A stretch of 64,000 nucleotides of DNA from Bacteroidota bacterium (GTDB lineage: Bacteria > Bacteroidota > Bacteroidia > Chitinophagales > UBA10324), in the NCBI GenBank assembly GCA_018267315.1, contig JAFDYS010000037.1:6107-70106 (forward strand). Direction: 5' to 3'. The notes beneath the pieces are model-generated. The model was not told where the DNA came from and searched no databases. It saw only the letters and a list, made by a program, of their open reading frames with translations. Position 1 is the stretch's first letter. Each line of letters starts with the position of its first letter. Shown piece after piece: positions 1 through 64,000 of the stretch. A program made the position numbers and the translations under genes.

Positions 1-95
1 AATTTCGGGTCACGAGGTGAATGTCTCCAACGATTGGTTATTCCCATCCTGTGTCATTTCATTCAAAACAAATAGAATGATTTGAATGAATGGAA

Positions 96-137
96 ACTCA
101 GCCCTGAATTCATAGACTGATGCCTCCCGGGCTGAGT
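96..137 (+). other. Stem-loop in the 5' intergenic region (9-bp stem ACTCAGCCC/GGGCTGAGT, 24-nt loop), no U-tract
   Basis: Perfect 9-bp inverted repeat read directly. Its function is unknown. Confidence 0.3.
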
Positions 138-242
138 TAAGAAATCGTTTATGGTATGGTGGATGTTTGCCAATCTTAGTACCTTTCCAAACCGGATTTT
201 TTCAGGCCGGTTACAAATCAATAACACCTAAATACCTTCTCT

Positions 243-3200
243 ATGTTTCATCGCTACTATTCACCATTCAGGTTTGCAATCTCCGGTAGTCTATTCAGGT
301 ACTTTAGAGTAATATCCTCCACCTGCATGCTTATGCTCCTGCTGTCCGCCGGAGCAATGGCCCAGCAGTTACAGATGACAGATTTTGTCTTGTTTGGAGG
401 CGACGGCTCATGCCCGTCGGGTCCGGGACAAAACCCTCCGCCTTCGCCGGGATGCGCTGTACAGATCGGATCTTTGTCAAGTATATTGAGCGGTAATGTT
501 GGAAGTTATCGACTGGTAAAAACGCTGGGGACGTTTAGCATCACCGGGAATATCCATAGCGGAGGCACCGTGGTTCTGAATAACTCAAACACCATTAACG
601 GCAACATTACTGCTGCCAATTCTTCAAATGCCGGCGGTACTATTTTCCAGTCGGGTAAACTCACCGTTCTCAATGGTAATGCAGATGTGAACGGAAACTC
701 ATCAGTGAAAACGGGTTCGGTTTCGGGATCCGTCACGCATCCCTCGGGCACCACCTACACGGGTCCCTTTCCCGGAGGTGGAAATATTATCGGAACTCCG
801 TCGCTTCCGGTATTGCCCCCAATGCCGCCGATTATCAGCTTCCCTGCCGCCGGTGTTACAAACATTACTTCCACGCAGACAATTTCACCGGGCTCTTTTG
901 GTAACATGACACTTGGCGGGTATCAAACAATAACATTCGCGGGGCCGGGTGTCTATGTTTTGAATTCCATTCATAACACAGGCATGTACAATACATTCAA
1001 CCTCGACTTTCAGGGTACTTCAAGCGGGACAATCAGGATATATGTTCACGGGGATGTTGATTTGGGAAAGCTCTTTGTCAATTTCCCGAATGGCGGAGAT
1101 GCTTCACGGGTTTATATGGAAGTTCATGGTAACGGAAGCAGTTGTTCATACGGGCCCTTTGCCTGGAATCTTACCAATGGTGAAACCAATGGCAGAAACT
1201 CAGAGTGGTTTGGAACGGTATGGGTGCCCTATGCCGGTGCGCGTATCGGAGCATTCACTTCGCAGGCCGCTGCCAATTTCACAGGTGCCTTATGGAGCGG
1301 CACACAGGTGAACATTGTGAAGCGTGTAAATATCACGCATGTTGTATTTCAGGATTGCTCCACGCCACCTGATGTAAGTGCCGGTCCTGATAAGCAGTTG
1401 TCTTGTTTCCTTTCTGAAGTTCAGCTGCTGGGTTCCTCATCAACCCCCGGTGTTTCTTATCATTGGGAAGTAGGTAATGGCGGCCATATTCTTAGCGGGC
1501 AAGATTCGCCGAATCCAACGGTTGACGCTGTGGGCAGTTATTCCCTGACAGTGACAGATGCCGGTGGCTGCACCGCTACGGATCAGGCCGACGTAACTTT
1601 TGGATCCTGTATTCTGCCCTACTATCCGCCACCTGCCGGAGGCAAGGTGCCTGACCTCATCGGTTCTGAACTGAACTCACTTTATTATCTCTTTGGCAGT
1701 ATTGATCCTGATTCAATCAAGTTCATATTCAACATCACCAATGACAGTGTATGGATTGAGGTGATTTCAATTGAAGGGCAATACAATACATTACTCAGCT
1801 TGCTTCAAACGGAAACATACGGCCTCACAGATCTCATCAGCAACGGCCCCAATTCACTTATCATCACAGGCAAATATCCGATTGCGCATTTGCTTAAATT
1901 GGATAGTCTGCCTCAGTTAATTAATTATGTAAGACCGGTCTTCCCGCCTATTTCCAATGCCGGTGTGGCATACTCTGAAGGCGACAGCGCACAAACATCT
2001 GACCTTGCCCGCGAAGGATTTCACGTTTCGGGTAACGGGGTAAAGGTGGGGGTGATTTCAGACAGTTATAACACACTCATCGGCAACAATGCGCAGATTG
2101 ATGTACTCAATGATGATTTACCCGGAACAGGAAATGCTGTCCATCCCAATCCGGTACAGGTCATTAAAGATTATCCGTATGGAATCAGAACAGATGAAGG
2201 TCGTGCCATGCTACAGATTGTTCATGATGTGGCACCGAATGCTGATCTCGCTTTCCGTACCGGCTTCATCAGTGCCGGTGATTTTGCCCAGGGTATCAGG
2301 GATCTTCAGCAAAACGGTTGCGATGTAATCGTTGATGACGTTACCTACATCACCGAACCGTTCTTTCAGGATGGTATCGTTGCCGATGCTGTTGATGAAG
2401 TGAAAGCTGATGGGGTGAGTTACTTCTCTTCTGCCGGCAATTACGGAAACAAATCGTATCAGTCAGTTTTCAGCGGAGCCCCTGCTCCGTTCGGCCTGAG
2501 CGGATCAGCCCATGATTTCGGAGGCGGAGATGTTTATCAAAGTCTTACGCTTCCGCCGGGAAGTTATACCGTGGTGCTCCAATGGGCAGATTCTATCTAT
2601 TCACTCGGACAAACTCAAACAGGCACCAAAAATGACATGGACATTTTTATTGCAGATGCCTCGGGTACTACCCTGTTCGGGTTCAACCGGAATAACATCG
2701 GAGGTGATCCTATTGAAGTGCTTCCGTTCACTGTAACCGGAGGTACTGCTGCTGCCAATTTAATTGTGGTTAAAAGTGCCGGCCCTGATAACGTTTACTT
2801 CAAGTATGTGATCTTCCGCGGCGAAGGCACCATTAATGAATACAACACAGGAACCTCAACCATTGTAGGACAGGCCAACGCTGCAGGCGCCATGGCAGTT
2901 GGGGCGGTATTGTACAGTAACACACCGCCCTTCGGCGTGAATCCGCCAACCATTGCCTCGTTTTCTTCAGTAGGCGGTACTCCGGTAAATGGAGTGACCC
3001 GGGACAAACCGGATTTTGCCGCACCTAATGGAGGTAACACCACCGTTTATCTCGGAGGTGTGAATATTGATGGAGACCCGTTCCCCAATTTCTTTGGAAC
3101 TTCTGCAGCTGCGCCACATGCCGCCGGAGTAGCGGCACTGCTTATTGATGCCAAGAAGAAATTTTATAATGAAGTGCTGTCTCCGGATGAAGTGAAAACA

Positions 3201-5840
3201 TTATTGAAGAGCACTGCTCTGGATATGGATGTTCCGGGATTTGATTATCACACCGGTTCAGGATTCATTCAGGCCATGGCGGCCATGGCAACATTTGCTG
3301 CACCAACACCGGTGATCACCAATCTCAGCTGGGATCCGCAGATTACTCCGGGAACACAGGTATTTGATGTGGTGGTGGAAGGAAGTTATTTCACCACTCA
3401 ATCACAAATCCTGTTCAGGGGCGAAGCGTTGCCCACTACGATGATCAGTTCATCGCAGCTGACCGCATCGGTTCCTGAATTTACCGGCAATCCTTCCATT
3501 CAGGTATATACAGAGCCCATCACACCCAGCGGAACGGATGGGGGATATTCCAATACAGTGTATTTCTTCTCACCGGTGAAAAAGCAGGTGAAGGTTACCG
3601 CAGATGATCAATCGAAGCGGTTTGGCGAAAAGATGCCGGTGCTTACAGCAAACATCCTGGTGGATGGCCAATCACTCGCAGAGGCAGGTCTTAGCATTTC
3701 AGATGTAGGATTGGATAGTTTGAAATTTGAAACACCGGCTACCAGTCAGAGTAATACGGGCATCTACTTCATTCGTCCGTCAGCAGATTCGGCTGATATC
3801 GGAATGGATAAATTTGAGTTGTACAACTACGAATTTGTTGATGGACTACTCACCATCAACAAGATGCCGCTTAAGATTACGCCGAAGCATCTCACGCTTA
3901 CCTACGGCGACAAGATTGAAAATGTAGCGTTTGATTATGATTATGACAGCACACAGATTTCTGAAGAAGATCGAAGCGGATTCCTTTCCTCCCTGGAGGT
4001 GGCCTACAAGCAGCCCATTTCCAATGCACTCGCGCTGGTAGATGCACGTGTGCTGGTGAACGGTCGCCCGCTGGTCAACCAGGATCTGGAAAACCTGGCT
4101 TTCCTTGCCACCTCTCAATCGGTAACGAATGCCAAACCGCTCGTGAATGCCAAGCCGCTGGTGAACTCCATTGACACAACATGGATTGTTGATGTGGCCG
4201 TTGAATCCATTTTCAATTACCAGGATGATTCTTCGTCAGCCCCTCTCGTGAATGCCAAGCCACTGGTAAATGCACGCGCATTGGTAAACGCCAAGCCATT
4301 AGTAAACGGAACTGCCGTAGTGAATGCCAAGCCGCTGGTAAACGGCTCTTCAGTTGTAAACTCCAGCACGGTAGGTGACAGCACGGGCAGTGATATTGCT
4401 GTGATTGTTGATGAAACCGATGTTGATGCAGAAGCAGACACCATCACCGAGTACATTCCCATTGTGATGGTGACCGGCACCACCGTTGGCGACTGGGCCA
4501 TTGTTCCGGCCGCCATGCTTACGAACAACTTTGACATCACCTATCAATTGGGAACCCTCACCATTCTTCCGGCCACGCTCACCATTAAGGCAGATGATAA
4601 GAATATTACCTACGGTGAATATCCTTCCTTCTCAGCTCAGATCACCGGGTATCAGTACAGCGATGCAGATAGTCCGATCGTGGCAGGTGGTCCGCTGTTC
4701 ACGGTGTATGATCAGTTGAATCAGGCCGTGAGCGGATTGATCCCGGGTGGAGTGTTCAGTATTGTCCCCTCGCAACTCGACCTGGTGCAGCCATCCAATT
4801 ATGTGGCCGAATACCAGGCCAGTGTTCTCAATGTGGGTCCGGCACCGCTAACGGTCACAGCCGATCTGAAGGGAATTTATAAGGGAGATCCGTTGCCTGC
4901 ATTCACTTCCACTATTGCCGGTTTTATCAGCGGAGGCAATAACAACATATTGTCCGGTCCGGCATATACGCTCAGTCCCGCTTACACAGGGGCAGCCGGA
5001 GTTTATAGCATTAATCCGTCATCGCTCGTACTTGAACAACCCGACAATTATTCCATCACTTATGCAAGCGGTTCATTGTATGTAAATCCGAAAGGAAATG
5101 GAGCGATGAAAATTTTTGTCTACATAGATTGTGTTGACACGCTGATCAATGACCCGGATGGCTTTACGTACGTGGCGCATTTCTCATACCAGAATAACAA
5201 CGCCACCCCAAGCTATATCCCCATCGGCAGTTACAACATGGTGACGGCTTTAAGCGGATCTTTCAGCGGAACACCGCCTGAAATTATTTACCCGGGAAGC
5301 GGAACATTTGATGTGAAGTTTAACGGGCAGCTGATTGCTTGGACGCTCAAGAGTTATGAAGGCAATCAGCTCAAGACATCCATGGCTGATGCAAGCGCTT
5401 CTACCTGCCGCTGTGGTGATGGTTGCGAATCAGAAAATGACAATGATAAGGTAGCGGTATGTCATCGTCCCAATGGCAGTCAATCCGAAGCTCATACTCT
5501 TTACGTTGATTTCAATGCCGTGCAGGCCCATCTCAATCATGGCGACTATCTCGGCTCTTGTTATATTGAAGAGAAAGCAGCTACAGGTGAGGGCATTGAC
5601 GGACTTTTTGCGTATCCCAATCCCACTTCGGGATTGGTGACACTTACTATCGATGGAGATGCACAAAACGCTCGGATTTCAGTCATTGATGTGCTGGGAA
5701 TGGAGTATCCGCTTTCAGTGGTTAATGTGAAGAACAACGGGCAATTGGAAATTGACATATCAAACCTAGCTGATGGCTTGTATCTGTTGCGTGTATCAAC
5801 TTCAGGCGGAGAAAAGACTCTGCCGTTACTCAAGCAGTAG
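243..5840 (+). CDS. Giant secreted multidomain protein: beta-helix-like N-terminus, Ig/PKD-like module, subtilisin-family (S8) peptidase domain, IPT/TIG-like module, several MBG-type repeats and a T9SS type-A C-terminal sorting domain
   Basis: 1865-aa ORF. S8 motifs are present: VGVISDSY (Asp), LQIVHDVAPNA (His) and GTSAAAPHAAGVAALL (Ser). There are repeated modules of the type L(K/T)(I/V)T(A/P)(D/K)...TYG. The C-terminus YPNPTSGLVTLTI...LADGLYLLRV is typical of T9SS CTDs. The signal-like segment MLMLLLSAGAMAQQ means the start may be 327 rather than 243. Confidence 0.85.
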   Translation: MFHRYYSPFRFAISGSLFRYFRVISSTCMLMLLLSAGAMAQQLQMTDFVLFGGDGSCPSGPGQNPPPSPGCAVQIGSLSSILSGNVGSYRLVKTLGTFSITGNIHSGGTVVLNNSNTINGNITAANSSNAGGTIFQSGKLTVLNGNADVNGNSSVKTGSVSGSVTHPSGTTYTGPFPGGGNIIGTPSLPVLPPMPPIISFPAAGVTNITSTQTISPGSFGNMTLGGYQTITFAGPGVYVLNSIHNTGMYNTFNLDFQGTSSGTIRIYVHGDVDLGKLFVNFPNGGDASRVYMEVHGNGSSCSYGPFAWNLTNGETNGRNSEWFGTVWVPYAGARIGAFTSQAAANFTGALWSGTQVNIVKRVNITHVVFQDCSTPPDVSAGPDKQLSCFLSEVQLLGSSSTPGVSYHWEVGNGGHILSGQDSPNPTVDAVGSYSLTVTDAGGCTATDQADVTFGSCILPYYPPPAGGKVPDLIGSELNSLYYLFGSIDPDSIKFIFNITNDSVWIEVISIEGQYNTLLSLLQTETYGLTDLISNGPNSLIITGKYPIAHLLKLDSLPQLINYVRPVFPPISNAGVAYSEGDSAQTSDLAREGFHVSGNGVKVGVISDSYNTLIGNNAQIDVLNDDLPGTGNAVHPNPVQVIKDYPYGIRTDEGRAMLQIVHDVAPNADLAFRTGFISAGDFAQGIRDLQQNGCDVIVDDVTYITEPFFQDGIVADAVDEVKADGVSYFSSAGNYGNKSYQSVFSGAPAPFGLSGSAHDFGGGDVYQSLTLPPGSYTVVLQWADSIYSLGQTQTGTKNDMDIFIADASGTTLFGFNRNNIGGDPIEVLPFTVTGGTAAANLIVVKSAGPDNVYFKYVIFRGEGTINEYNTGTSTIVGQANAAGAMAVGAVLYSNTPPFGVNPPTIASFSSVGGTPVNGVTRDKPDFAAPNGGNTTVYLGGVNIDGDPFPNFFGTSAAAPHAAGVAALLIDAKKKFYNEVLSPDEVKTLLKSTALDMDVPGFDYHTGSGFIQAMAAMATFAAPTPVITNLSWDPQITPGTQVFDVVVEGSYFTTQSQILFRGEALPTTMISSSQLTASVPEFTGNPSIQVYTEPITPSGTDGGYSNTVYFFSPVKKQVKVTADDQSKRFGEKMPVLTANILVDGQSLAEAGLSISDVGLDSLKFETPATSQSNTGIYFIRPSADSADIGMDKFELYNYEFVDGLLTINKMPLKITPKHLTLTYGDKIENVAFDYDYDSTQISEEDRSGFLSSLEVAYKQPISNALALVDARVLVNGRPLVNQDLENLAFLATSQSVTNAKPLVNAKPLVNSIDTTWIVDVAVESIFNYQDDSSSAPLVNAKPLVNARALVNAKPLVNGTAVVNAKPLVNGSSVVNSSTVGDSTGSDIAVIVDETDVDAEADTITEYIPIVMVTGTTVGDWAIVPAAMLTNNFDITYQLGTLTILPATLTIKADDKNITYGEYPSFSAQITGYQYSDADSPIVAGGPLFTVYDQLNQAVSGLIPGGVFSIVPSQLDLVQPSNYVAEYQASVLNVGPAPLTVTADLKGIYKGDPLPAFTSTIAGFISGGNNNILSGPAYTLSPAYTGAAGVYSINPSSLVLEQPDNYSITYASGSLYVNPKGNGAMKIFVYIDCVDTLINDPDGFTYVAHFSYQNNNATPSYIPIGSYNMVTALSGSFSGTPPEIIYPGSGTFDVKFNGQLIAWTLKSYEGNQLKTSMADASASTCRCGDGCESENDNDKVAVCHRPNGSQSEAHTLYVDFNAVQAHLNHGDYLGSCYIEEKAATGEGIDGLFAYPNPTSGLVTLTIDGDAQNARISVIDVLGMEYPLSVVNVKNNGQLEIDISNLADGLYLLRVSTSGGEKTLPLLKQ
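4027..4360 (+). repeat. In-frame tandem 18-bp (hexapeptide) repeats, consensus N-A-K-P-L-V, in two blocks inside the giant protease gene
   Basis: Translation reads ...ALVDARVLVNGRPLVNQ...NAKPLVNAKPLVNS...APLVNAKPLVNARALVNAKPLVNGTAVVNAKPLVNGSSVVNS. The DNA unit is aatgccaagccgctggta or variants. Confidence 0.8.
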
Positions 5841-5873
5841 ATGATTACCTGAATTGAATTTCATTCAGAAAAG

Positions 5874-5901
5874 GAGGGAGCATGTCTCCCTCTTTTTTTT
5901 T
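5874..5901 (+). terminator. Rho-independent terminator after the giant protease gene
   Basis: Stem GAGGGAG/CTCCCTC with loop CATGT, followed by a 9-nt T-run. It lies 34 nt after the stop codon. Confidence 0.75.
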
Positions 5902-5964
5902 CAGAATTACCATTAATAAAATACCGCAGGTCAACTCAAAAACATTTGTACTTTCAACGCTTTC

Positions 5965-7932
5965 GTGAACGTACCCTGCAATACCAGATTAACGTGGCGG
6001 CTGCTTTTCATTTTTACACTCGCCTCCGGAGCAGCCCGGGCCTCCGTTTCGGATAGTCTGAAGTCGATTGTTGATGCGGGAAAGGAAGACACTGTTCAGG
6101 TAAACAACCTGATTGCCCTCAGTAAAAGTCTTTTTGATTCATCAACCGATGATGCATTTAAATACGGCAAACGTGCTGAAGAACTGGCAAGAAAACTCAA
6201 CTATCCCAGGGGGGTTGCTTACGCACTGAAGAATATTGGAATCGGCTTTTATAACCAGGCCAAGTATGTTGAGGCGCTTCAGAACTGGCAGAGATCACTC
6301 GAGGTCTTTGATTCAATCGGTGACAAGAAAGGCGTGGCCAACATGTACAGTAACATGGGAGCCATCTATTACAACCAGGGTGATGATGCCAAAGCCCTTG
6401 AGCTTTACCTGCAGTCACTGAAGATTTCCGAAGATATCCCGGACACGCTTCGCATCGTGACGGCACTCATGAATATCGGCGCTGTGTACTCGCACAAGAA
6501 GGCCACCCAGGACAAGGCGCTCGATTATTATTCACGGGCGCTGCCTCTCAGTGAGAAACTGGGTGACAAGGATGCCATAGGTACGTGTACAGTGAACCTC
6601 GGCGAGATATACCTTGATAAAGGCAATGATACACTGGCGCTTGACTATTTTCATCAGTCACTGAAAGCGTATGATGAAGATTCAGAGAACGTGCCTTATT
6701 CACTCAATGATATAGGCAAGGTGTACGAGCAGCGCGGCGACTATGCCATGGCCATTAAATACCATCAGGATGCATATGATAAAGCTAGGAAAAGCGACCT
6801 GAAAATGGATATGGCCCAATCCCTGCTCGGGCTTGGAAATTCTTATCTCGCGTCCGGAGAAGTCAAAATTGCACTGGCCAAATTTTCCGAGGCCGAAAGT
6901 ATCGCCAAGGAAATTGGGGCGATATATGAATTGAAAGATATCTACCAGGGATTATCCGCTTCCTATTCACGTCTCGATAATTTCCCGAATGCGTTCAAAT
7001 ACCAATCGTTGCTCATCGCAATTAAGGATACTATCTACAACATTGAAACGGATAAGAAGTTATCCGGTTTGCTGTTCAACTTCGAAATCGAAAAGAAGCA
7101 GTCACAAATTGATTTACTCACCAAAGACAAAGCCCTGCAGGAAGCAGATCTCAAGCGCCAGAAACTGGCCAAGAATGCCTCGCTGGCGGGATTGGCCGGG
7201 GTATTCATTATTGCCTTCATTATTTACAGGAACTACCGGCAAAAAGTAAAGACCAATAAGATTCTTGATAAGCAGAAAGATGAGATTGAGCACCTGTTGC
7301 TGAACATTCTTCCCCAGGAAGTGGCTAAGGAACTGCAAACGAAAGGACAAGCTACCTCGCGGTTCTATGAACATGTTTCCGTTCTGTTTACTGATTTCAA
7401 GAGCTTCACCAAAATTGCAGAAGGACTTACGCCCAATGAACTGGTGGCCGAGCTGAACGACTTTTTTATGGCCTTTGATGAAATCATTGAGAAGCATCAC
7501 CTTGAAAAGATTAAAACGATCGGTGATGCTTACATGTGTGCGGGCGGTATCCCATCTGCACATCCTGATCACCCCTTTCAGATTGTGAAGGCCGGGCTGG
7601 AAATGCAGCAGTACATCAACCTCAAGAATCAGCACAAGCGCGAGCTTGGTCAGGCAGAGTGGGGACTGCGCGTGGGCATTCACACCGGACCCGTTACTGC
7701 GGGAGTAGTGGGTAAGAAGAAATATGCTTACGACATCTGGGGCGATACGGTGAACATCGCATCGCGCATGGAGTCCTCCGGTGAAGTGGGAAAAGTAAAC
7801 ATCAGCGGCACTACCTACGAACTCATCAAACACCAGTTCGAATGCACTTACCGGGGTAAAATTGAAGCGAAGAACAAAGGAGTGATTGATATGTACTTCG
7901 TGCAAAACGGCGCCCTGCCAACTCAGAATTAG
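5965..7932 (+). CDS. TPR-repeat, membrane-anchored class III adenylate/guanylate cyclase
   Basis: N-terminal signal, multiple TPR-like repeats (MYSNMGAIYYNQGDDAKALELY...), a TM segment, then cyclase catalytic motifs LFTDFKSFT, GDAYMCAGG, RVGIHTGPVTAGVVG, DIWGDTVNIASRMES. The start codon is GTG. Confidence 0.9.
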   Translation: MNVPCNTRLTWRLLFIFTLASGAARASVSDSLKSIVDAGKEDTVQVNNLIALSKSLFDSSTDDAFKYGKRAEELARKLNYPRGVAYALKNIGIGFYNQAKYVEALQNWQRSLEVFDSIGDKKGVANMYSNMGAIYYNQGDDAKALELYLQSLKISEDIPDTLRIVTALMNIGAVYSHKKATQDKALDYYSRALPLSEKLGDKDAIGTCTVNLGEIYLDKGNDTLALDYFHQSLKAYDEDSENVPYSLNDIGKVYEQRGDYAMAIKYHQDAYDKARKSDLKMDMAQSLLGLGNSYLASGEVKIALAKFSEAESIAKEIGAIYELKDIYQGLSASYSRLDNFPNAFKYQSLLIAIKDTIYNIETDKKLSGLLFNFEIEKKQSQIDLLTKDKALQEADLKRQKLAKNASLAGLAGVFIIAFIIYRNYRQKVKTNKILDKQKDEIEHLLLNILPQEVAKELQTKGQATSRFYEHVSVLFTDFKSFTKIAEGLTPNELVAELNDFFMAFDEIIEKHHLEKIKTIGDAYMCAGGIPSAHPDHPFQIVKAGLEMQQYINLKNQHKRELGQAEWGLRVGIHTGPVTAGVVGKKKYAYDIWGDTVNIASRMESSGEVGKVNISGTTYELIKHQFECTYRGKIEAKNKGVIDMYFVQNGALPTQN

Positions 7933-7965
7933 TGTGCCTTGTTTCTTCCGGTTATCCGTTGCCGG

Positions 7966-9522
7966 CTATTTCGATTCCAGTCTCACCACGGGCACAATCA
8001 TTTCCTCCAGGGATATTCCGCCGTGCTGAAACGTGTTGCGGTACAGGTTCACGTGGTAGTTGTAATTGTTAGGGTAAACAAAATATTTGTCCTCCTTAGC
8101 AAAGATGTACGTCGAACTCACGTGAGGTTTGGGCAGCATCAGCTCGTGCGGATTTCTGGTCTCAAGCACATCTTTGGAATTGTAGTTAAGGTTCTTCCCG
8201 TGCTTGTACCGGAGGTTTGTTGTGGTTTCACGGTCGCCGATCACCTTGGCCGGTTCTTTCACGCGTATGGTTCCGTGATCCGTGGTGATCACGAGGTGCA
8301 CTTTCTTATCTGTCAGTTTCAGCAGGGCATCGTGCAGCGGTGAATGTTCAAACCAGGACTGCGTTATGCTTCTATATGCGGTTTCATCACTGGCCAGTTC
8401 CTTCAATACATCCATCTCGGTTCGTGCATGCGAAAGCATATCCACGAAATTGTACACGATCACGTTCAGATCATTTTTCATCATGTTGTAGATGTTGTCA
8501 ACGAGGTCTTTGCCGTTGTTGTGGTTCGTGATCTTTGTATAGGTGAACTTAATATTCTTCTTGAGACGCACCAGCTGGTCAGCAAGAAATTCCTGTTCGT
8601 GCATGTTCTTGCCGCCTTCATCTTCATCATTCAGCCAGAGATTCGGGAACCGCTTTTCAATATCGAGCGGCATGAGTCCCGCGAAAATGGCATTGCGGCT
8701 GTAATGTGTGGAAGTCGGGAGAATGCTGTAGAAATAATCCTCGTCGGTTACGCGGAAACTTTCCGCCACGATGGGTTGAATGATTTTCCACTGATCGAAA
8801 CGGAGATTGTCAATCACCACCAAAAAGGTGGGCACGCCCGGCTCAATAAAGGGAAACACCTTGGTCTTAAGAAGGGAGTGTGACATCACCGGGGTGTTCT
8901 CATCCGGCTTCTGAATCCAACTCTTGTAATTGCGGATGATGAATTTACAAAACTCGGTGTTGGCTTCACTCTTCTGCATGGCAAGTACGTCACGCATTTC
9001 GGCCGTTTTAGCATTGTCCAGTTCGAGTTCCCAGTAGATGAGCTTCCGGTAAATCTCCGCCCACTCTTCCTGGTTCAGTCCTTCATTGATGCGGGAGAAA
9101 ATCTGCTGAAATTGTTTCTGGTATTCTGAAGTGGTCTTCTCGCTGATCAGCCGCCGGTTCTCGAGCAACTTCTTCAGTGTGAGCAACACCTGCTGCGGCT
9201 TCACGGGCTTAATCAGGTAATCGCTGATCTGCGAACCGATGGCATCTTCCATCAGGTTCTCTTCTTCGCTCTTGGTGATCATCACCACCGGCACATTGGG
9301 CTGAATGGTCTTGATGTCAGTAAGGGTTTCCAGTCCGCTTCGTCCGGGCATTTGTTCATCGAGAAAAACGATGTCGAGCACTTCATCCCGGCATTTTTCT
9401 ATCGCATCAATGCCGTTGCTCGCTTCAATGATGTTATATCCTTTTTCCTTCAGGAACAGAATCTGCGGTTTCAGTAATTCAATTTCATCATCCACCCACA
9501 GGATGGTAGGTTCATTCGCCAT
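7966..9522 (-). CDS. porX: PorX-type response regulator (CheY receiver plus PglZ/alkaline-phosphatase-superfamily domain)
   Basis: 518 aa. The N-terminus ILWVDDEIELLKPQILFLKEKGY...VFLDEQMPG is a receiver domain. The C-terminal half has PglZ-like motifs (VVIDNLRFDQW, ...MLSHARTE, TTDHGT). Length and architecture match PorX of T9SS-bearing Bacteroidota. Confidence 0.8.
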   Translation of the reverse strand: MANEPTILWVDDEIELLKPQILFLKEKGYNIIEASNGIDAIEKCRDEVLDIVFLDEQMPGRSGLETLTDIKTIQPNVPVVMITKSEEENLMEDAIGSQISDYLIKPVKPQQVLLTLKKLLENRRLISEKTTSEYQKQFQQIFSRINEGLNQEEWAEIYRKLIYWELELDNAKTAEMRDVLAMQKSEANTEFCKFIIRNYKSWIQKPDENTPVMSHSLLKTKVFPFIEPGVPTFLVVIDNLRFDQWKIIQPIVAESFRVTDEDYFYSILPTSTHYSRNAIFAGLMPLDIEKRFPNLWLNDEDEGGKNMHEQEFLADQLVRLKKNIKFTYTKITNHNNGKDLVDNIYNMMKNDLNVIVYNFVDMLSHARTEMDVLKELASDETAYRSITQSWFEHSPLHDALLKLTDKKVHLVITTDHGTIRVKEPAKVIGDRETTTNLRYKHGKNLNYNSKDVLETRNPHELMLPKPHVSSTYIFAKEDKYFVYPNNYNYHVNLYRNTFQHGGISLEEMIVPVVRLESK

Positions 9523-9728
9523 AGTAAAATATATTAAGTAACGTGAAAACTTGAATTAGAGTAGATTTCTCTGATACGGATCAATTGTAAGTGAATTCGA
9601 TCGCCTGGTTGCACCTGCAAAGTTCTCTTAAATTTCTGAGAAGCACGAATGCCGGCAATTAACGCTGGATGAGCGGCGATAGTATTTGCTGAATTTCTCT
9701 TCCTAACTTAGCGATCAAATCTTTCACT

Positions 9729-10103
9729 ATGAAAACACTAGTCTGCTTGCTGCTGCTAATATTGTTCTACTCTTTAACTGTGAGTGCTCAAAAGATCAAA
9801 GTAAGTGAAGAAGGCAAGCGGGTGATCTGTATCATCAATTCCGAATCAACAAAAGCCGGTCTGGCCCATGCAGTGGATGAACTGGCGAAATATAATGTGA
9901 CGCTTGATATCAGGGAATCGGAGTTCACCAAAAACGGCAATCTGAAAAAGATTTCTTTTTCAGTGAAGAATGCTGTGGGTGAAGCAACTTACATCTCCGA
10001 CAATATGACCAAGCCCAAATCAGCCGTTCAAATCACATCTGACCTAAGCCCGGGTGCAAAGAACACCATTGGAGTAGGATCAGTCACTGAGAAAATGGAC
10101 TGA
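9729..10103 (+). CDS. Small secreted hypothetical protein
   Basis: 124-aa ORF with a cleavable-looking signal peptide (LLLLILFYSLTVSAQ). No recognisable motif. Confidence 0.55.
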   Translation: MKTLVCLLLLILFYSLTVSAQKIKVSEEGKRVICIINSESTKAGLAHAVDELAKYNVTLDIRESEFTKNGNLKKISFSVKNAVGEATYISDNMTKPKSAVQITSDLSPGAKNTIGVGSVTEKMD

Positions 10104-10137
10104 CATATCTCAACCTGCATCACCAAAACCTCTTCTC

Positions 10138-11361
10138 TTGAATAAACGCAAGATCATCAACGACCCGGTATATGGTTTCATCACCATTCCCACCGATCTC
10201 GTTTTTGATCTGATCGGGCATGAATGGTTTCAGCGGCTCAGCCGCATCCGGCAATTGGGAATGACGTACCTGGTATATCCGGGCGCTATGCATTCGCGGT
10301 TGCAACATGCACTCGGCGCCATGCACCTGATGCAACAGGCGCTGGAGATTTTGAAATCAAAAGGTGCAGAGATTTCAGGCGAAGAAGCCGAAGCGGTGAC
10401 GATCTGCATCCTGCTTCACGATCTCGGGCATGGTCCGTTTTCCCACACGCTGGAAAAGCTGCTGGTGAGCAACGTATCCCATGAAGAACTCACCCTGCTG
10501 ATGATGGAAGAACTCAATAAGCAGTTTAACGGCAAGCTGGATTTAGCACTCACCATTTTCAAGGGCAATCATCCCAAACGCTTCCTGCATGAACTGGTTT
10601 CAAGCCAACTCGATATGGACCGGCTCGATTACCTGAACCGCGATTCATTCTTTACCGGAGTGGCAGAAGGAGTGATCGGATATGACCGGATCATCAAGAT
10701 GCTGGCTGTCCACAATAATGAATTGGTAGTGGAAGAAAAAGGCATTTATTCCATTGAAAAATTCCTCATCTCACGCCGGCTGATGTATTGGCAGGTGTAC
10801 CTGCATAAAACGGTATTAGCCGCTGAAGAAATGCTCGTGCAGATTATCCGGCGTGCACGCCAGATTTCATTAGACCGCATGCTGCTTTGCTCGCCGGCAC
10901 TATCCTGGTTTCTCACACATGAAGTGCATCCCATAGATTTTAGCTGGAACGGGGAAATTCTCAACCGTTTCGCGGAGCTTGACGATACAGATATCTTCAG
11001 TGCGTTAAAGCAGTGGAAGAATGACGCCGATACGGTTCTTTCATATTTATGCAGTCATTTACTTTCCAGAAAATTGTTGAAAATTCAACTGCAGCAACAG
11101 CCATTTGAAGAACAGCAGATTTTTGCATTCCGCAATGCCCTGCGCAAATTTCCGTCGCTCTCTGCCGCCGAGTACGATCTATTGGTGATTTCTGAATCCA
11201 CCAGCAATCACGCCTATAATCCTACTACGGAAACCATTAAGATTCTTTTCAAGGATGGAAGCGTGAAAGATGTGAGTGAGGCATCGGACTTACTCAATAT
11301 ATCAGCGTTGAAAAAACCGGTGACGAAGTATTACCTGTGTTACCCCAGGGAACTTGCATGA
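10138..11361 (+). CDS. HD-domain phosphohydrolase (dNTP triphosphohydrolase-like)
   Basis: N-terminus KIINDPVYGFI, then SRLQHALG and LLHDLGHGPFSH, the HD signature. 407 aa with a TTG start. Confidence 0.85.
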   Translation: MNKRKIINDPVYGFITIPTDLVFDLIGHEWFQRLSRIRQLGMTYLVYPGAMHSRLQHALGAMHLMQQALEILKSKGAEISGEEAEAVTICILLHDLGHGPFSHTLEKLLVSNVSHEELTLLMMEELNKQFNGKLDLALTIFKGNHPKRFLHELVSSQLDMDRLDYLNRDSFFTGVAEGVIGYDRIIKMLAVHNNELVVEEKGIYSIEKFLISRRLMYWQVYLHKTVLAAEEMLVQIIRRARQISLDRMLLCSPALSWFLTHEVHPIDFSWNGEILNRFAELDDTDIFSALKQWKNDADTVLSYLCSHLLSRKLLKIQLQQQPFEEQQIFAFRNALRKFPSLSAAEYDLLVISESTSNHAYNPTTETIKILFKDGSVKDVSEASDLLNISALKKPVTKYYLCYPRELA

Positions 11362-12473
11362 TGTTCATGTGAATGGGCGCCCTGCTCACGGTAACTTTTT
11401 TCAATGGATTCTTTGATGCGCGGAATGGCATCGTTCATGCTCTTGAGCAGTTTCTTTTTCATCAACAGGTTAAACATAAGTTGCTGCACAAAACCAAGCT
11501 GCAGGTGCATATCCATGGTGAGCCGGCTGGTTTCTTCGCCTGTTTTTTCGACTATGTAATCAAATGACATGGGCTTGCCTACGGCTGTTTCTGTAAACAC
11601 CATTTTGTCATCATCAAGCCGGACAGCGGTGGTAATAGCCGGGTCTTGTGCCGGATCGCGAACGCATTCATGCTGCGTTCCAAGTTTGTTGATCTGGTTA
11701 TGCGGCTCATCTTCTATTCTTACATCCAGTACGCCGGGCAAATAAGTGATTCTTGATTTTAAATCGATGAGGCAGAAGTAGGTGTGGCGCATTGGTGCAT
11801 TCAGTTCAACCACGAAACGGGCCGGTTGGGGCACACGGTACACTTTCAGCTCGGGCCGGGGCGGTTCCGGAATGGAATCATACAGCGATTTGAAATGAGA
11901 AAACTGATAATTGACTCTGCCAATATCGTACTGTGCGCTGCCAGCAGTAAATTGAATCCACCGGAGATCTGTTGCCGCGGGTGAAATCTTTTCAGCCCGA
12001 ATCCGGTCAGTTAGCAGCATGTATTCGTGTTCGGGGATGTCATTCTTGAGCAGACGGTGAATGAGGATAACATCCGGTCCGAAGAGCTTCGTTTGATTGT
12101 TGACCGTGATGAATGAAACATCCCCCTGGTGCACCACAAATTTCAGCGTAAGTTGATTGGCAGTGGAACAAGCACCGCAGTTGCAGATCCGGAGCAAATC
12201 ATATTTCTTCAGTTGTTGGTGAAATGCGATAAACATTTTCCGGCATTGTGCAGCAATCTGTTCCGGTGAAGGGATGCCGTTTGATTTATAAAAAAAGATG
12301 GCGTCGCCTTCTATTTCAACAATGGATAGACCAAGGTTGTTGTTGTCAATCAGTGATTGAAGCAATTCGGCAATGATGTGTTGACTGTGGCTGATTTCAG
12401 TCGCAGATACAAATTGCGTGAAGCCACTGATGTCAGGCATAAATAACAAGGCGGGGGTTGTGCCTGGCTCCAT
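11340..12473 (-). CDS. DUF2652-type protein (nucleotidyl-cyclase-like fold) with a C-terminal lipid-binding-like domain
   Basis: LLFMPDISGFTQFV and IVEIEGDAIFFY resemble the DUF2652/cyclase-like core. The start is set at the internal MEPGTTPALLFMPDISG (12473); the ORF extends to 12572. The 3' end overlaps the convergent HD gene by 22 bp. Confidence 0.65.
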   Translation of the reverse strand: MEPGTTPALLFMPDISGFTQFVSATEISHSQHIIAELLQSLIDNNNLGLSIVEIEGDAIFFYKSNGIPSPEQIAAQCRKMFIAFHQQLKKYDLLRICNCGACSTANQLTLKFVVHQGDVSFITVNNQTKLFGPDVILIHRLLKNDIPEHEYMLLTDRIRAEKISPAATDLRWIQFTAGSAQYDIGRVNYQFSHFKSLYDSIPEPPRPELKVYRVPQPARFVVELNAPMRHTYFCLIDLKSRITYLPGVLDVRIEDEPHNQINKLGTQHECVRDPAQDPAITTAVRLDDDKMVFTETAVGKPMSFDYIVEKTGEETSRLTMDMHLQLGFVQQLMFNLLMKKKLLKSMNDAIPRIKESIEKSYREQGAHSHEHHASSLG

Positions 12474-12692
12474 AGAGGATCTTTGAAGGGAAAGATACGC
12501 AAATTGAAAAATAGGGATTGTCCCGGTCTGATTGGAAGCGGTAATTTCACGGGTGGCCGGGGAGTCACCCAATCATTCGATCTGAAAGCATTCCGATTCA
12601 GGCGCTATGTTTTCCCATTGGGGAAAAATCAGGGCGGCTTCTGCTATTAATCATTGGTCGTACAAATGGCATGGTCTTTATTTGTGGGCAAC

Positions 12693-13703
12693 ATGAAACC
12701 TGAGAAGCGAATCGCCTATGCGCTGGTGGTGCTTGTGAGCATATTTTCTGCCTCCTGCCAGCATGAACCCATAACCGTAACTGACATTATTCATATTGAT
12801 ACGACTGGAAATGGGGGTGGCGGCTGCAACATACCCGGCGGGCTCTATGCGTCATTGATCACTGATTCATCGGCCACATTGAATTGGGCGGTAGTAAGTG
12901 GCGCTGCAAGCTATGATGTGCAATATAAGATTGCAGGTTCCGCCACGTGGACTGCGGCCACTTCTACGGCTAATTCATTGCCGCTCACCGGACTCAATGC
13001 CATGACGAACTATGAATTTCAGGTGCAAACTGTCTGCGCGGAAGGATCATCCGGATTCTCGGCTTCAGCCAACTTCATCACTCTGGCAGCCGGTGATACC
13101 ACCCCATACATTCCATGTAATCCTGACACTGCTTACTTCCAGAATGATGTACTCCCCATTTTCCTGACCAATTGTGCTATGCCGGGACAGGGCTGTCATG
13201 ATGCGGGGTCGCATGCCGAAGGACTGATACTTGATAGTTACGATAACATCATGGCCAGCGGCAAAGTGAAACCCGGCAAACCAAACAGCAGCAAAATATA
13301 TGAGGTGATTACCACCGGCGAGCCCGATGACCGGATGCCTCCTTCCCCGTATAGCCCGCTTACAGCGGATGAAATCAATCTCATCTATACCTGGATTCTG
13401 CAGGGAGCGCTCAACAATTACTGCGGCGGCGGACCATGTGATACACTCAGCACCACTTTCTCCGGCACCGTTTTCCCGATCATTCAAGCCAATTGCATCG
13501 GCTGCCACAGCGGCAACGTCATTTCAGGCGGAGTTGACCTTTCTGATTACTCGAAGGTCTATACCCAGGTGGTGAACGGCAAACTTTATGGCTCCGTGAA
13601 TCAAGTGCCCGGCTATGTCGCTATGCCGCTGGGAACCACGCTGAGTGATTGTGACATTCGAAAAATAAATTTCTGGATCAATGATGGTGCGCCGAATAAT
13701 TAA
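12693..13703 (+). CDS. Lipoprotein with a fibronectin type III domain and two PSCyt1-like (cytochrome c-like) modules
   Basis: Lipobox-like signal LVVLVSIFSASC. FN3-like segment (ATLNWAVVSGAASYDVQYK...YEFQVQTVC). First module has NCAMPGQGCHD ... DRMPP ... WILQGA. Second module has canonical ANCIGCHSG ... WINDGAPN. The ORF extends upstream to 12654 (TTG). Confidence 0.7.
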   Translation: MKPEKRIAYALVVLVSIFSASCQHEPITVTDIIHIDTTGNGGGGCNIPGGLYASLITDSSATLNWAVVSGAASYDVQYKIAGSATWTAATSTANSLPLTGLNAMTNYEFQVQTVCAEGSSGFSASANFITLAAGDTTPYIPCNPDTAYFQNDVLPIFLTNCAMPGQGCHDAGSHAEGLILDSYDNIMASGKVKPGKPNSSKIYEVITTGEPDDRMPPSPYSPLTADEINLIYTWILQGALNNYCGGGPCDTLSTTFSGTVFPIIQANCIGCHSGNVISGGVDLSDYSKVYTQVVNGKLYGSVNQVPGYVAMPLGTTLSDCDIRKINFWINDGAPNN

Positions 13704-14106
13704 TACTGCCGGAGTAGTCGGGCTGGTCACGCTGATTGCTGTTTCCATTTTGCCGGGATGCTACTATGATGTGGAAGAAAACCTCATTGTACGTGACACC
13801 ACTTATGTGTATGACACCACGGGCGGAGGCGGCGGTTGCGATACCACGGCCATGTCATATTCCCAGGATATTGCACCGGTGTTTGCGCAGTATTGCAACG
13901 TGTGCCATAGTTCGGCCGCACAGTTAGGAAGTGTGGTACTCGACAACTACGCAGATGTTATAGTAGAGGTTGAAAACGGGCGCTTACTTGGAGCGATTAA
14001 GCAGGAGAGTGGATACTCACCCATGCCGCAGGGTGGCGGCAAATTGGATGACTGTACCATCTCCAAAATAAGCGCATGGATTAATCAGGGGGCACCCGAT
14101 AATTGA
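13681..14106 (+). CDS. Small lipoprotein with a single cytochrome c-like (CxxCH) module, paralogous to the C-terminal module of the upstream gene
   Basis: Signal plus LPGC lipobox. YCNVCHSS ... YSPMPQGG ... ISAWINQGAPDN aligns with the second module of 12693..13703. It overlaps the upstream gene by 23 bp. Confidence 0.7.
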   Translation: MMVRRIINTAGVVGLVTLIAVSILPGCYYDVEENLIVRDTTYVYDTTGGGGGCDTTAMSYSQDIAPVFAQYCNVCHSSAAQLGSVVLDNYADVIVEVENGRLLGAIKQESGYSPMPQGGGKLDDCTISKISAWINQGAPDN

Positions 14107-14107
14107 A

Positions 14108-15010
14108 ATGGTTATGAAGAAACTGAAATCAGTTGTGCTCATTCTATGCTGCCTGACCTTGCAGGCATGGGCGCAGGATGACCTGGAATCGCTGGTGGGT
14201 GACATACAGCAGGAGGAGGCCACGGAATACGCTAAGGCAGGATGGAAAACCACGCGCGTGATCAACTCGCAATCGTTCGAGAATGTGGCGGGCGGAGTGC
14301 TCGATCTCAAATTCTCTCACCGCTTTGGGCTTATCTCCGGCGGTGCGTATGAATTGTGGGGGCTTGATCAGGCCTACATCCGCATCGGGGCTGACTACGG
14401 CATTACCGACCGGCTGATGGTTGGTTTCGGTAGAAGCAGTTTCGAAAAAACGTATGATGGTTTCTTTAAGTACAAGATTCTGCGACAGAGCAAAGGCAAA
14501 GTGAATATGCCGGTAACGATGTCGCTGTTTTCTTCCATCGCCTGCAAAACACTGAAGCAAACCAATCCCGATAAAACTGATTACTTCTCTTCGCGCCTCA
14601 CGTATTCGTATCAGCTCATCATCGGACGCAAATTCTCCGAAGGATTATCACTCCAGATTATGCCTTCCTTCATTCACCGCAATTGGGTGGAAACGGTGGA
14701 AGAGAAGAATGATGTGCTCGCATTCGGTATTGCGGCACGGCAGAAGGTGAGCAAGCGTATGGCTATTACGGGTGAATATTATTACGTGCTTCCCAATCAG
14801 ATCGCGCCGGATTACTACAACTCGCTTTCGCTCGGCATCGACATTGAAACCGGCGGTCACGTATTCCAGCTTCATTTAAGCAATTCGACTTCGATGATTG
14901 AAAAGGGATTCATTACTGAAACCACCGGTGACTGGCTGAAAGGGGATATTCATCTTGGCTTCAACATTTCACGCGTATTTACAATCACCAATAAAGGAAG
15001 AAAGGTTTAG
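14108..15010 (+). CDS. Predicted outer-membrane beta-barrel protein (DUF5777-like)
   Basis: Signal peptide CCLTLQAWAQDD. Alternating hydrophobic beta-strand-like pattern through 300 aa. The gene starts 2 nt after the upstream stop. The family assignment is from memory of similar Bacteroidota proteins. Confidence 0.6.
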   Translation: MVMKKLKSVVLILCCLTLQAWAQDDLESLVGDIQQEEATEYAKAGWKTTRVINSQSFENVAGGVLDLKFSHRFGLISGGAYELWGLDQAYIRIGADYGITDRLMVGFGRSSFEKTYDGFFKYKILRQSKGKVNMPVTMSLFSSIACKTLKQTNPDKTDYFSSRLTYSYQLIIGRKFSEGLSLQIMPSFIHRNWVETVEEKNDVLAFGIAARQKVSKRMAITGEYYYVLPNQIAPDYYNSLSLGIDIETGGHVFQLHLSNSTSMIEKGFITETTGDWLKGDIHLGFNISRVFTITNKGRKV

Positions 15011-15044
15011 AAATACCGTTCTCAATACGGGATGAATAAACGAA

Positions 15045-15073
15045 ATGCGCCACGGCTGAAAGCCGTGGCGCAT
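15045..15073. terminator. Bidirectional hairpin between convergent genes
   Basis: Perfect 13-bp stem ATGCGCCACGGCT/AGCCGTGGCGCAT with GAA loop, between the ends of 14108..15010 (+) and 15097..17361 (-). No strong T-run. Confidence 0.6.
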
Positions 15074-15096
15074 CACTTAGTGAACTCAACAATCCA

Positions 15097-17361
15097 TTAG
15101 TGCTGAATCATCATTGACTTCACCATGATCTGGTCGCCGATAATTACCTGAAGCATGTACAGTCCATCGGGTAATGATTCTTCCTTAATGGCAGTATGCA
15201 TCATTCCATCAGCATACGCCACTTCTTCGGAATACACGAGTTGATTCAGTTGGTTGCTGATTTGGACGATGGCCTTCCCTGAAGAAGCATCATTCAGTTC
15301 GAGGTCAACAGTGACCGGGCCTGAAGACGGATTGGGAAAAACATTCAGCTCACCCATGACCGCTGATTCTGTTAATCCTTCCCTGCATGACTTGATCACC
15401 TTCACCCCTTTCGAGATTTTGCTGCAGCCATCGGCATTCGTGACCACCACTTTATATGTACCCTTAGTAGTGGCTGTATAAATCTGATTGGTGGCGCCCG
15501 CAATGTTTGTTGAACCCTTCATCCACTGATAGGTATATCCGCCTCCGCTATTCGCCTGCAGATCTACGTATCCGGTTTGACAGATATCAAGATTCCCGAG
15601 CGGTGTGATATTGGCTGAAGGCAGCGGGATAATTGTGACGTACACGGTGGGAGACGTCGATGAACAACCAAAGGTGTTGGATTCCTTTACGAAATATTTT
15701 CCACCCTTATTGAGTGAATACGTTGAATTAGTTGCCCCTGCAATTAACACGTTGTTCCGGTACCATTGATACAATATTCCGTTCCCTGCATTGGCTGTGA
15801 GCAGGAGCGACTGATTGTAACAATCATAAACATAACCGGAAGGGACCGTGGTGGCCGTGATGGCATTTTCATCAATCACGCCGTCGCAGTTGTCATCAAT
15901 GCCGTTGCAGAGATCGGCGGCTCCCGGGTGAATCGTTGATGCTGCATCATCGCAATCGGTGTTATCAGCCACATAACCTGCCGGCTGGTCGCAGGAGGAC
16001 TGAGTGACGGCTGCGTTGCCGTACCCGTCATTGTCCGCATCCGCATACCAATTCACGGGAATGCAGGATGAGCAAATAGTAGTGACTGATGTACCGGATG
16101 TTTGTGCAGGTGCAGCGTCAAAAACTGATTGCGTAGAAGTTCCGTTGGCGATGGGAGTTCCCACGAGAATTGAAGGTGTGGTCACCGATGAAGTCACCGT
16201 ATTGTTGCAGCCGCTGTTGCCATTCGCATCCGTTTTCACGAAGTACACGCTACCGCTCACTCCGTAATTCTCTCCTTTGACTCCCGCCAAAACGAACCCG
16301 CCGTCACTGGCTTCCCGGATGGCGAAGAATCCGTCCCATCCGGTACCGGTCATGGTTTTGCTCCACAGCAGGTTTCCTGATCCGTCCATCTTGGCGAGAT
16401 AGCCCGCATTCGTTGCTCCGAAACTGAGTGTCGATCCGCAAAAGACCAAACCACCGTCAGCGGTGGAGGTTACCGCATAAGAATAGTCAGCACCGGTTCC
16501 ACCCACATTTTTCGTCCACAGCAAATTTCCGGAGCCATCCACTTTCACCACGTTCACATCAATGACGGACGCACTGAAAGTATATCCGGCTATCACAAAT
16601 CCGCCATCCGTGGTTTGGTGCACTGAAAAATTCTGATCATGTCCTACGTCGCCGTATGACTTATACCATTGCAGCGTTCCGTTACTGTCGGTTTTGATCA
16701 GGCAGAAATCATCGTTGATGCCGAGGTTGAGATTTTCCCAGCCGCCGATGAGAAAGCCGTGGTCGCTCGTCTGCAACAGGGTATAGGCAAAATTTTTCCG
16801 GAGGTAACTGCCAAAAGTTTTTGACCAAAGCACGTTGCCGCTTGCATCCACTTTCACAAGATGAGCGTTGCCGTTCAGTCCCGATTGTTTTTCCATTCCT
16901 GAAAAAACATAACCGCCGTCTGATGTTTGCACCACCCCGTAAGCCACATCATTGTTAATGGTGCCGTAGGTTTTGCTCCATGTCACGAGGCCTTTGGCAT
17001 CTGTTTTTACGAGCCAGGCGTCATTGGCTCCCCCCCCATAACTCATGGTGGAGCCGGCAATGATGTATCCGCCGTCAGCGGTTTGTATCACGGAGTTTCC
17101 CTGATCGAGTGAGCTGCCGCCGATGGTGTGCGTCCACAAGGTGTCGCCGTTCGCATTGGTTTTGATGAGAAGGAGATCACCGATGCCGCCGGCAAATTCA
17201 GCGGTGCCGACAAGGATATATCCCCCGTCACTGGTAAGTTGAACATCGTTGGCGAAATTGTCGCCGGTAGTCCCGAATGTTTTTTCGAATGTGACCTGTG
17301 CGTTCAGTCCGTAAGCCATTGCAAAGAGAGAGCACAGGGTGATTGCTAAGAATTTTTTCAT
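15097..17361 (-). CDS. T9SS cargo: seven-repeat beta-propeller-like region, MopE-like metal-binding Cys/Asp motif, two Ig-like modules and a type-A C-terminal sorting domain
   Basis: There are seven repeats of roughly 48 aa (..QT(S/A)DGGY..(A/G)G......D..L(I/V)K(T/V)D..G..LW.K..G). DCDDAASTIHPGAADLCNGIDDNCDG is present. YQWYRNNVLIAGATNSTY and YQWMKGSTNIAGATNQIY mark the Ig-like modules. CTD is FPNPSSGPVTVDL...LPDGLYMLQV. Confidence 0.8.
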   Translation of the reverse strand: MKKFLAITLCSLFAMAYGLNAQVTFEKTFGTTGDNFANDVQLTSDGGYILVGTAEFAGGIGDLLLIKTNANGDTLWTHTIGGSSLDQGNSVIQTADGGYIIAGSTMSYGGGANDAWLVKTDAKGLVTWSKTYGTINNDVAYGVVQTSDGGYVFSGMEKQSGLNGNAHLVKVDASGNVLWSKTFGSYLRKNFAYTLLQTSDHGFLIGGWENLNLGINDDFCLIKTDSNGTLQWYKSYGDVGHDQNFSVHQTTDGGFVIAGYTFSASVIDVNVVKVDGSGNLLWTKNVGGTGADYSYAVTSTADGGLVFCGSTLSFGATNAGYLAKMDGSGNLLWSKTMTGTGWDGFFAIREASDGGFVLAGVKGENYGVSGSVYFVKTDANGNSGCNNTVTSSVTTPSILVGTPIANGTSTQSVFDAAPAQTSGTSVTTICSSCIPVNWYADADNDGYGNAAVTQSSCDQPAGYVADNTDCDDAASTIHPGAADLCNGIDDNCDGVIDENAITATTVPSGYVYDCYNQSLLLTANAGNGILYQWYRNNVLIAGATNSTYSLNKGGKYFVKESNTFGCSSTSPTVYVTIIPLPSANITPLGNLDICQTGYVDLQANSGGGYTYQWMKGSTNIAGATNQIYTATTKGTYKVVVTNADGCSKISKGVKVIKSCREGLTESAVMGELNVFPNPSSGPVTVDLELNDASSGKAIVQISNQLNQLVYSEEVAYADGMMHTAIKEESLPDGLYMLQVIIGDQIMVKSMMIQH

Positions 17362-17607
17362 GTTCTTCTGATTTTAGTGAAAGGATGAATAATGACAACC
17401 GCTCCGGGGGAGAGCCGGTGATGATGTAAAGTTGCCGCGGGGAGGCGACGTGATTACATGATTTCAGTCAATGGAGGGAATGAGAAAAAGCAGTATTGTA
17501 GAATCCTGATTCCCTCGCACAGTCTCCGCGCAACAGCTTTTGCGAACGGGCAGGACTGGGCGAAACTCATATGTCCATGGTTGCCTCCCCGCCGACCACT
17601 TTTGGTT

Positions 17608-18495
17608 TTATTCCTTCACAAACTTTCCCGCCGTTGTCTCTCCGGTTCTCACGAAATACAACCCTGCAGGCAATTCACTTACATCGATCGTAATCTCCCT
17701 GCCTGCCGGCGAGGCAGGGCCGCCGCCTGCCTGTCCGGCAGGTAAACTTACTTTTTCTTCTTTCACTTTTTCTCCGAGGAGGTTGAAGATGGTGATAGTA
17801 GTGGGTGTGGATGGAAGTTGGAGGTGGATGGTGGTGGAGGCGGGGTTGGGGAAAGCATTCACAGAACTTTGATCAGAATCGTGTTCAGCAATACCCACAT
17901 AACAGACATAACAAGTATCCATGAATAAGAGATTGCCCGCAACCTTAACCCCATCCTTATGATGACAAAGCATATAATAATTTACGGCACTCCCACCAGT
18001 TGGAAGGTAACCTAAACCTGCTGTTGTTCCGCTGCCTTCAATGAAAGTTATCTTTTCTTCAAAGCCGCACATTGAAGTCCATCCGTTAATGCGAACGTGC
18101 TTTTTGTTAGACACAGAATAAATGCTGTCAACCACACATGGATAGGGAACATTGTTATAATCGTAAAAATTGAATGTGTCGCCAAGCGATAGAGATAAAT
18201 CCATTACCACGTATTCCGAATTAGTATATGCATTATAAAACCAGGCTTTGCCTTCAATGGTATTTTCTCTGACAAAGCCCGGAATTCCTGAAATAAGTTT
18301 GTAGTCCCTGGCGTGAATGTTTGTATCTCCTGTTACCTCAGTTGTTTGGCTACATAAATAATCACAGACACCGTAGGCTATATCCCAAGTGGTTGAGCTA
18401 TCGCCAAAGAGTGATTGATAATTTTGACAAAAAGATTCATTAAGCGTTGCAGTCAAAACAAGAACCAAACTGAGAAGATAAAGTCTATTTCTCAT
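17608..18495 (-). CDS. T9SS cargo protein of unknown function (type-A C-terminal sorting domain)
   Basis: Signal peptide MRNRLYLLSLVLVLTATL (the ORF extends to 18558). CTD is FPNPASTTIHLQL...ITIFNLLGEKV...IDVSELPAGLYFVRT. The gene body is visibly AT-rich and the CTD GC-rich. Confidence 0.7.
   Translation of the reverse strand: MRNRLYLLSLVLVLTATLNESFCQNYQSLFGDSSTTWDIAYGVCDYLCSQTTEVTGDTNIHARDYKLISGIPGFVRENTIEGKAWFYNAYTNSEYVVMDLSLSLGDTFNFYDYNNVPYPCVVDSIYSVSNKKHVRINGWTSMCGFEEKITFIEGSGTTAGLGYLPTGGSAVNYYMLCHHKDGVKVAGNLLFMDTCYVCYVGIAEHDSDQSSVNAFPNPASTTIHLQLPSTPTTITIFNLLGEKVKEEKVSLPAGQAGGGPASPAGREITIDVSELPAGLYFVRTGETTAGKFVKE
17697..17742. repeat. GC-rich double-palindrome element translated in frame inside the T9SS CTD
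   Basis: CCCTGCC-n9-GGCAGGG (17697..17719) and CCTGCC-n5-GGCAGG (17726..17742). They are translated on the minus strand as SLPAGQAGGGPASPAGR, between the conserved EKV and EITIDVS CTD strands. Confidence 0.6.
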
Positions 18496-18610
18496 TTTTA
18501 ATTCTTCCTCTCTATATAGCGAATGTAATAGAAATCCTTGAAGCGCAAGCCGGTTCAAGCTTCATCCATGTGTGTGATTAATTTGCATTCATTAAAGACG
18601 CGGTTATGGC

Positions 18611-20257
18611 TCAATACACCTTCTCCCCATTCACATAGGTGCTCAGCACCTTCACGGAGAACGTTTGCTCGATTGGGATCTTCATGATGTCTTTTTCAAG
18701 CACCACAAAGTCGGCGAACTTGCCGGGTTCAAGACTCCCTTTTTCATTCTCTTCAAAGTTGGCCTGCGCCGCCCAGATGGTCATGGCGCGCAGGGCTTCT
18801 TCACAGGTAAGCGCATTCTCCGGCTGGAATCCTTTTTCGGGAAATCCCTTCTGATCTTTTCTCGACACGGCTGCATAAAATCCGTAGAGTGGGTTGATGT
18901 CTTCCACGGGGAAGTCGCTTCCGTTGGCGATCCATCCGTTTTCTTTCATGAGGTCGCGGTAGGCATATGCGCCTTTCACCCGATAAACGCCGAGGCGGTC
19001 AATAGCCCAATACATATCGCTTGTGGCGTGTGTGGTTTGCACCGAAGGCACAATGCTGAAGCGGTGGAATAATTCAAAATCATCGGGAGCAATCACCTGG
19101 CAATGCTCGATGCGCCAGCGCTTGTCATTGGGTCCTGCTAAAATTTTTCCGTACACGTTCAGCACCATGCGGTTCGCTGAGTCGCCGATGGCATGTGTGC
19201 ACATTTGAAAACCATGATCGAGGCACAGCTTGGCCTGCGCCTCCAGTTCTTCTTGGGTAATCAGTTGAAGTCCGATTGACTTGGGTGAATCGCTGTAGGG
19301 TTTCAGCAGCAGCGCGCCGCGGGAACCGAGGGCGCCATCAGCGTAATATTTGAATGCGCGCACCTTGAGACGGTCAGTGATGAGTGGTCCGTTTTTCAGA
19401 AAATATTTTTTGCTCGTGTCATCATACACCATCATGTAGAACCGAAGCTTGAGCAGGCCGACTTTCTGCAAACTGTCAATGATCTTCACCACATTGTTCG
19501 TAGCGCCTACATAGTTTTCGACACCGGCATCGTTAATGGTCGTGAGGCCCACGGCCAAACATTTTTCCTGCGCCTTGAGCAATGCTTCGGTGAGCATCTT
19601 TTCAGAAGGCAGCGGGATGGTTCCGCTTACAGCATCATGGGCGGCATCGAGCAATACACCGGTAAAAGTTCCATCCTTCAGCAGCACATCGCCACTCTTC
19701 ATTCTTTCTTTCACATCAAAGCCGGAAAGCTCCAGCGCTTTGTTGTTGATGATGCAGGCATGCCCGTCCACGCGTTCGAGGTACACGGCGCGACCAGGAA
19801 AAAGCGCATTGATTTCATCGCTTGTCGGGTACGTTTTTTCTTCCCAGTCATTCTGATCCCATCCCCGCCCTACGATCCATCCCTCGGGATGTGAAGCTGC
19901 ATATTCTTTCACACGCGCAATCACTTCATCCCATGATTTCGTTCCTACCAAGTCAAGTTGTGAGAGATGAAGTCCATAGCCGGCATAATGACAATGCGCA
20001 TCAAAGAAACCCGGGTAAACATATTTTCCACCGAGGTCAATTTGTTCTTTAGTGCGGAAGCGTTTCAGCGCCTCTTCCTTCTTTCCTGCAAAAACAATCT
20101 TTCCCTTATCCACTACAAGAGCATCCACCACGGAATCGTCTTTGTTCACGGTGTAGATCGAAGCGTTGAAGTAGATGGCATCAGCCATTTTTTTTTCATT
20201 GCATGAAAAGAAGATGCAGCAAAGGCCAACAAGCAGCATCCGGGAGGCGGAAATCAT
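18611..20257 (-). CDS. Amidohydrolase-family metal-dependent hydrolase (YtcJ-like)
   Basis: 548 aa with a signal or lipoprotein-like N-terminus. PGFFDAHCHYAGYG carries the HxH metal site. The remaining motifs are typical of Amidohydro_3. Confidence 0.8.
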   Translation of the reverse strand: MISASRMLLVGLCCIFFSCNEKKMADAIYFNASIYTVNKDDSVVDALVVDKGKIVFAGKKEEALKRFRTKEQIDLGGKYVYPGFFDAHCHYAGYGLHLSQLDLVGTKSWDEVIARVKEYAASHPEGWIVGRGWDQNDWEEKTYPTSDEINALFPGRAVYLERVDGHACIINNKALELSGFDVKERMKSGDVLLKDGTFTGVLLDAAHDAVSGTIPLPSEKMLTEALLKAQEKCLAVGLTTINDAGVENYVGATNNVVKIIDSLQKVGLLKLRFYMMVYDDTSKKYFLKNGPLITDRLKVRAFKYYADGALGSRGALLLKPYSDSPKSIGLQLITQEELEAQAKLCLDHGFQMCTHAIGDSANRMVLNVYGKILAGPNDKRWRIEHCQVIAPDDFELFHRFSIVPSVQTTHATSDMYWAIDRLGVYRVKGAYAYRDLMKENGWIANGSDFPVEDINPLYGFYAAVSRKDQKGFPEKGFQPENALTCEEALRAMTIWAAQANFEENEKGSLEPGKFADFVVLEKDIMKIPIEQTFSVKVLSTYVNGEKVY

Positions 20258-20397
20258 ATGTGCAATTTACAACGATCGGACTTTCTCAATAACTACTGGC
20301 TGAGAACGAAAGGCGTTCTGTTTTCAACGGAATCATGAAGAAGATATTTCTTCTTGCTGCTCATCTGAATACTGACGCCACTCACCGCTGCAAAGCG

Positions 20398-21363
20398 TTA
20401 CGGATTCATGGTTCGTTGTATGGGATTGTGAACGGGCGGAAGTGATTTGAGATAGGCAAAAATGGCTCGTGCCTCCCAGTCATACATCCGGCTGTACGGC
20501 ACCATGGGATAGCGGTTGGTAGTGCCATCGGGTCGCATGCCGAACCTCAGTGCTTTTACAAATTCTTCTTCGGTCCATTTACCGATTCCGGTGGAGTCAT
20601 CGGGAGTGAGGTTGGCGCTGTAAATGATCTTGCCTTCTTCATTGGGAATGGGATTGCCGCCGGCCATGTATCCCGGCGTTTTACCCGGCTCCATGATGTT
20701 GAGTGTTTTGAATGAAGCGGAGTGGCAGGCCCAGCATTCAATTTTTCCCTGTACAATGTATTTGCCATAAGCCACGTGATCGCTGGTATCCGGCGCAGTA
20801 ATTTCATGATCAGGATACGGAAGCGGTTTGAAAGCAACGTGCGTCAGGAACTTGGCGAGGAAATTCGGTTGCGATTTAGTCGCTGCTTCGGGTGTTGCTT
20901 TAAGCCGGGGATCATCGCTGCGCAGCCACCAGATGACACTTTGCAAATCGTAGTCGCTCATGTGAACGAACTTGGGCATCCACGGCGGGAGGTAATCGCC
21001 ATTCCATTTTACGCCGGTGCGAAGGAGATAGAGTATCTCACCATCCGTACGTGCACCAATGCCGTAAGTTTTATCCTGAGTAATGTTGGCAGAGTAGGTT
21101 TTCCCGAATTGTGCGACATCGGGCATGTATTGGCCCGTAAGTACACCGGTTTCGCGATTCAAATGACATTGAACGCAGAGCATGGATGCGAGACGCTCCC
21201 CGTTTTCCAGCATCGCTGAGTCGCCCTTAATGGTGATGCCCGGATCTTTCACGAGTTTAGGATACGTGGGTATTCCATCAATATTGATGTAAAGGGCGAA
21301 CGCGCCTGCACCGAGTACAACAATCGCAATAAGAATTCCGAGGTATTTGAGAATCTTTTTCAT
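20398..21363 (-). CDS. Membrane-anchored dihaem c-type cytochrome
   Basis: N-terminal TM helix and two canonical CxxCH motifs (CVQCH, CWACH). Confidence 0.8.
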   Translation of the reverse strand: MKKILKYLGILIAIVVLGAGAFALYINIDGIPTYPKLVKDPGITIKGDSAMLENGERLASMLCVQCHLNRETGVLTGQYMPDVAQFGKTYSANITQDKTYGIGARTDGEILYLLRTGVKWNGDYLPPWMPKFVHMSDYDLQSVIWWLRSDDPRLKATPEAATKSQPNFLAKFLTHVAFKPLPYPDHEITAPDTSDHVAYGKYIVQGKIECWACHSASFKTLNIMEPGKTPGYMAGGNPIPNEEGKIIYSANLTPDDSTGIGKWTEEEFVKALRFGMRPDGTTNRYPMVPYSRMYDWEARAIFAYLKSLPPVHNPIQRTMNP

Positions 21364-21421
21364 GCCGGAGAGGTTTATCGAGTTGCACTAAAGATATTCT
21401 TTTAAAATTTTTCGCGGAACT

Positions 21422-22168
21422 TTGATTCACATGCACATCGTCAATTGGGAAGATCGGAGGGAGCTGGAACGCAAGCGGGTTACACTCAGTGTAATGATCC
21501 CTCTTTGGTTTTGTGTCATTCTATGGTTGATCCAGTTCATTCAATGGGGCACCGGTGTTGACATGGGATTTCTTGGAATAGCCCCGCGAACCGTCACGGG
21601 CCTGCGTGGTGTTATTTTCGGGCCACTGCTTCACGGAAGTTGGGGGCACCTCGCGAGCAACACACTGCCGCTTCTCGTGTTGGGCTTCATGATGATCTAC
21701 TTCTATCATTCCATCGCCTACCGCATCATTCTCCTCATCTGGCTCTTTGACGGAATCGGGGTGTGGCTTATCGGCAGGGAATCGTATCACCTCGGCGCCA
21801 GCGGACTCATTTATGGCATGGCGAGTTTTCTCTTTTTTAGCGGTATGATGCGTAAAAACCGGCGGTTGCTGGCTGTAGCTCTCGTCATCGTGTTTGTTTA
21901 TGGAAGTATGGTGTGGGGCATGTTGCCCTATGTGACGGAAGTGTCGTGGGAGGCACACCTGGCTGGATTTCTCTCGGGCATCGGGTTGGCTGTTTACTAC
22001 CGCAAACTGGGCCCGATGGATGATGTGGAACCCGAGTGGATGAGGGAAGAAGAAGAAGAAGAGGAGGTTAAGCCGGAAGGGGAAGGTAATTCCGGTTCAT
22101 CGCAGAACTGGAGCAATGAAATTCCTGTTTTCAGGAATTACAATACGCGTGACGAAGAAAGTGATTGA
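21422..22168 (+). CDS. Rhomboid-family intramembrane serine protease with an acidic C-terminal tail
   Basis: Multiple TM helices. HLGASGLIYG carries the GxSG serine and WEAHLAGFLSG the histidine. The tail reads REEEEEEEVKPEGEG. Confidence 0.8.
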   Translation: MIHMHIVNWEDRRELERKRVTLSVMIPLWFCVILWLIQFIQWGTGVDMGFLGIAPRTVTGLRGVIFGPLLHGSWGHLASNTLPLLVLGFMMIYFYHSIAYRIILLIWLFDGIGVWLIGRESYHLGASGLIYGMASFLFFSGMMRKNRRLLAVALVIVFVYGSMVWGMLPYVTEVSWEAHLAGFLSGIGLAVYYRKLGPMDDVEPEWMREEEEEEEVKPEGEGNSGSSQNWSNEIPVFRNYNTRDEESD

Positions 22169-22205
22169 GAGTAATTTTGTCGTCGCGCTTTTAGCTAATT
22201 CGAAA

Positions 22206-23360
22206 ATGGAATCAGCGGCATACAGTCAGTCAGCAGCAGCAGCAGTTCATTCTTCTTTCCGTGAAGTTTTTGATCAATACTCATGGGATGAAGTATCAGA
22301 ACGTATCTACTCGAAGACAGAAGCAGACGTGATTGGTGCTTTGGAAAATGCCGGCAATGCCAGTATCAATGATTTCATGGCACTGGTTTCTCCTGTGGCT
22401 TTAAAGTATGTGGAAGAGATGGCGCAGCGGAGTCACCGGATCACCCGAAAGCGATTCGGCAATGTAATCCAGATGTACATTCCGCTTTATCTCTCCAATG
22501 AGTGCCAGAATATTTGCACTTACTGCGGATTTAGTTTCGATAACCGCATCGAACGGCTTACGCTGAATGAAGATCAGGCGCTCCGCGAAGTGGAAGCGAT
22601 CAAAGCCATGGGATACGATCACATTTTGCTGGTAACAGGTGAAGCAAACCGAACGGTGGGTGTTGACTACCTTGAAAAAATGGTGAAACTGATCCGCCCG
22701 CAATTCTCAGGAATTATGATCGAAGTGCAACCGCTGGAGCAGCATGAATACGAACGGCTGATTGAGGCCGGCGTGAGTTCGGTGTTGGTTTATCAGGAAA
22801 CTTATCACGAAGAAAATTACCGCATCTATCACACGAAAGGAAAGAAGAGCAACTTCCATTACCGGCTTGATACACCCGATCGCATCGGAAGAGCTGGTGC
22901 CCACCGTATCGGGTTGGGCGCATTGCTCGGGTTAGAAGATTGGAGGGTGGATTCATTCTTCACGGCTCTTCATCTGGATTACCTCGAAAAGACTTATTGG
23001 AAAACGAAGTACTCCATCTCATTCCCTCGGCTGCGGCCCGCTGTGGGCTGCCAACAGCCGAATCACCCGATGAGTGATAAAGAATTGGTACAACTCATTT
23101 GTGCCTGGAGAATTTTCAATGAGAACCTGGAGCTTTCCCTCTCTACACGCGAATCACAGCAATTCAGGAATCATGCTGTGAAACTCGGCATTACTTCCAT
23201 CAGTGCCGGATCGAAAACCAATCCCGGTGAGTATGCCAATCACTTTCATGCGCTGGAGCAATTTGAAGTCTCTGATGGACGCTCGCCCAGAGAGGTTGCT
23301 GACATGATTTCATCGCACGGTTACGAACCCGTTTGGAAGGATTGGGATAAAGTATTTTAA
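22206..23360 (+). CDS. thiH: 2-iminoacetate synthase ThiH (radical SAM)
   Basis: Near full-length resemblance to E. coli ThiH as remembered. Matching segments: YIPLYLSNECQNICTYCGF (CxxxCxxC), EVQPL, VYQETYH, FPRLRP, LSLSTRE, PVWKDWD. The start is set at MESAAY (22206); the ORF extends to 22116 and overlaps the rhomboid gene. Confidence 0.85.
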   Translation: MESAAYSQSAAAAVHSSFREVFDQYSWDEVSERIYSKTEADVIGALENAGNASINDFMALVSPVALKYVEEMAQRSHRITRKRFGNVIQMYIPLYLSNECQNICTYCGFSFDNRIERLTLNEDQALREVEAIKAMGYDHILLVTGEANRTVGVDYLEKMVKLIRPQFSGIMIEVQPLEQHEYERLIEAGVSSVLVYQETYHEENYRIYHTKGKKSNFHYRLDTPDRIGRAGAHRIGLGALLGLEDWRVDSFFTALHLDYLEKTYWKTKYSISFPRLRPAVGCQQPNHPMSDKELVQLICAWRIFNENLELSLSTRESQQFRNHAVKLGITSISAGSKTNPGEYANHFHALEQFEVSDGRSPREVADMISSHGYEPVWKDWDKVF

Positions 23361-23387
23361 TTGATGAATCTAAATTGAAAGTTCCAT

Positions 23388-24956
23388 CTATTCTTGTTTA
23401 ATAAATTTCGTTGCCTCTGCTATTACATTTTCATTAATCGCATAGAGTAAATAAATGCCGGGTACAAACCGTGAGATGTCGATTCTATTCTGCAATTGAT
23501 TGTTTTGGCTATAAACTATTTTTCCAATGGAGTTTCTGATTTCAATTCGTTTAGAAGATATATCGGAAATTGTTATTGCTACTTGATCTTTTGCAGGATT
23601 AGGAAAAACGAAGAGTGAACAATTTTTTGGGATTGTATTTTCAGAGGATGTGGCTATTCCTGCAAGCTTTATTATCCAATAGTCACTCTTGCCATGGTTC
23701 TCAGTTATGTCACCGTCATCCGAGCTGGAAGATCCAGCAATAATGTATCCTTCATCCGTTGTTTGTTTAACGCAAAATGCGCTTTCCCAGTCAGATCCTC
23801 CGAGACATTTTTCCCAAATAAGGTTACCGCTACTATCCAATCTTATTATCCAGTAATCTGGCAATGGATCGCCAAAGTCATCATAGCTGACATGCCATCC
23901 GGTTACATCACCATCATTGGAGTCTGATGTGCCGGCAACAATGAATCCTCCATCATTAGTTTGTTGAATTGAGTAGGCATCTTCTGTGTAAGTTCCTCCT
24001 ACAGATTTTTGCCATTGAATATTACCACTACTATCCAACTTTATAATCCAGTAATCATCCCATCCATGATTGCTTGTTGCGTCACCATCGCTGGACCAGG
24101 AGTAGCCCGCAACTACAAATCCTTTATCTGAAGTGAGTTGAACGGAATATGCTTCTTCTCCACTCGTTCCTCCAAAACATTTTTGCCACTCTATATTACC
24201 GCTGTTATCCAATTTTACTATCCAGTAATCACCATCTCCATGATTACCGCTTACATCACCATCATTAGATCCCGATGCACCAACAACTATATATCCTGTG
24301 TCAGATGTTTGCTGGATATCATAGGCCTTATCACCGTAAGTTCCTCCCAATGATTTTTCCCACTGAATGTTGCCTGTGCTATCCAGCTTAACTATCCAAT
24401 AATCTTCGGAATTATGATTGCCTGTTACATCACCGTCGTTTGAATTTGAAGAACCTGCCACCACATAACCGCCATCAATTGTTTGATGAATTGAATGAAC
24501 GTATTCGTCATTCGAACCACCTAAAGATTTTTGCCATTGAATATTACCAAGGCTGTCCAGTTTTACTATCCAGTAATCATTCCAACCATGATTACCCGTT
24601 ACATCACAGTTGTTTGAACTTGAAGAAGCTGCAACAATATATCCTCCATCATTGGTTTGTTCGATAGATTCGCCTGCATCGGGATCAGTTCCTCCTAGAC
24701 ATTTCTCCCACTGAATAATCCCACTGTTGTCCAGTTTGACCACCCAGGAATCATAAAAACCATGATAACCTGTTACATCACCATTATTTGAATATGTACC
24801 ACCGGCCAGAATATATCCTCCGTCAGTTGTTTGTTCAACGGAATTGACGTATTCGTCATTCGAACCACCTAAAGATTTTTCCCATTCAATAGCGGGCTGC
24901 GAAGAGACTGTAGATGAAAAAATAAGAAACCAACCAGAAGTAATGATGAGTTTCAT
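23388..24956 (-). CDS. T9SS cargo: seven near-identical roughly 48-aa repeats (beta-propeller-like) plus a type-A C-terminal sorting domain; AT-rich gene
   Basis: Repeat unit is W(E/Q)K(S/C)LGG...(Y/A).SI.QT.DGGY(I/V)VAG.S.SNDGDVTGNHG..DYWI(V/I)KLDS.GNIQ, seven copies. CTD is FPNPAKDQVAITI...FVPGIYLLYA. Confidence 0.8.
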   Translation of the reverse strand: MKLIITSGWFLIFSSTVSSQPAIEWEKSLGGSNDEYVNSVEQTTDGGYILAGGTYSNNGDVTGYHGFYDSWVVKLDNSGIIQWEKCLGGTDPDAGESIEQTNDGGYIVAASSSSNNCDVTGNHGWNDYWIVKLDSLGNIQWQKSLGGSNDEYVHSIHQTIDGGYVVAGSSNSNDGDVTGNHNSEDYWIVKLDSTGNIQWEKSLGGTYGDKAYDIQQTSDTGYIVVGASGSNDGDVSGNHGDGDYWIVKLDNSGNIEWQKCFGGTSGEEAYSVQLTSDKGFVVAGYSWSSDGDATSNHGWDDYWIIKLDSSGNIQWQKSVGGTYTEDAYSIQQTNDGGFIVAGTSDSNDGDVTGWHVSYDDFGDPLPDYWIIRLDSSGNLIWEKCLGGSDWESAFCVKQTTDEGYIIAGSSSSDDGDITENHGKSDYWIIKLAGIATSSENTIPKNCSLFVFPNPAKDQVAITISDISSKRIEIRNSIGKIVYSQNNQLQNRIDISRFVPGIYLLYAINENVIAEATKFIKQE

Positions 24957-25097
24957 CTTAATATTTTAGAAGAACTTTAAAGATGAGGATATTTTTTGAG
25001 ACAATAAGTATTGACATCGCACATATTTCTTCTGAACAATAGATCCTTCTTCCACTTTCCTATTTCACATTTATATTCGCAGTAAACTTCTTTTCCA

Positions 25098-26267
25098 ATG
25101 AATGCAGCCGCTGTAGAATCACCATTTACCTTCGCTCCAACTGAAAACATGAAGATGATTGCGCAAAGTGTGCGGGATTTCTGCGAGAAGAAAATCCGTC
25201 CTCATGTGATGGAGTGGGATGAGAAACAGATTTTCCCGAAAGAGTTATTTCGTGAAATGGGTCACCAGGGATTCATGGGCGTGCTGGTTTCCCATGATTA
25301 TGGCGGCGCCGGATTAGGGTACCATGAATACATCACAGTGGTTTCGGAGATCGGGAAAGTATGTGGCGCCATCGGGCTGAGCGTGGCGGCACACAATTCA
25401 CTGTGCAGCGGTCACATCAATCAGTTTGGTAATGAAAAACAAAGAGCGAAATACCTGCCGAAGTTGGCAACCGGTGAGTGGATCGGCGCCTGGGGGCTCA
25501 CCGAGCCCGGCACCGGCAGTGATGCGGGCAATATGAAATGCACAGCGAAAAAAGAGGGCAGCGATTGGATCATCAACGGAACCAAGACATGGATCACGCA
25601 CGGTAATTCAAGTGATGTGCTGGTGATCATTGCGCGCACCGGAGAGCCGCGTACAAAAAATAACAGCACGGCCTTCATTGTGGAAAGAGGTGTGAAAGGT
25701 CTTTCTGCCGGGAAGAAGGAAAACAAGCTGGGCATGCGCGCGTCGGAAACCACTGAAGTGATTCTCGATAATGTTCGCATTCCTGATGAAAACCGAATGG
25801 GAGAAGTGGGTGATGGTTTTGCGCAGGCGATGCAGGTGCTTGACGGAGGAAGAATCTCGATTGCGGCCCTATCAATCGGAATTGCTAAAGGAGCCTATGA
25901 AGCTTCGCTGAAGTATTCACAGGAACGGCAACAGTTTGATCAGCCCATTTCACATTTCCAGGGAATCAGTTTCAAGCTGGCTGATATGGTGGCGCAAATT
26001 TCAGCGGCCGAATTACTCACTCACCAGGCGGCGGAACTGAAAGACCGCCATGAAAAAGTGACAAAGCAATCGGCCATGGCAAAATATTATGCTTCCGAAG
26101 TGGCCGTGCGCGTGGCAACCGATGCGGTTCAGATTTTCGGAGGATATGGATACACCAAAGATTTTCCGGTTGAAAAATTTTATCGTGACTCGAAGTTGTG
26201 CACGATCGGTGAAGGCACTTCTGAAATTCAGAAACTCGTTATCGCGCGCGAAATTCTGAGAGGATAA
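25098..26267 (+). CDS. Acyl-CoA dehydrogenase
   Basis: GAWGLTEPGTGSDAGN, QIFGGYGY and IGEGTSEIQKLVIARE are classic ACAD motifs. Confidence 0.9.
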   Translation: MNAAAVESPFTFAPTENMKMIAQSVRDFCEKKIRPHVMEWDEKQIFPKELFREMGHQGFMGVLVSHDYGGAGLGYHEYITVVSEIGKVCGAIGLSVAAHNSLCSGHINQFGNEKQRAKYLPKLATGEWIGAWGLTEPGTGSDAGNMKCTAKKEGSDWIINGTKTWITHGNSSDVLVIIARTGEPRTKNNSTAFIVERGVKGLSAGKKENKLGMRASETTEVILDNVRIPDENRMGEVGDGFAQAMQVLDGGRISIAALSIGIAKGAYEASLKYSQERQQFDQPISHFQGISFKLADMVAQISAAELLTHQAAELKDRHEKVTKQSAMAKYYASEVAVRVATDAVQIFGGYGYTKDFPVEKFYRDSKLCTIGEGTSEIQKLVIAREILRG

Positions 26268-26311
26268 CCGGATTTATTTTAACTCTTCATTGCTTACTGA
26301 GGGTTTCCCAT

Positions 26312-26319
26312 TACCTTTG
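26312..26319 (+). promoter_or_regulatory. Bacteroidota-type -7 promoter box (TAnnTTTG) for the tRNA gene
   Basis: TACCTTTG ends 9 nt before the first tRNA nucleotide. A partial -33-like TTG lies about 19 bp upstream. Confidence 0.45.
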
Positions 26320-26328
26320 CGCCCACAT

Positions 26329-26400
<72 letters not shown>

Positions 26401-26405
26401 CACCA

Positions 26406-26440
26406 GAAATCCTTCGGCAGAGCTGAAGGATTTTTAATTT
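26406..26440 (+). terminator. Rho-independent terminator after the tRNA
   Basis: Stem (G)AAATCCTTC/GAAGGATTT(T) with a 9-nt loop, followed by TTTTTAATTT. Confidence 0.7.
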
Positions 26441-26446
26441 CAGCAC

Positions 26447-27328
26447 ATGTCATTTCGCGCCGGCTTTGTTACTATTATCGGTAAACCCAACAGCGGTAAG
26501 TCCACGCTGCTGAACTCACTTTTGGCTGAAAAAATTTCTATTGTTTCACCCAAAGTGCAAACCACGCGGCACCGCATCAAAGGGATACTCACGACAAGCG
26601 ACTACCAAATTGTTTTTTCCGATACGCCGGGAGTGATCGTACCCAAATATGAGTTGCACAAGAGCATGATGAAGTCGGTGCATGAATCAGTGAAGGACGC
26701 CGATGCGCTGTTGCTTTTGCTGGACGCTTCCAAAGACCTGATCGAAGTGGGTGAGCTATCCGATAAGTTTGGAAGGAGCAGCGTTCCGTCACTTGTCGCG
26801 GTAAACAAATCAGATACAGTCAAAGCGGATGTTTTGGACAAGGTAAAGGAGGAAGCAGGCAAAGCATTTCCCGCTTCAAAAGTGATAGTAATATCAGCGC
26901 TTCGCAAATTGAATCTCGATGTATTGTTGAATGAAATCGTTGCCCTCCTTCCTGAGCATGAGGCTTTTTTTCCTCAAGATGAACTGACGGATCGTTCTGA
27001 GCGGTTCATTGCCGGTGAACTGATTCGTGAAAAAGTGTTTGAGCAGTTTCATAAAGAAATTCCGTATCACACTGAAGTGGCGATACAGGAGTGGAAGGAG
27101 GAAAAGGAGATCATCAAGATCAGAGCCGAAGTGCTGGTGGAACGGGAATCGCAAAAGGCCATCGTACTGGGCAAAGGCGGCTCAGCGATTAAGCAACTCG
27201 GAACGGAAGCAAGAAAGTCCATTGAAGCGTTTCTGAACAAAAAAATCTTTCTTGGCCTCACCGTAAAGGTTTCGCCCGGCTGGAGGAATAAAGACCGGAT
27301 GCTAAAACACTTCGGATACGAATCATGA
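26447..27328 (+). CDS. era: GTPase Era
   Basis: GKPNSGKST, DTPG and NKSD motifs with a C-terminal KH domain. 293 aa. Confidence 0.92.
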   Translation: MSFRAGFVTIIGKPNSGKSTLLNSLLAEKISIVSPKVQTTRHRIKGILTTSDYQIVFSDTPGVIVPKYELHKSMMKSVHESVKDADALLLLLDASKDLIEVGELSDKFGRSSVPSLVAVNKSDTVKADVLDKVKEEAGKAFPASKVIVISALRKLNLDVLLNEIVALLPEHEAFFPQDELTDRSERFIAGELIREKVFEQFHKEIPYHTEVAIQEWKEEKEIIKIRAEVLVERESQKAIVLGKGGSAIKQLGTEARKSIEAFLNKKIFLGLTVKVSPGWRNKDRMLKHFGYES

Positions 27329-28629
27329 GCAATACCGTTGCCATTATCGGAAGACCCAACGTGGGAAAATCTACCCTGTTCAACCGGTTGATCGGGCAGC
27401 GAAAGGCCATTATTGATGATACTTCAGGTGTAACCCGCGACCGGCTTTATGGCCTGGCCGACTGGAATGGAAAATCATTTAATGTGATTGATACCGGTGG
27501 CTTCGTCACGCATTCCGAAGATGTTTTTGAAAGCGAGATACGCAAACAGGTGCTTATTGCCATTGAAGAAGCGACGGTGATTCTTTTTGTGGTTGATACT
27601 ACCGTGGGCATCACGGATCTGGAAGAAGATATTTCGGCCATGTTGCGGCGTCACAGCAAAAAAGTTTTGCTGGTGGTGAATAAAGTGGATAATCCGGCAC
27701 GCATGTATGCAGGCACTGAGTTCTATGGTCTGGGATTTGAAAAAGTGTTCTTCATTTCAGCCATGAGCGGAAGCGGTACCGGTGAATTGCTGGACGAAAT
27801 TGCTTTGCACATGCAATCAGCGGGAGAAGAATATTCTGATCATCTTCCGAGAATTGCCATTGTTGGCCAACCCAACGTGGGAAAATCCTCTCTGGTGAAT
27901 GTGCTGTTGGGAGAAGAAAGAAATATAGTGACTGATATTGCCGGCACAACGCGTGATTCCATTCATTCGCACTACAAACTTTTTAAAAAGGAATTCATCC
28001 TGATTGACACTGCCGGCATCCGGAAGAAGGCCAAGGTGCAGGAAGATCTCGAGTTCTATTCCGTCATAAGGGCCATCAATGCGATTGATGAAGCAGATGT
28101 TTGTATACTGATGGTGGATGCGCAATCACCCATAGAGAACCAGGATCTTACGATTCTTTCAACCATTGCCAGGAAGAAAAAAGGTGTTGTGCTGGTGGTC
28201 AATAAGTGGGACCTGCTGCAAAAGGAAACCAATACCATGAAAAAGGCCGAAGAGGCCATCAGGAAACGCATTGCTCCATTTGTTGATTTGCCTGTGGTCT
28301 TCACCTCTGTAAAGGAGAAGCAACGTGTTCATAAGGTGCTGGAAGAAGCGTTGAAAGTTTATGAGAACAAGCAGCGCAAGGTTTCGCAGGAAGAACTGAA
28401 TGAGAAAATTCTTGCCCGGGTAGAACAGTTTCCACATCCCTCAGTAAGAGGTAATCTTTTCAGGATATTCAGAATTGAACAGGTACCGGCACAAGTTCCC
28501 TCGTTTGTGTTTTACGTTAATTTTCCTAATGATGTACGCCGTACCTATCGCCAGTTTCTTGAAAATGAGCTTCGGAAATACTTTGAATTTAGCGGGGTGC
28601 CCATCAATCTGATGTTTCGAAAAAAATAA
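27325..28629 (+). CDS. der: Ribosome-biogenesis GTPase Der (EngA)
   Basis: Two tandem GTPase domains (GRPNVGKST...DTGG...NKVD and GQPNVGKSS...DTAG...NKWD) plus a KH-like C-terminus. ATGA overlap with era. Confidence 0.92.
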   Translation: MSNTVAIIGRPNVGKSTLFNRLIGQRKAIIDDTSGVTRDRLYGLADWNGKSFNVIDTGGFVTHSEDVFESEIRKQVLIAIEEATVILFVVDTTVGITDLEEDISAMLRRHSKKVLLVVNKVDNPARMYAGTEFYGLGFEKVFFISAMSGSGTGELLDEIALHMQSAGEEYSDHLPRIAIVGQPNVGKSSLVNVLLGEERNIVTDIAGTTRDSIHSHYKLFKKEFILIDTAGIRKKAKVQEDLEFYSVIRAINAIDEADVCILMVDAQSPIENQDLTILSTIARKKKGVVLVVNKWDLLQKETNTMKKAEEAIRKRIAPFVDLPVVFTSVKEKQRVHKVLEEALKVYENKQRKVSQEELNEKILARVEQFPHPSVRGNLFRIFRIEQVPAQVPSFVFYVNFPNDVRRTYRQFLENELRKYFEFSGVPINLMFRKK

Positions 28630-28661
28630 TGGCATAATTAAGCAGGTGTTAATTTTCCGTA

Positions 28662-28669
28662 TATCTTTG
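28662..28669 (+). promoter_or_regulatory. -7 promoter box (TAnnTTTG)
   Basis: TATCTTTG lies 33 nt upstream of the ATG at 28703. Confidence 0.4.
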
Positions 28670-28702
28670 CCGCCGCATTTTCTAACCTAAATTTCAAAAC
28701 GA

Positions 28703-28906
28703 ATGAAAAAAGTGTTTTATGTTCTCTTCGCATCCGCAGCCCTTTCAATTGTTGCCTGCAAATCCGGTGGTAACAAAACGGAAGCGGTTGACAGCACCGA
28801 AGTGAGCAACATGGCTAATGAAGCCCAGAATGCAGTGTCTACCGTTACGGATTCTGCCGCAATGAAGGCAGATACTGCCATGGCTGACACAGCTAAAAAG
28901 ATGTAA
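28703..28906 (+). CDS. Small lipoprotein, function unknown
   Basis: 67 aa. Signal plus lipobox LSIVAC, then a low-complexity Ala/Thr/Asp-rich mature part. Confidence 0.5.
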   Translation: MKKVFYVLFASAALSIVACKSGGNKTEAVDSTEVSNMANEAQNAVSTVTDSAAMKADTAMADTAKKM

Positions 28907-28977
28907 GAACCCTCAGAAAGGGTAAACCCGGATCCGTTTATCCTTTTATAGTTACGAGGCTGTACAACTTCATCGTT

Positions 28978-29005
28978 AAGCCCCCTTCATCGGGGGCTTT
29001 TCATT
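28978..29005. terminator. Hairpin terminator between convergent genes
   Basis: Stem AAGCCCCC/GGGGGCTT with loop TTCATC, followed by TTCATTTT on the + strand. Confidence 0.65.
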
Positions 29006-29016
29006 TTAACATATCG

Positions 29017-30447
29017 CTACTCGAAATGAAACCTGAGCAGCGAAAGCGTGATAGAAACGGTAGGGCGATCTTGTTTTATCCATGAAATGATATCTCCCGT
29101 TCCTATGCTGAACTGCCAAATCTGGTAGGGGAAGAGACTGAATGAAACGCCGGCGGGGATATCAAAATCAGTTAGTCCGCCTCCCTTAAAGCCGGCAGAA
29201 ATCTTCACATTCTTAGAAGGTGAGAATCCAACCAGTGCCGCGAGATAGGTTTTCTCCAGGTTTCCGGGCGCCTTATTAAACGGCTGAATCAAGTCGGCAG
29301 CCAGGTCAAGTTGTTTGGTCAAATGCAATCCACCTCCAATATGAAGCATCGTTGGTAATGCCACTTTCTTTTCAGATGCAGGGAGATACTGAAAAAGCCC
29401 CTGGGCATTAAACAGCTGATCAATGTCACTGAAGATGGTGGCGGCATTGATGCCGATGTAATTGACGAGACTGTCCTGCAAAGCATCGGTCACCGTAACC
29501 AGGTTTCCAGTGTATTTGATGGCCCCGATGTCGGTAACCGAAATGGCGGCAAAGAGTTTTTCTGAAACAGCCAGCGTGGCTCCCAAATCGAAACCCATTC
29601 CACTCCCTACCGGTGTTAATCGGCCAGCAAGCTGAACATTGGGATCAGTAATGTTTGCATAGTTGATGTCGAACAAACTGGAAAATGCAGCAAAACCGCT
29701 GACGCTGTCACTGTCAAAAGTGATGTCAGCCGTTGCGTTGCTTTGAAGGAATTTCACACTTCCGCCCGCAAATAAACTCAATGCTTTGTTGCCGAAAACG
29801 CTGCGGCCGAAACTCAGGTTGTATTCGCGCAGCCAATTGAATTTTACCTGCGAACCATTGAACAGATCTGCCACATTTGTATTCTCGTCCACGAGTCCGA
29901 TTTGATTACCGATCACATCAATGATAATAGTGTCAATGTAATCTGAGTTGATGCCATTGAACACAATGTCAGCGAGTGGGGTAGTGAAAATTGTGGTGCC
30001 ACTGAATCGCTCACGCCATTTAAACCCCAAGCCGCCGAATTTGGGAAATTGAACAGATAAGCTCACGGGTACTATTTCGGCCGTATATGAGTTGCCAGTT
30101 TCTAAAAAAAGCCGGGCAATGGATTCTTGTTCTTCTGCCGACAATGGATTGCGGCCAAACAATGAAGAAAGCACTTGCGATTTGGGCAATGCATCGGAAT
30201 AGAACAGTCCATAAGAATCAAAGAACCCGAGGTTAACCTTGGTTACTCCGTCTTCAGCGTAAATACCCAGGTTTGCGGGATTCACACCTATTGATTGGTA
30301 GTCCCGAAACAGGCATGAGCCGGCACCGTCATTCCATCCGCCATAGCTCATCATGCTGTTTTCATTCGCCAACTGGCCGTAGCTGCTGCTTAATATGATG
30401 CTATTCAGAATAGCACCTAGCAGTGCATGGAGGGCAATTCTATTCAT
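29017..30447 (-). CDS. Predicted outer-membrane protein of unknown function (DUF5723-like)
   Basis: Signal peptide after MNRIALHALLGAILNS (the ORF extends to 30519). Beta-rich composition with a C-terminal aromatic-rich end (LSLLRFHFE). Family assignment is tentative. Confidence 0.55.
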   Translation of the reverse strand: MNRIALHALLGAILNSIILSSSYGQLANENSMMSYGGWNDGAGSCLFRDYQSIGVNPANLGIYAEDGVTKVNLGFFDSYGLFYSDALPKSQVLSSLFGRNPLSAEEQESIARLFLETGNSYTAEIVPVSLSVQFPKFGGLGFKWRERFSGTTIFTTPLADIVFNGINSDYIDTIIIDVIGNQIGLVDENTNVADLFNGSQVKFNWLREYNLSFGRSVFGNKALSLFAGGSVKFLQSNATADITFDSDSVSGFAAFSSLFDINYANITDPNVQLAGRLTPVGSGMGFDLGATLAVSEKLFAAISVTDIGAIKYTGNLVTVTDALQDSLVNYIGINAATIFSDIDQLFNAQGLFQYLPASEKKVALPTMLHIGGGLHLTKQLDLAADLIQPFNKAPGNLEKTYLAALVGFSPSKNVKISAGFKGGGLTDFDIPAGVSFSLFPYQIWQFSIGTGDIISWIKQDRPTVSITLSLLRFHFE

Positions 30448-30582
30448 GGAAAAATGTGGGGTTGAATGTACAGATAAGACAATTTGTTTAATGAACTGAC
30501 CTTTTTCACCAATGCACAATCCGCTGCCATCACAAGTTCAAGCCAAACAGATTTTGAAAAAAGTGATCATGAACTTCACGGG

Positions 30583-30590
30583 TAGATTTG
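30583..30590 (+). promoter_or_regulatory. -7 promoter box (TAnnTTTG)
   Basis: TAGATTTG lies 20 nt upstream of the ATG at 30610. Confidence 0.4.
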
Positions 30591-30609
30591 TAGTAGTTTT
30601 GGCTCAGTT

Positions 30610-31068
30610 ATGAAGCGGTTCATCATATTGCTTGCTGCGGTTGCCACAATGTTCACCCTTTCGTGCAATAATACAGAGGTACCTGTTGTGTATATTCAGA
30701 ACAATTATGTGAACCCCTATGCCGGTACGTATCACGGGCTGTTCACAGAAGATTATAACGGTGTGGATTCAGATGGAGTATTCAAGGGTGCCGACTCTTT
30801 TGAATACGATATGGTAGTCACTGATCAGGGGGTAAATGAAATCAAGATTGAGAAGGGAAGCTATGTGTTTGATCATTTGCCTGTTGATTCCAACGGATAC
30901 TTTTCAACGGATAGCCCGTATGTATCCTCAGACAGTTTGAATTATTCGCTCAACGGCCAATTCCGAAACGACAGTTTATATATCGATTACAAAGCCATTA
31001 ATGGGGGATATAATCCCGATTGGTTTTCAATTGTCCATCTCACATTCAGGGGAAAGAAAACTTATTGA
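30610..31068 (+). CDS. Lipoprotein, function unknown
   Basis: 152 aa with signal plus lipobox MFTLSC. No recognisable motif. Confidence 0.55.
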   Translation: MKRFIILLAAVATMFTLSCNNTEVPVVYIQNNYVNPYAGTYHGLFTEDYNGVDSDGVFKGADSFEYDMVVTDQGVNEIKIEKGSYVFDHLPVDSNGYFSTDSPYVSSDSLNYSLNGQFRNDSLYIDYKAINGGYNPDWFSIVHLTFRGKKTY

Positions 31069-31087
31069 TAAGCGGACAATGCGGGAC

Positions 31088-32728
31088 TTATTTCTTCGCC
31101 CGCTGACTTGCTGAACCGTTAAACGCCGTCACTTCTTTTTTCATTGACTGCATGGCAGCCCGAATCACCGGGTCTTCATCATTCACAACCGGGTAGAAGG
31201 AATCAGAAGAGAATTTTTCCCGCGCAAAAAATGCTTTGATCCGCAATTCGATGAAATGGCGGGCGCGGTTTACTTCTTCTTCATTTCCTTTCACATTGTT
31301 CTTTGCGGCGTAATTCATAAATGCGTTGAAGACATCGCCCGGCACCTGATAGTTTTTCCGGTAATCATTGATGGAACTGAAAGCGGAAAGCATCGCTGCA
31401 TGATCGTGATACCAGGAATAGGAAAATTGCTGGATCAGTCCCTGGTTCAATACGGCATTTAGAAATTCATTTCCATTATTGGATGTATCGAGCGGAACAA
31501 ATACATCGGGCATAATTCCGCCGCCGCCATACACCACGCGGCCTTGGGAGGTGTAGTATTTTACAGTATCGCTCAGGTGAACACTGTCCGCATTCAGCAC
31601 CTCTCCATCATGATAGCGGTTAACTACCTCGCCGTAATAATTGCTGATGTTGTGATCGTAAGGTTTCTGTATGCACCTGCCGGAGGGCGTGTAATACTTC
31701 GCCACCGTAAGCCGCAAAGCCGAGCCGTCACTCAATCCATATTGCTCCTGCACCAGGCCCTTGCCGAAAGAGCGGCGACCGACAATCACGGCGCGGTCCC
31801 AATCCTGCATGGCGCCTGCTACAATTTCGCTGGCCGATGCCGAACCTTCATCAATCAGCACGGCAAGCGGTCCTTCTTCATACTCACCCAGCACACGTGT
31901 TTTGTAGTCGAGACGCGAGTACACTCTTCCTTTGGTGTACACCATGAGTTTCTGCTGATCAAGCAATTCATCAGTAATGTCAGTGGCCGCGTTTAGTAAG
32001 CCGCCGCCGTTTTGGCGAAGATCAAGCACCAGTTCTTTCATTCCCTCCAGTTTCAACTTCTTCACCGCACTGATGAATTCATCGTATGTGGTTTCGCTGA
32101 AGCGGTTGATCTTAACATAGCCGGTTTTATCATCAATCATGTAAGAAGCATCAATGCTGTACATCGGAATTTTGTCGCGCGTGATCGTGAAGGATAAAAC
32201 TTTCTGAACGCCCCGACGCTTGATTCCTACAGTGACCTTGCTTCCTTTGGGTCCGCGCAGGTGATTCACCACATCGATGTCCTGAATGTGCCCGCCGGTG
32301 AATGAAGTATCGTTGATGGTGATGATTTTGTCGCCTGCCTGAAGACCTACTTGCTCCGCCGGCCCGCCGCTAATAACATTGACAACCGTAATGGTATCTG
32401 CCACCAGGAAAAACTCAATACCGATGCCTTCAAAATTTCCTTCGAGTTCCTGGTTCACATTCTTGAGATCACTGGCGGGAATGAATGTACTGTGCGGATC
32501 CAGATGCTCAAGAATATCGCCGATGGCCCCTTCTTCAAGCTGTCCCACATTCACCGTATCCACGTATTTTGCCTGCACGTAATCCAGCACCTCCTCCATG
32601 GTGTTGAGTTTGCTGCCAGCGAAAAGCGCTGTTTGTTTTGAATTTCTCAGCAGCAATCCGATTTGAATACCCAGCGCCATCACCAATGCCATCATCAGCG
32701 GAAGCCAAATAGCCAGTCTTCTGTTCAT
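31088..32728 (-). CDS. S41-family C-terminal processing peptidase with PDZ domain
   Basis: N-terminal TM helix. PDZ-like segment GGPAEQVGLQAGDKIITIN. Catalytic motifs GSASASEIVAGA and RRSFGKGLVQ. Confidence 0.88.
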   Translation of the reverse strand: MNRRLAIWLPLMMALVMALGIQIGLLLRNSKQTALFAGSKLNTMEEVLDYVQAKYVDTVNVGQLEEGAIGDILEHLDPHSTFIPASDLKNVNQELEGNFEGIGIEFFLVADTITVVNVISGGPAEQVGLQAGDKIITINDTSFTGGHIQDIDVVNHLRGPKGSKVTVGIKRRGVQKVLSFTITRDKIPMYSIDASYMIDDKTGYVKINRFSETTYDEFISAVKKLKLEGMKELVLDLRQNGGGLLNAATDITDELLDQQKLMVYTKGRVYSRLDYKTRVLGEYEEGPLAVLIDEGSASASEIVAGAMQDWDRAVIVGRRSFGKGLVQEQYGLSDGSALRLTVAKYYTPSGRCIQKPYDHNISNYYGEVVNRYHDGEVLNADSVHLSDTVKYYTSQGRVVYGGGGIMPDVFVPLDTSNNGNEFLNAVLNQGLIQQFSYSWYHDHAAMLSAFSSINDYRKNYQVPGDVFNAFMNYAAKNNVKGNEEEVNRARHFIELRIKAFFAREKFSSDSFYPVVNDEDPVIRAAMQSMKKEVTAFNGSASQRAKK

Positions 32729-32820
32729 CCTTTAAAAAAATGGTTTGCAAATAAACGAAGGAAACACCACTTGCGTTCAAACCCACTTCATTCATAAAGG
32801 CGCACTACCTTCGGCTCAAT

Positions 32821-33642
32821 ATGTCAACGTTCAGAAAAACTACGGAAGAGAGTTCCGCCTATTCGCGGCTGGAACAAATGAGTGTGAATGAACTGCTCGT
32901 GACTATTAACCGCGAGGATAAAAAGGTGCCCGAGGCGATTGAGAAAGTGATTCCTTCCATTAGCAGACTGGTAGAAGCGATTGTGATGAAAATGGAAGCA
33001 GGAGGAAAACTTTTTTACCTGGGTTCGGGAACCAGTGGCCGCCTCGGCATTGTGGATGCTTCAGAATTACCACCCACATTTGGTGCACCGCACGGTTGGG
33101 TGATCGGATTGATAGCAGGTGGTGATGCCGCCATCAGAAGAGCGCAGGAATTTGCAGAAGACGATATCGAACAGGGCTGGAAAGACTTATGCGAGCATGA
33201 TGTTTCTTCAAATGACGTAGTCATTGGAATCACGGCCTCCGGCACTACCCCCTATGTAGTTGGCGCCATCAGGCGATGCAGGGAAAATGGAATTACAACC
33301 GGATGCATTACATGTAACTCAGGGAGCGAATTAGCGGCAGTTGCTGAATATCCGATTGAGGTGGTGGTGGGTCCTGAATTCGTGACGGGCAGCACGCGCA
33401 TGAAAGCGGGCACGGCGCAGAAGCTGGTGCTGAACATGATCAGCACCTCGGTGATGATCCGGCTTGGCAGGGTGATAGACAACAAAATGGTGGACATGCA
33501 ACTAACGAATGAAAAACTGATTGACCGCGGCGCTAAAATGCTCATGAAAACCTTTGCATGGGATTACAAGCGCGCCCGACACATTCTGCTGGAATTTGGC
33601 AGTGTGAGGAAGGTGCTCGATGCTCACAAGAAAAAAATATAG
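32821..33642 (+). CDS. murQ: N-acetylmuramic acid 6-phosphate etherase
   Basis: SIS domain GSGTSGRLG, LPPTFG, GITASGTTPYV, GSTRMKAGTAQK. 273 aa. Confidence 0.88.
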   Translation: MSTFRKTTEESSAYSRLEQMSVNELLVTINREDKKVPEAIEKVIPSISRLVEAIVMKMEAGGKLFYLGSGTSGRLGIVDASELPPTFGAPHGWVIGLIAGGDAAIRRAQEFAEDDIEQGWKDLCEHDVSSNDVVIGITASGTTPYVVGAIRRCRENGITTGCITCNSGSELAAVAEYPIEVVVGPEFVTGSTRMKAGTAQKLVLNMISTSVMIRLGRVIDNKMVDMQLTNEKLIDRGAKMLMKTFAWDYKRARHILLEFGSVRKVLDAHKKKI

Positions 33643-33739
33643 TCACCGAAAAAATTACTGATCGCAGTAGTTGAATTATTTACGAACATTGCATCCATGA
33701 GCGCCATGCACACGTTATACGGGAGAATGAGATTAGATC

Positions 33740-34312
33740 ATGCACGAGATTGAACCATATTACAACTGGCGTGATATCTATGTATCAGAGCAAGATGAAT
33801 TGTCGCCGTTCTACGGCCGCGAGTACAGCGAATTCGAATTTTCGAACACGATTTACAACTTCTACATCCATCCGCAGTGGGATTACTTCGGCTCGCCCAC
33901 GCTCTACCTGAAAATACTTTTTGCCGATTACAAACACCACTTTGTGGTAGTGGAACTGATTGGTGAATGGAATGATGCCATTAACAATGACATCATGTTC
34001 CTCAAGCGGGAAGTGATTGATCCGTTCCTACGTGAAGGAATTTTCAAGTTCATCCTCATCGGCGAAAATGTTCTCAACTTTCATGAGTCGGATGACTGCT
34101 ACTACGAAGAGTGGTATGAAGATGTGCAGGAAGCCGGTGGCTGGATTGCACTTATCAATTTCCGCGACCATGTGCTGAAGGAGATGAAACAAGTACACCT
34201 GGAGCGCTATCTGCTTTGCGGTGAACAGTTTGCTGATGTGAACTGGCGCTCGGTAAAGCCATTCCATTTTCACCACCTGATTGAGAGCCGCATGTTGCCT
34301 CAGTCTGCCTGA
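33740..34312 (+). CDS. Conserved-looking cytoplasmic hypothetical protein
   Basis: 190-aa ORF with no signal peptide and normal composition. No motif recognised. Confidence 0.5.
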   Translation: MHEIEPYYNWRDIYVSEQDELSPFYGREYSEFEFSNTIYNFYIHPQWDYFGSPTLYLKILFADYKHHFVVVELIGEWNDAINNDIMFLKREVIDPFLREGIFKFILIGENVLNFHESDDCYYEEWYEDVQEAGGWIALINFRDHVLKEMKQVHLERYLLCGEQFADVNWRSVKPFHFHHLIESRMLPQSA

Positions 34313-34396
34313 TTAATTTTCGACTTTTTAACGATTGCTTTGTGGCGCTTTTTGCCTGCTAATGGTTAACTTTAACGCTTTCAAATACCGGCTCTG

Positions 34397-36514
34397 ATGA
34401 GAAAAACACTGTTACTTCTCCTCCTTATTACGCTATTTCAATTTTCAAAGGCACAGCAGGTCATTCAGGCATGTTGCGATACTTTCATTTGCCTGCCCGG
34501 CAGTCCCGTGCAGCTTACTGCCGAGATTGACAGCGGCAATACCGGTGAGCTGCTTCAAATCCTCGATGATACATACAGCCAGGTGGTTGATCTTGGTTTC
34601 CCGTTCACTTTTTATGGAACTACCTATACACAGTGTGTGCTTTCGACCAATGCATACATCACTTTTGATCTAACGCAGGCGCTTCAATATTCACCGTGGC
34701 CCATTAATTATTCAGCCCCGTCACCGTTTAATCCCCTCAATTCTATTTACGGACCATGGCATGATGTGAATCCCGCCGTACCACCCTATGGCACCATGGG
34801 CTTCGGAAGTTTTGGAACCGCTCCGCACCGCTTCTTCATTTTCAATTTCTGCAGTGTGCCCATGTATCAGTGCACGGATACGTTATTCACCGGTCAGATC
34901 ATTCTCTTTGAAGACAGCAGCAAGATTGAAATTCATTTGGGTGAAAAACGGATTTGCCCTACCTGGAATGATGCCGCGGCGATTGAAGGAGTGGTGGATG
35001 CTACCGGCAATAATGCAGTTATAATTGACGGAAGAAACTATCCGGATGTGTGGACGGCCATTAATGATGCATACCGATTCACACCCAGTGGAAACAGCTA
35101 CACTTACGAAGCCATTCCGTATGCTCCTGTTCCATTTGCTGCCGGTGTTCCTCACTGGACTGATGTGGATGGTAACGATGTGGGAGATGGGTTTACCGTT
35201 ACGGTAAGTCCTACAGTGACTACTTCATATGTTGTAACAACAGCTTCCTGCGGATTCGCGGCAGATACGGTCACCATCACGGTAGGTGCTATACCGGTTG
35301 CATATGATTCCAAAGACCTCACCTGCCAGAATGCAAATAACGGAGCCATCTATGCGGACCCGACTGACAACTCGGGACCCTATACCTTCGTTTGGACTGA
35401 TGCGAGTAACGATACTATTGAAATCTATTCCGGACTATCCGATTCAGTGAATAATTTGCCGCCGGGTAACTACAGCGTGATTATTACCAACAATCTGGGT
35501 TGCACGGCATCTCACTCATTTACGGTGGGCTCGCCGGTATATGATGCCGCATTCAGTTATGCACCCGCATTGATTTGTGACGGAACACCGGTAACCTTCA
35601 GTAATCTTTCATTCGGAAGTATTCAGGGTTATAGCTGGAGTTTTGGGGACGGTTCAAGCAGTAATGAAACCAGCCCGTCGCATATTTATCCGGCCACGGG
35701 AGACTATAATGTTACGCTGGTGATTCAGCTTTCACCCACGTGTTTTGATACGGCTCAGCAAAGTGTTTCCATTCATCCTAACATTGTGGTGGATGCCTCA
35801 GTTTCTTCGCCGCCATATTGTGTAGGGCAGTCCATTGATTTCACCGACCTGTCAACCGGTAACCCGGCTAACTGGAACTGGAGTTTCGGAGATGGGGCAA
35901 CATCTGATGTACAGAATCCGTCTCACGTTTATTCTTCAGAAGGTGTTTATAAGGTGTATGTGAACATTGCAGATCAATTCTGCGGCAGCGGTGCTGATTC
36001 ATTTGTCCTGGATCTTTATGCCATACCTGATCCAAAACTTCGGGAAGACACCGTGTTGTGCGGCGGCGAAATTCAATTGCTTACTTCCAATGCAGATGGT
36101 ACTTCTTATACCTGGTCTACCGGTGAAACAACTCCGGACATTACCTATGTAATGCCGAATGAAGATGCCACCGTGTGGGTGAAAGTGGATAATAACGGAT
36201 GTGCCGGCTATGACAGTGTGTTCTTCAAGAACCATTGTGTGATTGTTGTGCCTACCGCTTTCTCACCGAATGAAGACGGCAAGAATGACATCATTCGTCC
36301 GCTGGGCAGCACCGTCAATGATTTTGATTTTATCATCTACAACCGCTGGGGCGAAGAAGTCTTCAGGAAAAATTCAGGAGATATTCATGAAGGGTGGAAC
36401 GGAAAACTGGATGGTGACCCGCAACCGGTTGGGGTTTATGTGTATTACCTCACCGGGCATTTCATCAGCGGAGAAACATTTACATTGAAGGGAAATGTGA
36501 CACTGGTCAGGTAG
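34397..36514 (+). CDS. Secreted adhesin-like protein with PKD domains and a T9SS type-B (gliding-motility-associated) C-terminal domain
   Basis: Signal peptide. Two PKD-like modules (FSNLSFGSIQGYSWSFGDGSSSNETSPSHIY and FTDLSTGNPANWNWSFGDGATSDVQNPSHVY). The C-terminus VPTAFSPNEDGKNDIIRPLG...IYNRWGEEVF...GWNGK...PVGVYVYY is the type-B CTD signature. Confidence 0.85.
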   Translation: MRKTLLLLLLITLFQFSKAQQVIQACCDTFICLPGSPVQLTAEIDSGNTGELLQILDDTYSQVVDLGFPFTFYGTTYTQCVLSTNAYITFDLTQALQYSPWPINYSAPSPFNPLNSIYGPWHDVNPAVPPYGTMGFGSFGTAPHRFFIFNFCSVPMYQCTDTLFTGQIILFEDSSKIEIHLGEKRICPTWNDAAAIEGVVDATGNNAVIIDGRNYPDVWTAINDAYRFTPSGNSYTYEAIPYAPVPFAAGVPHWTDVDGNDVGDGFTVTVSPTVTTSYVVTTASCGFAADTVTITVGAIPVAYDSKDLTCQNANNGAIYADPTDNSGPYTFVWTDASNDTIEIYSGLSDSVNNLPPGNYSVIITNNLGCTASHSFTVGSPVYDAAFSYAPALICDGTPVTFSNLSFGSIQGYSWSFGDGSSSNETSPSHIYPATGDYNVTLVIQLSPTCFDTAQQSVSIHPNIVVDASVSSPPYCVGQSIDFTDLSTGNPANWNWSFGDGATSDVQNPSHVYSSEGVYKVYVNIADQFCGSGADSFVLDLYAIPDPKLREDTVLCGGEIQLLTSNADGTSYTWSTGETTPDITYVMPNEDATVWVKVDNNGCAGYDSVFFKNHCVIVVPTAFSPNEDGKNDIIRPLGSTVNDFDFIIYNRWGEEVFRKNSGDIHEGWNGKLDGDPQPVGVYVYYLTGHFISGETFTLKGNVTLVR

Positions 36515-37577
36515 CCAGCAGCGCTTTCACAATCTTTTCAGAAGCATCTCCTTTTCCATAGGGAGATGCTTTTGTTTTGAAGGGCTTCTCAATAAATGAA
36601 TGAAACGCTTTCAGAATTTTTTTCTCTTTCGTTCCGGCCAAACGGTTGATACCAAGGTCAACCAGTTCCACCCATTCGGTTTCTTCCCGGAGTGTGATGC
36701 AATGCTTATGAAAGAAGAATGCTTCTTTCTGCAAACCTCCGCTATCGGTGATGACCATTTTTGAGTGAGAGGTTAGTGTGAGCATGTCGAGATATCCAAC
36801 GGGCTCTATGAGATGTAGCGGGCAGGTGATGCCAAAACGGTCAAAGTTTTTCCGCGTTCTCGGATGCAGCGGCAATACCACAGGTATTGCTGAATGTATT
36901 TTGGTTAAAGCAGAAATGATTCTTTTCAATGTCGCTTCATCATCCGTATTCTCTTCGCGGTGAAGGGTGCAAAGCACAAAATCGCTGAACGGAATCCGTT
37001 TCAGAATATCAGAACTTCGTTGCGCCCGTTTTGCATAATAAAGTGCTGCATCATACATCACATCACCTGATCGGATAATGCAGCAATCCATGTGTTCATA
37101 GCCCTCGCGCTTCAGGTTTTGTTCGGCATCTTTGGTGGAGCAGAAGAGCAAATCGGAGATGCGGTCAGTAAGCACGCGGTTAATTTCTTCGGGCATCCGC
37201 ATGTTGAAACTGCGCATGCCCGCTTCCACATGTGCCACTTTCAGGTGAAGTTTTTTTGCCGCCAGTGCCCCTGCAATGGTAGAATTGGTATCACCATAAA
37301 CCATCACCGCATCGGGTAACTCTTTCAACAGCACTTCTTCTATTGCTTCGAGCATCCGCCCGGTCATGGCACCATGCTTCAGACTGTGAATGCCCAGATG
37401 ATAATCGGGTTGAGGGATTTCCAGTTCTTCAAAAAATATTTTTGACATGTTATCATCAAAGTGCTGACCGGTGTGAATGAGCACTTCCCGTACATCCTTC
37501 TTTTTACGAAGCACCCGGCTCACCGCTGCGGCTTTAATGAATTGCGGGCGTGCACCCACAATGGTGGCAATCTTCAT
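36507..37577 (-). CDS. wecB: UDP-N-acetylglucosamine 2-epimerase (non-hydrolysing)
   Basis: MKIATIVGARPQFIKAAAV, IHTGQHFD, GDTNST, DSGGLQKEA. Confidence 0.88.
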   Translation of the reverse strand: MKIATIVGARPQFIKAAAVSRVLRKKKDVREVLIHTGQHFDDNMSKIFFEELEIPQPDYHLGIHSLKHGAMTGRMLEAIEEVLLKELPDAVMVYGDTNSTIAGALAAKKLHLKVAHVEAGMRSFNMRMPEEINRVLTDRISDLLFCSTKDAEQNLKREGYEHMDCCIIRSGDVMYDAALYYAKRAQRSSDILKRIPFSDFVLCTLHREENTDDEATLKRIISALTKIHSAIPVVLPLHPRTRKNFDRFGITCPLHLIEPVGYLDMLTLTSHSKMVITDSGGLQKEAFFFHKHCITLREETEWVELVDLGINRLAGTKEKKILKAFHSFIEKPFKTKASPYGKGDASEKIVKALLAT

Positions 37578-37680
37578 GGCGTGATGTTATTGTGATGACG
37601 TAAATATTGCTCTAAATTTTTTCTTGCATCCACAGGGCATCCTGATTTCTCAGAACCTTCGGCAGTAACTTACAACCGGT

Positions 37681-38859
37681 ATGGATCAACACGGAGTTGC
37701 ATGGACAGAACTGAAGAATCAATTCTTCAGCCGGTATGCAACTTCATCAACACTGCCTGATGTGTTTTTCGCCCCGGGAAGAATAAATATACTGGGTGAG
37801 CATCTCGATTACAACGGCGGTTATGTATTGCCATGTGCATTGGGCCTTGGCACGTTCCTGGCCATTCGCCGGCGAAAGGACAAGCGCGTAATCATGGCTT
37901 CTGCCGGCTACAATGAAATTTTTGAAAGCGAACTGGGACATCTCCCCGGTAAATCATCAAACTACTGGTGGAACTATCCGCTGGGCGTCATGCATGAACT
38001 GCATTTGAATGAAAGCGACAATCAGGGAGTTGAGATGCAGTTTGCCAGCAATCTTCCAACCGGTGTGGGACTTTCTTCCTCCGCATCCATTGAAGTGGTT
38101 ACGGCCTTTGCCATGAATAAGATTTTAGAAAAAGCATTGTCACTGCAGGAACTGGCTTTGTTATGCCGCCGGGCAGAAAATGATTTTGTGGGCGTGCAGT
38201 GTGGAATCATGGATCAATATGCAGTGATCTTCGGTAAGAAGGATCACGCCATCTTTTTTGATACGAAGCATCTCGTCCATGAGTTGGTTCCGGTTCATTT
38301 AGGAGACTATTTGTTCCTTATTTTAGACACCAACACACGCAGGCAACTTGAATCAACGGCATTCAACGAGCGATACCAAGAATGTAGGGCTGCCTTGAAA
38401 ACCATGCAGCGTCTCCTCAACGTACAGGAGATTGCTGATGCATCGCCTGAAGCATTTGAAGAAATGGAAAACTGGTTTCCGGATGAGTCAGCCAGAAAAA
38501 GGGCCAGGCATATCGTTTTTGAAAATGAGCGGGTAAAGCAGGGAGCGGCTGCTTTGCGCGATGGAAAGGTGGAGGAACTGGCCGGACTGATGAATGCTTC
38601 ACATGAGTCTGCGCGTGACAATTATGAGATCTCGTGTTTTGAGCTCGAGGCCCTTATTGGCGCGGCGCTGGCATCACCCGGTTGCCTGGCAGCAAGAATC
38701 AGCGGAGCCGGTTTCGGCGGTTGCACGCTCAACCTGGTGAACAAGATGAAAGCAGATGAGTTTATGCAGGAAACACGATCCCGTTACCGGAAAGCGACAG
38801 GCATCACCGCCATGTTTTATCCTGTTGAAATCGGTTCGGGCGTAAGCATGATAAAATGA
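37681..38859 (+). CDS. galK: Galactokinase
   Basis: Galactokinase signature GRINILGEHLDYNGG and GHMP motif PTGVGLSSSAS. Confidence 0.9.
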   Translation: MDQHGVAWTELKNQFFSRYATSSTLPDVFFAPGRINILGEHLDYNGGYVLPCALGLGTFLAIRRRKDKRVIMASAGYNEIFESELGHLPGKSSNYWWNYPLGVMHELHLNESDNQGVEMQFASNLPTGVGLSSSASIEVVTAFAMNKILEKALSLQELALLCRRAENDFVGVQCGIMDQYAVIFGKKDHAIFFDTKHLVHELVPVHLGDYLFLILDTNTRRQLESTAFNERYQECRAALKTMQRLLNVQEIADASPEAFEEMENWFPDESARKRARHIVFENERVKQGAAALRDGKVEELAGLMNASHESARDNYEISCFELEALIGAALASPGCLAARISGAGFGGCTLNLVNKMKADEFMQETRSRYRKATGITAMFYPVEIGSGVSMIK

Positions 38860-38924
38860 ACTTAAATGACTAAATTGCATTAAGTACTACTGGCGATATT
38901 AATATCAATTAAACCCATGCCGTT

Positions 38925-39557
38925 ATGAATGAGGCAGACCCAGCAGGAATTAAGGAAGTTTTTCACCGGGTAAAAAACAACCTGCAAGTGATCAGTTCTC
39001 TTATGGAGTTGCAACTGATGGAGAGCGACAATTTGCAGGCACAAGCGGCCTTGCGGGAAGCGATAAGCAGAATGCAGGTTTTTGTGATTATCTATCAGCA
39101 GCTTTTACCCGAAGAGAATTTTGCAGCCGTTGATTATGGAAAAGTGGTGACAGAAATCTGGCGTGCGCGTGCCGGTACTGAGGATGGCACATTCAGGTTG
39201 GCTGATTTCCGTAACAAGATTGAAACGCTCCCCATCCATATTGAAACAGCCATTCCATTGGCTCTCATCCTCAATGAACTGATCACGCTTTCAAAACAGG
39301 ATAACACGGAATACCCCAATCGTCAAATTGAAATTGATTGTCTCGCTTCGGGTAACGGAAGCTGCCAGTTGTTTTATGCTGACAACTTGTTGACGCCGGA
39401 GCGAAATGATGCTTTCTTAAAAGGTGATGAAGCTTTTGGACTGAGGTTGATTTCCGGGCTCAGTAAACAGATTGGAGGTAATGCCGTATTCCCGGCTGGG
39501 CAGGAAACGCGTTTTGTAATTTCTTTTGCACCGAGAAAGAAACTTGTGAAACAATAA
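38925..39557 (+). CDS. Soluble HisKA_2-type histidine kinase-like protein with no sensor domain and degenerate ATP-binding boxes
   Basis: FHRVKNNLQVISSLMELQ is the HisKA_2 H-box. The N-box region reads LNELITLSKQD (expected E..tN..K). The G1 region reads YADNLLTPE (expected DNGxG). G2-like FGLRLISGL is present. Confidence 0.65.
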   Translation: MNEADPAGIKEVFHRVKNNLQVISSLMELQLMESDNLQAQAALREAISRMQVFVIIYQQLLPEENFAAVDYGKVVTEIWRARAGTEDGTFRLADFRNKIETLPIHIETAIPLALILNELITLSKQDNTEYPNRQIEIDCLASGNGSCQLFYADNLLTPERNDAFLKGDEAFGLRLISGLSKQIGGNAVFPAGQETRFVISFAPRKKLVKQ

Positions 39558-39683
39558 GTTTTTGCGAAACCTGAGTTTGATAGAGATTTGTGAAACAATA
39601 TGAAGGTTTTTTCGTCAATACAATGCCTTTAACGGGGATTCATGTTTCCCTGATCCAAAATATTTATAAACCGGGATTGATCT

Positions 39684-40427
39684 ATGCTCAAGATTGGAAT
39701 AGTGGAAGATGAAATGATCATTTCAGAGAATATAAAGAGTTCTTTGAAACAACTCGGTTACGAAGTGACACCCGTGGCTACCAATTTTGATGAAGCAGTC
39801 GCCATGATCGAGGCAGAACATCCTGACTTTCTGGTACTCGATATCTGCATACAAGGCGAGCACGATGGTATTGAATTGGGTAGTTACATAAATGAGAACT
39901 ACGAGATCCCCTTCATCTTCCTCACCGGGAATTCCGATACGGTAAATGTGGAACGTGCCAAGCTGACCAACCCGGTCGGTTATCTGGTGAAGCCCTTTAC
40001 CAAAGAAGATCTATACACGAGCATTGAAATTTCTTTCAGTAGCTATCTCCGGTCCCGAAGCACGGGTCCGCAATTGGAACCGGCCCGTTCAGCTAACGGA
40101 AACTATATTGTGGACGACAGTCTTTTTATCAAGGAAGGAAGCTCGTTTTACAAAGTGCCGTTTAAAGACATTCTTTACCTCGAGAGCGATCACATATACG
40201 TTAAGGTGGCAACAGCCAATGACAAAACGTACATCGTTCGCAGCTCTCTGCAGCAGTTCATGCAAAACTTTGACCCTGAAAAATATTTCAGAGTGCACCG
40301 GAGTTATGTGGTGAACCTGGATTGTGTGGAATCCATTAATTCCTACCACCTCACTATTCGCGGCAAGCAAATACCGATCAGCAGAAATTTCAGGGATGAA
40401 TTGCTTGCCAAACTCCGGACGGCCTGA
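39684..40427 (+). CDS. LytTR-family response regulator
   Basis: Receiver domain (IVEDE...FLVLDI...KP) and a C-terminal LytTR DNA-binding domain (ILYLESDHIYVKV...FRVHRSYVVNL). Confidence 0.88.
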   Translation: MLKIGIVEDEMIISENIKSSLKQLGYEVTPVATNFDEAVAMIEAEHPDFLVLDICIQGEHDGIELGSYINENYEIPFIFLTGNSDTVNVERAKLTNPVGYLVKPFTKEDLYTSIEISFSSYLRSRSTGPQLEPARSANGNYIVDDSLFIKEGSSFYKVPFKDILYLESDHIYVKVATANDKTYIVRSSLQQFMQNFDPEKYFRVHRSYVVNLDCVESINSYHLTIRGKQIPISRNFRDELLAKLRTA

Positions 40428-41471
40428 TCAGCGATGGAGCTGATAGATCCGTTCAATAATTTCCACCACTTTCATTCCCTCCAGCGCATTGGTAGTAATG
40501 GTTGATTTGCCTGAAATGGTATCAATCACATTTTGTATCACATACTCATGGTTGGCCGCACTGCCTTTGTGCGTGCCGTACAGGTTGGGTGGATTGGATG
40601 GGGGAAGTTCCGGCATCGTATAATTTTCGATGTGGCAATGTTCAACCTGTTCCATGTATTGTCCGCCTACCTTAATGCTTCCCTTCTCGCCTACAATGGT
40701 CATGCTGCTTTCAAGGTTGTGGTCCCATACGGCGGTAGAGTAATTAAAACTTCCCATGCCGCCTTTCAGAAAATCGAATGAAACAAATCCGGAATCGTCA
40801 GTAAACTCTGTTGATTTTTTGTGAATGAAGTTTGCATAATGCGAACGGATGTTGGAGATGTCGCCGAACAACCAGTACATCATGTCCACAAAGTGACTGA
40901 ACTGCGTAAATAGCGGGCCGCCATCGAGTGCTTTGGTTCCTTTCCATTTCAACGGGTCTGATGATTCCGGCCGGTAGTAACGGTCATCACGATTCCAGTA
41001 GCAGTTCACCTGCACGAGAAAGATTTTTCCGAGAAGGTTCTGATCAATTACTGATTTCAGCCATTGTGCCGGGGGTGAGTACCGGTTTTGCATTACACAA
41101 AAAACCAGTCTCGCTTTTTGCAGCGCTTTGTGAATGACTGCTTCGCAGTCAGCCCTTGTAAGCGCCATTGGTTTTTCCACGAGCACGTGTCTTCCATAGT
41201 CTAATGCCAGCATGGCCTGTGATGCATGCAGCCCGTTGGGTGTGGCAATGCTCACCACATCGGCCTGAACGCCCGAGTTCAGCAGATCATTGACGGAACT
41301 GAAAAACGGAACTCCATATGATGAAATGACTTCTGTGGAAAGCGAATCATTAATATCCGCTATAGCAGTCAGTCGTGCCTCCGGATGTTCGTGAATGATT
41401 CGTGCGTGCCGTTTGCCGATCTGTCCGAATCCAACAAGGGCAAAGTTGACGGGATGGGTTTGGTTACTCAC
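40428..41471 (-). CDS. Gfo/Idh/MocA-family NAD(P)-dependent oxidoreductase (sugar-nucleotide dehydrogenase-like)
   Basis: N-terminal Rossmann motif FALVGFGQIGKRHA and EKP motif VLVEKPMA. Confidence 0.8.
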   Translation of the reverse strand: MSNQTHPVNFALVGFGQIGKRHARIIHEHPEARLTAIADINDSLSTEVISSYGVPFFSSVNDLLNSGVQADVVSIATPNGLHASQAMLALDYGRHVLVEKPMALTRADCEAVIHKALQKARLVFCVMQNRYSPPAQWLKSVIDQNLLGKIFLVQVNCYWNRDDRYYRPESSDPLKWKGTKALDGGPLFTQFSHFVDMMYWLFGDISNIRSHYANFIHKKSTEFTDDSGFVSFDFLKGGMGSFNYSTAVWDHNLESSMTIVGEKGSIKVGGQYMEQVEHCHIENYTMPELPPSNPPNLYGTHKGSAANHEYVIQNVIDTISGKSTITTNALEGMKVVEIIERIYQLHR

Positions 41472-41529
41472 TCAGGGTCGAAATATAGGAAGGGAGGTTT
41501 GAACAGGAATACAAGCGGAGATTAAATTC

Positions 41530-42921
41530 TCAATAGGCATTTTTTTCACCTCGAATCATGTTCCATACGGTGAGGAGGATAATCTTAATGTCAAGCAGGA
41601 AACTCCAGTTCTCAATGTAGAACACATCGGCAATCACCCGTTGATTCATCAATTCAGGATCGTTCGTTTCACCTCTGAAGCCGCGTACCTGTGCCAGTCC
41701 GGTGATTCCTGGTTTAGCCAGGTGACGTGACATGTAGCGTTCCATGATCGGGCGATAGGTTTCATTGAGCTTAATCGGGTGTGGCCGTGGACCCACAACA
41801 CTCATATCGCCGAGGAACACATTAAAGAATTGAGGGAGTTCATCAATGTTGAATTTGCGCAGGTATTTTCCAACGCGGGTGATGCGGGGGTCGTTTTTAG
41901 TTGCCTGTTTATAATCCTCATCTGCCTCGGTCACCGTCATGGTCCTGAATTTGAAGCAACCAAAAGTTTTATAGCCCCTGCCGGAACGATTTTGAATGAA
42001 AAAGATCCTGCCCTTTGATTCAATCCGAATCAGAAGCGCAACCAGTGGCACGAGCCAGCTCAACAGTAAAATGATCACGATGACTGAAAACAAAATATCA
42101 AAACTGCGTTTGACAATGCGGTTGAAGATATTCGCCAGTGGTTCCGTTTGAAGTGAAATCACCGGATAGAAACTGTAGAAGTCAACATGAACATTCCGGT
42201 TATAAAAGGAACTGAAATCCGGAACAATCTTGAACCGGATCAAATTCTCTTCAGCAAACCGAAGCAGCGACATCACACGCTCTTTATCCCTCAGGGGCAG
42301 CGCACAGAATATTTCATCAATCTTGTTTTCCAGTGCAAAGCGCTTGGCGTCTTCTAAATTGCCATTGATCAGATTTTCGGAACCGGCCGGAATGCGGTCG
42401 TCAAATATGCCAAGCGGCTTGAAGCCATAGCCGGTATAATCGTTCAGCGTCTCAAACATTTTTCGTCCCATCTCATCGGCGCCCACCACAATCACCTTAA
42501 AGGTGTTACGGCCTGATTCACGCTCTCTTTTTAACAGAAACATCATTCCCAACCGCATCAGGGTGTCGAGGATGATAAAAATGATGTACCCGTAAATGAA
42601 AAGAACTCTGGAAAGTTGAAAGTCGCGGATGAGAAGAATCATCAGCGAGAGAAACATCGCGTGAAAGAGAATGGCCTGGAAGTGCTTGCTGAATGATTTT
42701 TCAAATTGTTCAAATCGCTCCGGAGTGTAAAGGCGAAGTATGAATGCAATGAGCAGCCAGCCGCCGATCAGGGCTGCAGCTACTTTGAAAAAGAAAATCG
42801 GGAAGTTGGGTTTGAAATTTCCCCAGATATAAAGGTAGGCGATGAGAAAAGAAATAATCAGGAGTCCGACATCACCAATAAGATTGAGAAGCGAATAGAA
42901 TCGAAACTTTTCACGAAGCAT
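41530..42921 (-). CDS. Polyprenyl-phosphate glycosyl-1-phosphate transferase (WcaJ/WbaP-like initiating sugar transferase)
   Basis: Four or five N-terminal TM helices, then DELPQFFNV, VGPRP and PGITGLAQV. Confidence 0.88.
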   Translation of the reverse strand: MLREKFRFYSLLNLIGDVGLLIISFLIAYLYIWGNFKPNFPIFFFKVAAALIGGWLLIAFILRLYTPERFEQFEKSFSKHFQAILFHAMFLSLMILLIRDFQLSRVLFIYGYIIFIILDTLMRLGMMFLLKRERESGRNTFKVIVVGADEMGRKMFETLNDYTGYGFKPLGIFDDRIPAGSENLINGNLEDAKRFALENKIDEIFCALPLRDKERVMSLLRFAEENLIRFKIVPDFSSFYNRNVHVDFYSFYPVISLQTEPLANIFNRIVKRSFDILFSVIVIILLLSWLVPLVALLIRIESKGRIFFIQNRSGRGYKTFGCFKFRTMTVTEADEDYKQATKNDPRITRVGKYLRKFNIDELPQFFNVFLGDMSVVGPRPHPIKLNETYRPIMERYMSRHLAKPGITGLAQVRGFRGETNDPELMNQRVIADVFYIENWSFLLDIKIILLTVWNMIRGEKNAY

Positions 42922-42946
42922 GAACGCGCCGGTTACCTGTCCGCTG

Positions 42947-42954
42947 CAAATGTA
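42947..42954 (-). promoter_or_regulatory. -7 promoter box (TAnnTTTG on the minus strand)
   Basis: Plus-strand CAAATGTA is TACATTTG on the minus strand. It lies 26 nt upstream of the start at 42921. Confidence 0.4.
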
Positions 42955-43034
42955 ACGAATTGAAGTTTCGATGCTCTATTATGAACAAGGTGTTCTTCAC
43001 TCAGTATTTCATCAAACCAGTAGCGCAGAAACGC

Positions 43035-44678
43035 CTAATGAACTTTCACTACTTTAAATAATTCGGGCGCGTTGCCTCTGGATGACTGAACCTGCAGCAG
43101 GTAGGTTGCTACGGGAAGCGCCGCAATGTCCATGGAAAGATTGTTTTCCCCGCTGAATAATTCAAAATTCCTTTTGCCGATTAATCTTCCCAATTCATCA
43201 AACAAAAGGAGACTGACCCGGTCGTTCATGGAGGAAAACATGTGAAGCGTAACTACATCGGCAGCAGGATTGGGACTTATTTCTACGGAATGTTGAAACG
43301 CCGGAGCCGGCATTTCAATCAGTACCACATTTGAATAATAGAAACTGTTATCCTGATCAAAAATTTTAAGCCGGTAATAATTGTGCCCGGGTAATGGCGC
43401 CAAATCAGTGTAACTGTATTTGTTCTCTGACAATGAAATTCCTTTGGCAGGCACTTGACCGATTCCGGTGAAGTTCTGTTCACTTTCACTTCTTTCAAGC
43501 TGAAAGAAATCCGTGTTGTATTCTGAGGCCGTTTCCCAATTCAGCACATTCACATCACCTGCATTGTGACCATTGAAACTTAACAGCTCGAGCGGAAGGA
43601 TCACATTGCTCATGGCAATAGCCAGCTGACTGGTCGCATCACTGAATACCGTGAGATTATTTCTCTTCACCTGGTTTGAAGAAACGATGCGGCCTGCTGT
43701 ATTATAAGGGGCTAAAGATGAACAGGAAGGAGTTGGAATAGTCCATCCTGAAAGCAAGTTATTTCCTTCTGCTCTTACCACCAGCGCGAATTGATTGTCG
43801 ATAAGCGGTGTGAAGGTGCTGAGCCCCCAGCCGATAAGTGAAACATTGCCTGCTGAAATACTGCCTGTGCCATAGCTCCCGCCGTTGGCAGGGCGAAGAT
43901 GCCACTCTCCTCCGGCGGATAACTGATTATACGGTGTTCCGCACTCTGAAAATGAAATAGGCGAAGTGCCGCCGGGACTGCTTGATTCCCATGATGAACT
44001 CAATCGGGTGATGCCAGCAAAAGTGGCTGATGTGCTTGCTTGTAGTAGTTGCGGAGCAGCGGCACTGCCCACGGGAAAATCATACGTGTTTGCTGCAGTG
44101 ACCAGCCGGTCGAGCTTACCGGATGAGTAAAGTGCGACAATCCAGCTGTTGCTGTAGGAGGAATTATTGGAAGGTCCATACGTCACTGCGTTTCCGGCAT
44201 TGTTACTTACATACATCACATAGCTGTTGGCATACAGCACCCCGTCATTAAAAGTTAGTGTGTTCAGTGTTTCAATATTGCTCAGCAACTGAATGCCACC
44301 AGAATTCGCACTCGTGTTATTCAAATACAGATTGTAGAATTTGGTGGAAGGACCATAAACATTTTGAGCATTGTTGCTTTGAAGATAGACTGTTCCGGAG
44401 CTCGTATTCAATACGGAACTGCTCGCCATATTGTCCGTCCAGTTAGCGGTAATCGAGCCGGACGTAATGCCGACATAGAGACTACCGTCCAATTCCATTC
44501 CACCCGCAACGCTGTTGGCAACAAATCCGCCTTCAACATAAACATCAGCACCTGATTGAATGGTAAGGTTGGCTACTGCACCCGAGCCATCAAGATAAAG
44601 CAGGTCCTGGGCTGAAAGAAATCCGATGTGAGATAAAAGGATTACGGATAAGCAGATATTGCTTCGGATACTGAGCAT
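43035..44678 (-). CDS. T9SS cargo protein of unknown function (type-A C-terminal sorting domain)
   Basis: Signal peptide, a Ser/Asn/Gly-rich beta-rich body, and CTD ISPNPAADVVTLHM...LPVATYLLQV. Confidence 0.75.
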   Translation of the reverse strand: MLSIRSNICLSVILLSHIGFLSAQDLLYLDGSGAVANLTIQSGADVYVEGGFVANSVAGGMELDGSLYVGITSGSITANWTDNMASSSVLNTSSGTVYLQSNNAQNVYGPSTKFYNLYLNNTSANSGGIQLLSNIETLNTLTFNDGVLYANSYVMYVSNNAGNAVTYGPSNNSSYSNSWIVALYSSGKLDRLVTAANTYDFPVGSAAAPQLLQASTSATFAGITRLSSSWESSSPGGTSPISFSECGTPYNQLSAGGEWHLRPANGGSYGTGSISAGNVSLIGWGLSTFTPLIDNQFALVVRAEGNNLLSGWTIPTPSCSSLAPYNTAGRIVSSNQVKRNNLTVFSDATSQLAIAMSNVILPLELLSFNGHNAGDVNVLNWETASEYNTDFFQLERSESEQNFTGIGQVPAKGISLSENKYSYTDLAPLPGHNYYRLKIFDQDNSFYYSNVVLIEMPAPAFQHSVEISPNPAADVVTLHMFSSMNDRVSLLLFDELGRLIGKRNFELFSGENNLSMDIAALPVATYLLQVQSSRGNAPELFKVVKVH

Positions 44679-44832
44679 GGTATTCTAATCCTGAACAATG
44701 GCAAATTACCCGCTTGATCAGGGCATCCATAATATTTGTTCTGAAATGCGAAAAAATGTTGCTCTGATCCCATTTCATACCATAGAAATCGGTCATTCGG
44801 AACTTTTTGTTTTATGAGGTATTGCCATTCTA

Positions 44833-44840
44833 TAAATTTG
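44833..44840 (+). promoter_or_regulatory. -7 promoter box (TAnnTTTG)
   Basis: TAAATTTG lies 26 nt upstream of the ATG at 44867. This supports that start over the ORF-track start at 44807. Confidence 0.45.
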
Positions 44841-44866
44841 ATAATTCCCAAAATGTATCCCGTACT

Positions 44867-46780
44867 ATGATTCGCTTTTACCCTTCTATCGCTTTTGCTT
44901 TGTTCATTTTGTCTGCATCTGTTTCAACCGCTCAAAATGTAGGCATTGGAATCTCAACTCCATTGCAGAAGCTGCACATCGGCGGCAACTCCAATACCTT
45001 GCGGATTGATGGGCTCAGTTCATCAGGTACCATGTTTGGTACCCCGGCAGCCAATGAACGCCTTTTATTCGTTAATGCCAATGGCGACCTGGAAGCTTTT
45101 ACCAATGGCACATCCGGGCAGGTCTTAACGATTAATGGCAGCGGGGTGCCTACATGGAGTACTTCCTCGGCTTCAGGGTGGTCATTATCGGGTAATTCAA
45201 TTGCCGGAACAGAATTTATTGGTACAACCAATACACAACCATTCATAATAAAAACCTCGAACGCCGAAAGGGCCAGGTTTTTAAGCGGTGGACAGCTTCT
45301 CATTAATCAAACAACTGCTAACCTATCTTCTCAATTGGTGGAAGCAACTGCTTCGGGTTCATTTACCACTTCCTTTGCCGGCTATTCTTCTTCAAGTTCA
45401 GGATACGGATTGATCGGATACAACTCAACAGCCGCCGGTAAAGCCGTGGTGGGATTAAACAATGCTTCTTCAGGAACCACGCAGGGCGGTTCAGGGGTTA
45501 CCGGGCAAATAGCACAAGGAGCGGGCAGTTCATCATATGGTGGATTTGGTGTGAGCGGGGTCAATACCAGTTCGTCGGGTTACGGTGTTTCCGGCATCGG
45601 TCAAAACACTGCAGGCATCACCTATTCCACAAGTGGTGCGGGTGGTATTTTTAATGGGACCTCACGGGGCTCTTACAGCGCAGCTAATACCGCACCCGGA
45701 AACGGATCATTTGCTTTTGGTGCCCAGGGCGTGGTGACAGTTACCCCTACTGGAACCGGTTATGCAGCAGGGCTACGGGGCGATGCCACGGCTACCGGTG
45801 GTGCTGCTGATGGTGTAGAAGGAATTACTGCGTCATCATCCGGAAGCGGAGTATATGGTGGTAACTCAGCTACGGGAGGAGATGCAATTTTAGGGTATTC
45901 TGCTGCTTCGAGTGGCGATGGATTTGGAGTATATGGCGTAAGTAACTCCTCCTCATCGGTTGGTGTGGCTGGTTATTCAGGTTCTTCCGGATTATTGTAC
46001 TTTACAAGTTCAGGAGCTGCGTTTACTGCCAGTTCTTTTGGCGCCACTGGTGTGGCCACTTCCTCAACCGGTACTGGTATATTTGGAATTGGTAATAATC
46101 TTTCTTCAGGTCAGACTTCCGCAAATGGATCGGGTGGGGCATTTAATGGAACCAAACTTGGTATTTATTCTTATTGCACTACGAATGCAAATGGCAACGC
46201 AGGTGGGTATTTCCAGAGTGGTGCGAGCAATTACGCATACATAGCTTATAGAAATAATACAAATGGCGGGACAGACTATGCAATAAATGGAACCGGCACC
46301 AAAGCAACAATTGTTTCAGACTTGCAGAATCAACCAGTGATCATGGCTTGTCCTGAGGCGCCTGAAATTTTGTTTGAGGATTATGGCACCGGTAAGTTAG
46401 CAGATGGCAAAGCGCATATTGATCTTGATCCCATTTTTGCAAAGAATGTGACTATTAATGATAAGCACCCGCTCAGAGTTTTTATTCAACTGGAAGGGGA
46501 ATGCAACGGAGTGTATGTAACCGATAAATCTGCGAATGGTTTCGATGTTAAAGAACTTAATTCGGGCACTTCGGATGTATCGTTCTCATGGCATGTCATA
46601 GCTAACAGGGCAGATAGTAAAGATGCGCAGGGGACAGTGATTTCTTACAATGCCGATAACCGTTGGCAACCAGCGCAAGGAATTATGAGTTCGGTAAATA
46701 TTCCGGCTCAGAAAAACAAGTCTAATATCTCGTTAAGAGAGTTGCCGAAAGATGATATTCAGCGAAGTACGCCCAGGTAG
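44867..46780 (+). CDS. Secreted tail-fibre-like or surface protein with a long Gly/Ser/Ala-rich repeat region
   Basis: Signal peptide (FALFILSASVSTAQ). The N-terminus NVGIGISTPLQKLHIGG... resembles N-termini of Bacteroidota proteins I recall as annotated tail-fibre-domain. The central part is about 300 aa of G/S/A/T-rich degenerate repeats. No T9SS CTD was recognised. Confidence 0.6.
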   Translation: MIRFYPSIAFALFILSASVSTAQNVGIGISTPLQKLHIGGNSNTLRIDGLSSSGTMFGTPAANERLLFVNANGDLEAFTNGTSGQVLTINGSGVPTWSTSSASGWSLSGNSIAGTEFIGTTNTQPFIIKTSNAERARFLSGGQLLINQTTANLSSQLVEATASGSFTTSFAGYSSSSSGYGLIGYNSTAAGKAVVGLNNASSGTTQGGSGVTGQIAQGAGSSSYGGFGVSGVNTSSSGYGVSGIGQNTAGITYSTSGAGGIFNGTSRGSYSAANTAPGNGSFAFGAQGVVTVTPTGTGYAAGLRGDATATGGAADGVEGITASSSGSGVYGGNSATGGDAILGYSAASSGDGFGVYGVSNSSSSVGVAGYSGSSGLLYFTSSGAAFTASSFGATGVATSSTGTGIFGIGNNLSSGQTSANGSGGAFNGTKLGIYSYCTTNANGNAGGYFQSGASNYAYIAYRNNTNGGTDYAINGTGTKATIVSDLQNQPVIMACPEAPEILFEDYGTGKLADGKAHIDLDPIFAKNVTINDKHPLRVFIQLEGECNGVYVTDKSANGFDVKELNSGTSDVSFSWHVIANRADSKDAQGTVISYNADNRWQPAQGIMSSVNIPAQKNKSNISLRELPKDDIQRSTPR

Positions 46781-47080
46781 TTACTTCGGTTGATGAGGGT
46801 GCCTGACAAAAATGGAATAGAGCACTACAAGAAATCCGGCTACTACAACGATTGAGGATAGCGTCGTCACGCGGAATCCGTATATGACTTTCGGATCAAA
46901 TTGCGAGGGCGGTTGTGCACCGCCGGACATCAGCAGAAATCCAATCACAAGCAGTGCAATTCCTCCCAGAAGAAACAGGTAGTTTCTTCTTTCAAACAAA
47001 AACATCGTTTGCGTGCCGGAAGGTGCAGAAGCTGTGGTCTTTTTTACCGGCTTCTCGGGTTTGGGCTGTTGCTTGCTCAT
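46781..47080 (-). CDS. DUF3098-like small membrane protein (usual partner of ftsX in Bacteroidota)
   Basis: Lys-rich N-terminus then two TM helices (YLFLLGGIALLVIGFLLMSGG and LSSIVVVAGFLVVLYSIFV). It lies downstream of ftsX on the same strand. Confidence 0.7.
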   Translation of the reverse strand: MSKQQPKPEKPVKKTTASAPSGTQTMFLFERRNYLFLLGGIALLVIGFLLMSGGAQPPSQFDPKVIYGFRVTTLSSIVVVAGFLVVLYSIFVRHPHQPK

Positions 47081-47316
47081 CAGTATAATATTTGTGCCGG
47101 CGAATATCGGATTTACTTTCGAAAACCTTTTGTCATGCAGCAGTTACAAAATAGTTAATCGGTGAGGGTGCTGATCAATTTGCGGTTTCTCTTCCTTCAT
47201 AGCTTCTTAATTATGGCAGAAGGTTACTTCTATTAGTAGTTCTGAACCCGGTGCGCGGCCGATAGCTGCATGAATCGGGTTGTTGAGAAATCAGCGCAGA
47301 ATGTTAGCTGATGGAA

Positions 47317-48183
47317 TCAGTACAATTCTTCTATTTTCATTCGCAGATATTTTCTCACGGCAAGCCGTGTACTCAGGAATGAAAAGATGATACCGATGAG
47401 CAGCAGTCCGGCATATAACAATACCTGCGATGGAAGGTCATGAAGCGACCGAAGCTCAGGAATTTCTCTCGAAGCAAACGCGAAAAGCAAAAACAGCATG
47501 AAGATTGCCACTGCGGCGGCGATCATGCCATGCGTAATGCTGCGTGCCAGAAACGGACGGGTTATGAAACTTCGTGTGGCGCCCACCAGTTGCATGCTCC
47601 GGATGAGAAAGCGGTTGGCGTACAAGGAAAGCCGGATGGTGGAGTCAATGAGCGTAACGGCCACCACCATCAGCACCAGACTGATGCCCAGGATCATCCA
47701 TCCGATTTTACGAAGATTATCATTAAGCACTTCGAGTAACTGATGTTCGTAATAAAACTCACTCACTTCCTTATGCGACATCACGGCTTTCTCAATTACC
47801 TGAACGCTGTCATCCGCTGTGTATGCTGAATGAAGTTTCAGGTTGATGGAGGCAAACAGCGGATTGTAATCAAGGAGGTCTTTAAAATCCTCGCCGGTTT
47901 CCTTTGTGAAAATTTCGGCGGCCTCTTCTTTCGATACATAATCGGCTTCGCGCACCCACGGTTCACTCTCCAGTTGCTTCTTCAGACTCAGGATTTCCTT
48001 TTCATCCACATTGTCTTTGAGAATGACAGTGAACTGCAGATTCTCCTTGAACTGATTGGCCAATTTGTTACCACTGCTGAACACCAGACCCAGCAATCCC
48101 AGCATGAACAGCACCAGTGCTGTGCTGATAATCGTGTAAACGTAGTTCGGTTTGAATCGCCGCGATCTTTTCTTGTCCGCCAC
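47317..48183 (-). CDS. ftsX: Cell-division permease-like protein FtsX
   Basis: 288 aa with one N-terminal TM helix, a periplasmic domain and three C-terminal TM helices (FtsX topology). LVGATRSFI motif. Confidence 0.8.
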   Translation of the reverse strand: MADKKRSRRFKPNYVYTIISTALVLFMLGLLGLVFSSGNKLANQFKENLQFTVILKDNVDEKEILSLKKQLESEPWVREADYVSKEEAAEIFTKETGEDFKDLLDYNPLFASINLKLHSAYTADDSVQVIEKAVMSHKEVSEFYYEHQLLEVLNDNLRKIGWMILGISLVLMVVAVTLIDSTIRLSLYANRFLIRSMQLVGATRSFITRPFLARSITHGMIAAAVAIFMLFLLFAFASREIPELRSLHDLPSQVLLYAGLLLIGIIFSFLSTRLAVRKYLRMKIEELY

Positions 48184-48355
48184 CGTGATTTTAATTGTGC
48201 GCCGAAATTATGAAACGCGGTACCTGCGCTTTCATTGCGGCAAAATCTCTTTTCAACAACGTTACGGAAAGTGATTTCAATGAAGCCGTTCGATGCGGTA
48301 ATCAAAAATATCCCTCACCCAAATTGTATTTTCGCCAAAATTTTTTCGGCAAAAA

Positions 48356-51300
48356 ATGGAGTTCGATTTCAGTAAAATTGAAGAGGAGGTAAAAAAATTC
48401 TGGGATCAGGAGAATGTGTACCGCGTGGAGCCTGATCCCTCCCTGCCGAAGTATTATGTGCTCGACATGTTTCCGTATCCATCCGGTGCGGGACTGCATG
48501 TCGGTCATCCGCTGGGCTATATCGCCAGCGACATCTATGCACGCTACAAACGGCTTAAAGGTTTCAACGTACTGCACCCGATGGGTTATGATTCTTTCGG
48601 CCTGCCGGCTGAGCAATATGCGATTCAAACAGGTCAGCATCCGAAGATCACCACTGACAAAAACATCGAAACATTCCGGGCGCAAATGGATAAGCTCGGT
48701 TTTTCTTTTGACTGGAGCCGCGAAGTGCGGACGAGTGATCCTGCCTTTTACAAATGGACGCAGTGGATCTTCATCCGGCTCTTCCATTCCTGGTACAATT
48801 GTAAGACGGATAGGGCCGAACCTATTGAATCACTCATTCTCGAATTCGCACAAAACGGAAATGCAGGCGTGGATGCCGTGAGCGATCAGGTTTCCACCTT
48901 TTCGGCCGAGGAGTGGAGCAATTTTTCAGCAAAGCAAAAAAGCGACATACTACTTAATTATCGTCTCGCTTATATCGCCGATTCATGGGTGAACTGGTGT
49001 CCGGCCCTCGGCACCGTGCTGGCCAATGATGAAGTGAAAGACGGCGTGAGCGAGCGCGGCGGATATCCGGTTGAACGGAAATTGATGAAGCAGTGGTCGC
49101 TCCGCATCACCGCATATGCTGAAAGATTATTACAAGGTCTTGAGAAAATTGACTGGAGCGATTCACTCAAGGAATCGCAGCGCAACTGGATCGGGAAGAG
49201 TGAAGGATGCAGTGTGAGGTTTGAGGTGAACGGTGAAGGTGGCACCCCTCTCCACAGGAGAGGGGATGGGGGTGAGGAAGACACCTTGAATGTTCGCAAG
49301 CCCGGTGGATATCTTACCGGTGAAAAGTCTCTGGGCTCCATACTGCGTGACAACGCCAGGGAAAACCGACAGGCACCCACTGAAGCAGAAGAAATGCTTT
49401 GGCAAAATATTCGAAACAGAAAACTGGAATACAAGTTTCGTAGGCAACATCCGGTTGCAAACTTTATCGCTGATTTTGTTTGCCTGCAGAAGAAGCTGAT
49501 TGTGGAACTGGATGGAAATGATCATAAGCAGAATAAAGAATATGATCATGAAAGAACACGGGAGCTCGAAAGACTGGGCTATAAGGTCATACGATTTTGG
49601 AATGATGAAGTATTAAAAAATTTGTCGGGTGTGCTCAGCAAGATCAGGGATGAGCTCAAAGCCCGGCCTGACCTCCTCACCCCTGACCCCTCTCCTGAGG
49701 AGAGGGGAATTGATCCCTCTTCTCCGGAAAAACTCTTCATTGAAGTCTTCACCACGCGCCCCGATACCATCTTCGGCGCCACCTTCATCACGCTGGCTCC
49801 GGAGCATGAACTCGTGGGGAAGATCACCACACCCGAATACAAAAAGCAGGTGGATGAATATGTTCACTATGCGAAGAACCGCAGCGAGCGCGACCGCATG
49901 GCTGACGTGAAAAAAGTGACCGGGCAATTTAGCGGCGCATATGTTGAACATCCTTTTTCAGGAAAACCGATACCCGTTTGGATCGGTGAATACGTGCTCG
50001 CAACGTACGGCACCGGCGCCGTGATGGGTGTACCGGGTCATGATGAACGTGATCACCGCTTTGCTTCACATTTCGGGTTGCCCATAGTTTCCATTTTGAA
50101 AGATGTGGACGTCACAGAAAAATCATTTGACGACAAGCAGGGCATTCTCGCCAACTCTGATTTTCTGAACGGGCTCGAAGTGAAAGACGCCATCAGCAAA
50201 ACCATTGATGAGATTGAGAAGAAAGGAATCGGTGCTGGCAAGGTGAACTACAAACTACGCGATGCCATTTTCGGCAGGCAGCGTTACTGGGGCGAACCTA
50301 TTCCTATCTATTATGATGAAGCCAGCATTCCAAACACGGTAGAAGAGAACGAACTGCCGGTGGTGCTTCCCGAGGTAGATAAGTATCTGCCCACCGAAAC
50401 CGGCGAGCCCCCGCTGGCACGTGCGAAAGACTGGAAGTACAAAGGAAAGTTTGACTATGAGCATACCACCATGCCCGGCTGGGCCGGCTCATCGTGGTAT
50501 TACATCCGCTACGGCGATCCGCACAATCAAAATGAATTCGCCTCGCAGAAGGCGATCAACTACTGGCAGAATGTGGATCTGTATGTGGGCGGTGATGAAC
50601 ATGCCACCGGTCACCTGCTCTACGTTCGCTTCTGGACCAAATTTCTTTTCGACCTCGGGCTTATTCCATTCGATGAGCCGGCGAAGAAATTGGTGAATCA
50701 GGGGAAGATACAGGGCAGGACCTTATTGATAAATGAGGAACTTGTACAAAACCCAAGGACCCAAGAAATAGTCTATCATGCTTTTTTATCTGACGGAATA
50801 AAAGGTAAGGTATCCCAATACAAACTTGATGGAAGCTTTTATACTCGGCAAACGCAATGGCCAATTCGTCCGCCATTAATATCCTATGTGGATAAGGATA
50901 GAGAAATTCTATATGAAGAGAATCTTAAGAAAGCAATTGAAGAAAATGGTGACATAGCATTCAAAAAGGAATCAGCGCAGAAAATTGAATGGCTGATAGA
51001 ATCTGAAACGAACAAGAAGTACATCAAACTATCATGGGCTCCTGATAAAATGTCCAAGCGCTATGGCAACGTCGTCAACCCTGATGATGTTGTAACGAAG
51101 TACGGTGCCGACTGCTTCCGCCTCTACGAAATGTTTCTCGGTCCCATTGAGCAACACAAACCGTGGGACACCAAAGGCATTGACGGCTGCTTCCGTTTTC
51201 TCAAAAAATTCTGGCGGCTTTTTAACAACGAGGAGGGCAAATGGCTGGTGAATGAGGAAGAGCCAACGAAAGAGGAACTGAAGATTCTGCACCGCACCAT

Positions 51301-51730
51301 CAAAAAGGTGGGAGAGGATATTGAATCCATGTCGTTCAACACCTGCGTGAGCGCTATGATGATTTGCGTGAATGAACTCTCGCAACTCGATTGCCACAAG
51401 CGAAAAACCCTGGAGCCCATGCTGCTCCTGCTCTCGCCATTCGCTCCTTTTATTTCAGAAAAACTCTGGCAACAACTGGGGCACAAGGAGAGCATTGTGA
51501 AAGCGAAATTTCCTCAGCACGATGAATCATTGCTGGTTGAAACCTCATTTGAATATCCTGTTGCCGTTAATGGCAAAACCCGGGTGAAGATGAATTTCGA
51601 TTTGAATCTCTCCAATGATCAGATCGAGAAAGAAGTGAACTCCGCCGAAGCCCTCCAGAAATACTTCGAAGGCAAAACTCCCAAGAAAGTTATTGTGGTG
51701 AAGGGAAGAATGATCAATGTGGTGGTTTGA
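48356..51730 (+). CDS. leuS: Leucine-tRNA ligase carrying an in-frame insertion of about 155 aa (DUF559 endonuclease domain)
   Basis: Class I motifs PYPSGAGLHVGHPLGY (HIGH) and DKMSKRYGN (KMSKS). Also WIGKSEG, TTRPDT, GTGAVMGVPGHDERD, RQRYWGEP. The 1124-aa ORF is uninterrupted, longer than my recollection of typical bacterial LeuRS lengths (roughly 860-950 aa). Confidence 0.93.
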   Translation: MEFDFSKIEEEVKKFWDQENVYRVEPDPSLPKYYVLDMFPYPSGAGLHVGHPLGYIASDIYARYKRLKGFNVLHPMGYDSFGLPAEQYAIQTGQHPKITTDKNIETFRAQMDKLGFSFDWSREVRTSDPAFYKWTQWIFIRLFHSWYNCKTDRAEPIESLILEFAQNGNAGVDAVSDQVSTFSAEEWSNFSAKQKSDILLNYRLAYIADSWVNWCPALGTVLANDEVKDGVSERGGYPVERKLMKQWSLRITAYAERLLQGLEKIDWSDSLKESQRNWIGKSEGCSVRFEVNGEGGTPLHRRGDGGEEDTLNVRKPGGYLTGEKSLGSILRDNARENRQAPTEAEEMLWQNIRNRKLEYKFRRQHPVANFIADFVCLQKKLIVELDGNDHKQNKEYDHERTRELERLGYKVIRFWNDEVLKNLSGVLSKIRDELKARPDLLTPDPSPEERGIDPSSPEKLFIEVFTTRPDTIFGATFITLAPEHELVGKITTPEYKKQVDEYVHYAKNRSERDRMADVKKVTGQFSGAYVEHPFSGKPIPVWIGEYVLATYGTGAVMGVPGHDERDHRFASHFGLPIVSILKDVDVTEKSFDDKQGILANSDFLNGLEVKDAISKTIDEIEKKGIGAGKVNYKLRDAIFGRQRYWGEPIPIYYDEASIPNTVEENELPVVLPEVDKYLPTETGEPPLARAKDWKYKGKFDYEHTTMPGWAGSSWYYIRYGDPHNQNEFASQKAINYWQNVDLYVGGDEHATGHLLYVRFWTKFLFDLGLIPFDEPAKKLVNQGKIQGRTLLINEELVQNPRTQEIVYHAFLSDGIKGKVSQYKLDGSFYTRQTQWPIRPPLISYVDKDREILYEENLKKAIEENGDIAFKKESAQKIEWLIESETNKKYIKLSWAPDKMSKRYGNVVNPDDVVTKYGADCFRLYEMFLGPIEQHKPWDTKGIDGCFRFLKKFWRLFNNEEGKWLVNEEEPTKEELKILHRTIKKVGEDIESMSFNTCVSAMMICVNELSQLDCHKRKTLEPMLLLLSPFAPFISEKLWQQLGHKESIVKAKFPQHDESLLVETSFEYPVAVNGKTRVKMNFDLNLSNDQIEKEVNSAEALQKYFEGKTPKKVIVVKGRMINVVV
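49245..49280. repeat. Left terminal inverted repeat of the leuS cassette (contains hairpin CCCCTCTCC-ACA-GGAGAGGGG)
   Basis: cccctctccacaggagaggggatgggggtgaggaag, translated as (T)PLHRRGDGGEE(D). Confidence 0.8.
49672..49707. repeat. Right terminal inverted repeat of the leuS cassette (contains hairpin CCCCTCTCC-TGA-GGAGAGGGG)
   Basis: cctcctcacccctgacccctctcctgaggagagggg. Its reverse complement is cccctctcctcaggagaggggtcaggggtgaggagg. Translated as LLTPDPSPEERG. Confidence 0.8.
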
Positions 51731-51751
51731 AATGATGGTTGCTTGTTTCTA

Positions 51752-51831
51752 GTTCTTGGTTCTTGGGTATTGCTGCCTGCAAAGCGATTTGCAGACTCAT
51801 CAAACCCTCAAACCTTCAAACTTTCAAACCC
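51752..51831. repeat. Two short tandem-repeat arrays flanking a GNRA-loop hairpin, downstream of leuS
   Basis: GTTCTTG x2 (51752..51766). Hairpin CTGCAAA-GCGA-TTTGCAG (51777..51794). Octamer TCAAACCC/TCAAACCT/TCAAACTT/TCAAACCC (51800..51831). Confidence 0.7.
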
Positions 51832-51841
51832 TATTAATCCC

Positions 51842-52357
51842 TTAAACTCTTTTTCTCATCACCCAATCCGTATCCACCTGTGTTCCCACAATGAATGGAT
51901 GCGTGCCGATTTGCTCGAATCCGAAACCGGTATAAAACTTCACCGCCTTGTGGTTGTTCTCCCAAACGCCGAGCACAATGGATTCCACCCTTTCTTCTTT
52001 CGCGACTTCGACAGCTTTTTCCATCAGCAATTTCCCCACTTTCTGATCCTGGAATTTCTTGTATACGTAAATCCGGCACAGCTCTATGCAACGATCGGTG
52101 ATCCAGTCTGCAAGGGTCTGCTTGCGGCTCAGTTTCATGAATCCGGCTAATTCGCCGTCAACAAAAGCGAGGAAGTTCATCACGTCCGGATCGAGCAGTT
52201 CCCGTCGGATGGCTTCTTCAGAATAGTTTTCCTTGAGGTACTGCTTCAGTATTTCCGGCGTGTAAAAAAAATCCCACGTCTGTTCAAAGGTGACGTAACT
52301 GATATGCGACAGGATGGCCGCATCATCTAAAGTGGCGCGTCGGAGGGTGGTAGTCAT
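51842..52357 (-). CDS. GNAT-family N-acetyltransferase
   Basis: IYVYKKFQDQKVGKLLMEKAVEVAKE is acetyl-CoA-binding motif A. The start is set at MTTTLRRATLDD; the ORF extends to 52438. Confidence 0.8.
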   Translation of the reverse strand: MTTTLRRATLDDAAILSHISYVTFEQTWDFFYTPEILKQYLKENYSEEAIRRELLDPDVMNFLAFVDGELAGFMKLSRKQTLADWITDRCIELCRIYVYKKFQDQKVGKLLMEKAVEVAKEERVESIVLGVWENNHKAVKFYTGFGFEQIGTHPFIVGTQVDTDWVMRKRV

Positions 52358-52468
52358 AGCGGGTGCAAAATAAAAGGTAAGAGAGGAAGACGAAAACTTC
52401 GATTCAACAGGAACGAACTTTCTTAACGCATTTTTCATTTGTGTTTTTTCATTCTACTTTGTCTGCCA

Positions 52469-53329
52469 ATGCATGAAGTGAAACTCATCGAATGTCCGCG
52501 TGATGCCATGCAAGGCATCAAAGGATTTATTCCCACGGAAAAGAAAGCCGAATACATCAATGCCTTGCTCGGTGTGGGTTTCGACACGATTGACTTCGGA
52601 AGTTTCGTTTCGCCCAAAGCCATTCCGCAGATGGCTGATACCGCGCTCGTGCTATCCAAACTTGACTGGTCACCTGAGAAATCAAAACTACTCGCCATTA
52701 TCGCCAACGTGCGCGGAGCAATGGAAGCGGCGATGTTTGAACCCATCACTTATCTGGGATTTCCGTTTTCTGTTTCTGAAACATTTCAGCAGCGCAACAC
52801 CAACTCATCCATTGCAGAATCACTGAAGCGCGTCGAGGAAATTCAAAATCTGTGTGTGAAATACGGCAAGCAGCTCGTCCTGTATATTTCTATGGGATTC
52901 GGAAACCCTTATGGCGATCCGTACAGCCCCGAGATTGTGATGAAGTGGGTGGAAAAAATGATTTCGATGAGCATCAGAGTCATTTCTCTGGCCGATACGA
53001 TTGGTGTGGCAGATCCCCAAATCATTTCCATGCTTTTCAGTCATCTCATTCCGGCTTATCCGCAAATTGAATTCGGCGCGCACCTCCACACCACACCCGA
53101 TACCTGGAAAGAAAAGATTGACGCTGCGTACACACATGGCTGCCGCCGCTTCGATGGAGCACTCAAAGGGTATGGGGGTTGCCCGATGGCCAAAGATGAA
53201 CTCACGGGCAACATGGCCACGGAAAATTTGCTTTCCTTTTTTCAGGAAAAGAAAATTGAATTGGAGTTGAATGAAGCGGCGCTCGGGCGATCAATGAAAA
53301 TCGCTGATGAGATTTTTATGAATGCATAA
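52469..53329 (+). CDS. Hydroxymethylglutaryl-CoA lyase
   Basis: ECPRDAMQG near the N-terminus, ADTIGVA, HLHTT, and the DGALKGYGGCP glycine-rich loop. The start is set at MHEVKLIE. Confidence 0.85.
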   Translation: MHEVKLIECPRDAMQGIKGFIPTEKKAEYINALLGVGFDTIDFGSFVSPKAIPQMADTALVLSKLDWSPEKSKLLAIIANVRGAMEAAMFEPITYLGFPFSVSETFQQRNTNSSIAESLKRVEEIQNLCVKYGKQLVLYISMGFGNPYGDPYSPEIVMKWVEKMISMSIRVISLADTIGVADPQIISMLFSHLIPAYPQIEFGAHLHTTPDTWKEKIDAAYTHGCRRFDGALKGYGGCPMAKDELTGNMATENLLSFFQEKKIELELNEAALGRSMKIADEIFMNA

Positions 53330-53345
53330 ATGATTTACTGAAGCG

Positions 53346-54005
53346 TTATTTGCGCTCCCCGAAAATCGCACTCCCGATGCGCACCATGTTGCTTCCTTCT
53401 TCAATGGCCAATTTGTAGTCGCTGCTCATACCCATCGAAAGCGTTTGCAGTTTAATGTTTGATCCCTGAAGCTGCCGGTATCGTTCAAAGAAATTCTTCA
53501 GCCCGCGGAATTCATTTCTGATTTGTTGCTCGTCCTCGGTGAGCGAAGCCATGCCCATCAGACCTGAAATAGTAATGCCGGTGAGGTCTTTCAATTCCGG
53601 ATTGCTGAATATCGCTTCCGCTTCTTCATAGCTCAGCCCGAATTTGGTTTCTTCCGTGGCAATATGAATCTGAAAGAGCACGTTCACGTTATGGTTTTTC
53701 TTATTCGCTTCCTTGTCAATTTCCTTCAGCAGTTTCCAGCTATCCACTGATTGAATCATAGAAACGAAGGGCACCACATACTTAACCTTGTTCGTCTGCA
53801 AATGCCCGATCAAATGCCATTGAATGTCTTTGGGCAGGGCTTCATATTTACTCACCAGTTCCTGCACCTTGTTCTCGCCGAAGATGCGATGCCCCTGGTT
53901 ATACACCGCAAGAATTTCAACCGGCGTTTTCGTTTTGCTCACGGCCAGTAGCGCTACGCCGTGTTCAGCGCAATATTTACTGATGTCCTGGTAACCGGAT
54001 TGCAT
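53346..54005 (-). CDS. yggS: YggS-family pyridoxal-phosphate homeostasis protein
   Basis: LLAVSKTKT carries the PLP lysine. WHLIGHLQTNK, LSMGMSSDY and VRIGSAIFG are also present. Confidence 0.88.
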   Translation of the reverse strand: MQSGYQDISKYCAEHGVALLAVSKTKTPVEILAVYNQGHRIFGENKVQELVSKYEALPKDIQWHLIGHLQTNKVKYVVPFVSMIQSVDSWKLLKEIDKEANKKNHNVNVLFQIHIATEETKFGLSYEEAEAIFSNPELKDLTGITISGLMGMASLTEDEQQIRNEFRGLKNFFERYRQLQGSNIKLQTLSMGMSSDYKLAIEEGSNMVRIGSAIFGERK

Positions 54006-54025
54006 GTGGCTGATTGAAATCGGAT

Positions 54026-54033
54026 AATTTTGT
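54026..54033 (+). promoter_or_regulatory. -7 promoter box (TAnnTTTG) only 6 nt upstream of the ATG
   Basis: TAATTTTG ends at 54033 and the ATG of the next gene is at 54040. This implies a leaderless or near-leaderless transcript if the box is used. Confidence 0.35.
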
Positions 54034-54039
54034 GATCAC

Positions 54040-54477
54040 ATGAATGGAATTCACCGGCGTCTCTTCATCATTTACATCCTGGTTCTCACCCTGGCTTCGT
54101 GTTCTCAACGCGAACAGGAGCCGTTACCTGCGGGTATTCTGAGCAAAGATAAGATGGTGGCGGTGCTGGTTGACATTCACCTGGCTGAAGCAGCGGCTGA
54201 TAACCGCAGTTTGAATGTGCAGCAGATGAATTCACTTATGGTGAATAAATATGAGGAGCTATTTAAGCAGCACGGGATTACCGGCAAAGCGTTTCTTGAT
54301 TCCTACAACTACTACCTGGAGCATGCCGCATTGCTCGCTGATATCTATGCCGAAGTGGTGAATCAGTTAACGACGCGCGAAAGTCGTGTGGGCCGAGGGC
54401 ATAAGGTTCCTGTGAGCATGAGTGATTCTTTGCGCAATGCAAAATCACTCCCTGTTGATTCCATTCCTAAAAATTGA
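54040..54477 (+). CDS. DUF4296-like lipoprotein
   Basis: Signal plus lipobox LTLASC. MVAVLVDIHLAEAA is typical of this small Bacteroidota family as I recall it. Confidence 0.6.
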   Translation: MNGIHRRLFIIYILVLTLASCSQREQEPLPAGILSKDKMVAVLVDIHLAEAAADNRSLNVQQMNSLMVNKYEELFKQHGITGKAFLDSYNYYLEHAALLADIYAEVVNQLTTRESRVGRGHKVPVSMSDSLRNAKSLPVDSIPKN

Positions 54478-54517
54478 AGGTCAAGCGTCATTAATTTCAC
54501 CCCGAAAACAATTTTCC

Positions 54518-55216
54518 ATGATTAATAAAACCGTTGCCAATGCCGATGAAGCGGTGAAGGATATTCCGGATGGAGCCACCGTTATGTTCGGCGGATTCGG
54601 ATTATGCGGCATTCCGGAAAACTGCATCGCTGCTTTGGTTCGGAAAGGAACCAGGGACATTACGGCCATTTCCAATAACTGCGGCGTGGATGATTTCGGG
54701 CTGGGGCTCATGCTGTCACGCAAGCTGATCCGTAAAATGATTTCAAGCTACGTAGGAGAAAATGCAGAGTTTGAACGGCAGATGCTCAGTGGTGAATTGG
54801 ATGTGGATTTGATTCCACAGGGCACGCTGGCCACACGCATTCAGATGGCGGGCATGGGCATTCCGGCATTCTTCACCCCGGCAGGTTTCGGAACAGAGAT
54901 TGCGGCAGGAAAAGAAGTTCATGAATTCAATGGTAAAATGTATTTGATGGAACTGGCGCTGCATGCGCCTTATGCGATAGTGAAAGCATGGAAAGGCGAT
55001 ACATTGGGAAATCTCATCTTCCGCAAAACCACGAGAAATTTTTCCATGCCCATGGCCAAAGCCGGCGATATCACGATTGCTGAAGTGGAGCATCTTGTTC
55101 AGCCCGGTGAACTCGATCCCGATCAGATTGATGTGGCAGGTGTTTATGTGAAGCGCATTTTTCAGGGAAGTGATTATGAGAAAAGAATCGAGCGGCGCAC
55201 GGTTCGTTTGAAATAA
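54518..55216 (+). CDS. scoA: 3-oxoacid CoA-transferase subunit A
   Basis: MFGGFGLCGIPE, PQGTLAERI-like PQGTLATRIQ, and AWKGD. The start is set at MINKTV; the ORF extends to 54422. Confidence 0.88.
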   Translation: MINKTVANADEAVKDIPDGATVMFGGFGLCGIPENCIAALVRKGTRDITAISNNCGVDDFGLGLMLSRKLIRKMISSYVGENAEFERQMLSGELDVDLIPQGTLATRIQMAGMGIPAFFTPAGFGTEIAAGKEVHEFNGKMYLMELALHAPYAIVKAWKGDTLGNLIFRKTTRNFSMPMAKAGDITIAEVEHLVQPGELDPDQIDVAGVYVKRIFQGSDYEKRIERRTVRLK

Positions 55217-55278
55217 TGAATGGTCAATAGTCAATTGATCGCAAGTTTTACGTCTTATATCATAAATCAATTTTACGA

Positions 55279-55938
55279 ATGGCACTGGACAAATTCGGAA
55301 TTGCAAAACGCATTGCTCAGGAATTGCGCGACGGCATGTATGTGAATCTCGGCATCGGCATTCCCACGCTCGTGTCAAACTACATCCCGGCCGGGATGGA
55401 TATCATCCTGCAGTCGGAGAACGGAATCCTGGGCATGGGTCCTTATCCCACGGAAGAAGAGATTGATGCCGACCTCATCAATGCCGGAAAAGAAACCGTG
55501 ACGGTAATTCCCGGCGCCAGCTTTTTTGATTCGGCGGAAAGTTTCGGAATGATCCGCGCGGGGAAAATTGATCTCACCGTATTGGGAGCCATGGAAGTTT
55601 CTGAAGAAGGCGACATCGCCAACTGGAAAATTCCGGGCAAGATGGTGAAAGGAATGGGCGGCGCGATGGACCTTGTCGCTTCGGCCAAGAACATCATTGT
55701 GGCCATGATGCATACCAACCCGAAAGGCGAATCGAAGCTGTTGCCTAAATGCACCTTGCCGCTTACCGGCGTAAAATGCGTGAAGCGCATTGTATCTGAT
55801 CTTGCCGTGCTTGATGTCACACTGGATGGATTTGTACTGGTTGAACGGGCACCCGGCGTTTCCGTGGATGAGATTAAATCAAAAACTGCCGGGCGGCTTG
55901 CAGTCAGGGGCGATGTTCCCGAGATGAAGATTGACTAA
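55279..55938 (+). CDS. scoB: 3-oxoacid CoA-transferase subunit B
   Basis: [19 protein letters not shown] (catalytic Glu) and GGAMDLV. Confidence 0.88.
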
Positions 55939-55965
55939 CGTCATATTTCACTCGGGCAATCTTGC

Positions 55966-55973
55966 TAACTTTG
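55966..55973 (+). promoter_or_regulatory. -7 promoter box (TAnnTTTG)
   Basis: TAACTTTG lies 36 nt upstream of the hppD ATG. Confidence 0.4.
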
Positions 55974-56009
55974 AAGCAGTAATTCCGTTCAACAAATAAC
56001 TTCTTCGAT

Positions 56010-57140
56010 ATGGAAACTCTCACCGCACCCAAAGCGGAAGTAAAAAAAGACGTTGATTTTCTTCCGCTCAACGGAACTGATTACGTTGAATTCTTTGTGG
56101 GCAATGCCAAACAGGCCGCGCACTATTATCAAAGTGCATTCGGGTTTGAACCCATTGCTTATGCCGGTCTGGAAACCGGCGTGCGCGATTGCGCATCGTA
56201 TGTATTGCAGCAGGACAAAATCCGGCTGGTGCTTACTGCATCGCTGCATCCGGATTCGGAAATTGCCGAACACGTGAAGAAACATGGTGACGGGGTGAAG
56301 GTGATTGCGCTGTGGGTGGATGATGCCACCCGGGCGTTCGAAGAAACGGTGAAGCGCGGCGCAAAACCGTTTGTAATACCCAAAGCGGAGAAAGATGAAT
56401 TCGGTGAAGTGGTGCGCTCCGGCATTCACACATTTGGTGAAACCGTGCATGTGTTTGTCGAAAGGAAAAATTATCACGGCGTATTCCTTCCGGGTTACAA
56501 GCCCTACCGGTCATTGCGTAAAACAGAACCCGTGGGCTTCCGGTATGTGGATCACATGGTGGGTAATGTGGGATGGAATGAAATGAATACGTGGGTGAAA
56601 TTTTACGAGGATGTGATGGGCTTCAAAAACATCTTGTCCTTTGATGATAAAGACATCAGCACCGAGTATTCGGCGCTCATGAGCAAAGTGATGAGCAACG
56701 GAAACGGACGCATCAAATTTCCGATTAACGAGCCGGCAGAAGGAAAAAAGAAATCACAGGTGGAAGAATATCTTGACTTCTACCACAGTCAGGGCGTGCA
56801 ACATATCGCGCTGGCCACGGACAACATCATTGAAACGGTTTCGGCATTACGTTCACGCGGCGTGGAATTCCTCACCGTGCCCGCATCGTATTATGATACG
56901 GTACTTGACCGCGTTGGGCACATTGATGAAGACCTGGCTCCGCTTCGCGATTTGGGAATTCTGATTGATCGGGATGATGAAGGATACCTGCTGCAGATAT
57001 TCTCCAAGCCGGTGGAGGACCGTCCGACCTTGTTCTATGAAATCATCCAGCGCAAAGGAGCAAAGTCATTCGGTAAAGGAAATTTCAAAGCGCTCTTTGA
57101 AGCCATAGAGCGTGAACAGGAATTGCGGGGCACTTTGTAA
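56010..57140 (+). CDS. hppD: 4-hydroxyphenylpyruvate dioxygenase
   Basis: Two VOC modules. HVKKHGDGVK, VDHMVGNV, GVQHIALATDNI, QIFSKPVEDRPTLFYEIIQRKG, FGKGNFKALFEAIEREQ. Confidence 0.9.
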   Translation: METLTAPKAEVKKDVDFLPLNGTDYVEFFVGNAKQAAHYYQSAFGFEPIAYAGLETGVRDCASYVLQQDKIRLVLTASLHPDSEIAEHVKKHGDGVKVIALWVDDATRAFEETVKRGAKPFVIPKAEKDEFGEVVRSGIHTFGETVHVFVERKNYHGVFLPGYKPYRSLRKTEPVGFRYVDHMVGNVGWNEMNTWVKFYEDVMGFKNILSFDDKDISTEYSALMSKVMSNGNGRIKFPINEPAEGKKKSQVEEYLDFYHSQGVQHIALATDNIIETVSALRSRGVEFLTVPASYYDTVLDRVGHIDEDLAPLRDLGILIDRDDEGYLLQIFSKPVEDRPTLFYEIIQRKGAKSFGKGNFKALFEAIEREQELRGTL

Positions 57141-57162
57141 TCGGTAGATCCCTCTGAACAGA

Positions 57163-57576
57163 ATGAACATCCCACTAAAAAAAGCAGCGCTCTTGGTTGC
57201 GCTGCTTTTTCTTTTCATGCACGGCGCGGGCGTTGCCTCTGCTCAATCCGGGCCGTCGCTGCTCGAGCAGCGCTTGTGCCGCACATGGAAATTTGATTAC
57301 CTCACACAGGATGGAAAAACCGTGAAGGCCGATAAGTCACTCGCTGATTTTGTCATCATCATCAGTTTGGATCACACCATCAAACAGGGCATGTATCCTG
57401 ACGGGCTCATCGGTGGCAAGTGGAAGGTGGATGAGAAGGAAATGATCCTTGACATCAATGATGAAACCACGTCGCAGCAATACCGGATGAAAATTTTTTC
57501 GGTCACTACCGATGAACTGGTGTTGCAGGATCCCGCCGCGGCATCACCGTCATTTCTTCATTACCGCGCGGAGTGA
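57163..57576 (+). CDS. Secreted hypothetical protein (lipocalin-like size)
   Basis: 137-aa ORF with a signal peptide (LLFLFMHGAGVASAQ). No motif recognised. Confidence 0.5.
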   Translation: MNIPLKKAALLVALLFLFMHGAGVASAQSGPSLLEQRLCRTWKFDYLTQDGKTVKADKSLADFVIIISLDHTIKQGMYPDGLIGGKWKVDEKEMILDINDETTSQQYRMKIFSVTTDELVLQDPAAASPSFLHYRAE

Positions 57577-57832
57577 GTGAAATATTTTTTCAGTGTTTTG
57601 TATGCAATGAAGGTCACGCCGGTGAAACAACCATCACATCAGTGAAGTGAATGAAGAAAAATTTTTGCTGCGGTGCGCACGGCATCAGCAGAAAAAAAAA
57701 TGGTGATGCAGCAATTTTTCATAGGAGAAATTCACAACGGAGAAACTTCTGCATGCATCATGCGTATCAGGTTTCACCAAAGTCAAAAACATTTTTCACA
57801 TGCAAGCTTCAACGTCATCACTTCCACGCATC

Positions 57833-57858
57833 ATTATTCACATCATTGTGTGAATAAT
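57833..57858. promoter_or_regulatory. Perfect 10-bp inverted repeat ATTATTCACA-n6-TGTGAATAAT upstream of the micro-ORF promoter (candidate operator or activator site)
   Basis: Read directly. It is centred about 50 bp upstream of the TAnnTTTG box at 57898. Confidence 0.35.
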
Positions 57859-57874
57859 TGTGAGAAGAAAAAAC

Positions 57875-57905
57875 TTTGGAAGATTACAAATTGGGTTTAC
57901 ATTTG
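57875..57905 (+). promoter_or_regulatory. Bacteroidota-type promoter: -33 TTTG plus -7 TACATTTG, 19-bp spacer
   Basis: TTTG at 57875..57878 and TACATTTG at 57898..57905, 20 nt upstream of the ATG at 57926. Confidence 0.5.
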
Positions 57906-57925
57906 AATCAACAAAATTTTTAACT

Positions 57926-58000
57926 ATGGCTACAAAAAAGAAAGCTGCTAAGAAAGCTGCTAAGAAAGGCGCAAAGAAAGCTGCTAAGAAGAGAAAATAA
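57926..58000 (+). CDS. 24-codon Lys/Ala-rich basic micro-protein (MATKKKAAKKAAKKGAKKAAKKRK)
   Basis: ATG..TAA read by hand; too short for the ORF track. It has a consensus-like promoter upstream and a strong terminator 21 nt downstream. The long antisense ORF 57838..58065 is its shadow. Confidence 0.5.
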   Translation: MATKKKAAKKAAKKGAKKAAKKRK

Positions 58001-58021
58001 GCAGATGAGCTTTGCAAAGCT

Positions 58022-58057
58022 GAAGGGCGTTCACCAGGTGAGCGCCCTTCGGTTTTT
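58022..58057. terminator. Strong hairpin terminator (bidirectional position)
   Basis: GAAGGGCGTTCACC / GGTGAGCGCCCTTC gives a stem of about 12-14 bp with one G:U pair, followed by GGTTTTT. It lies between the micro-ORF (+) and the M23 peptidase gene (-). Confidence 0.8.
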
Positions 58058-58184
58058 ATATGCATTCATCTTAAGGATGAAGAAATGATTCGTGATGAAA
58101 CAGAAGATAGAAAACTCATTTCATCCTTCTGCTGCAGCAGCATCCGCATTAAAGAGTCATAGACTATTCACCATTGACGCTTCG

Positions 58185-59156
58185 CTAGTCAAACGACTGA
58201 TTGGACTGATCTGCGATCTTGAGCATCTCTTCATACTGTGCCGGAGTGAGATCGTTGAAGAAGAAATTGATGGGATCGAGTTTGGTACCGCTCTTCCACA
58301 CTTCGTAATGCAGATGCGGCGCGGTGGATTTACCGGTACTGCCGACATATCCGATCAGGTCACCGCGATTCACTTTTTGTCCTTCACGAACCACAATGCG
58401 GCTCAGGTGCGCATACATGCTCTGGTAGCCGACCATGTGTGAAAGCACGATGTGATTTCCGTAGCCGGTGTTTCCGTATTCCACCTGGCTCACGGTTCCG
58501 TTACCGGTGGCATACACGGGTGTGCCAACTGCCGCAGAGAAATCAAGTCCTTCATGCATTTTCGGAATCTTGTAAATAGGATCGATGCGCATGCCGAAGC
58601 CGGATGCAATGTGCTTGAGGTTTTTATTTGACACGGGCTGAATGGCAGGAATGGATGCCAGTACCTGTTCTTTTCCTTTGATCAGTTCGGAGATCTGGTC
58701 AAACGATTTTGACTGGATGTAAAGTCCGCGGCGTATCTGATCCAGTTTCTTCGCTGTGGACGTCATCAGTTCACCGTTGTCGTAATTCATCAGCTCGCGG
58801 TAACGGTTTACCCCGCCGGATCCGGCTTGCCGGACGCTGTTCGGTATCGGCTCGGCTTCGAAGATCACTCGGTAAATGTTGTCATCACGGTCCTGAATGT
58901 CGCTGAGCACTTCCTGCATCTGGTTCAACTGATCATTCAGATTGTCATACTGCAGTTGCAGTTCACTGATTTCACGTTTCAGCCCTTTCTCCTTCGGCGA
59001 ATCGAGGTAGGTATAGGCCAGCGCCACAATGATGAGGGCAAATACCAATGCGGCGGAAATGAACCCCACCGCGCGCAGCACACGCGTCTTCAGCGATACT
59101 TCATACTTCTCGTATCGCAACGATTGTGTGTTGTAGTAGTACTTAACCTTCTTCAT
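58185..59156 (-). CDS. M23-family metallopeptidase (membrane-anchored, coiled-coil linker)
   Basis: N-terminal TM helix. HEGLDF and GSTGKSTAPHLHYEV are the HxxxD and HxH zinc motifs. Confidence 0.88.
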   Translation of the reverse strand: MKKVKYYYNTQSLRYEKYEVSLKTRVLRAVGFISAALVFALIIVALAYTYLDSPKEKGLKREISELQLQYDNLNDQLNQMQEVLSDIQDRDDNIYRVIFEAEPIPNSVRQAGSGGVNRYRELMNYDNGELMTSTAKKLDQIRRGLYIQSKSFDQISELIKGKEQVLASIPAIQPVSNKNLKHIASGFGMRIDPIYKIPKMHEGLDFSAAVGTPVYATGNGTVSQVEYGNTGYGNHIVLSHMVGYQSMYAHLSRIVVREGQKVNRGDLIGYVGSTGKSTAPHLHYEVWKSGTKLDPINFFFNDLTPAQYEEMLKIADQSNQSFD

Positions 59157-59175
59157 CGGTGTGGATGGGTTTGGC

Positions 59176-59183
59176 TAACTTTG
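59176..59183 (+). promoter_or_regulatory. -7 promoter box (TAnnTTTG) for alaS
   Basis: TAACTTTG lies 66 nt upstream of the ATG at 59250. Confidence 0.4.
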
Positions 59184-59210
59184 AGCGCGTTTCACCCTGC
59201 TGTAGTGAAG

Positions 59211-59218
59211 CAAAATTA
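59211..59218 (-). promoter_or_regulatory. -7 promoter box (TAnnTTTG on the minus strand) for the M23 peptidase gene
   Basis: Plus-strand CAAAATTA is TAATTTTG on the minus strand, 54 nt upstream of the start at 59156. Confidence 0.35.
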
Positions 59219-59249
59219 ACCAATCCAGTTTTTGAAGGCAAGGAGTTTT

Positions 59250-61865
59250 ATGTTGACATCGAAGGAAATTCGACAAGCGTTCCTGGACTATTTCAAATCG
59301 AAGGGGCATACGATTGTTCCTTCCGCGCCCATTGTGGTGAAGAACGATCCCACGCTCATGTTCACCAATGCGGGCATGAATCAGTTCAAGGATATTTTTC
59401 TGGGAGACAAGAATCCCGCATCACCGAGAATCGCTGATACCCAGAAGTGCCTCCGGGTTTCGGGCAAGCATAATGATCTGGAAGAAGTGGGCATTGATAC
59501 GTATCACCACACCATGTTTGAGATGCTCGGCAACTGGAGTTTCGGTGATTACTTTAAGAAGGAAGCGATTGAGTGGGCGTGGGAACTGCTCACGGAAGTA
59601 TATAAAATTCCGAAAGACCGGTTGTATGTGACCATTTTTGAAGGAGATGCTTCAGAAGATTTGCCGAGAGATGATGAAGCATTCAGCCACTGGAAGCAGT
59701 GGATTGCTGAAGACCGCATCCTGCTTGGAAATAAAAAAGACAATTTCTGGGAGATGGGTGACACCGGCCCGTGTGGACCCTGTTCCGAAATTCATGTGGA
59801 TGCACGCAGTGACGAAAAACGCAAACTCGCGGATGGCAAGACCCTCGTGAATGCCGGTGATCCTGAAGTAATCGAAATCTGGAATCTTGTTTTCATTCAG
59901 TTCAACCGCCAGTCTGACGGATCGCTCAAGCAGCTTCCGGCAAAACATGTGGATACAGGCATGGGCTTCGAACGTCTGACGCGCGTGTTGCAGGAAAAAA
60001 AATCGAATTACGACTCTGATATTTTTCAGCCATTCATCCGGTTTATTGAAAAAAGATCAGGCATGGCATACCGAACCCATGAAATGTCAGATATCGCTAT
60101 GCGCGTGATGAGCGATCACATCCGCGCCATCGGTTTTGCCATCGCCGACGGGCAAATTCCTTCTAATACCGGTGCCGGGTATGTGATCCGGAGAATTCTT
60201 CGCAGAGCGGTTCGCTATTATTATTCATTCCTCAACCTGCAATCACCGGTGTTGTTTGAAATGATTTCCATCCTCGCTGATGAATTCGGTGATGTGTTTC
60301 CCGAAGTGCGGCAGCAAAAAGATTTTATCGCCCGTGTGGTGGAAGAAGAAGAGTCATCCTTCCTCAAGACGCTGGAATCAGGATTGAAGCGTATCGCGCA
60401 ACTTGAGGAAAAAGGACTGATGAAATCAAAGGTGCTGGATGGCAAGTCTGCTTTCGAATTGTATGACACCTACGGCTTCCCCATTGATCTTACCCGCCTC
60501 ATTGCTGCGGAAAAAAACTGGAGCATAGATGAAAAAGGATTTGCCACCGAACTGGAAAAACAAAAAGAACGCAGCCGCAAAGCTTCAGAGGTGGTGAGCT
60601 CCGATTGGGTGGAATTGAAAAAAGCGGATAAGATTGAATTTGTCGGATATGATTCACTGGAAGCGAAAGCATCGGTGGTGAAATACCGCATGCAAAAAGC
60701 AAAGGATAAAGAGATATTCCAGGTAGTGCTGGAGCGTACACCCTTTTACGCAGAAAGCGGCGGACAGGTGGGTGATAAAGGAATCCTCCTTTTTGGAGGA
60801 GAAGAAGTGCAGGTGCTGGACACCAGAAAGGAGAATGATCTCATCATTCATTTCGTAAACAAATTTCCATCTGACTTTGCAGGCGAAGTCACAGCCAAAG
60901 TGAACCGCAGCTTGCGCCTTGATACCATGAACAATCACTCCGCCACGCATCTGCTGCATGCAGCACTGAGAAAAGTGCTCGGCACACACGTGCAACAGAA
61001 AGGTTCGCTGGTGGCTCCGGATTATCTGCGGTTCGATTTTTCACATTTCTCTAAACTCAGCCATGAGGAGCTGGAAGAAATTGAATCCATCGTGAATGAG
61101 AAGATCCGGGAGAACATCATCCGCGAAGAAGAAGTGATGGCTATTGATGATGCCATGAAAACGGGAGCCATGGCCCTGTTTGGTGAGAAGTACGGCGACC
61201 GGGTACGCGTGATCACTTTCGGCAAAAATTATTCCCGCGAACTGTGCGGCGGCACGCATGTGCCATCCACGGGTGTGATCGGTTATTTCAGGATCACATC
61301 GGAGAGCGCCATTGCCGCCGGCGTGAGAAGAATTGAAGCGGTGACCGGCGCGGGTGCGGAGAAACTGATCCGCAGCACATTTAACCGCATATCGCATTTG
61401 CAGGAATTGGTAGGCAATGACCTGGAGAAGGGTATTGTAAACCTGCAGGATGAGAATGCGAAACTGAAAAAACGCCTCGAGTATTTGGAGTTGCAGCAGG
61501 TAAATCAGTTGAAGGAACAGCTGAAGTCCGCAGCCGAGGAGATTGGCGGTATCCGTTTTATTGGTGCTCACATCAATCTGGATTCAGCCGATGCGTTGAA
61601 GAAACTCGCTTACGATCTGCGTAATGAATTGGACAACCTGGTTTTTGCCGGAGGCATTTCAGTGAACGGAAAAGCGCAGCTTGCCGTCATGATTTCAGAT
61701 AACCTCGTGAGTGAAAAATCACTCGATGCCGGCAAGATTATTAAGGCGGTGAGTAAAGAAATCAACGGCGGCGGCGGTGGCCAAAAGTATTTTGCCACAG
61801 CCGGCGGCACTAATCCGTCCGGGATTGGAAATGCCATTGAGGCAGTGAAGAAATTACTCGGTTAA
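59250..61865 (+). CDS. alaS: Alanine-tRNA ligase
   Basis: MLTSKEIRQAFLDYFKSKGH, FTNAGMNQFK, GNWSFGDYFK and CGPCSEIH. The editing-domain motif is HSATHLLH...CGGTH. The ORF extends to 59232. Confidence 0.93.
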   Translation: MLTSKEIRQAFLDYFKSKGHTIVPSAPIVVKNDPTLMFTNAGMNQFKDIFLGDKNPASPRIADTQKCLRVSGKHNDLEEVGIDTYHHTMFEMLGNWSFGDYFKKEAIEWAWELLTEVYKIPKDRLYVTIFEGDASEDLPRDDEAFSHWKQWIAEDRILLGNKKDNFWEMGDTGPCGPCSEIHVDARSDEKRKLADGKTLVNAGDPEVIEIWNLVFIQFNRQSDGSLKQLPAKHVDTGMGFERLTRVLQEKKSNYDSDIFQPFIRFIEKRSGMAYRTHEMSDIAMRVMSDHIRAIGFAIADGQIPSNTGAGYVIRRILRRAVRYYYSFLNLQSPVLFEMISILADEFGDVFPEVRQQKDFIARVVEEEESSFLKTLESGLKRIAQLEEKGLMKSKVLDGKSAFELYDTYGFPIDLTRLIAAEKNWSIDEKGFATELEKQKERSRKASEVVSSDWVELKKADKIEFVGYDSLEAKASVVKYRMQKAKDKEIFQVVLERTPFYAESGGQVGDKGILLFGGEEVQVLDTRKENDLIIHFVNKFPSDFAGEVTAKVNRSLRLDTMNNHSATHLLHAALRKVLGTHVQQKGSLVAPDYLRFDFSHFSKLSHEELEEIESIVNEKIRENIIREEEVMAIDDAMKTGAMALFGEKYGDRVRVITFGKNYSRELCGGTHVPSTGVIGYFRITSESAIAAGVRRIEAVTGAGAEKLIRSTFNRISHLQELVGNDLEKGIVNLQDENAKLKKRLEYLELQQVNQLKEQLKSAAEEIGGIRFIGAHINLDSADALKKLAYDLRNELDNLVFAGGISVNGKAQLAVMISDNLVSEKSLDAGKIIKAVSKEINGGGGGQKYFATAGGTNPSGIGNAIEAVKKLLG

Positions 61866-62001
61866 CCACTGCCCGGCTGAGCTTCCTGCCATTTCGCCGG
61901 AGTATTTAGCGTCAACATAATGGTTAAGAAACTGCTAAAGGCAGTGACCATCTCCATTAAATTTTTATGCCATTTATTTTTGCAGCCCTTAACATTTTAT
62001 C

Positions 62002-63012
62002 ATGGACCTCATAACCACGAATCAAACGGTTGATATTGCAGCACTCAATGACCGTATTCAGCGCGAAAGTGCCTTCGTAGATCTGCTCAGCATTGAAATC
62101 GGTAAATCCATCATCGGGCAGAAATACATGGTCGAAAGGTTGCTGATCGGGCTGCTGAGCAACGGGCATATTCTGCTGGAGGGCGTTCCCGGCTTGGCAA
62201 AAACACTGGCGATAAAATCACTGGCCGCAGCCATTCATGCCCGGTATTCACGCATTCAGTTTACTCCCGACCTGCTGCCGGCTGATCTCATCGGTACCAT
62301 GATCTACAATCAGAAGGAGAATGAATTTTCCGTGAAGAAAGGTCCGGTGTTCGCCAACTTCGTGCTGGCGGATGAGATTAACCGTGCACCCGCTAAAGTG
62401 CAAAGTGCCTTGCTTGAAGCGATGCAGGAGCGCCAGGTCACCATCGGGGAAAAAACCTTTGCACTCGATGAGCCGTTCCTCGTGCTCGCCACGCAAAATC
62501 CCATTGAGCAGGAGGGAACCTATCCCTTACCGGAAGCGCAGGTGGATCGTTTCATGCTCAAGGCCGTGATTGGCTATCCAAAAAAAGAAGAGGAGCAATT
62601 GATCATCCGCCAAAACATGCAGCTTGCTCCGAAACCGATTACACCAGTCGTTCAAAAGGAGGATATCCTGAAAGCCAGAAACACCGTTCGCGAGGTTTAC
62701 ATGGATGAAAAGATTGAGCACTACATTCTGGATATTGTATTCGCCACGCGCAAGCCCGAAGACTACAAACTAGCCAAACTGAAACCGCTGATCAGCTACG
62801 GCAGTTCGCCGCGCGCCAGCATCAATTTGGCTATTGCATCCAAAGCGTATGCTTTCATCAAGCGACGTGGTTATGTGATTCCGGAAGATGTGCGGGCGGT
62901 GTGTTACGATGTGATGCGTCACCGCATCGGTCTCACCTATGAAGCCGAAGCGGAGAATGTAACGACGGAGAATGTCATCAGCGAGATTCTGAATGTTGTG
63001 GAAGTGCCGTAA
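62002..63012 (+). CDS. MoxR-family AAA+ ATPase (first gene of a Bat-like operon)
   Basis: GVPGLAKT (Walker A), LADEINRAPAKVQSALLEAMQE (Walker B and sensor), ATQNPIEQEGTYPLPEAQVDRF. Confidence 0.9.
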   Translation: MDLITTNQTVDIAALNDRIQRESAFVDLLSIEIGKSIIGQKYMVERLLIGLLSNGHILLEGVPGLAKTLAIKSLAAAIHARYSRIQFTPDLLPADLIGTMIYNQKENEFSVKKGPVFANFVLADEINRAPAKVQSALLEAMQERQVTIGEKTFALDEPFLVLATQNPIEQEGTYPLPEAQVDRFMLKAVIGYPKKEEEQLIIRQNMQLAPKPITPVVQKEDILKARNTVREVYMDEKIEHYILDIVFATRKPEDYKLAKLKPLISYGSSPRASINLAIASKAYAFIKRRGYVIPEDVRAVCYDVMRHRIGLTYEAEAENVTTENVISEILNVVEVP

Positions 63013-63013
63013 T

Positions 63014-63023
63014 CCGGTTGTCG
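63014..63023. repeat. Left flank repeat of the four-helix-bundle cassette (CCGGTTGTCG)
   Basis: It is the reverse complement of CGACAACCGG, found at 63425..63434 immediately after the cassette gene. Confidence 0.5.
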
Positions 63024-63040
63024 ATTGCCAGAAAAAGAAC

Positions 63041-63415
63041 ATGTCAGACTATTCATCATACGGGGTACTTGATGTTTGGAAGAAGGCGCAAATCCTTGCA
63101 GGTGAGATTTGCAAGTTGACGGCGAATTTTTCAAAGGATGAGTCATATGAGTTGATTATGCAAATGAGGCGCGCCGCAGTTTCGATTGCTTCAAATATTG
63201 AAAAGGGTTGCGGTAGGCAATTCAAAAAGGATACACTTCTGCTCCCGCATATCGGCCGGGGCTCACAATACGAACTTGAACCAGAAACACTTCTTGCGTT
63301 TAATCTTGCATGCATTTCAGATGAAGAGGGCCGGAGACTTGACAGATTATTTTTTGAATGCAGAAAACTGTCAAGCGGATTCATCAATCATGTTGAATCG
63401 ATAAACCTAAAATGA
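63041..63415 (+). CDS. Four-helix-bundle protein (23S rRNA intervening-sequence protein family)
   Basis: LDVWKKAQILAGEICKLTANFSKDESYELIMQMRRAAVSIASNIEKGCGR... matches the family pattern F.(V/L)W.KA..L...IY.LT..FP..E.Y.L..Q.RRAA.SI..NIAEG.GR. The second half looks somewhat degenerate. The ORF extends to 62993 and overlaps moxR. Confidence 0.75.
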   Translation: MSDYSSYGVLDVWKKAQILAGEICKLTANFSKDESYELIMQMRRAAVSIASNIEKGCGRQFKKDTLLLPHIGRGSQYELEPETLLAFNLACISDEEGRRLDRLFFECRKLSSGFINHVESINLK

Positions 63416-64000
63416 TGGTGGGACCGACAACCGGCAACAGACAACCGGCAACTGAAGACAAACGCAAAAAGCTCCGCCGCATTGAAATAAAAACGCGGAA
63501 GCTTTCGAATCAGATTTTTTCCGGCAGTTATCATTCAGCATTCAAGGGGAGGGGAATTTCATTCAGTGAGGTGCGTGAATACAACTACGGCGATGATGTG
63601 CGGCAGATTGACTGGAACGTGACGGCGCGCAGCGGCAAACCATTCATCAAGGTGTTTGAAGAAGAACGGGAACTTACCATGATGCTGCTGATTGATGTGA
63701 GCCAGTCATCTTTTTTCGGTACACAGAATGAATTCAAGAACCACATCATTGCCGAGATCAGCGGCATACTGGCTTTCAGCGCCATCACCAACAACGATAA
63801 GGTGGGTGTGATTTTTTTCAGCGACCAGGTGGAGAAATTCATTCCGCCTAAAAAAGGAAAGACGCATATCCTGCGCATCATTTCGGAGATTTATGATTTC
63901 CATCCGAAAAACTCCGGAACCCACGTTGCTGATGCGCTCAGGTATCTGAATAATGTGGTTAAGAAGAAATGTATCGCTTTTCTCATTTCTGATTTTCTCG
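63412..64000 (+). CDS. DUF58 (vWA-like) protein, partial because it runs off the window end
   Basis: My own translation of frame 1 from ATG 63412: MMVGPTTGNRQPATEDKRKKLRRIEIKTRKLSNQIFSGSYHSAFKGRGISFSEVREYNYGDDVRQIDWNVTARSGKPFIKVFEEERELTMMLLIDVSQS... This is the conserved DUF58 core that follows MoxR in Bat-type operons. ATGA overlap with the upstream stop. It is absent from the ORF track because there is no stop in the window. Confidence 0.8.
   Translation, partial: MMVGPTTGNRQPATEDKRKKLRRIEIKTRKLSNQIFSGSYHSAFKGRGISFSEVREYNYGDDVRQIDWNVTARSGKPFIKVFEEERELTMMLLIDVSQSSFFGTQNEFKNHIIAEISGILAFSAITNNDKVGVIFFSDQVEKFIPPKKGKTHILRIISEIYDFHPKNSGTHVADALRYLNNVVKKKCIAFLISDFL
63425..63452. repeat. Right flank repeat: tandem GACAACCGGCAAC x2 (14-bp period)
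   Basis: cGACAACCGGCAACaGACAACCGGCAACtg, translated as the first residues (PTTGNRQPAT) of the downstream DUF58 ORF. Confidence 0.6.

Follow-up and report, generated by a model that had tools for sequence, protein, structure and literature searches.

The leuS gene described here carries, inside one continuous reading frame, a nuclease domain of the DUF559 family bounded by inverted repeats. The reading that we favour, with some reservation, takes this insert for a selfish nuclease cassette that is translated within leucine--tRNA ligase (LeuRS) and whose linkers are encoded by its repeats. The cassette looks like a widespread selfish element that is, as far as we found, undescribed. The gene lies in a stretch of 64,000 nucleotides (the window) and forms a single ORF of 1124 residues in the ORF list, insert included. 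The insert-bearing LeuRS exceeds the NCBIfam leuS equivalog cut-off (TIGR00396, 886 bits versus 548), and its HVGH, KMSK, and TTRPDT motifs are all intact. Besides the LeuRS domains and DUF559, its other Pfam match is to the related REase_MTES_1575 family.

The insert is located between two universal LeuRS motifs, NWIGKSEG and TTRPDT (aa 466-471), whose starts are 189 residues apart here, compared with 25-33 in most LeuRS without the insert and 44 in two. In the solved Thermus LeuRS, the two aligned segments are parted by a two-residue turn alone. Three loci (L001, L003, and L004) have the gene order FtsX-leuS-acetyltransferase in common, and L004 is an empty syntenic allele with a host identity of ~89%. 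Relative to L004, the insert measures 474-477 bp and adds ~159 residues between the two motifs. It has neither its own start codon at the 5′ end nor a stop codon, and its junctions read RFEV followed by NGEGG and PEER followed by GIDP. A reading made earlier from the sequence alone (the sequence-only reading) had placed the insert at this point, in a surface beta-hairpin at the edge of the CP1 editing domain, and had anticipated empty sites in relatives; on these points it was right. It had also given the extent as 49245-49707; the extent set by L004 is slightly wider (Table 1).

Table 1 Features of leuS and its in-frame insert in the window (aa, LeuRS residues).
Feature	Position	Strand	Basis
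leuS, leucine--tRNA ligase	48356..51730	+	Pfam tRNA-synt_1, editing domain, Anticodon_1; NCBIfam TIGR00396
Host motif NWIGKSEG (aa 277-284), upstream of insertion	49184..49207	+	Motif positions; aligns to Thermus LeuRS up to residue 239
Whole in-frame insert, aa 292-450, absent from syntenic orthologue L004/P0004	49229..49705	+	Filled versus empty alleles, protein and DNA alignments
N-terminal linker, aa 292-330, predicted disordered, includes conserved pre-domain segment PGGYLTGEKSLGSIL	49229..49345	+	AlphaFold pLDDT; linker comparison, ~100 LeuRS
Left arm: hairpin CCCCTCTCC-ACA-GGAGAGGGG (49245-49265), then extension GGGGGTGAGGAAG; encodes linker peptide TPLHRRGDGGEE	49245..49283		Repeat search, motif scan
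DUF559 (Vsr-like PD-(D/E)xK) nuclease core, aa 331-438, with FIADF, VELDGNDH, RFWN	49346..49669	+	Pfam, PDB, fold search
Right arm: extension CCTCCTCACCCC, then hairpin CCCCTCTCC-TGA-GGAGAGGGG (49687-49707); encodes LLTPDPSPEERG	49669..49707		Repeat search, motif scan, RNA fold
Host strand FIEVF and TTRPDT editing-site motif (aa 461-471), LeuRS resumes	49736..49768	+	AlphaFold strands; aligns to Thermus LeuRS from residue 242

The nuclease domain is intact, as the sequence-only reading had claimed. Pfam DUF559 (PF04480) matches residues 331-434 with an E value of 4.5e-38 and 129.9 bits (cut-off 20.6), and the match covers profile positions 4-108 of 109. NCBIfam PRK09767 also matches (E=2e-26), yet below its equivalog cut-off. 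In the PDB, the nuclease core matches 3hrl, a DUF559 protein from Neisseria (E=3e-26, 48% identity). A fold search with the AlphaFold domain also returned 3hrl (TM 0.91), followed as second-best PDB match by the catalytic domain of I-Bth0305I (TM 0.62-0.75), and Vsr at 0.55. The window insert thus combines a Vsr-like fold with the residues D...E-x-D-G-x-x-H, found in FIADF and VELDGNDH. AlphaFold predicts a folded Vsr-like domain (pLDDT ~70-90) on disordered linkers (pLDDT <50, for aa 294-319 in the N-terminal linker) at the tip of a beta-hairpin formed by strands 281-292 and 461-466. The dN/dS of the whole insert is ~0.10, and the insert, read in the LeuRS frame, is by this measure under purifying selection. 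The putative active-site set (D51, E62, D64, H68, D75, R40, Q42, and W26) is conserved at 99-100% across 108 LeuRS inserts. We note that such near-universal retention of the active site, together with how widely Bacteroidota keep the insert, would also suit a domain of use to the host.

The insert is bounded by inverted repeats, which had been reported as 36 bp long; the repeat search gives 39 nt, with arms 85% complementary. Both arms contain the palindrome CCCCTCTCC-nnn-GGAGAGGGG, which occurs twice in the window against 0 occurrences expected by chance. Between the window and L003, the left arm differs at 2 of 39 nt and the right arm at 1 of 39, whereas the inner part differs at 24%; counted as mismatches, 94/385 nt in the inner part stand against 3/78 nt in the arms (p=6.5e-6). 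For third codon positions alone, differences number 2/26 in the arms and 61/128 in the inner part. In this pairwise comparison, the arms, like the nuclease, are under purifying selection and are conserved even at synonymous sites. Between lineages the arm sequences vary, and their complementarity and internal palindromes are kept.

The leuS insert is not the singular event that the sequence-only reading had taken it for. Among 120 related LeuRS proteins, a sample skewed towards carriers, since the query itself included the insert, DUF559 is found at the same alignment column (site A, the hairpin tip) in 99, and 21 are empty. A second leuS site is used by eight proteins and a third by one, and five proteins carry two inserts. 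Altogether, the cassette occupies the same leuS site in over 100 Bacteroidota of many orders, including cultured strains: Cellulophaga baltica DSM 24729, two Gillisia species, and a Dysgonomonas. A DNA scan independent of gene calling found DUF559 in the stop-free frame of both flanking LeuRS motifs in all 23 leuS loci, with very different linker lengths among them.

At a 60% identity threshold, the leuS inserts fall into at least 22 lineages, and Fitch parsimony on the host tree requires no fewer than eight changes of presence/absence and 34 of lineage. Among hosts that are 87-93% identical, the lineages c3 and c17 are interleaved, their inserts being only ~45% identical. The insert is thus polymorphic, present or absent at one exact position in a conserved gene, as homing endonuclease genes are. 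The sequence-only reading had also considered that all relatives might carry an old, fixed domain lacking repeats; this is contradicted, as the insert is patchy, of many lineages, flanked by repeats in most of these, and present at several sites. Host identity next to the junction is 0.82 in pairs with different insert lineages versus 0.91, an excess divergence that is modest and, as an indirect sign of co-conversion of the flanks, weak. Three further signals were rejected. The window and L001 carry identical inserts at a host dS of 0.30, which might indicate recent transfer, but two hypervariable patches account for this dS, and the sequence directly flanking the insert is nearly identical as well. 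Empty alleles nested in a filled clade, a sign of precise loss in the neighbour-joining tree, were no longer seen once the hypervariable region was excluded. LeuRS inserts of 30-46 residues at reference positions 665/672, considered as solo arms, are ordinary hypervariable sequence.

The cassette is one of a large family whose members also occupy intergenic positions and many other genes, and palindromic derivatives without the nuclease exist as well. Cassettes with hairpin-coded linkers lie in the middle of IleRS, Lhr, RecJ, CinA, AroC, MiaA, LipB, RdgB, RecO, MetH, an epimerase, and an aminotransferase, and in many free-standing DUF559 copies, too, hairpins code for the tail or hairpin units flank the gene. 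The arm motif is present in at least 120 metagenome stretches, of which 80 were examined. Nuclease-less solo arms and MITE-like pairs exist, some of them in frame in IspG and a P-type ATPase. Within the window, the cassette is present as a single copy. A phage origin was rejected, as DUF559 occurs in 3 of 50,697 phage records.

These observations make it very likely that the insert originated as a mobile element. The most likely mode of spread and turnover, which we put forward tentatively, is recombination initiated by the nuclease. The nuclease would initiate copying of the cassette into empty alleles and the replacement of resident cassettes through the conserved repeat arms, and neither would take place by classical transposition. 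Transcription and translation of the essential LeuRS would carry the cassette along as an internal domain, the GC-rich arms being read as flexible linkers rich in Pro, Ser, Gly, and Glu, and the nuclease would hang off the synthetase as an independent domain while LeuRS still works. This particular leuS copy may still be active as an element, and we are equally tentative on that point.

A less probable alternative, though the strongest of those considered, is that the cassette behaves like a transposon. The repeats would then be true transposon ends, and both the cassette and its nuclease-less MITE-like derivatives would be mobilised to more or less random targets by the DUF559 nuclease, with or without host factors, with the copies in essential genes being the in-frame, surface-loop survivors of selection. 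Several findings are consistent with this. Inverted repeats of 30-49 nt are found in 14 of 24 loci, and pairs of arms without an ORF, spanning 120-270 bp, are dispersed in genomes together with solo arms (up to 4 in 10 kb). The range of host genes is very wide, and of the top 150 family members 87 lie between genes. The site-A inserts are not monophyletic, and DUF559 genes are enriched among coding sequences with flanking inverted repeats (Milman et al., PMC9881135). However, a nuclease of ~110 residues without a strand-transfer or integrase domain is a poor fit to such a mechanism, and no consistent direct repeat (target-site duplication) flanks the arms in 12 loci, the empty allele being too diverged to decide. 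That 99 of 108 LeuRS inserts occupy one alignment column is hard to obtain by random insertion. Moreover, the window clade and a free-standing copy differ in how the arm modules are placed around the ORF, unlike what fixed transposon ends would show. Near-identical cassettes were not found in different contexts; the best cross-context identity is 0.64-0.73 in a representative library that collapses close relatives and is therefore a weak test, and all evidence for mobility is thus old and phylogenetic.

It is improbable that the insert is an ancient insertion that has been domesticated and is now useful in Bacteroidota LeuRS, for example through nucleic-acid binding or a moonlighting nuclease. 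The conserved active site, the low dN/dS, and the breadth of carrier orders, cultured strains included, would agree with such a role, as would Cellulophaga and Gillisia, in which the repeats have decayed and the domain is intact. Against it, close orthologues lack the insert, the unrelated lineages at three sites are interleaved on the host tree, and the same cassette is known both from intergenic positions and from dozens of unrelated proteins. Polaribacter tolerates a degenerate relic that has no hairpins and is still in frame. The arms are conserved at the nucleotide level, which is more than a protein domain needs and therefore argues against domestication.

Whether the segment is tolerated by the synthetase or removed by an unrecognised route had been left undecided by the sequence-only reading. 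The evidence favours an insert that is tolerated and translated, and reading-frame conservation suggests that it most probably remains in mature LeuRS. Removal before maturation, by RNA processing at the arm stem with ligation or by excision at the protein level, is very improbable. It would be in keeping with the conserved complementarity of the arms and with the predicted RNA fold, in which the left and right arms pair (-193 kcal/mol, z=-5.8) into a stem of ~35-40 bp that brings both junctions together. However, removal from RNA needs no reading frame, yet the frame is maintained through both junctions in 99 proteins and in 23/23 loci despite the variable linkers. The arm-to-arm span, 463 nt here, is in most loci not divisible by 3, so that removal at the base of the stem would cause a frameshift. 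The nuclease, without a 5′ start codon of its own, is nevertheless under purifying selection in the LeuRS frame. Introns of group I or II, and ribozymes, were rejected as candidates, as Rfam gave no match better than E=0.1 and the ORF is continuous in 23/23 loci. Pfam found no Hint/intein domain, and there is no Cys/Ser/Thr...His-Asn signature at the junctions (V-N and R-G), so the claim that intein and intron signatures are lacking held up. Hardly credible are a programmed-inversion switch that flips the segment through its repeats, which the enrichment of DUF559 genes among predicted programmed-inversion targets (PMC9881135) would suit but which in silico produces a stop at residue 328 of an essential gene, and a chimeric misassembly, as the identical protein is recorded on 69 contigs and close insert-bearing relatives are found in cultured isolates and in independent assemblies of NCBI, JGI, and Logan.

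Among known systems, homing endonuclease genes are similar in being small nuclease genes in conserved essential genes, patchy at exactly the same site and sometimes present as degenerate relics. The DUF559 domain has its fold in common with I-Bth0305I, from the Vsr-like EDxHD homing endonuclease family described in 'fractured genes' (PMC2677866); this family has been grouped with Vsr/DUF559 (PMC3424549). Homing endonuclease genes are carried by a self-splicing intron or an intein, or stand free between genes, whereas the leuS insert has no intron or intein for its removal, keeps the reading frame, and apparently stays in the protein. Its terminal hairpin inverted repeats are not a classical homing feature either, and the leuS copies do not form a target-specific clade. 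Judged by identity rather than by a full phylogeny, 42 of the 99 site-A inserts have a non-LeuRS relative that is no more distant than their nearest site-A counterpart from a different lineage, which argues against a strictly leuS-specific homing enzyme. The homing idea of the sequence-only reading is not established in its strict sense: DUF559 genes in other contexts are at least as close to the leuS inserts as these are to one another, and the arms are part of a wider palindromic family that also occurs without the nuclease. Inteins are likewise in-frame selfish insertions at conserved sites of essential genes, often with an endonuclease, but the leuS insert shows no sign of protein splicing.

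Rickettsia palindromic elements (RPEs) and other intragenic MITEs (reviewed in PMC10969869) resemble the cassette in that palindromic repeats lie in frame in unrelated housekeeping genes and are translated as surface peptides compatible with the host fold. Terminal inverted repeats in many contexts and in-frame insertion into unrelated coding genes are found here too, and nuclease-less and paired arms behave likewise in LeuRS, IspG, and a P-type ATPase. In contrast to RPEs, the cassette includes a whole nuclease gene of ~110 codons that is under selection, its repeats have no sequence relationship to theirs, and it occurs in Bacteroidota and other phyla, not Rickettsia. MITEs are non-autonomous, with no enzyme gene inside, whereas the window copy holds an intact, selected DUF559 ORF. 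In REP/RAYT systems (REPINs), a single enzyme gene is flanked by palindromic hairpin repeats that are also dispersed without the enzyme, and in this respect they are similar to the cassette. RAYTs are HUH tyrosine transposases and REPs are extragenic, whereas the cassette encodes a PD-(D/E)xK nuclease and lies, translated, inside a coding sequence. Free-standing DUF559 proteins (3hrl of Neisseria and the E. coli PRK09767 family) have the same domain, but they are separate small genes and the leuS copy is an internal LeuRS domain. The literature searched establishes no function for the DUF559 family, and full-text searches of the literature outside subscription journals returned no description of DUF559 inside synthetases or of in-frame nuclease cassettes.

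It is possible, though we would not call it probable, that DUF559 cassettes constitute a distinct and undescribed class of bacterial selfish elements, characterized by a nuclease gene lacking a 5′ start codon and a stop codon and by hairpin-forming terminal repeats that double as linker code, and kept translated and unspliced in essential proteins. The host gene (for example that of LeuRS, IleRS, or MetH) would supply expression and protection from deletion, and the nuclease would act on hairpin or cruciform ends or on empty sites, driving copying and cassette exchange. The nuclease-less palindromic derivatives would behave like Rickettsia RPEs.

That a class I aminoacyl-tRNA synthetase accommodates a folded domain of ~160 residues at its CP1 hairpin can be exploited in protein engineering. 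The cassette would also explain many puzzling database entries annotated as 'fusions', for example 'lipoate-protein ligase B/very-short-patch-repair endonuclease'. Since cultured carriers exist, these ideas are directly testable. If our reading is true, built-in flexible linkers would be a third way, besides introns and inteins, for a selfish nuclease gene to reside in an essential gene. We know of no mobilising enzyme of RPE-like elements, and DUF559, tied to widespread palindromic repeats that insert in frame, would be a candidate. The large DUF559 family, of which 24,718 relatives of the insert were found by search, would thereby gain a biological context.

The window LeuRS looks functional from its sequence: all the usual LeuRS domains are matched in Pfam, and the protein, which retains HVGH, KMSK and the editing motifs, lies above the NCBIfam leuS equivalog cut-off. 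Residues 331-434, which come after the N-terminal catalytic part and before the editing domain, give a full-length Pfam match to DUF559 (E=4.5e-38). This profile match, within a 1124-aa ORF, confirms the sequence-only reading that a DUF559 domain lies in frame in a continuous leuS gene. The distance from NWIGKSEG to TTRPDT, start to start, is 189 residues in the window LeuRS, compared with 25-33 in most insert-free LeuRS and 44 in two. Segments aligned to the solved Thermus thermophilus LeuRS stop at residue 239 and resume at 242, and the insert residues are therefore located at a beta-hairpin turn. The inverted repeats described as bounding the segment are also borne out, as a 39-nt pair with 85% complementarity, and the palindrome CCCCTCTCC-nnn-GGAGAGGGG is present in both arms. 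No further copy of this palindrome (0 expected) was found in the 64-kb window, nor was a second DUF559 in a six-frame scan. GC3 is 0.56 in the host part and 0.44 in the nuclease core.

Coordinates of leuS, its insert and related features in the window and in other loci
Sequence	Feature	Positions	Strand	Remarks
Window	leuS	48356-51730		single uninterrupted ORF
Window	insert	49229-49705		aa 292-450; alignment of filled and empty alleles
Window	inverted repeat around insert	49245-49283 and 49669-49707
Window	hypervariable LeuRS segment	50702-51076		aa 783-907
Window	Gly/Ser/Thr-rich repeat protein gene	44807-46780		657 aa
L029	frame breaks in leuS	~4311 and ~5250		at homopolymer runs
L029	solo repeat arm	~5190-5240
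L093	MetH with complete DUF559 cassette, typical arms	3424-7683	-	cassette inside activation domain of B12-dependent MetH, 1420 aa
L085	flanking units	1396-1480 and 1858-1944		around free-standing DUF559 gene
L119	ORF-less arm pair	8509-8782		encloses AT-rich sequence
L159	ORF-less arm pair	1872-2032		encloses AT-rich sequence
L120	ORF-less arm pair	569-685		encloses AT-rich sequence

The insert is shared by the closest LeuRS relatives, P0002 (89%, Chitinophagales MAG) and P0003 (82%), and is absent from P0004 and P0005 (~89% identity over the host part, hypervariable region left out). The gene order FtsX - leuS - acetyltransferase is common to all four loci, indicating that they are orthologues, and the orthologue comparison suggested by the sequence-only reading thus found empty sites in P0004 and P0005. 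At the junction, the empty allele reads ...RFEV[T]|GTEAASSEKL... and the filled allele ...RFEV[N GEGGTPLHRRGDGGEE ... DUF559 ... LLTPDPSPEER]GIDPSSPEKL..., and the limits of the insert follow from this alignment. The hypervariable LeuRS segment, with pLDDT below 50 and not modelled by AlphaFold, shows 53-64 mismatches per 100 nt against the 98-99% identical locus L001, with 0-5 in the flanks. P0003 has the same version of this segment as the empty allele P0004, and leuS is therefore a recombination mosaic in this region. The gene for the Gly/Ser/Thr-rich repeat protein, probably a fast-evolving surface protein, shows 30-97 mismatches per 100 nt against L001 and L003, and its neighbour genes are nearly identical.

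DUF559 was found at the exact alignment column of the window insert (site A) in 99 of the 120 best LeuRS matches, a sample skewed to carriers by the insert in the query. Eight of the 120 have an insert at a second site, close to reference residue 535, a third site close to 720 is used in one, and five have two inserts per protein. In an independent DNA-pattern scan, which covered species-representative genomes, site-A inserts turned up in cultured Cellulophaga baltica DSM 24729, Gillisia mitskevichiae, G. marina, Dysgonomonas sp. 521 and Maribacter halichondriae, and in MAGs of Flavobacteriales, Chitinophagaceae, Cytophagales, Cyclobacteriaceae, Bacteroidales and Pedobacter; inserts at site B, one of two further leuS sites, were found in Mucilaginibacter and Ferruginibacter. 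The site-A inserts form 22 clusters at 60% identity, and in many pairs of ~90% identical hosts the inserts are only ~45% identical (e.g. P0031 and P0068). On a host-only NJ tree, presence or absence changes at least 8 times and lineage identity at least 34 times, with two lineages interleaved in one tight host clade. In P0094, the sole third-site carrier, the third-site insert is closest to the protein's own site-A insert (65%). In 42 of 99 cases, a DUF559 from a non-LeuRS context is at least as close as the site-A inserts of other lineages. One old fixed domain, an alternative raised by the sequence-only reading, does not agree with the patchy presence, the many lineages and the several sites. 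Nor does a strictly leuS-specific homing lineage agree with the closeness of many site-A inserts to DUF559 in other contexts. We note that leuS with a site-A cassette on the Maribacter halichondriae Hal144 chromosome (L029) has two frame breaks, which are either sequencing errors or gene decay, and that a solo arm, CCCCCTCC-TCG-GGAGGGGG-CCAGGGGAGGTCCGT..., is also present in this locus.

Nearly all inserts have N-side linkers like LTPNPSPKERG and C-side linkers like PLSFGEGQGGEA or PLLGRGAGGEA, which are reverse-complement readings of a single DNA motif. At the DNA level, arms of 30-49 nt are present in 14 of 24 loci. In the usual left arm, the extension (CCTCACCCC) is outermost and the hairpin (CCCCTCTCC-nnn-GGAGAGGGG) comes next, and the right arm is its mirror image; in the window clade the modules are swapped, with the hairpin outermost and the extension adjoining the ORF. 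Arm sequences vary by lineage (CCCCCTCC/GGAGGGGG with CCTCCCCC/GGGGGAGG in L016, L017, L019 and L029) and are still mutually complementary and internally palindromic. Between the window and the filled locus L003, the arms differ at 3/78 positions and the rest of the insert at 94/385 (p=6.5e-6); of third codon positions alone, 2/26 and 61/128 differ, respectively. Constraint on the arms thus acts on the nucleic acid as well as on the coding sequence. In a metagenome arm-motif scan, DUF559 was located beside an arm in only ~10 of 80 loci among the matches listed, the others having solo or tandem arms, or MITE-like inverted pairs (120-270 bp) with no ORF. Three such pairs (L119, L159 and L120), enclosing 50-200 bp, appear to derive from the cassette family as MITE-like elements. 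Of 100 arms among the matches listed, 18 were within long open frames, including IspG and P-type ATPase. The in-frame solo arms of metagenome loci L095, L152 and L089, in IspG (GcpE), P-type ATPase and alpha-L-rhamnosidase, add ~12 residues (e.g. SLTPNPSPGERG) and in this behave like the palindromic elements of Rickettsia, for which in-frame insertion in many genes is described (PMC10969869). 'DUF559 domain-containing protein' is also among the CDS enriched for flanking inverted repeats (Milman et al., PMC9881135).

An exhaustive HMMER search returned 24,718 relatives of the insert. The best 150 cluster representatives comprise 87 small free-standing proteins, 8 LeuRS, 28 with the domain mid-protein and 27 with it near one end. 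Hosts assigned by Pfam include IleRS, Lhr helicase, RecJ (one from an Alphaproteobacteria MAG), CinA, UDP-GlcNAc 2-epimerase, class I/II aminotransferase, CCA/poly(A) polymerase, GT2 glycosyltransferase, SpoIIE phosphatases, PriA and several DNA methyltransferases; chorismate synthase, MiaA, LipB, RdgB, RecO and a ValRS-like enzyme were assigned by sequence inspection. In several cases the insert cuts a host domain into two parts, and IMG gives such proteins fusion names, e.g. 'lipoate-protein ligase B/very-short-patch-repair endonuclease'. The cassette in MetH (L093) is complete. At L085, the flanking units (~90 nt) have the same composite on both sides (hairpin, T-run, long hairpin) in direct orientation, and the DUF559 gene adjoins a PIN/VapB toxin-antitoxin pair. 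P0190 contains three DUF559 domains in tandem. In P0274, the reading frame runs on from a biotin-lipoyl domain through a DUF559 cassette into PriA, and two genes appear to have been fused by the cassette.

The insert has a dN/dS of ~0.10 (159 codons) versus 0.15 for the host (window and L003), and W26, R40, Q42, D51, E62, D64, G65, H68 and D75 are 99-100% conserved in 108 LeuRS-embedded domains. A Polaribacter lineage keeps a degenerate copy in frame, with ELDGxxH changed to EFSGKEE and the hairpin linkers gone; in Cellulophaga and Gillisia the domain is intact and the repeats are decayed. A degenerate DUF559 relic without hairpins is present in L023 ('Arenicella sp.' MAG) and L024 (Polaribacter sp.), whose leuS genes are nearly the same, and the L023 contig, labelled gammaproteobacterium, is probably mis-binned. 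The insert domain matches PDB 3hrl in sequence (E=3e-26), and 3hrl also heads its fold matches (TM 0.91); I-Bth0305I, a homing endonuclease, ranks next (TM 0.62-0.75), and after it come AbaSI/PvuRts1I and Vsr. One paper groups Vsr and DUF559 with the I-Bth0305I structure (PMC3424549). Several mitoribosomal proteins of Toxoplasma and Tetrahymena are also among the structural matches. In the AlphaFold model of the entire LeuRS (pLDDT 75.9), the synthetase body is confident and the insert core (aa 320-443) is folded, and low-confidence linkers (294-319 and 444-457) leave between strands 281-292 and 461-466.

Many lineages occupy site A and other sites, many unrelated genes serve as hosts, and both nuclease-less derivatives and degenerate relics exist; this pattern points to a selfish element that has moved many times. 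We favor nuclease-initiated recombination as the inferred mechanism of spread, in which the cassette would be copied into empty alleles and resident cassettes would be replaced via the conserved arms. Such a mechanism would account for same-site turnover with neither a leuS-specific enzyme nor target-site duplications; among 12 loci, no direct repeat consistently borders the arms. The main rival is a transposon-like mechanism. It is less likely that the insert is a domain beneficial to the host, a reading with which the near-universal conservation of the active site would also agree.

The nuclease has no stop codon and, at its 5' end, no start codon of its own, and the frame is kept across both junctions in every lineage, with linkers of a few to ~130 residues. 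As it is also under purifying selection in that frame, the nuclease is most simply taken to be made as part of LeuRS and to stay there, tethered by arm-encoded linkers. Excision from RNA is unlikely, because it would make frame keeping needless, yet DUF559 and both flanking LeuRS motifs are in one stop-free frame in 23/23 leuS loci of the DNA-pattern scan; in addition, the arm-to-arm span is mostly not a multiple of three and there is no Rfam match. These results agree with the sequence-only view that the segment is neither an obvious intron nor an intein, as protein splicing is unsupported (no intein domain by Pfam, unfitting junction residues). Inversion of the segment would make a stop codon.

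REP/RAYT pairs and inteins are among the closest known systems. Vsr-like homing endonuclease genes (PMC2677866; PMC3424549) are also among them, but the splicing vehicle of the classical ones is absent here. The element joins features of Vsr-like homing genes, Rickettsia palindromic elements and REP/RAYT pairs. Full-text searches of largely open literature found neither DUF559 inside synthetases nor in-frame nuclease cassettes described. We believe that the element is best filed as a combination of known selfish-element kinds, with a fair chance that it is a class of its own. The original observation in leuS therefore stands and its reading is largely supported, except that the phenomenon is not singular: it is general, extending beyond a single leuS event.
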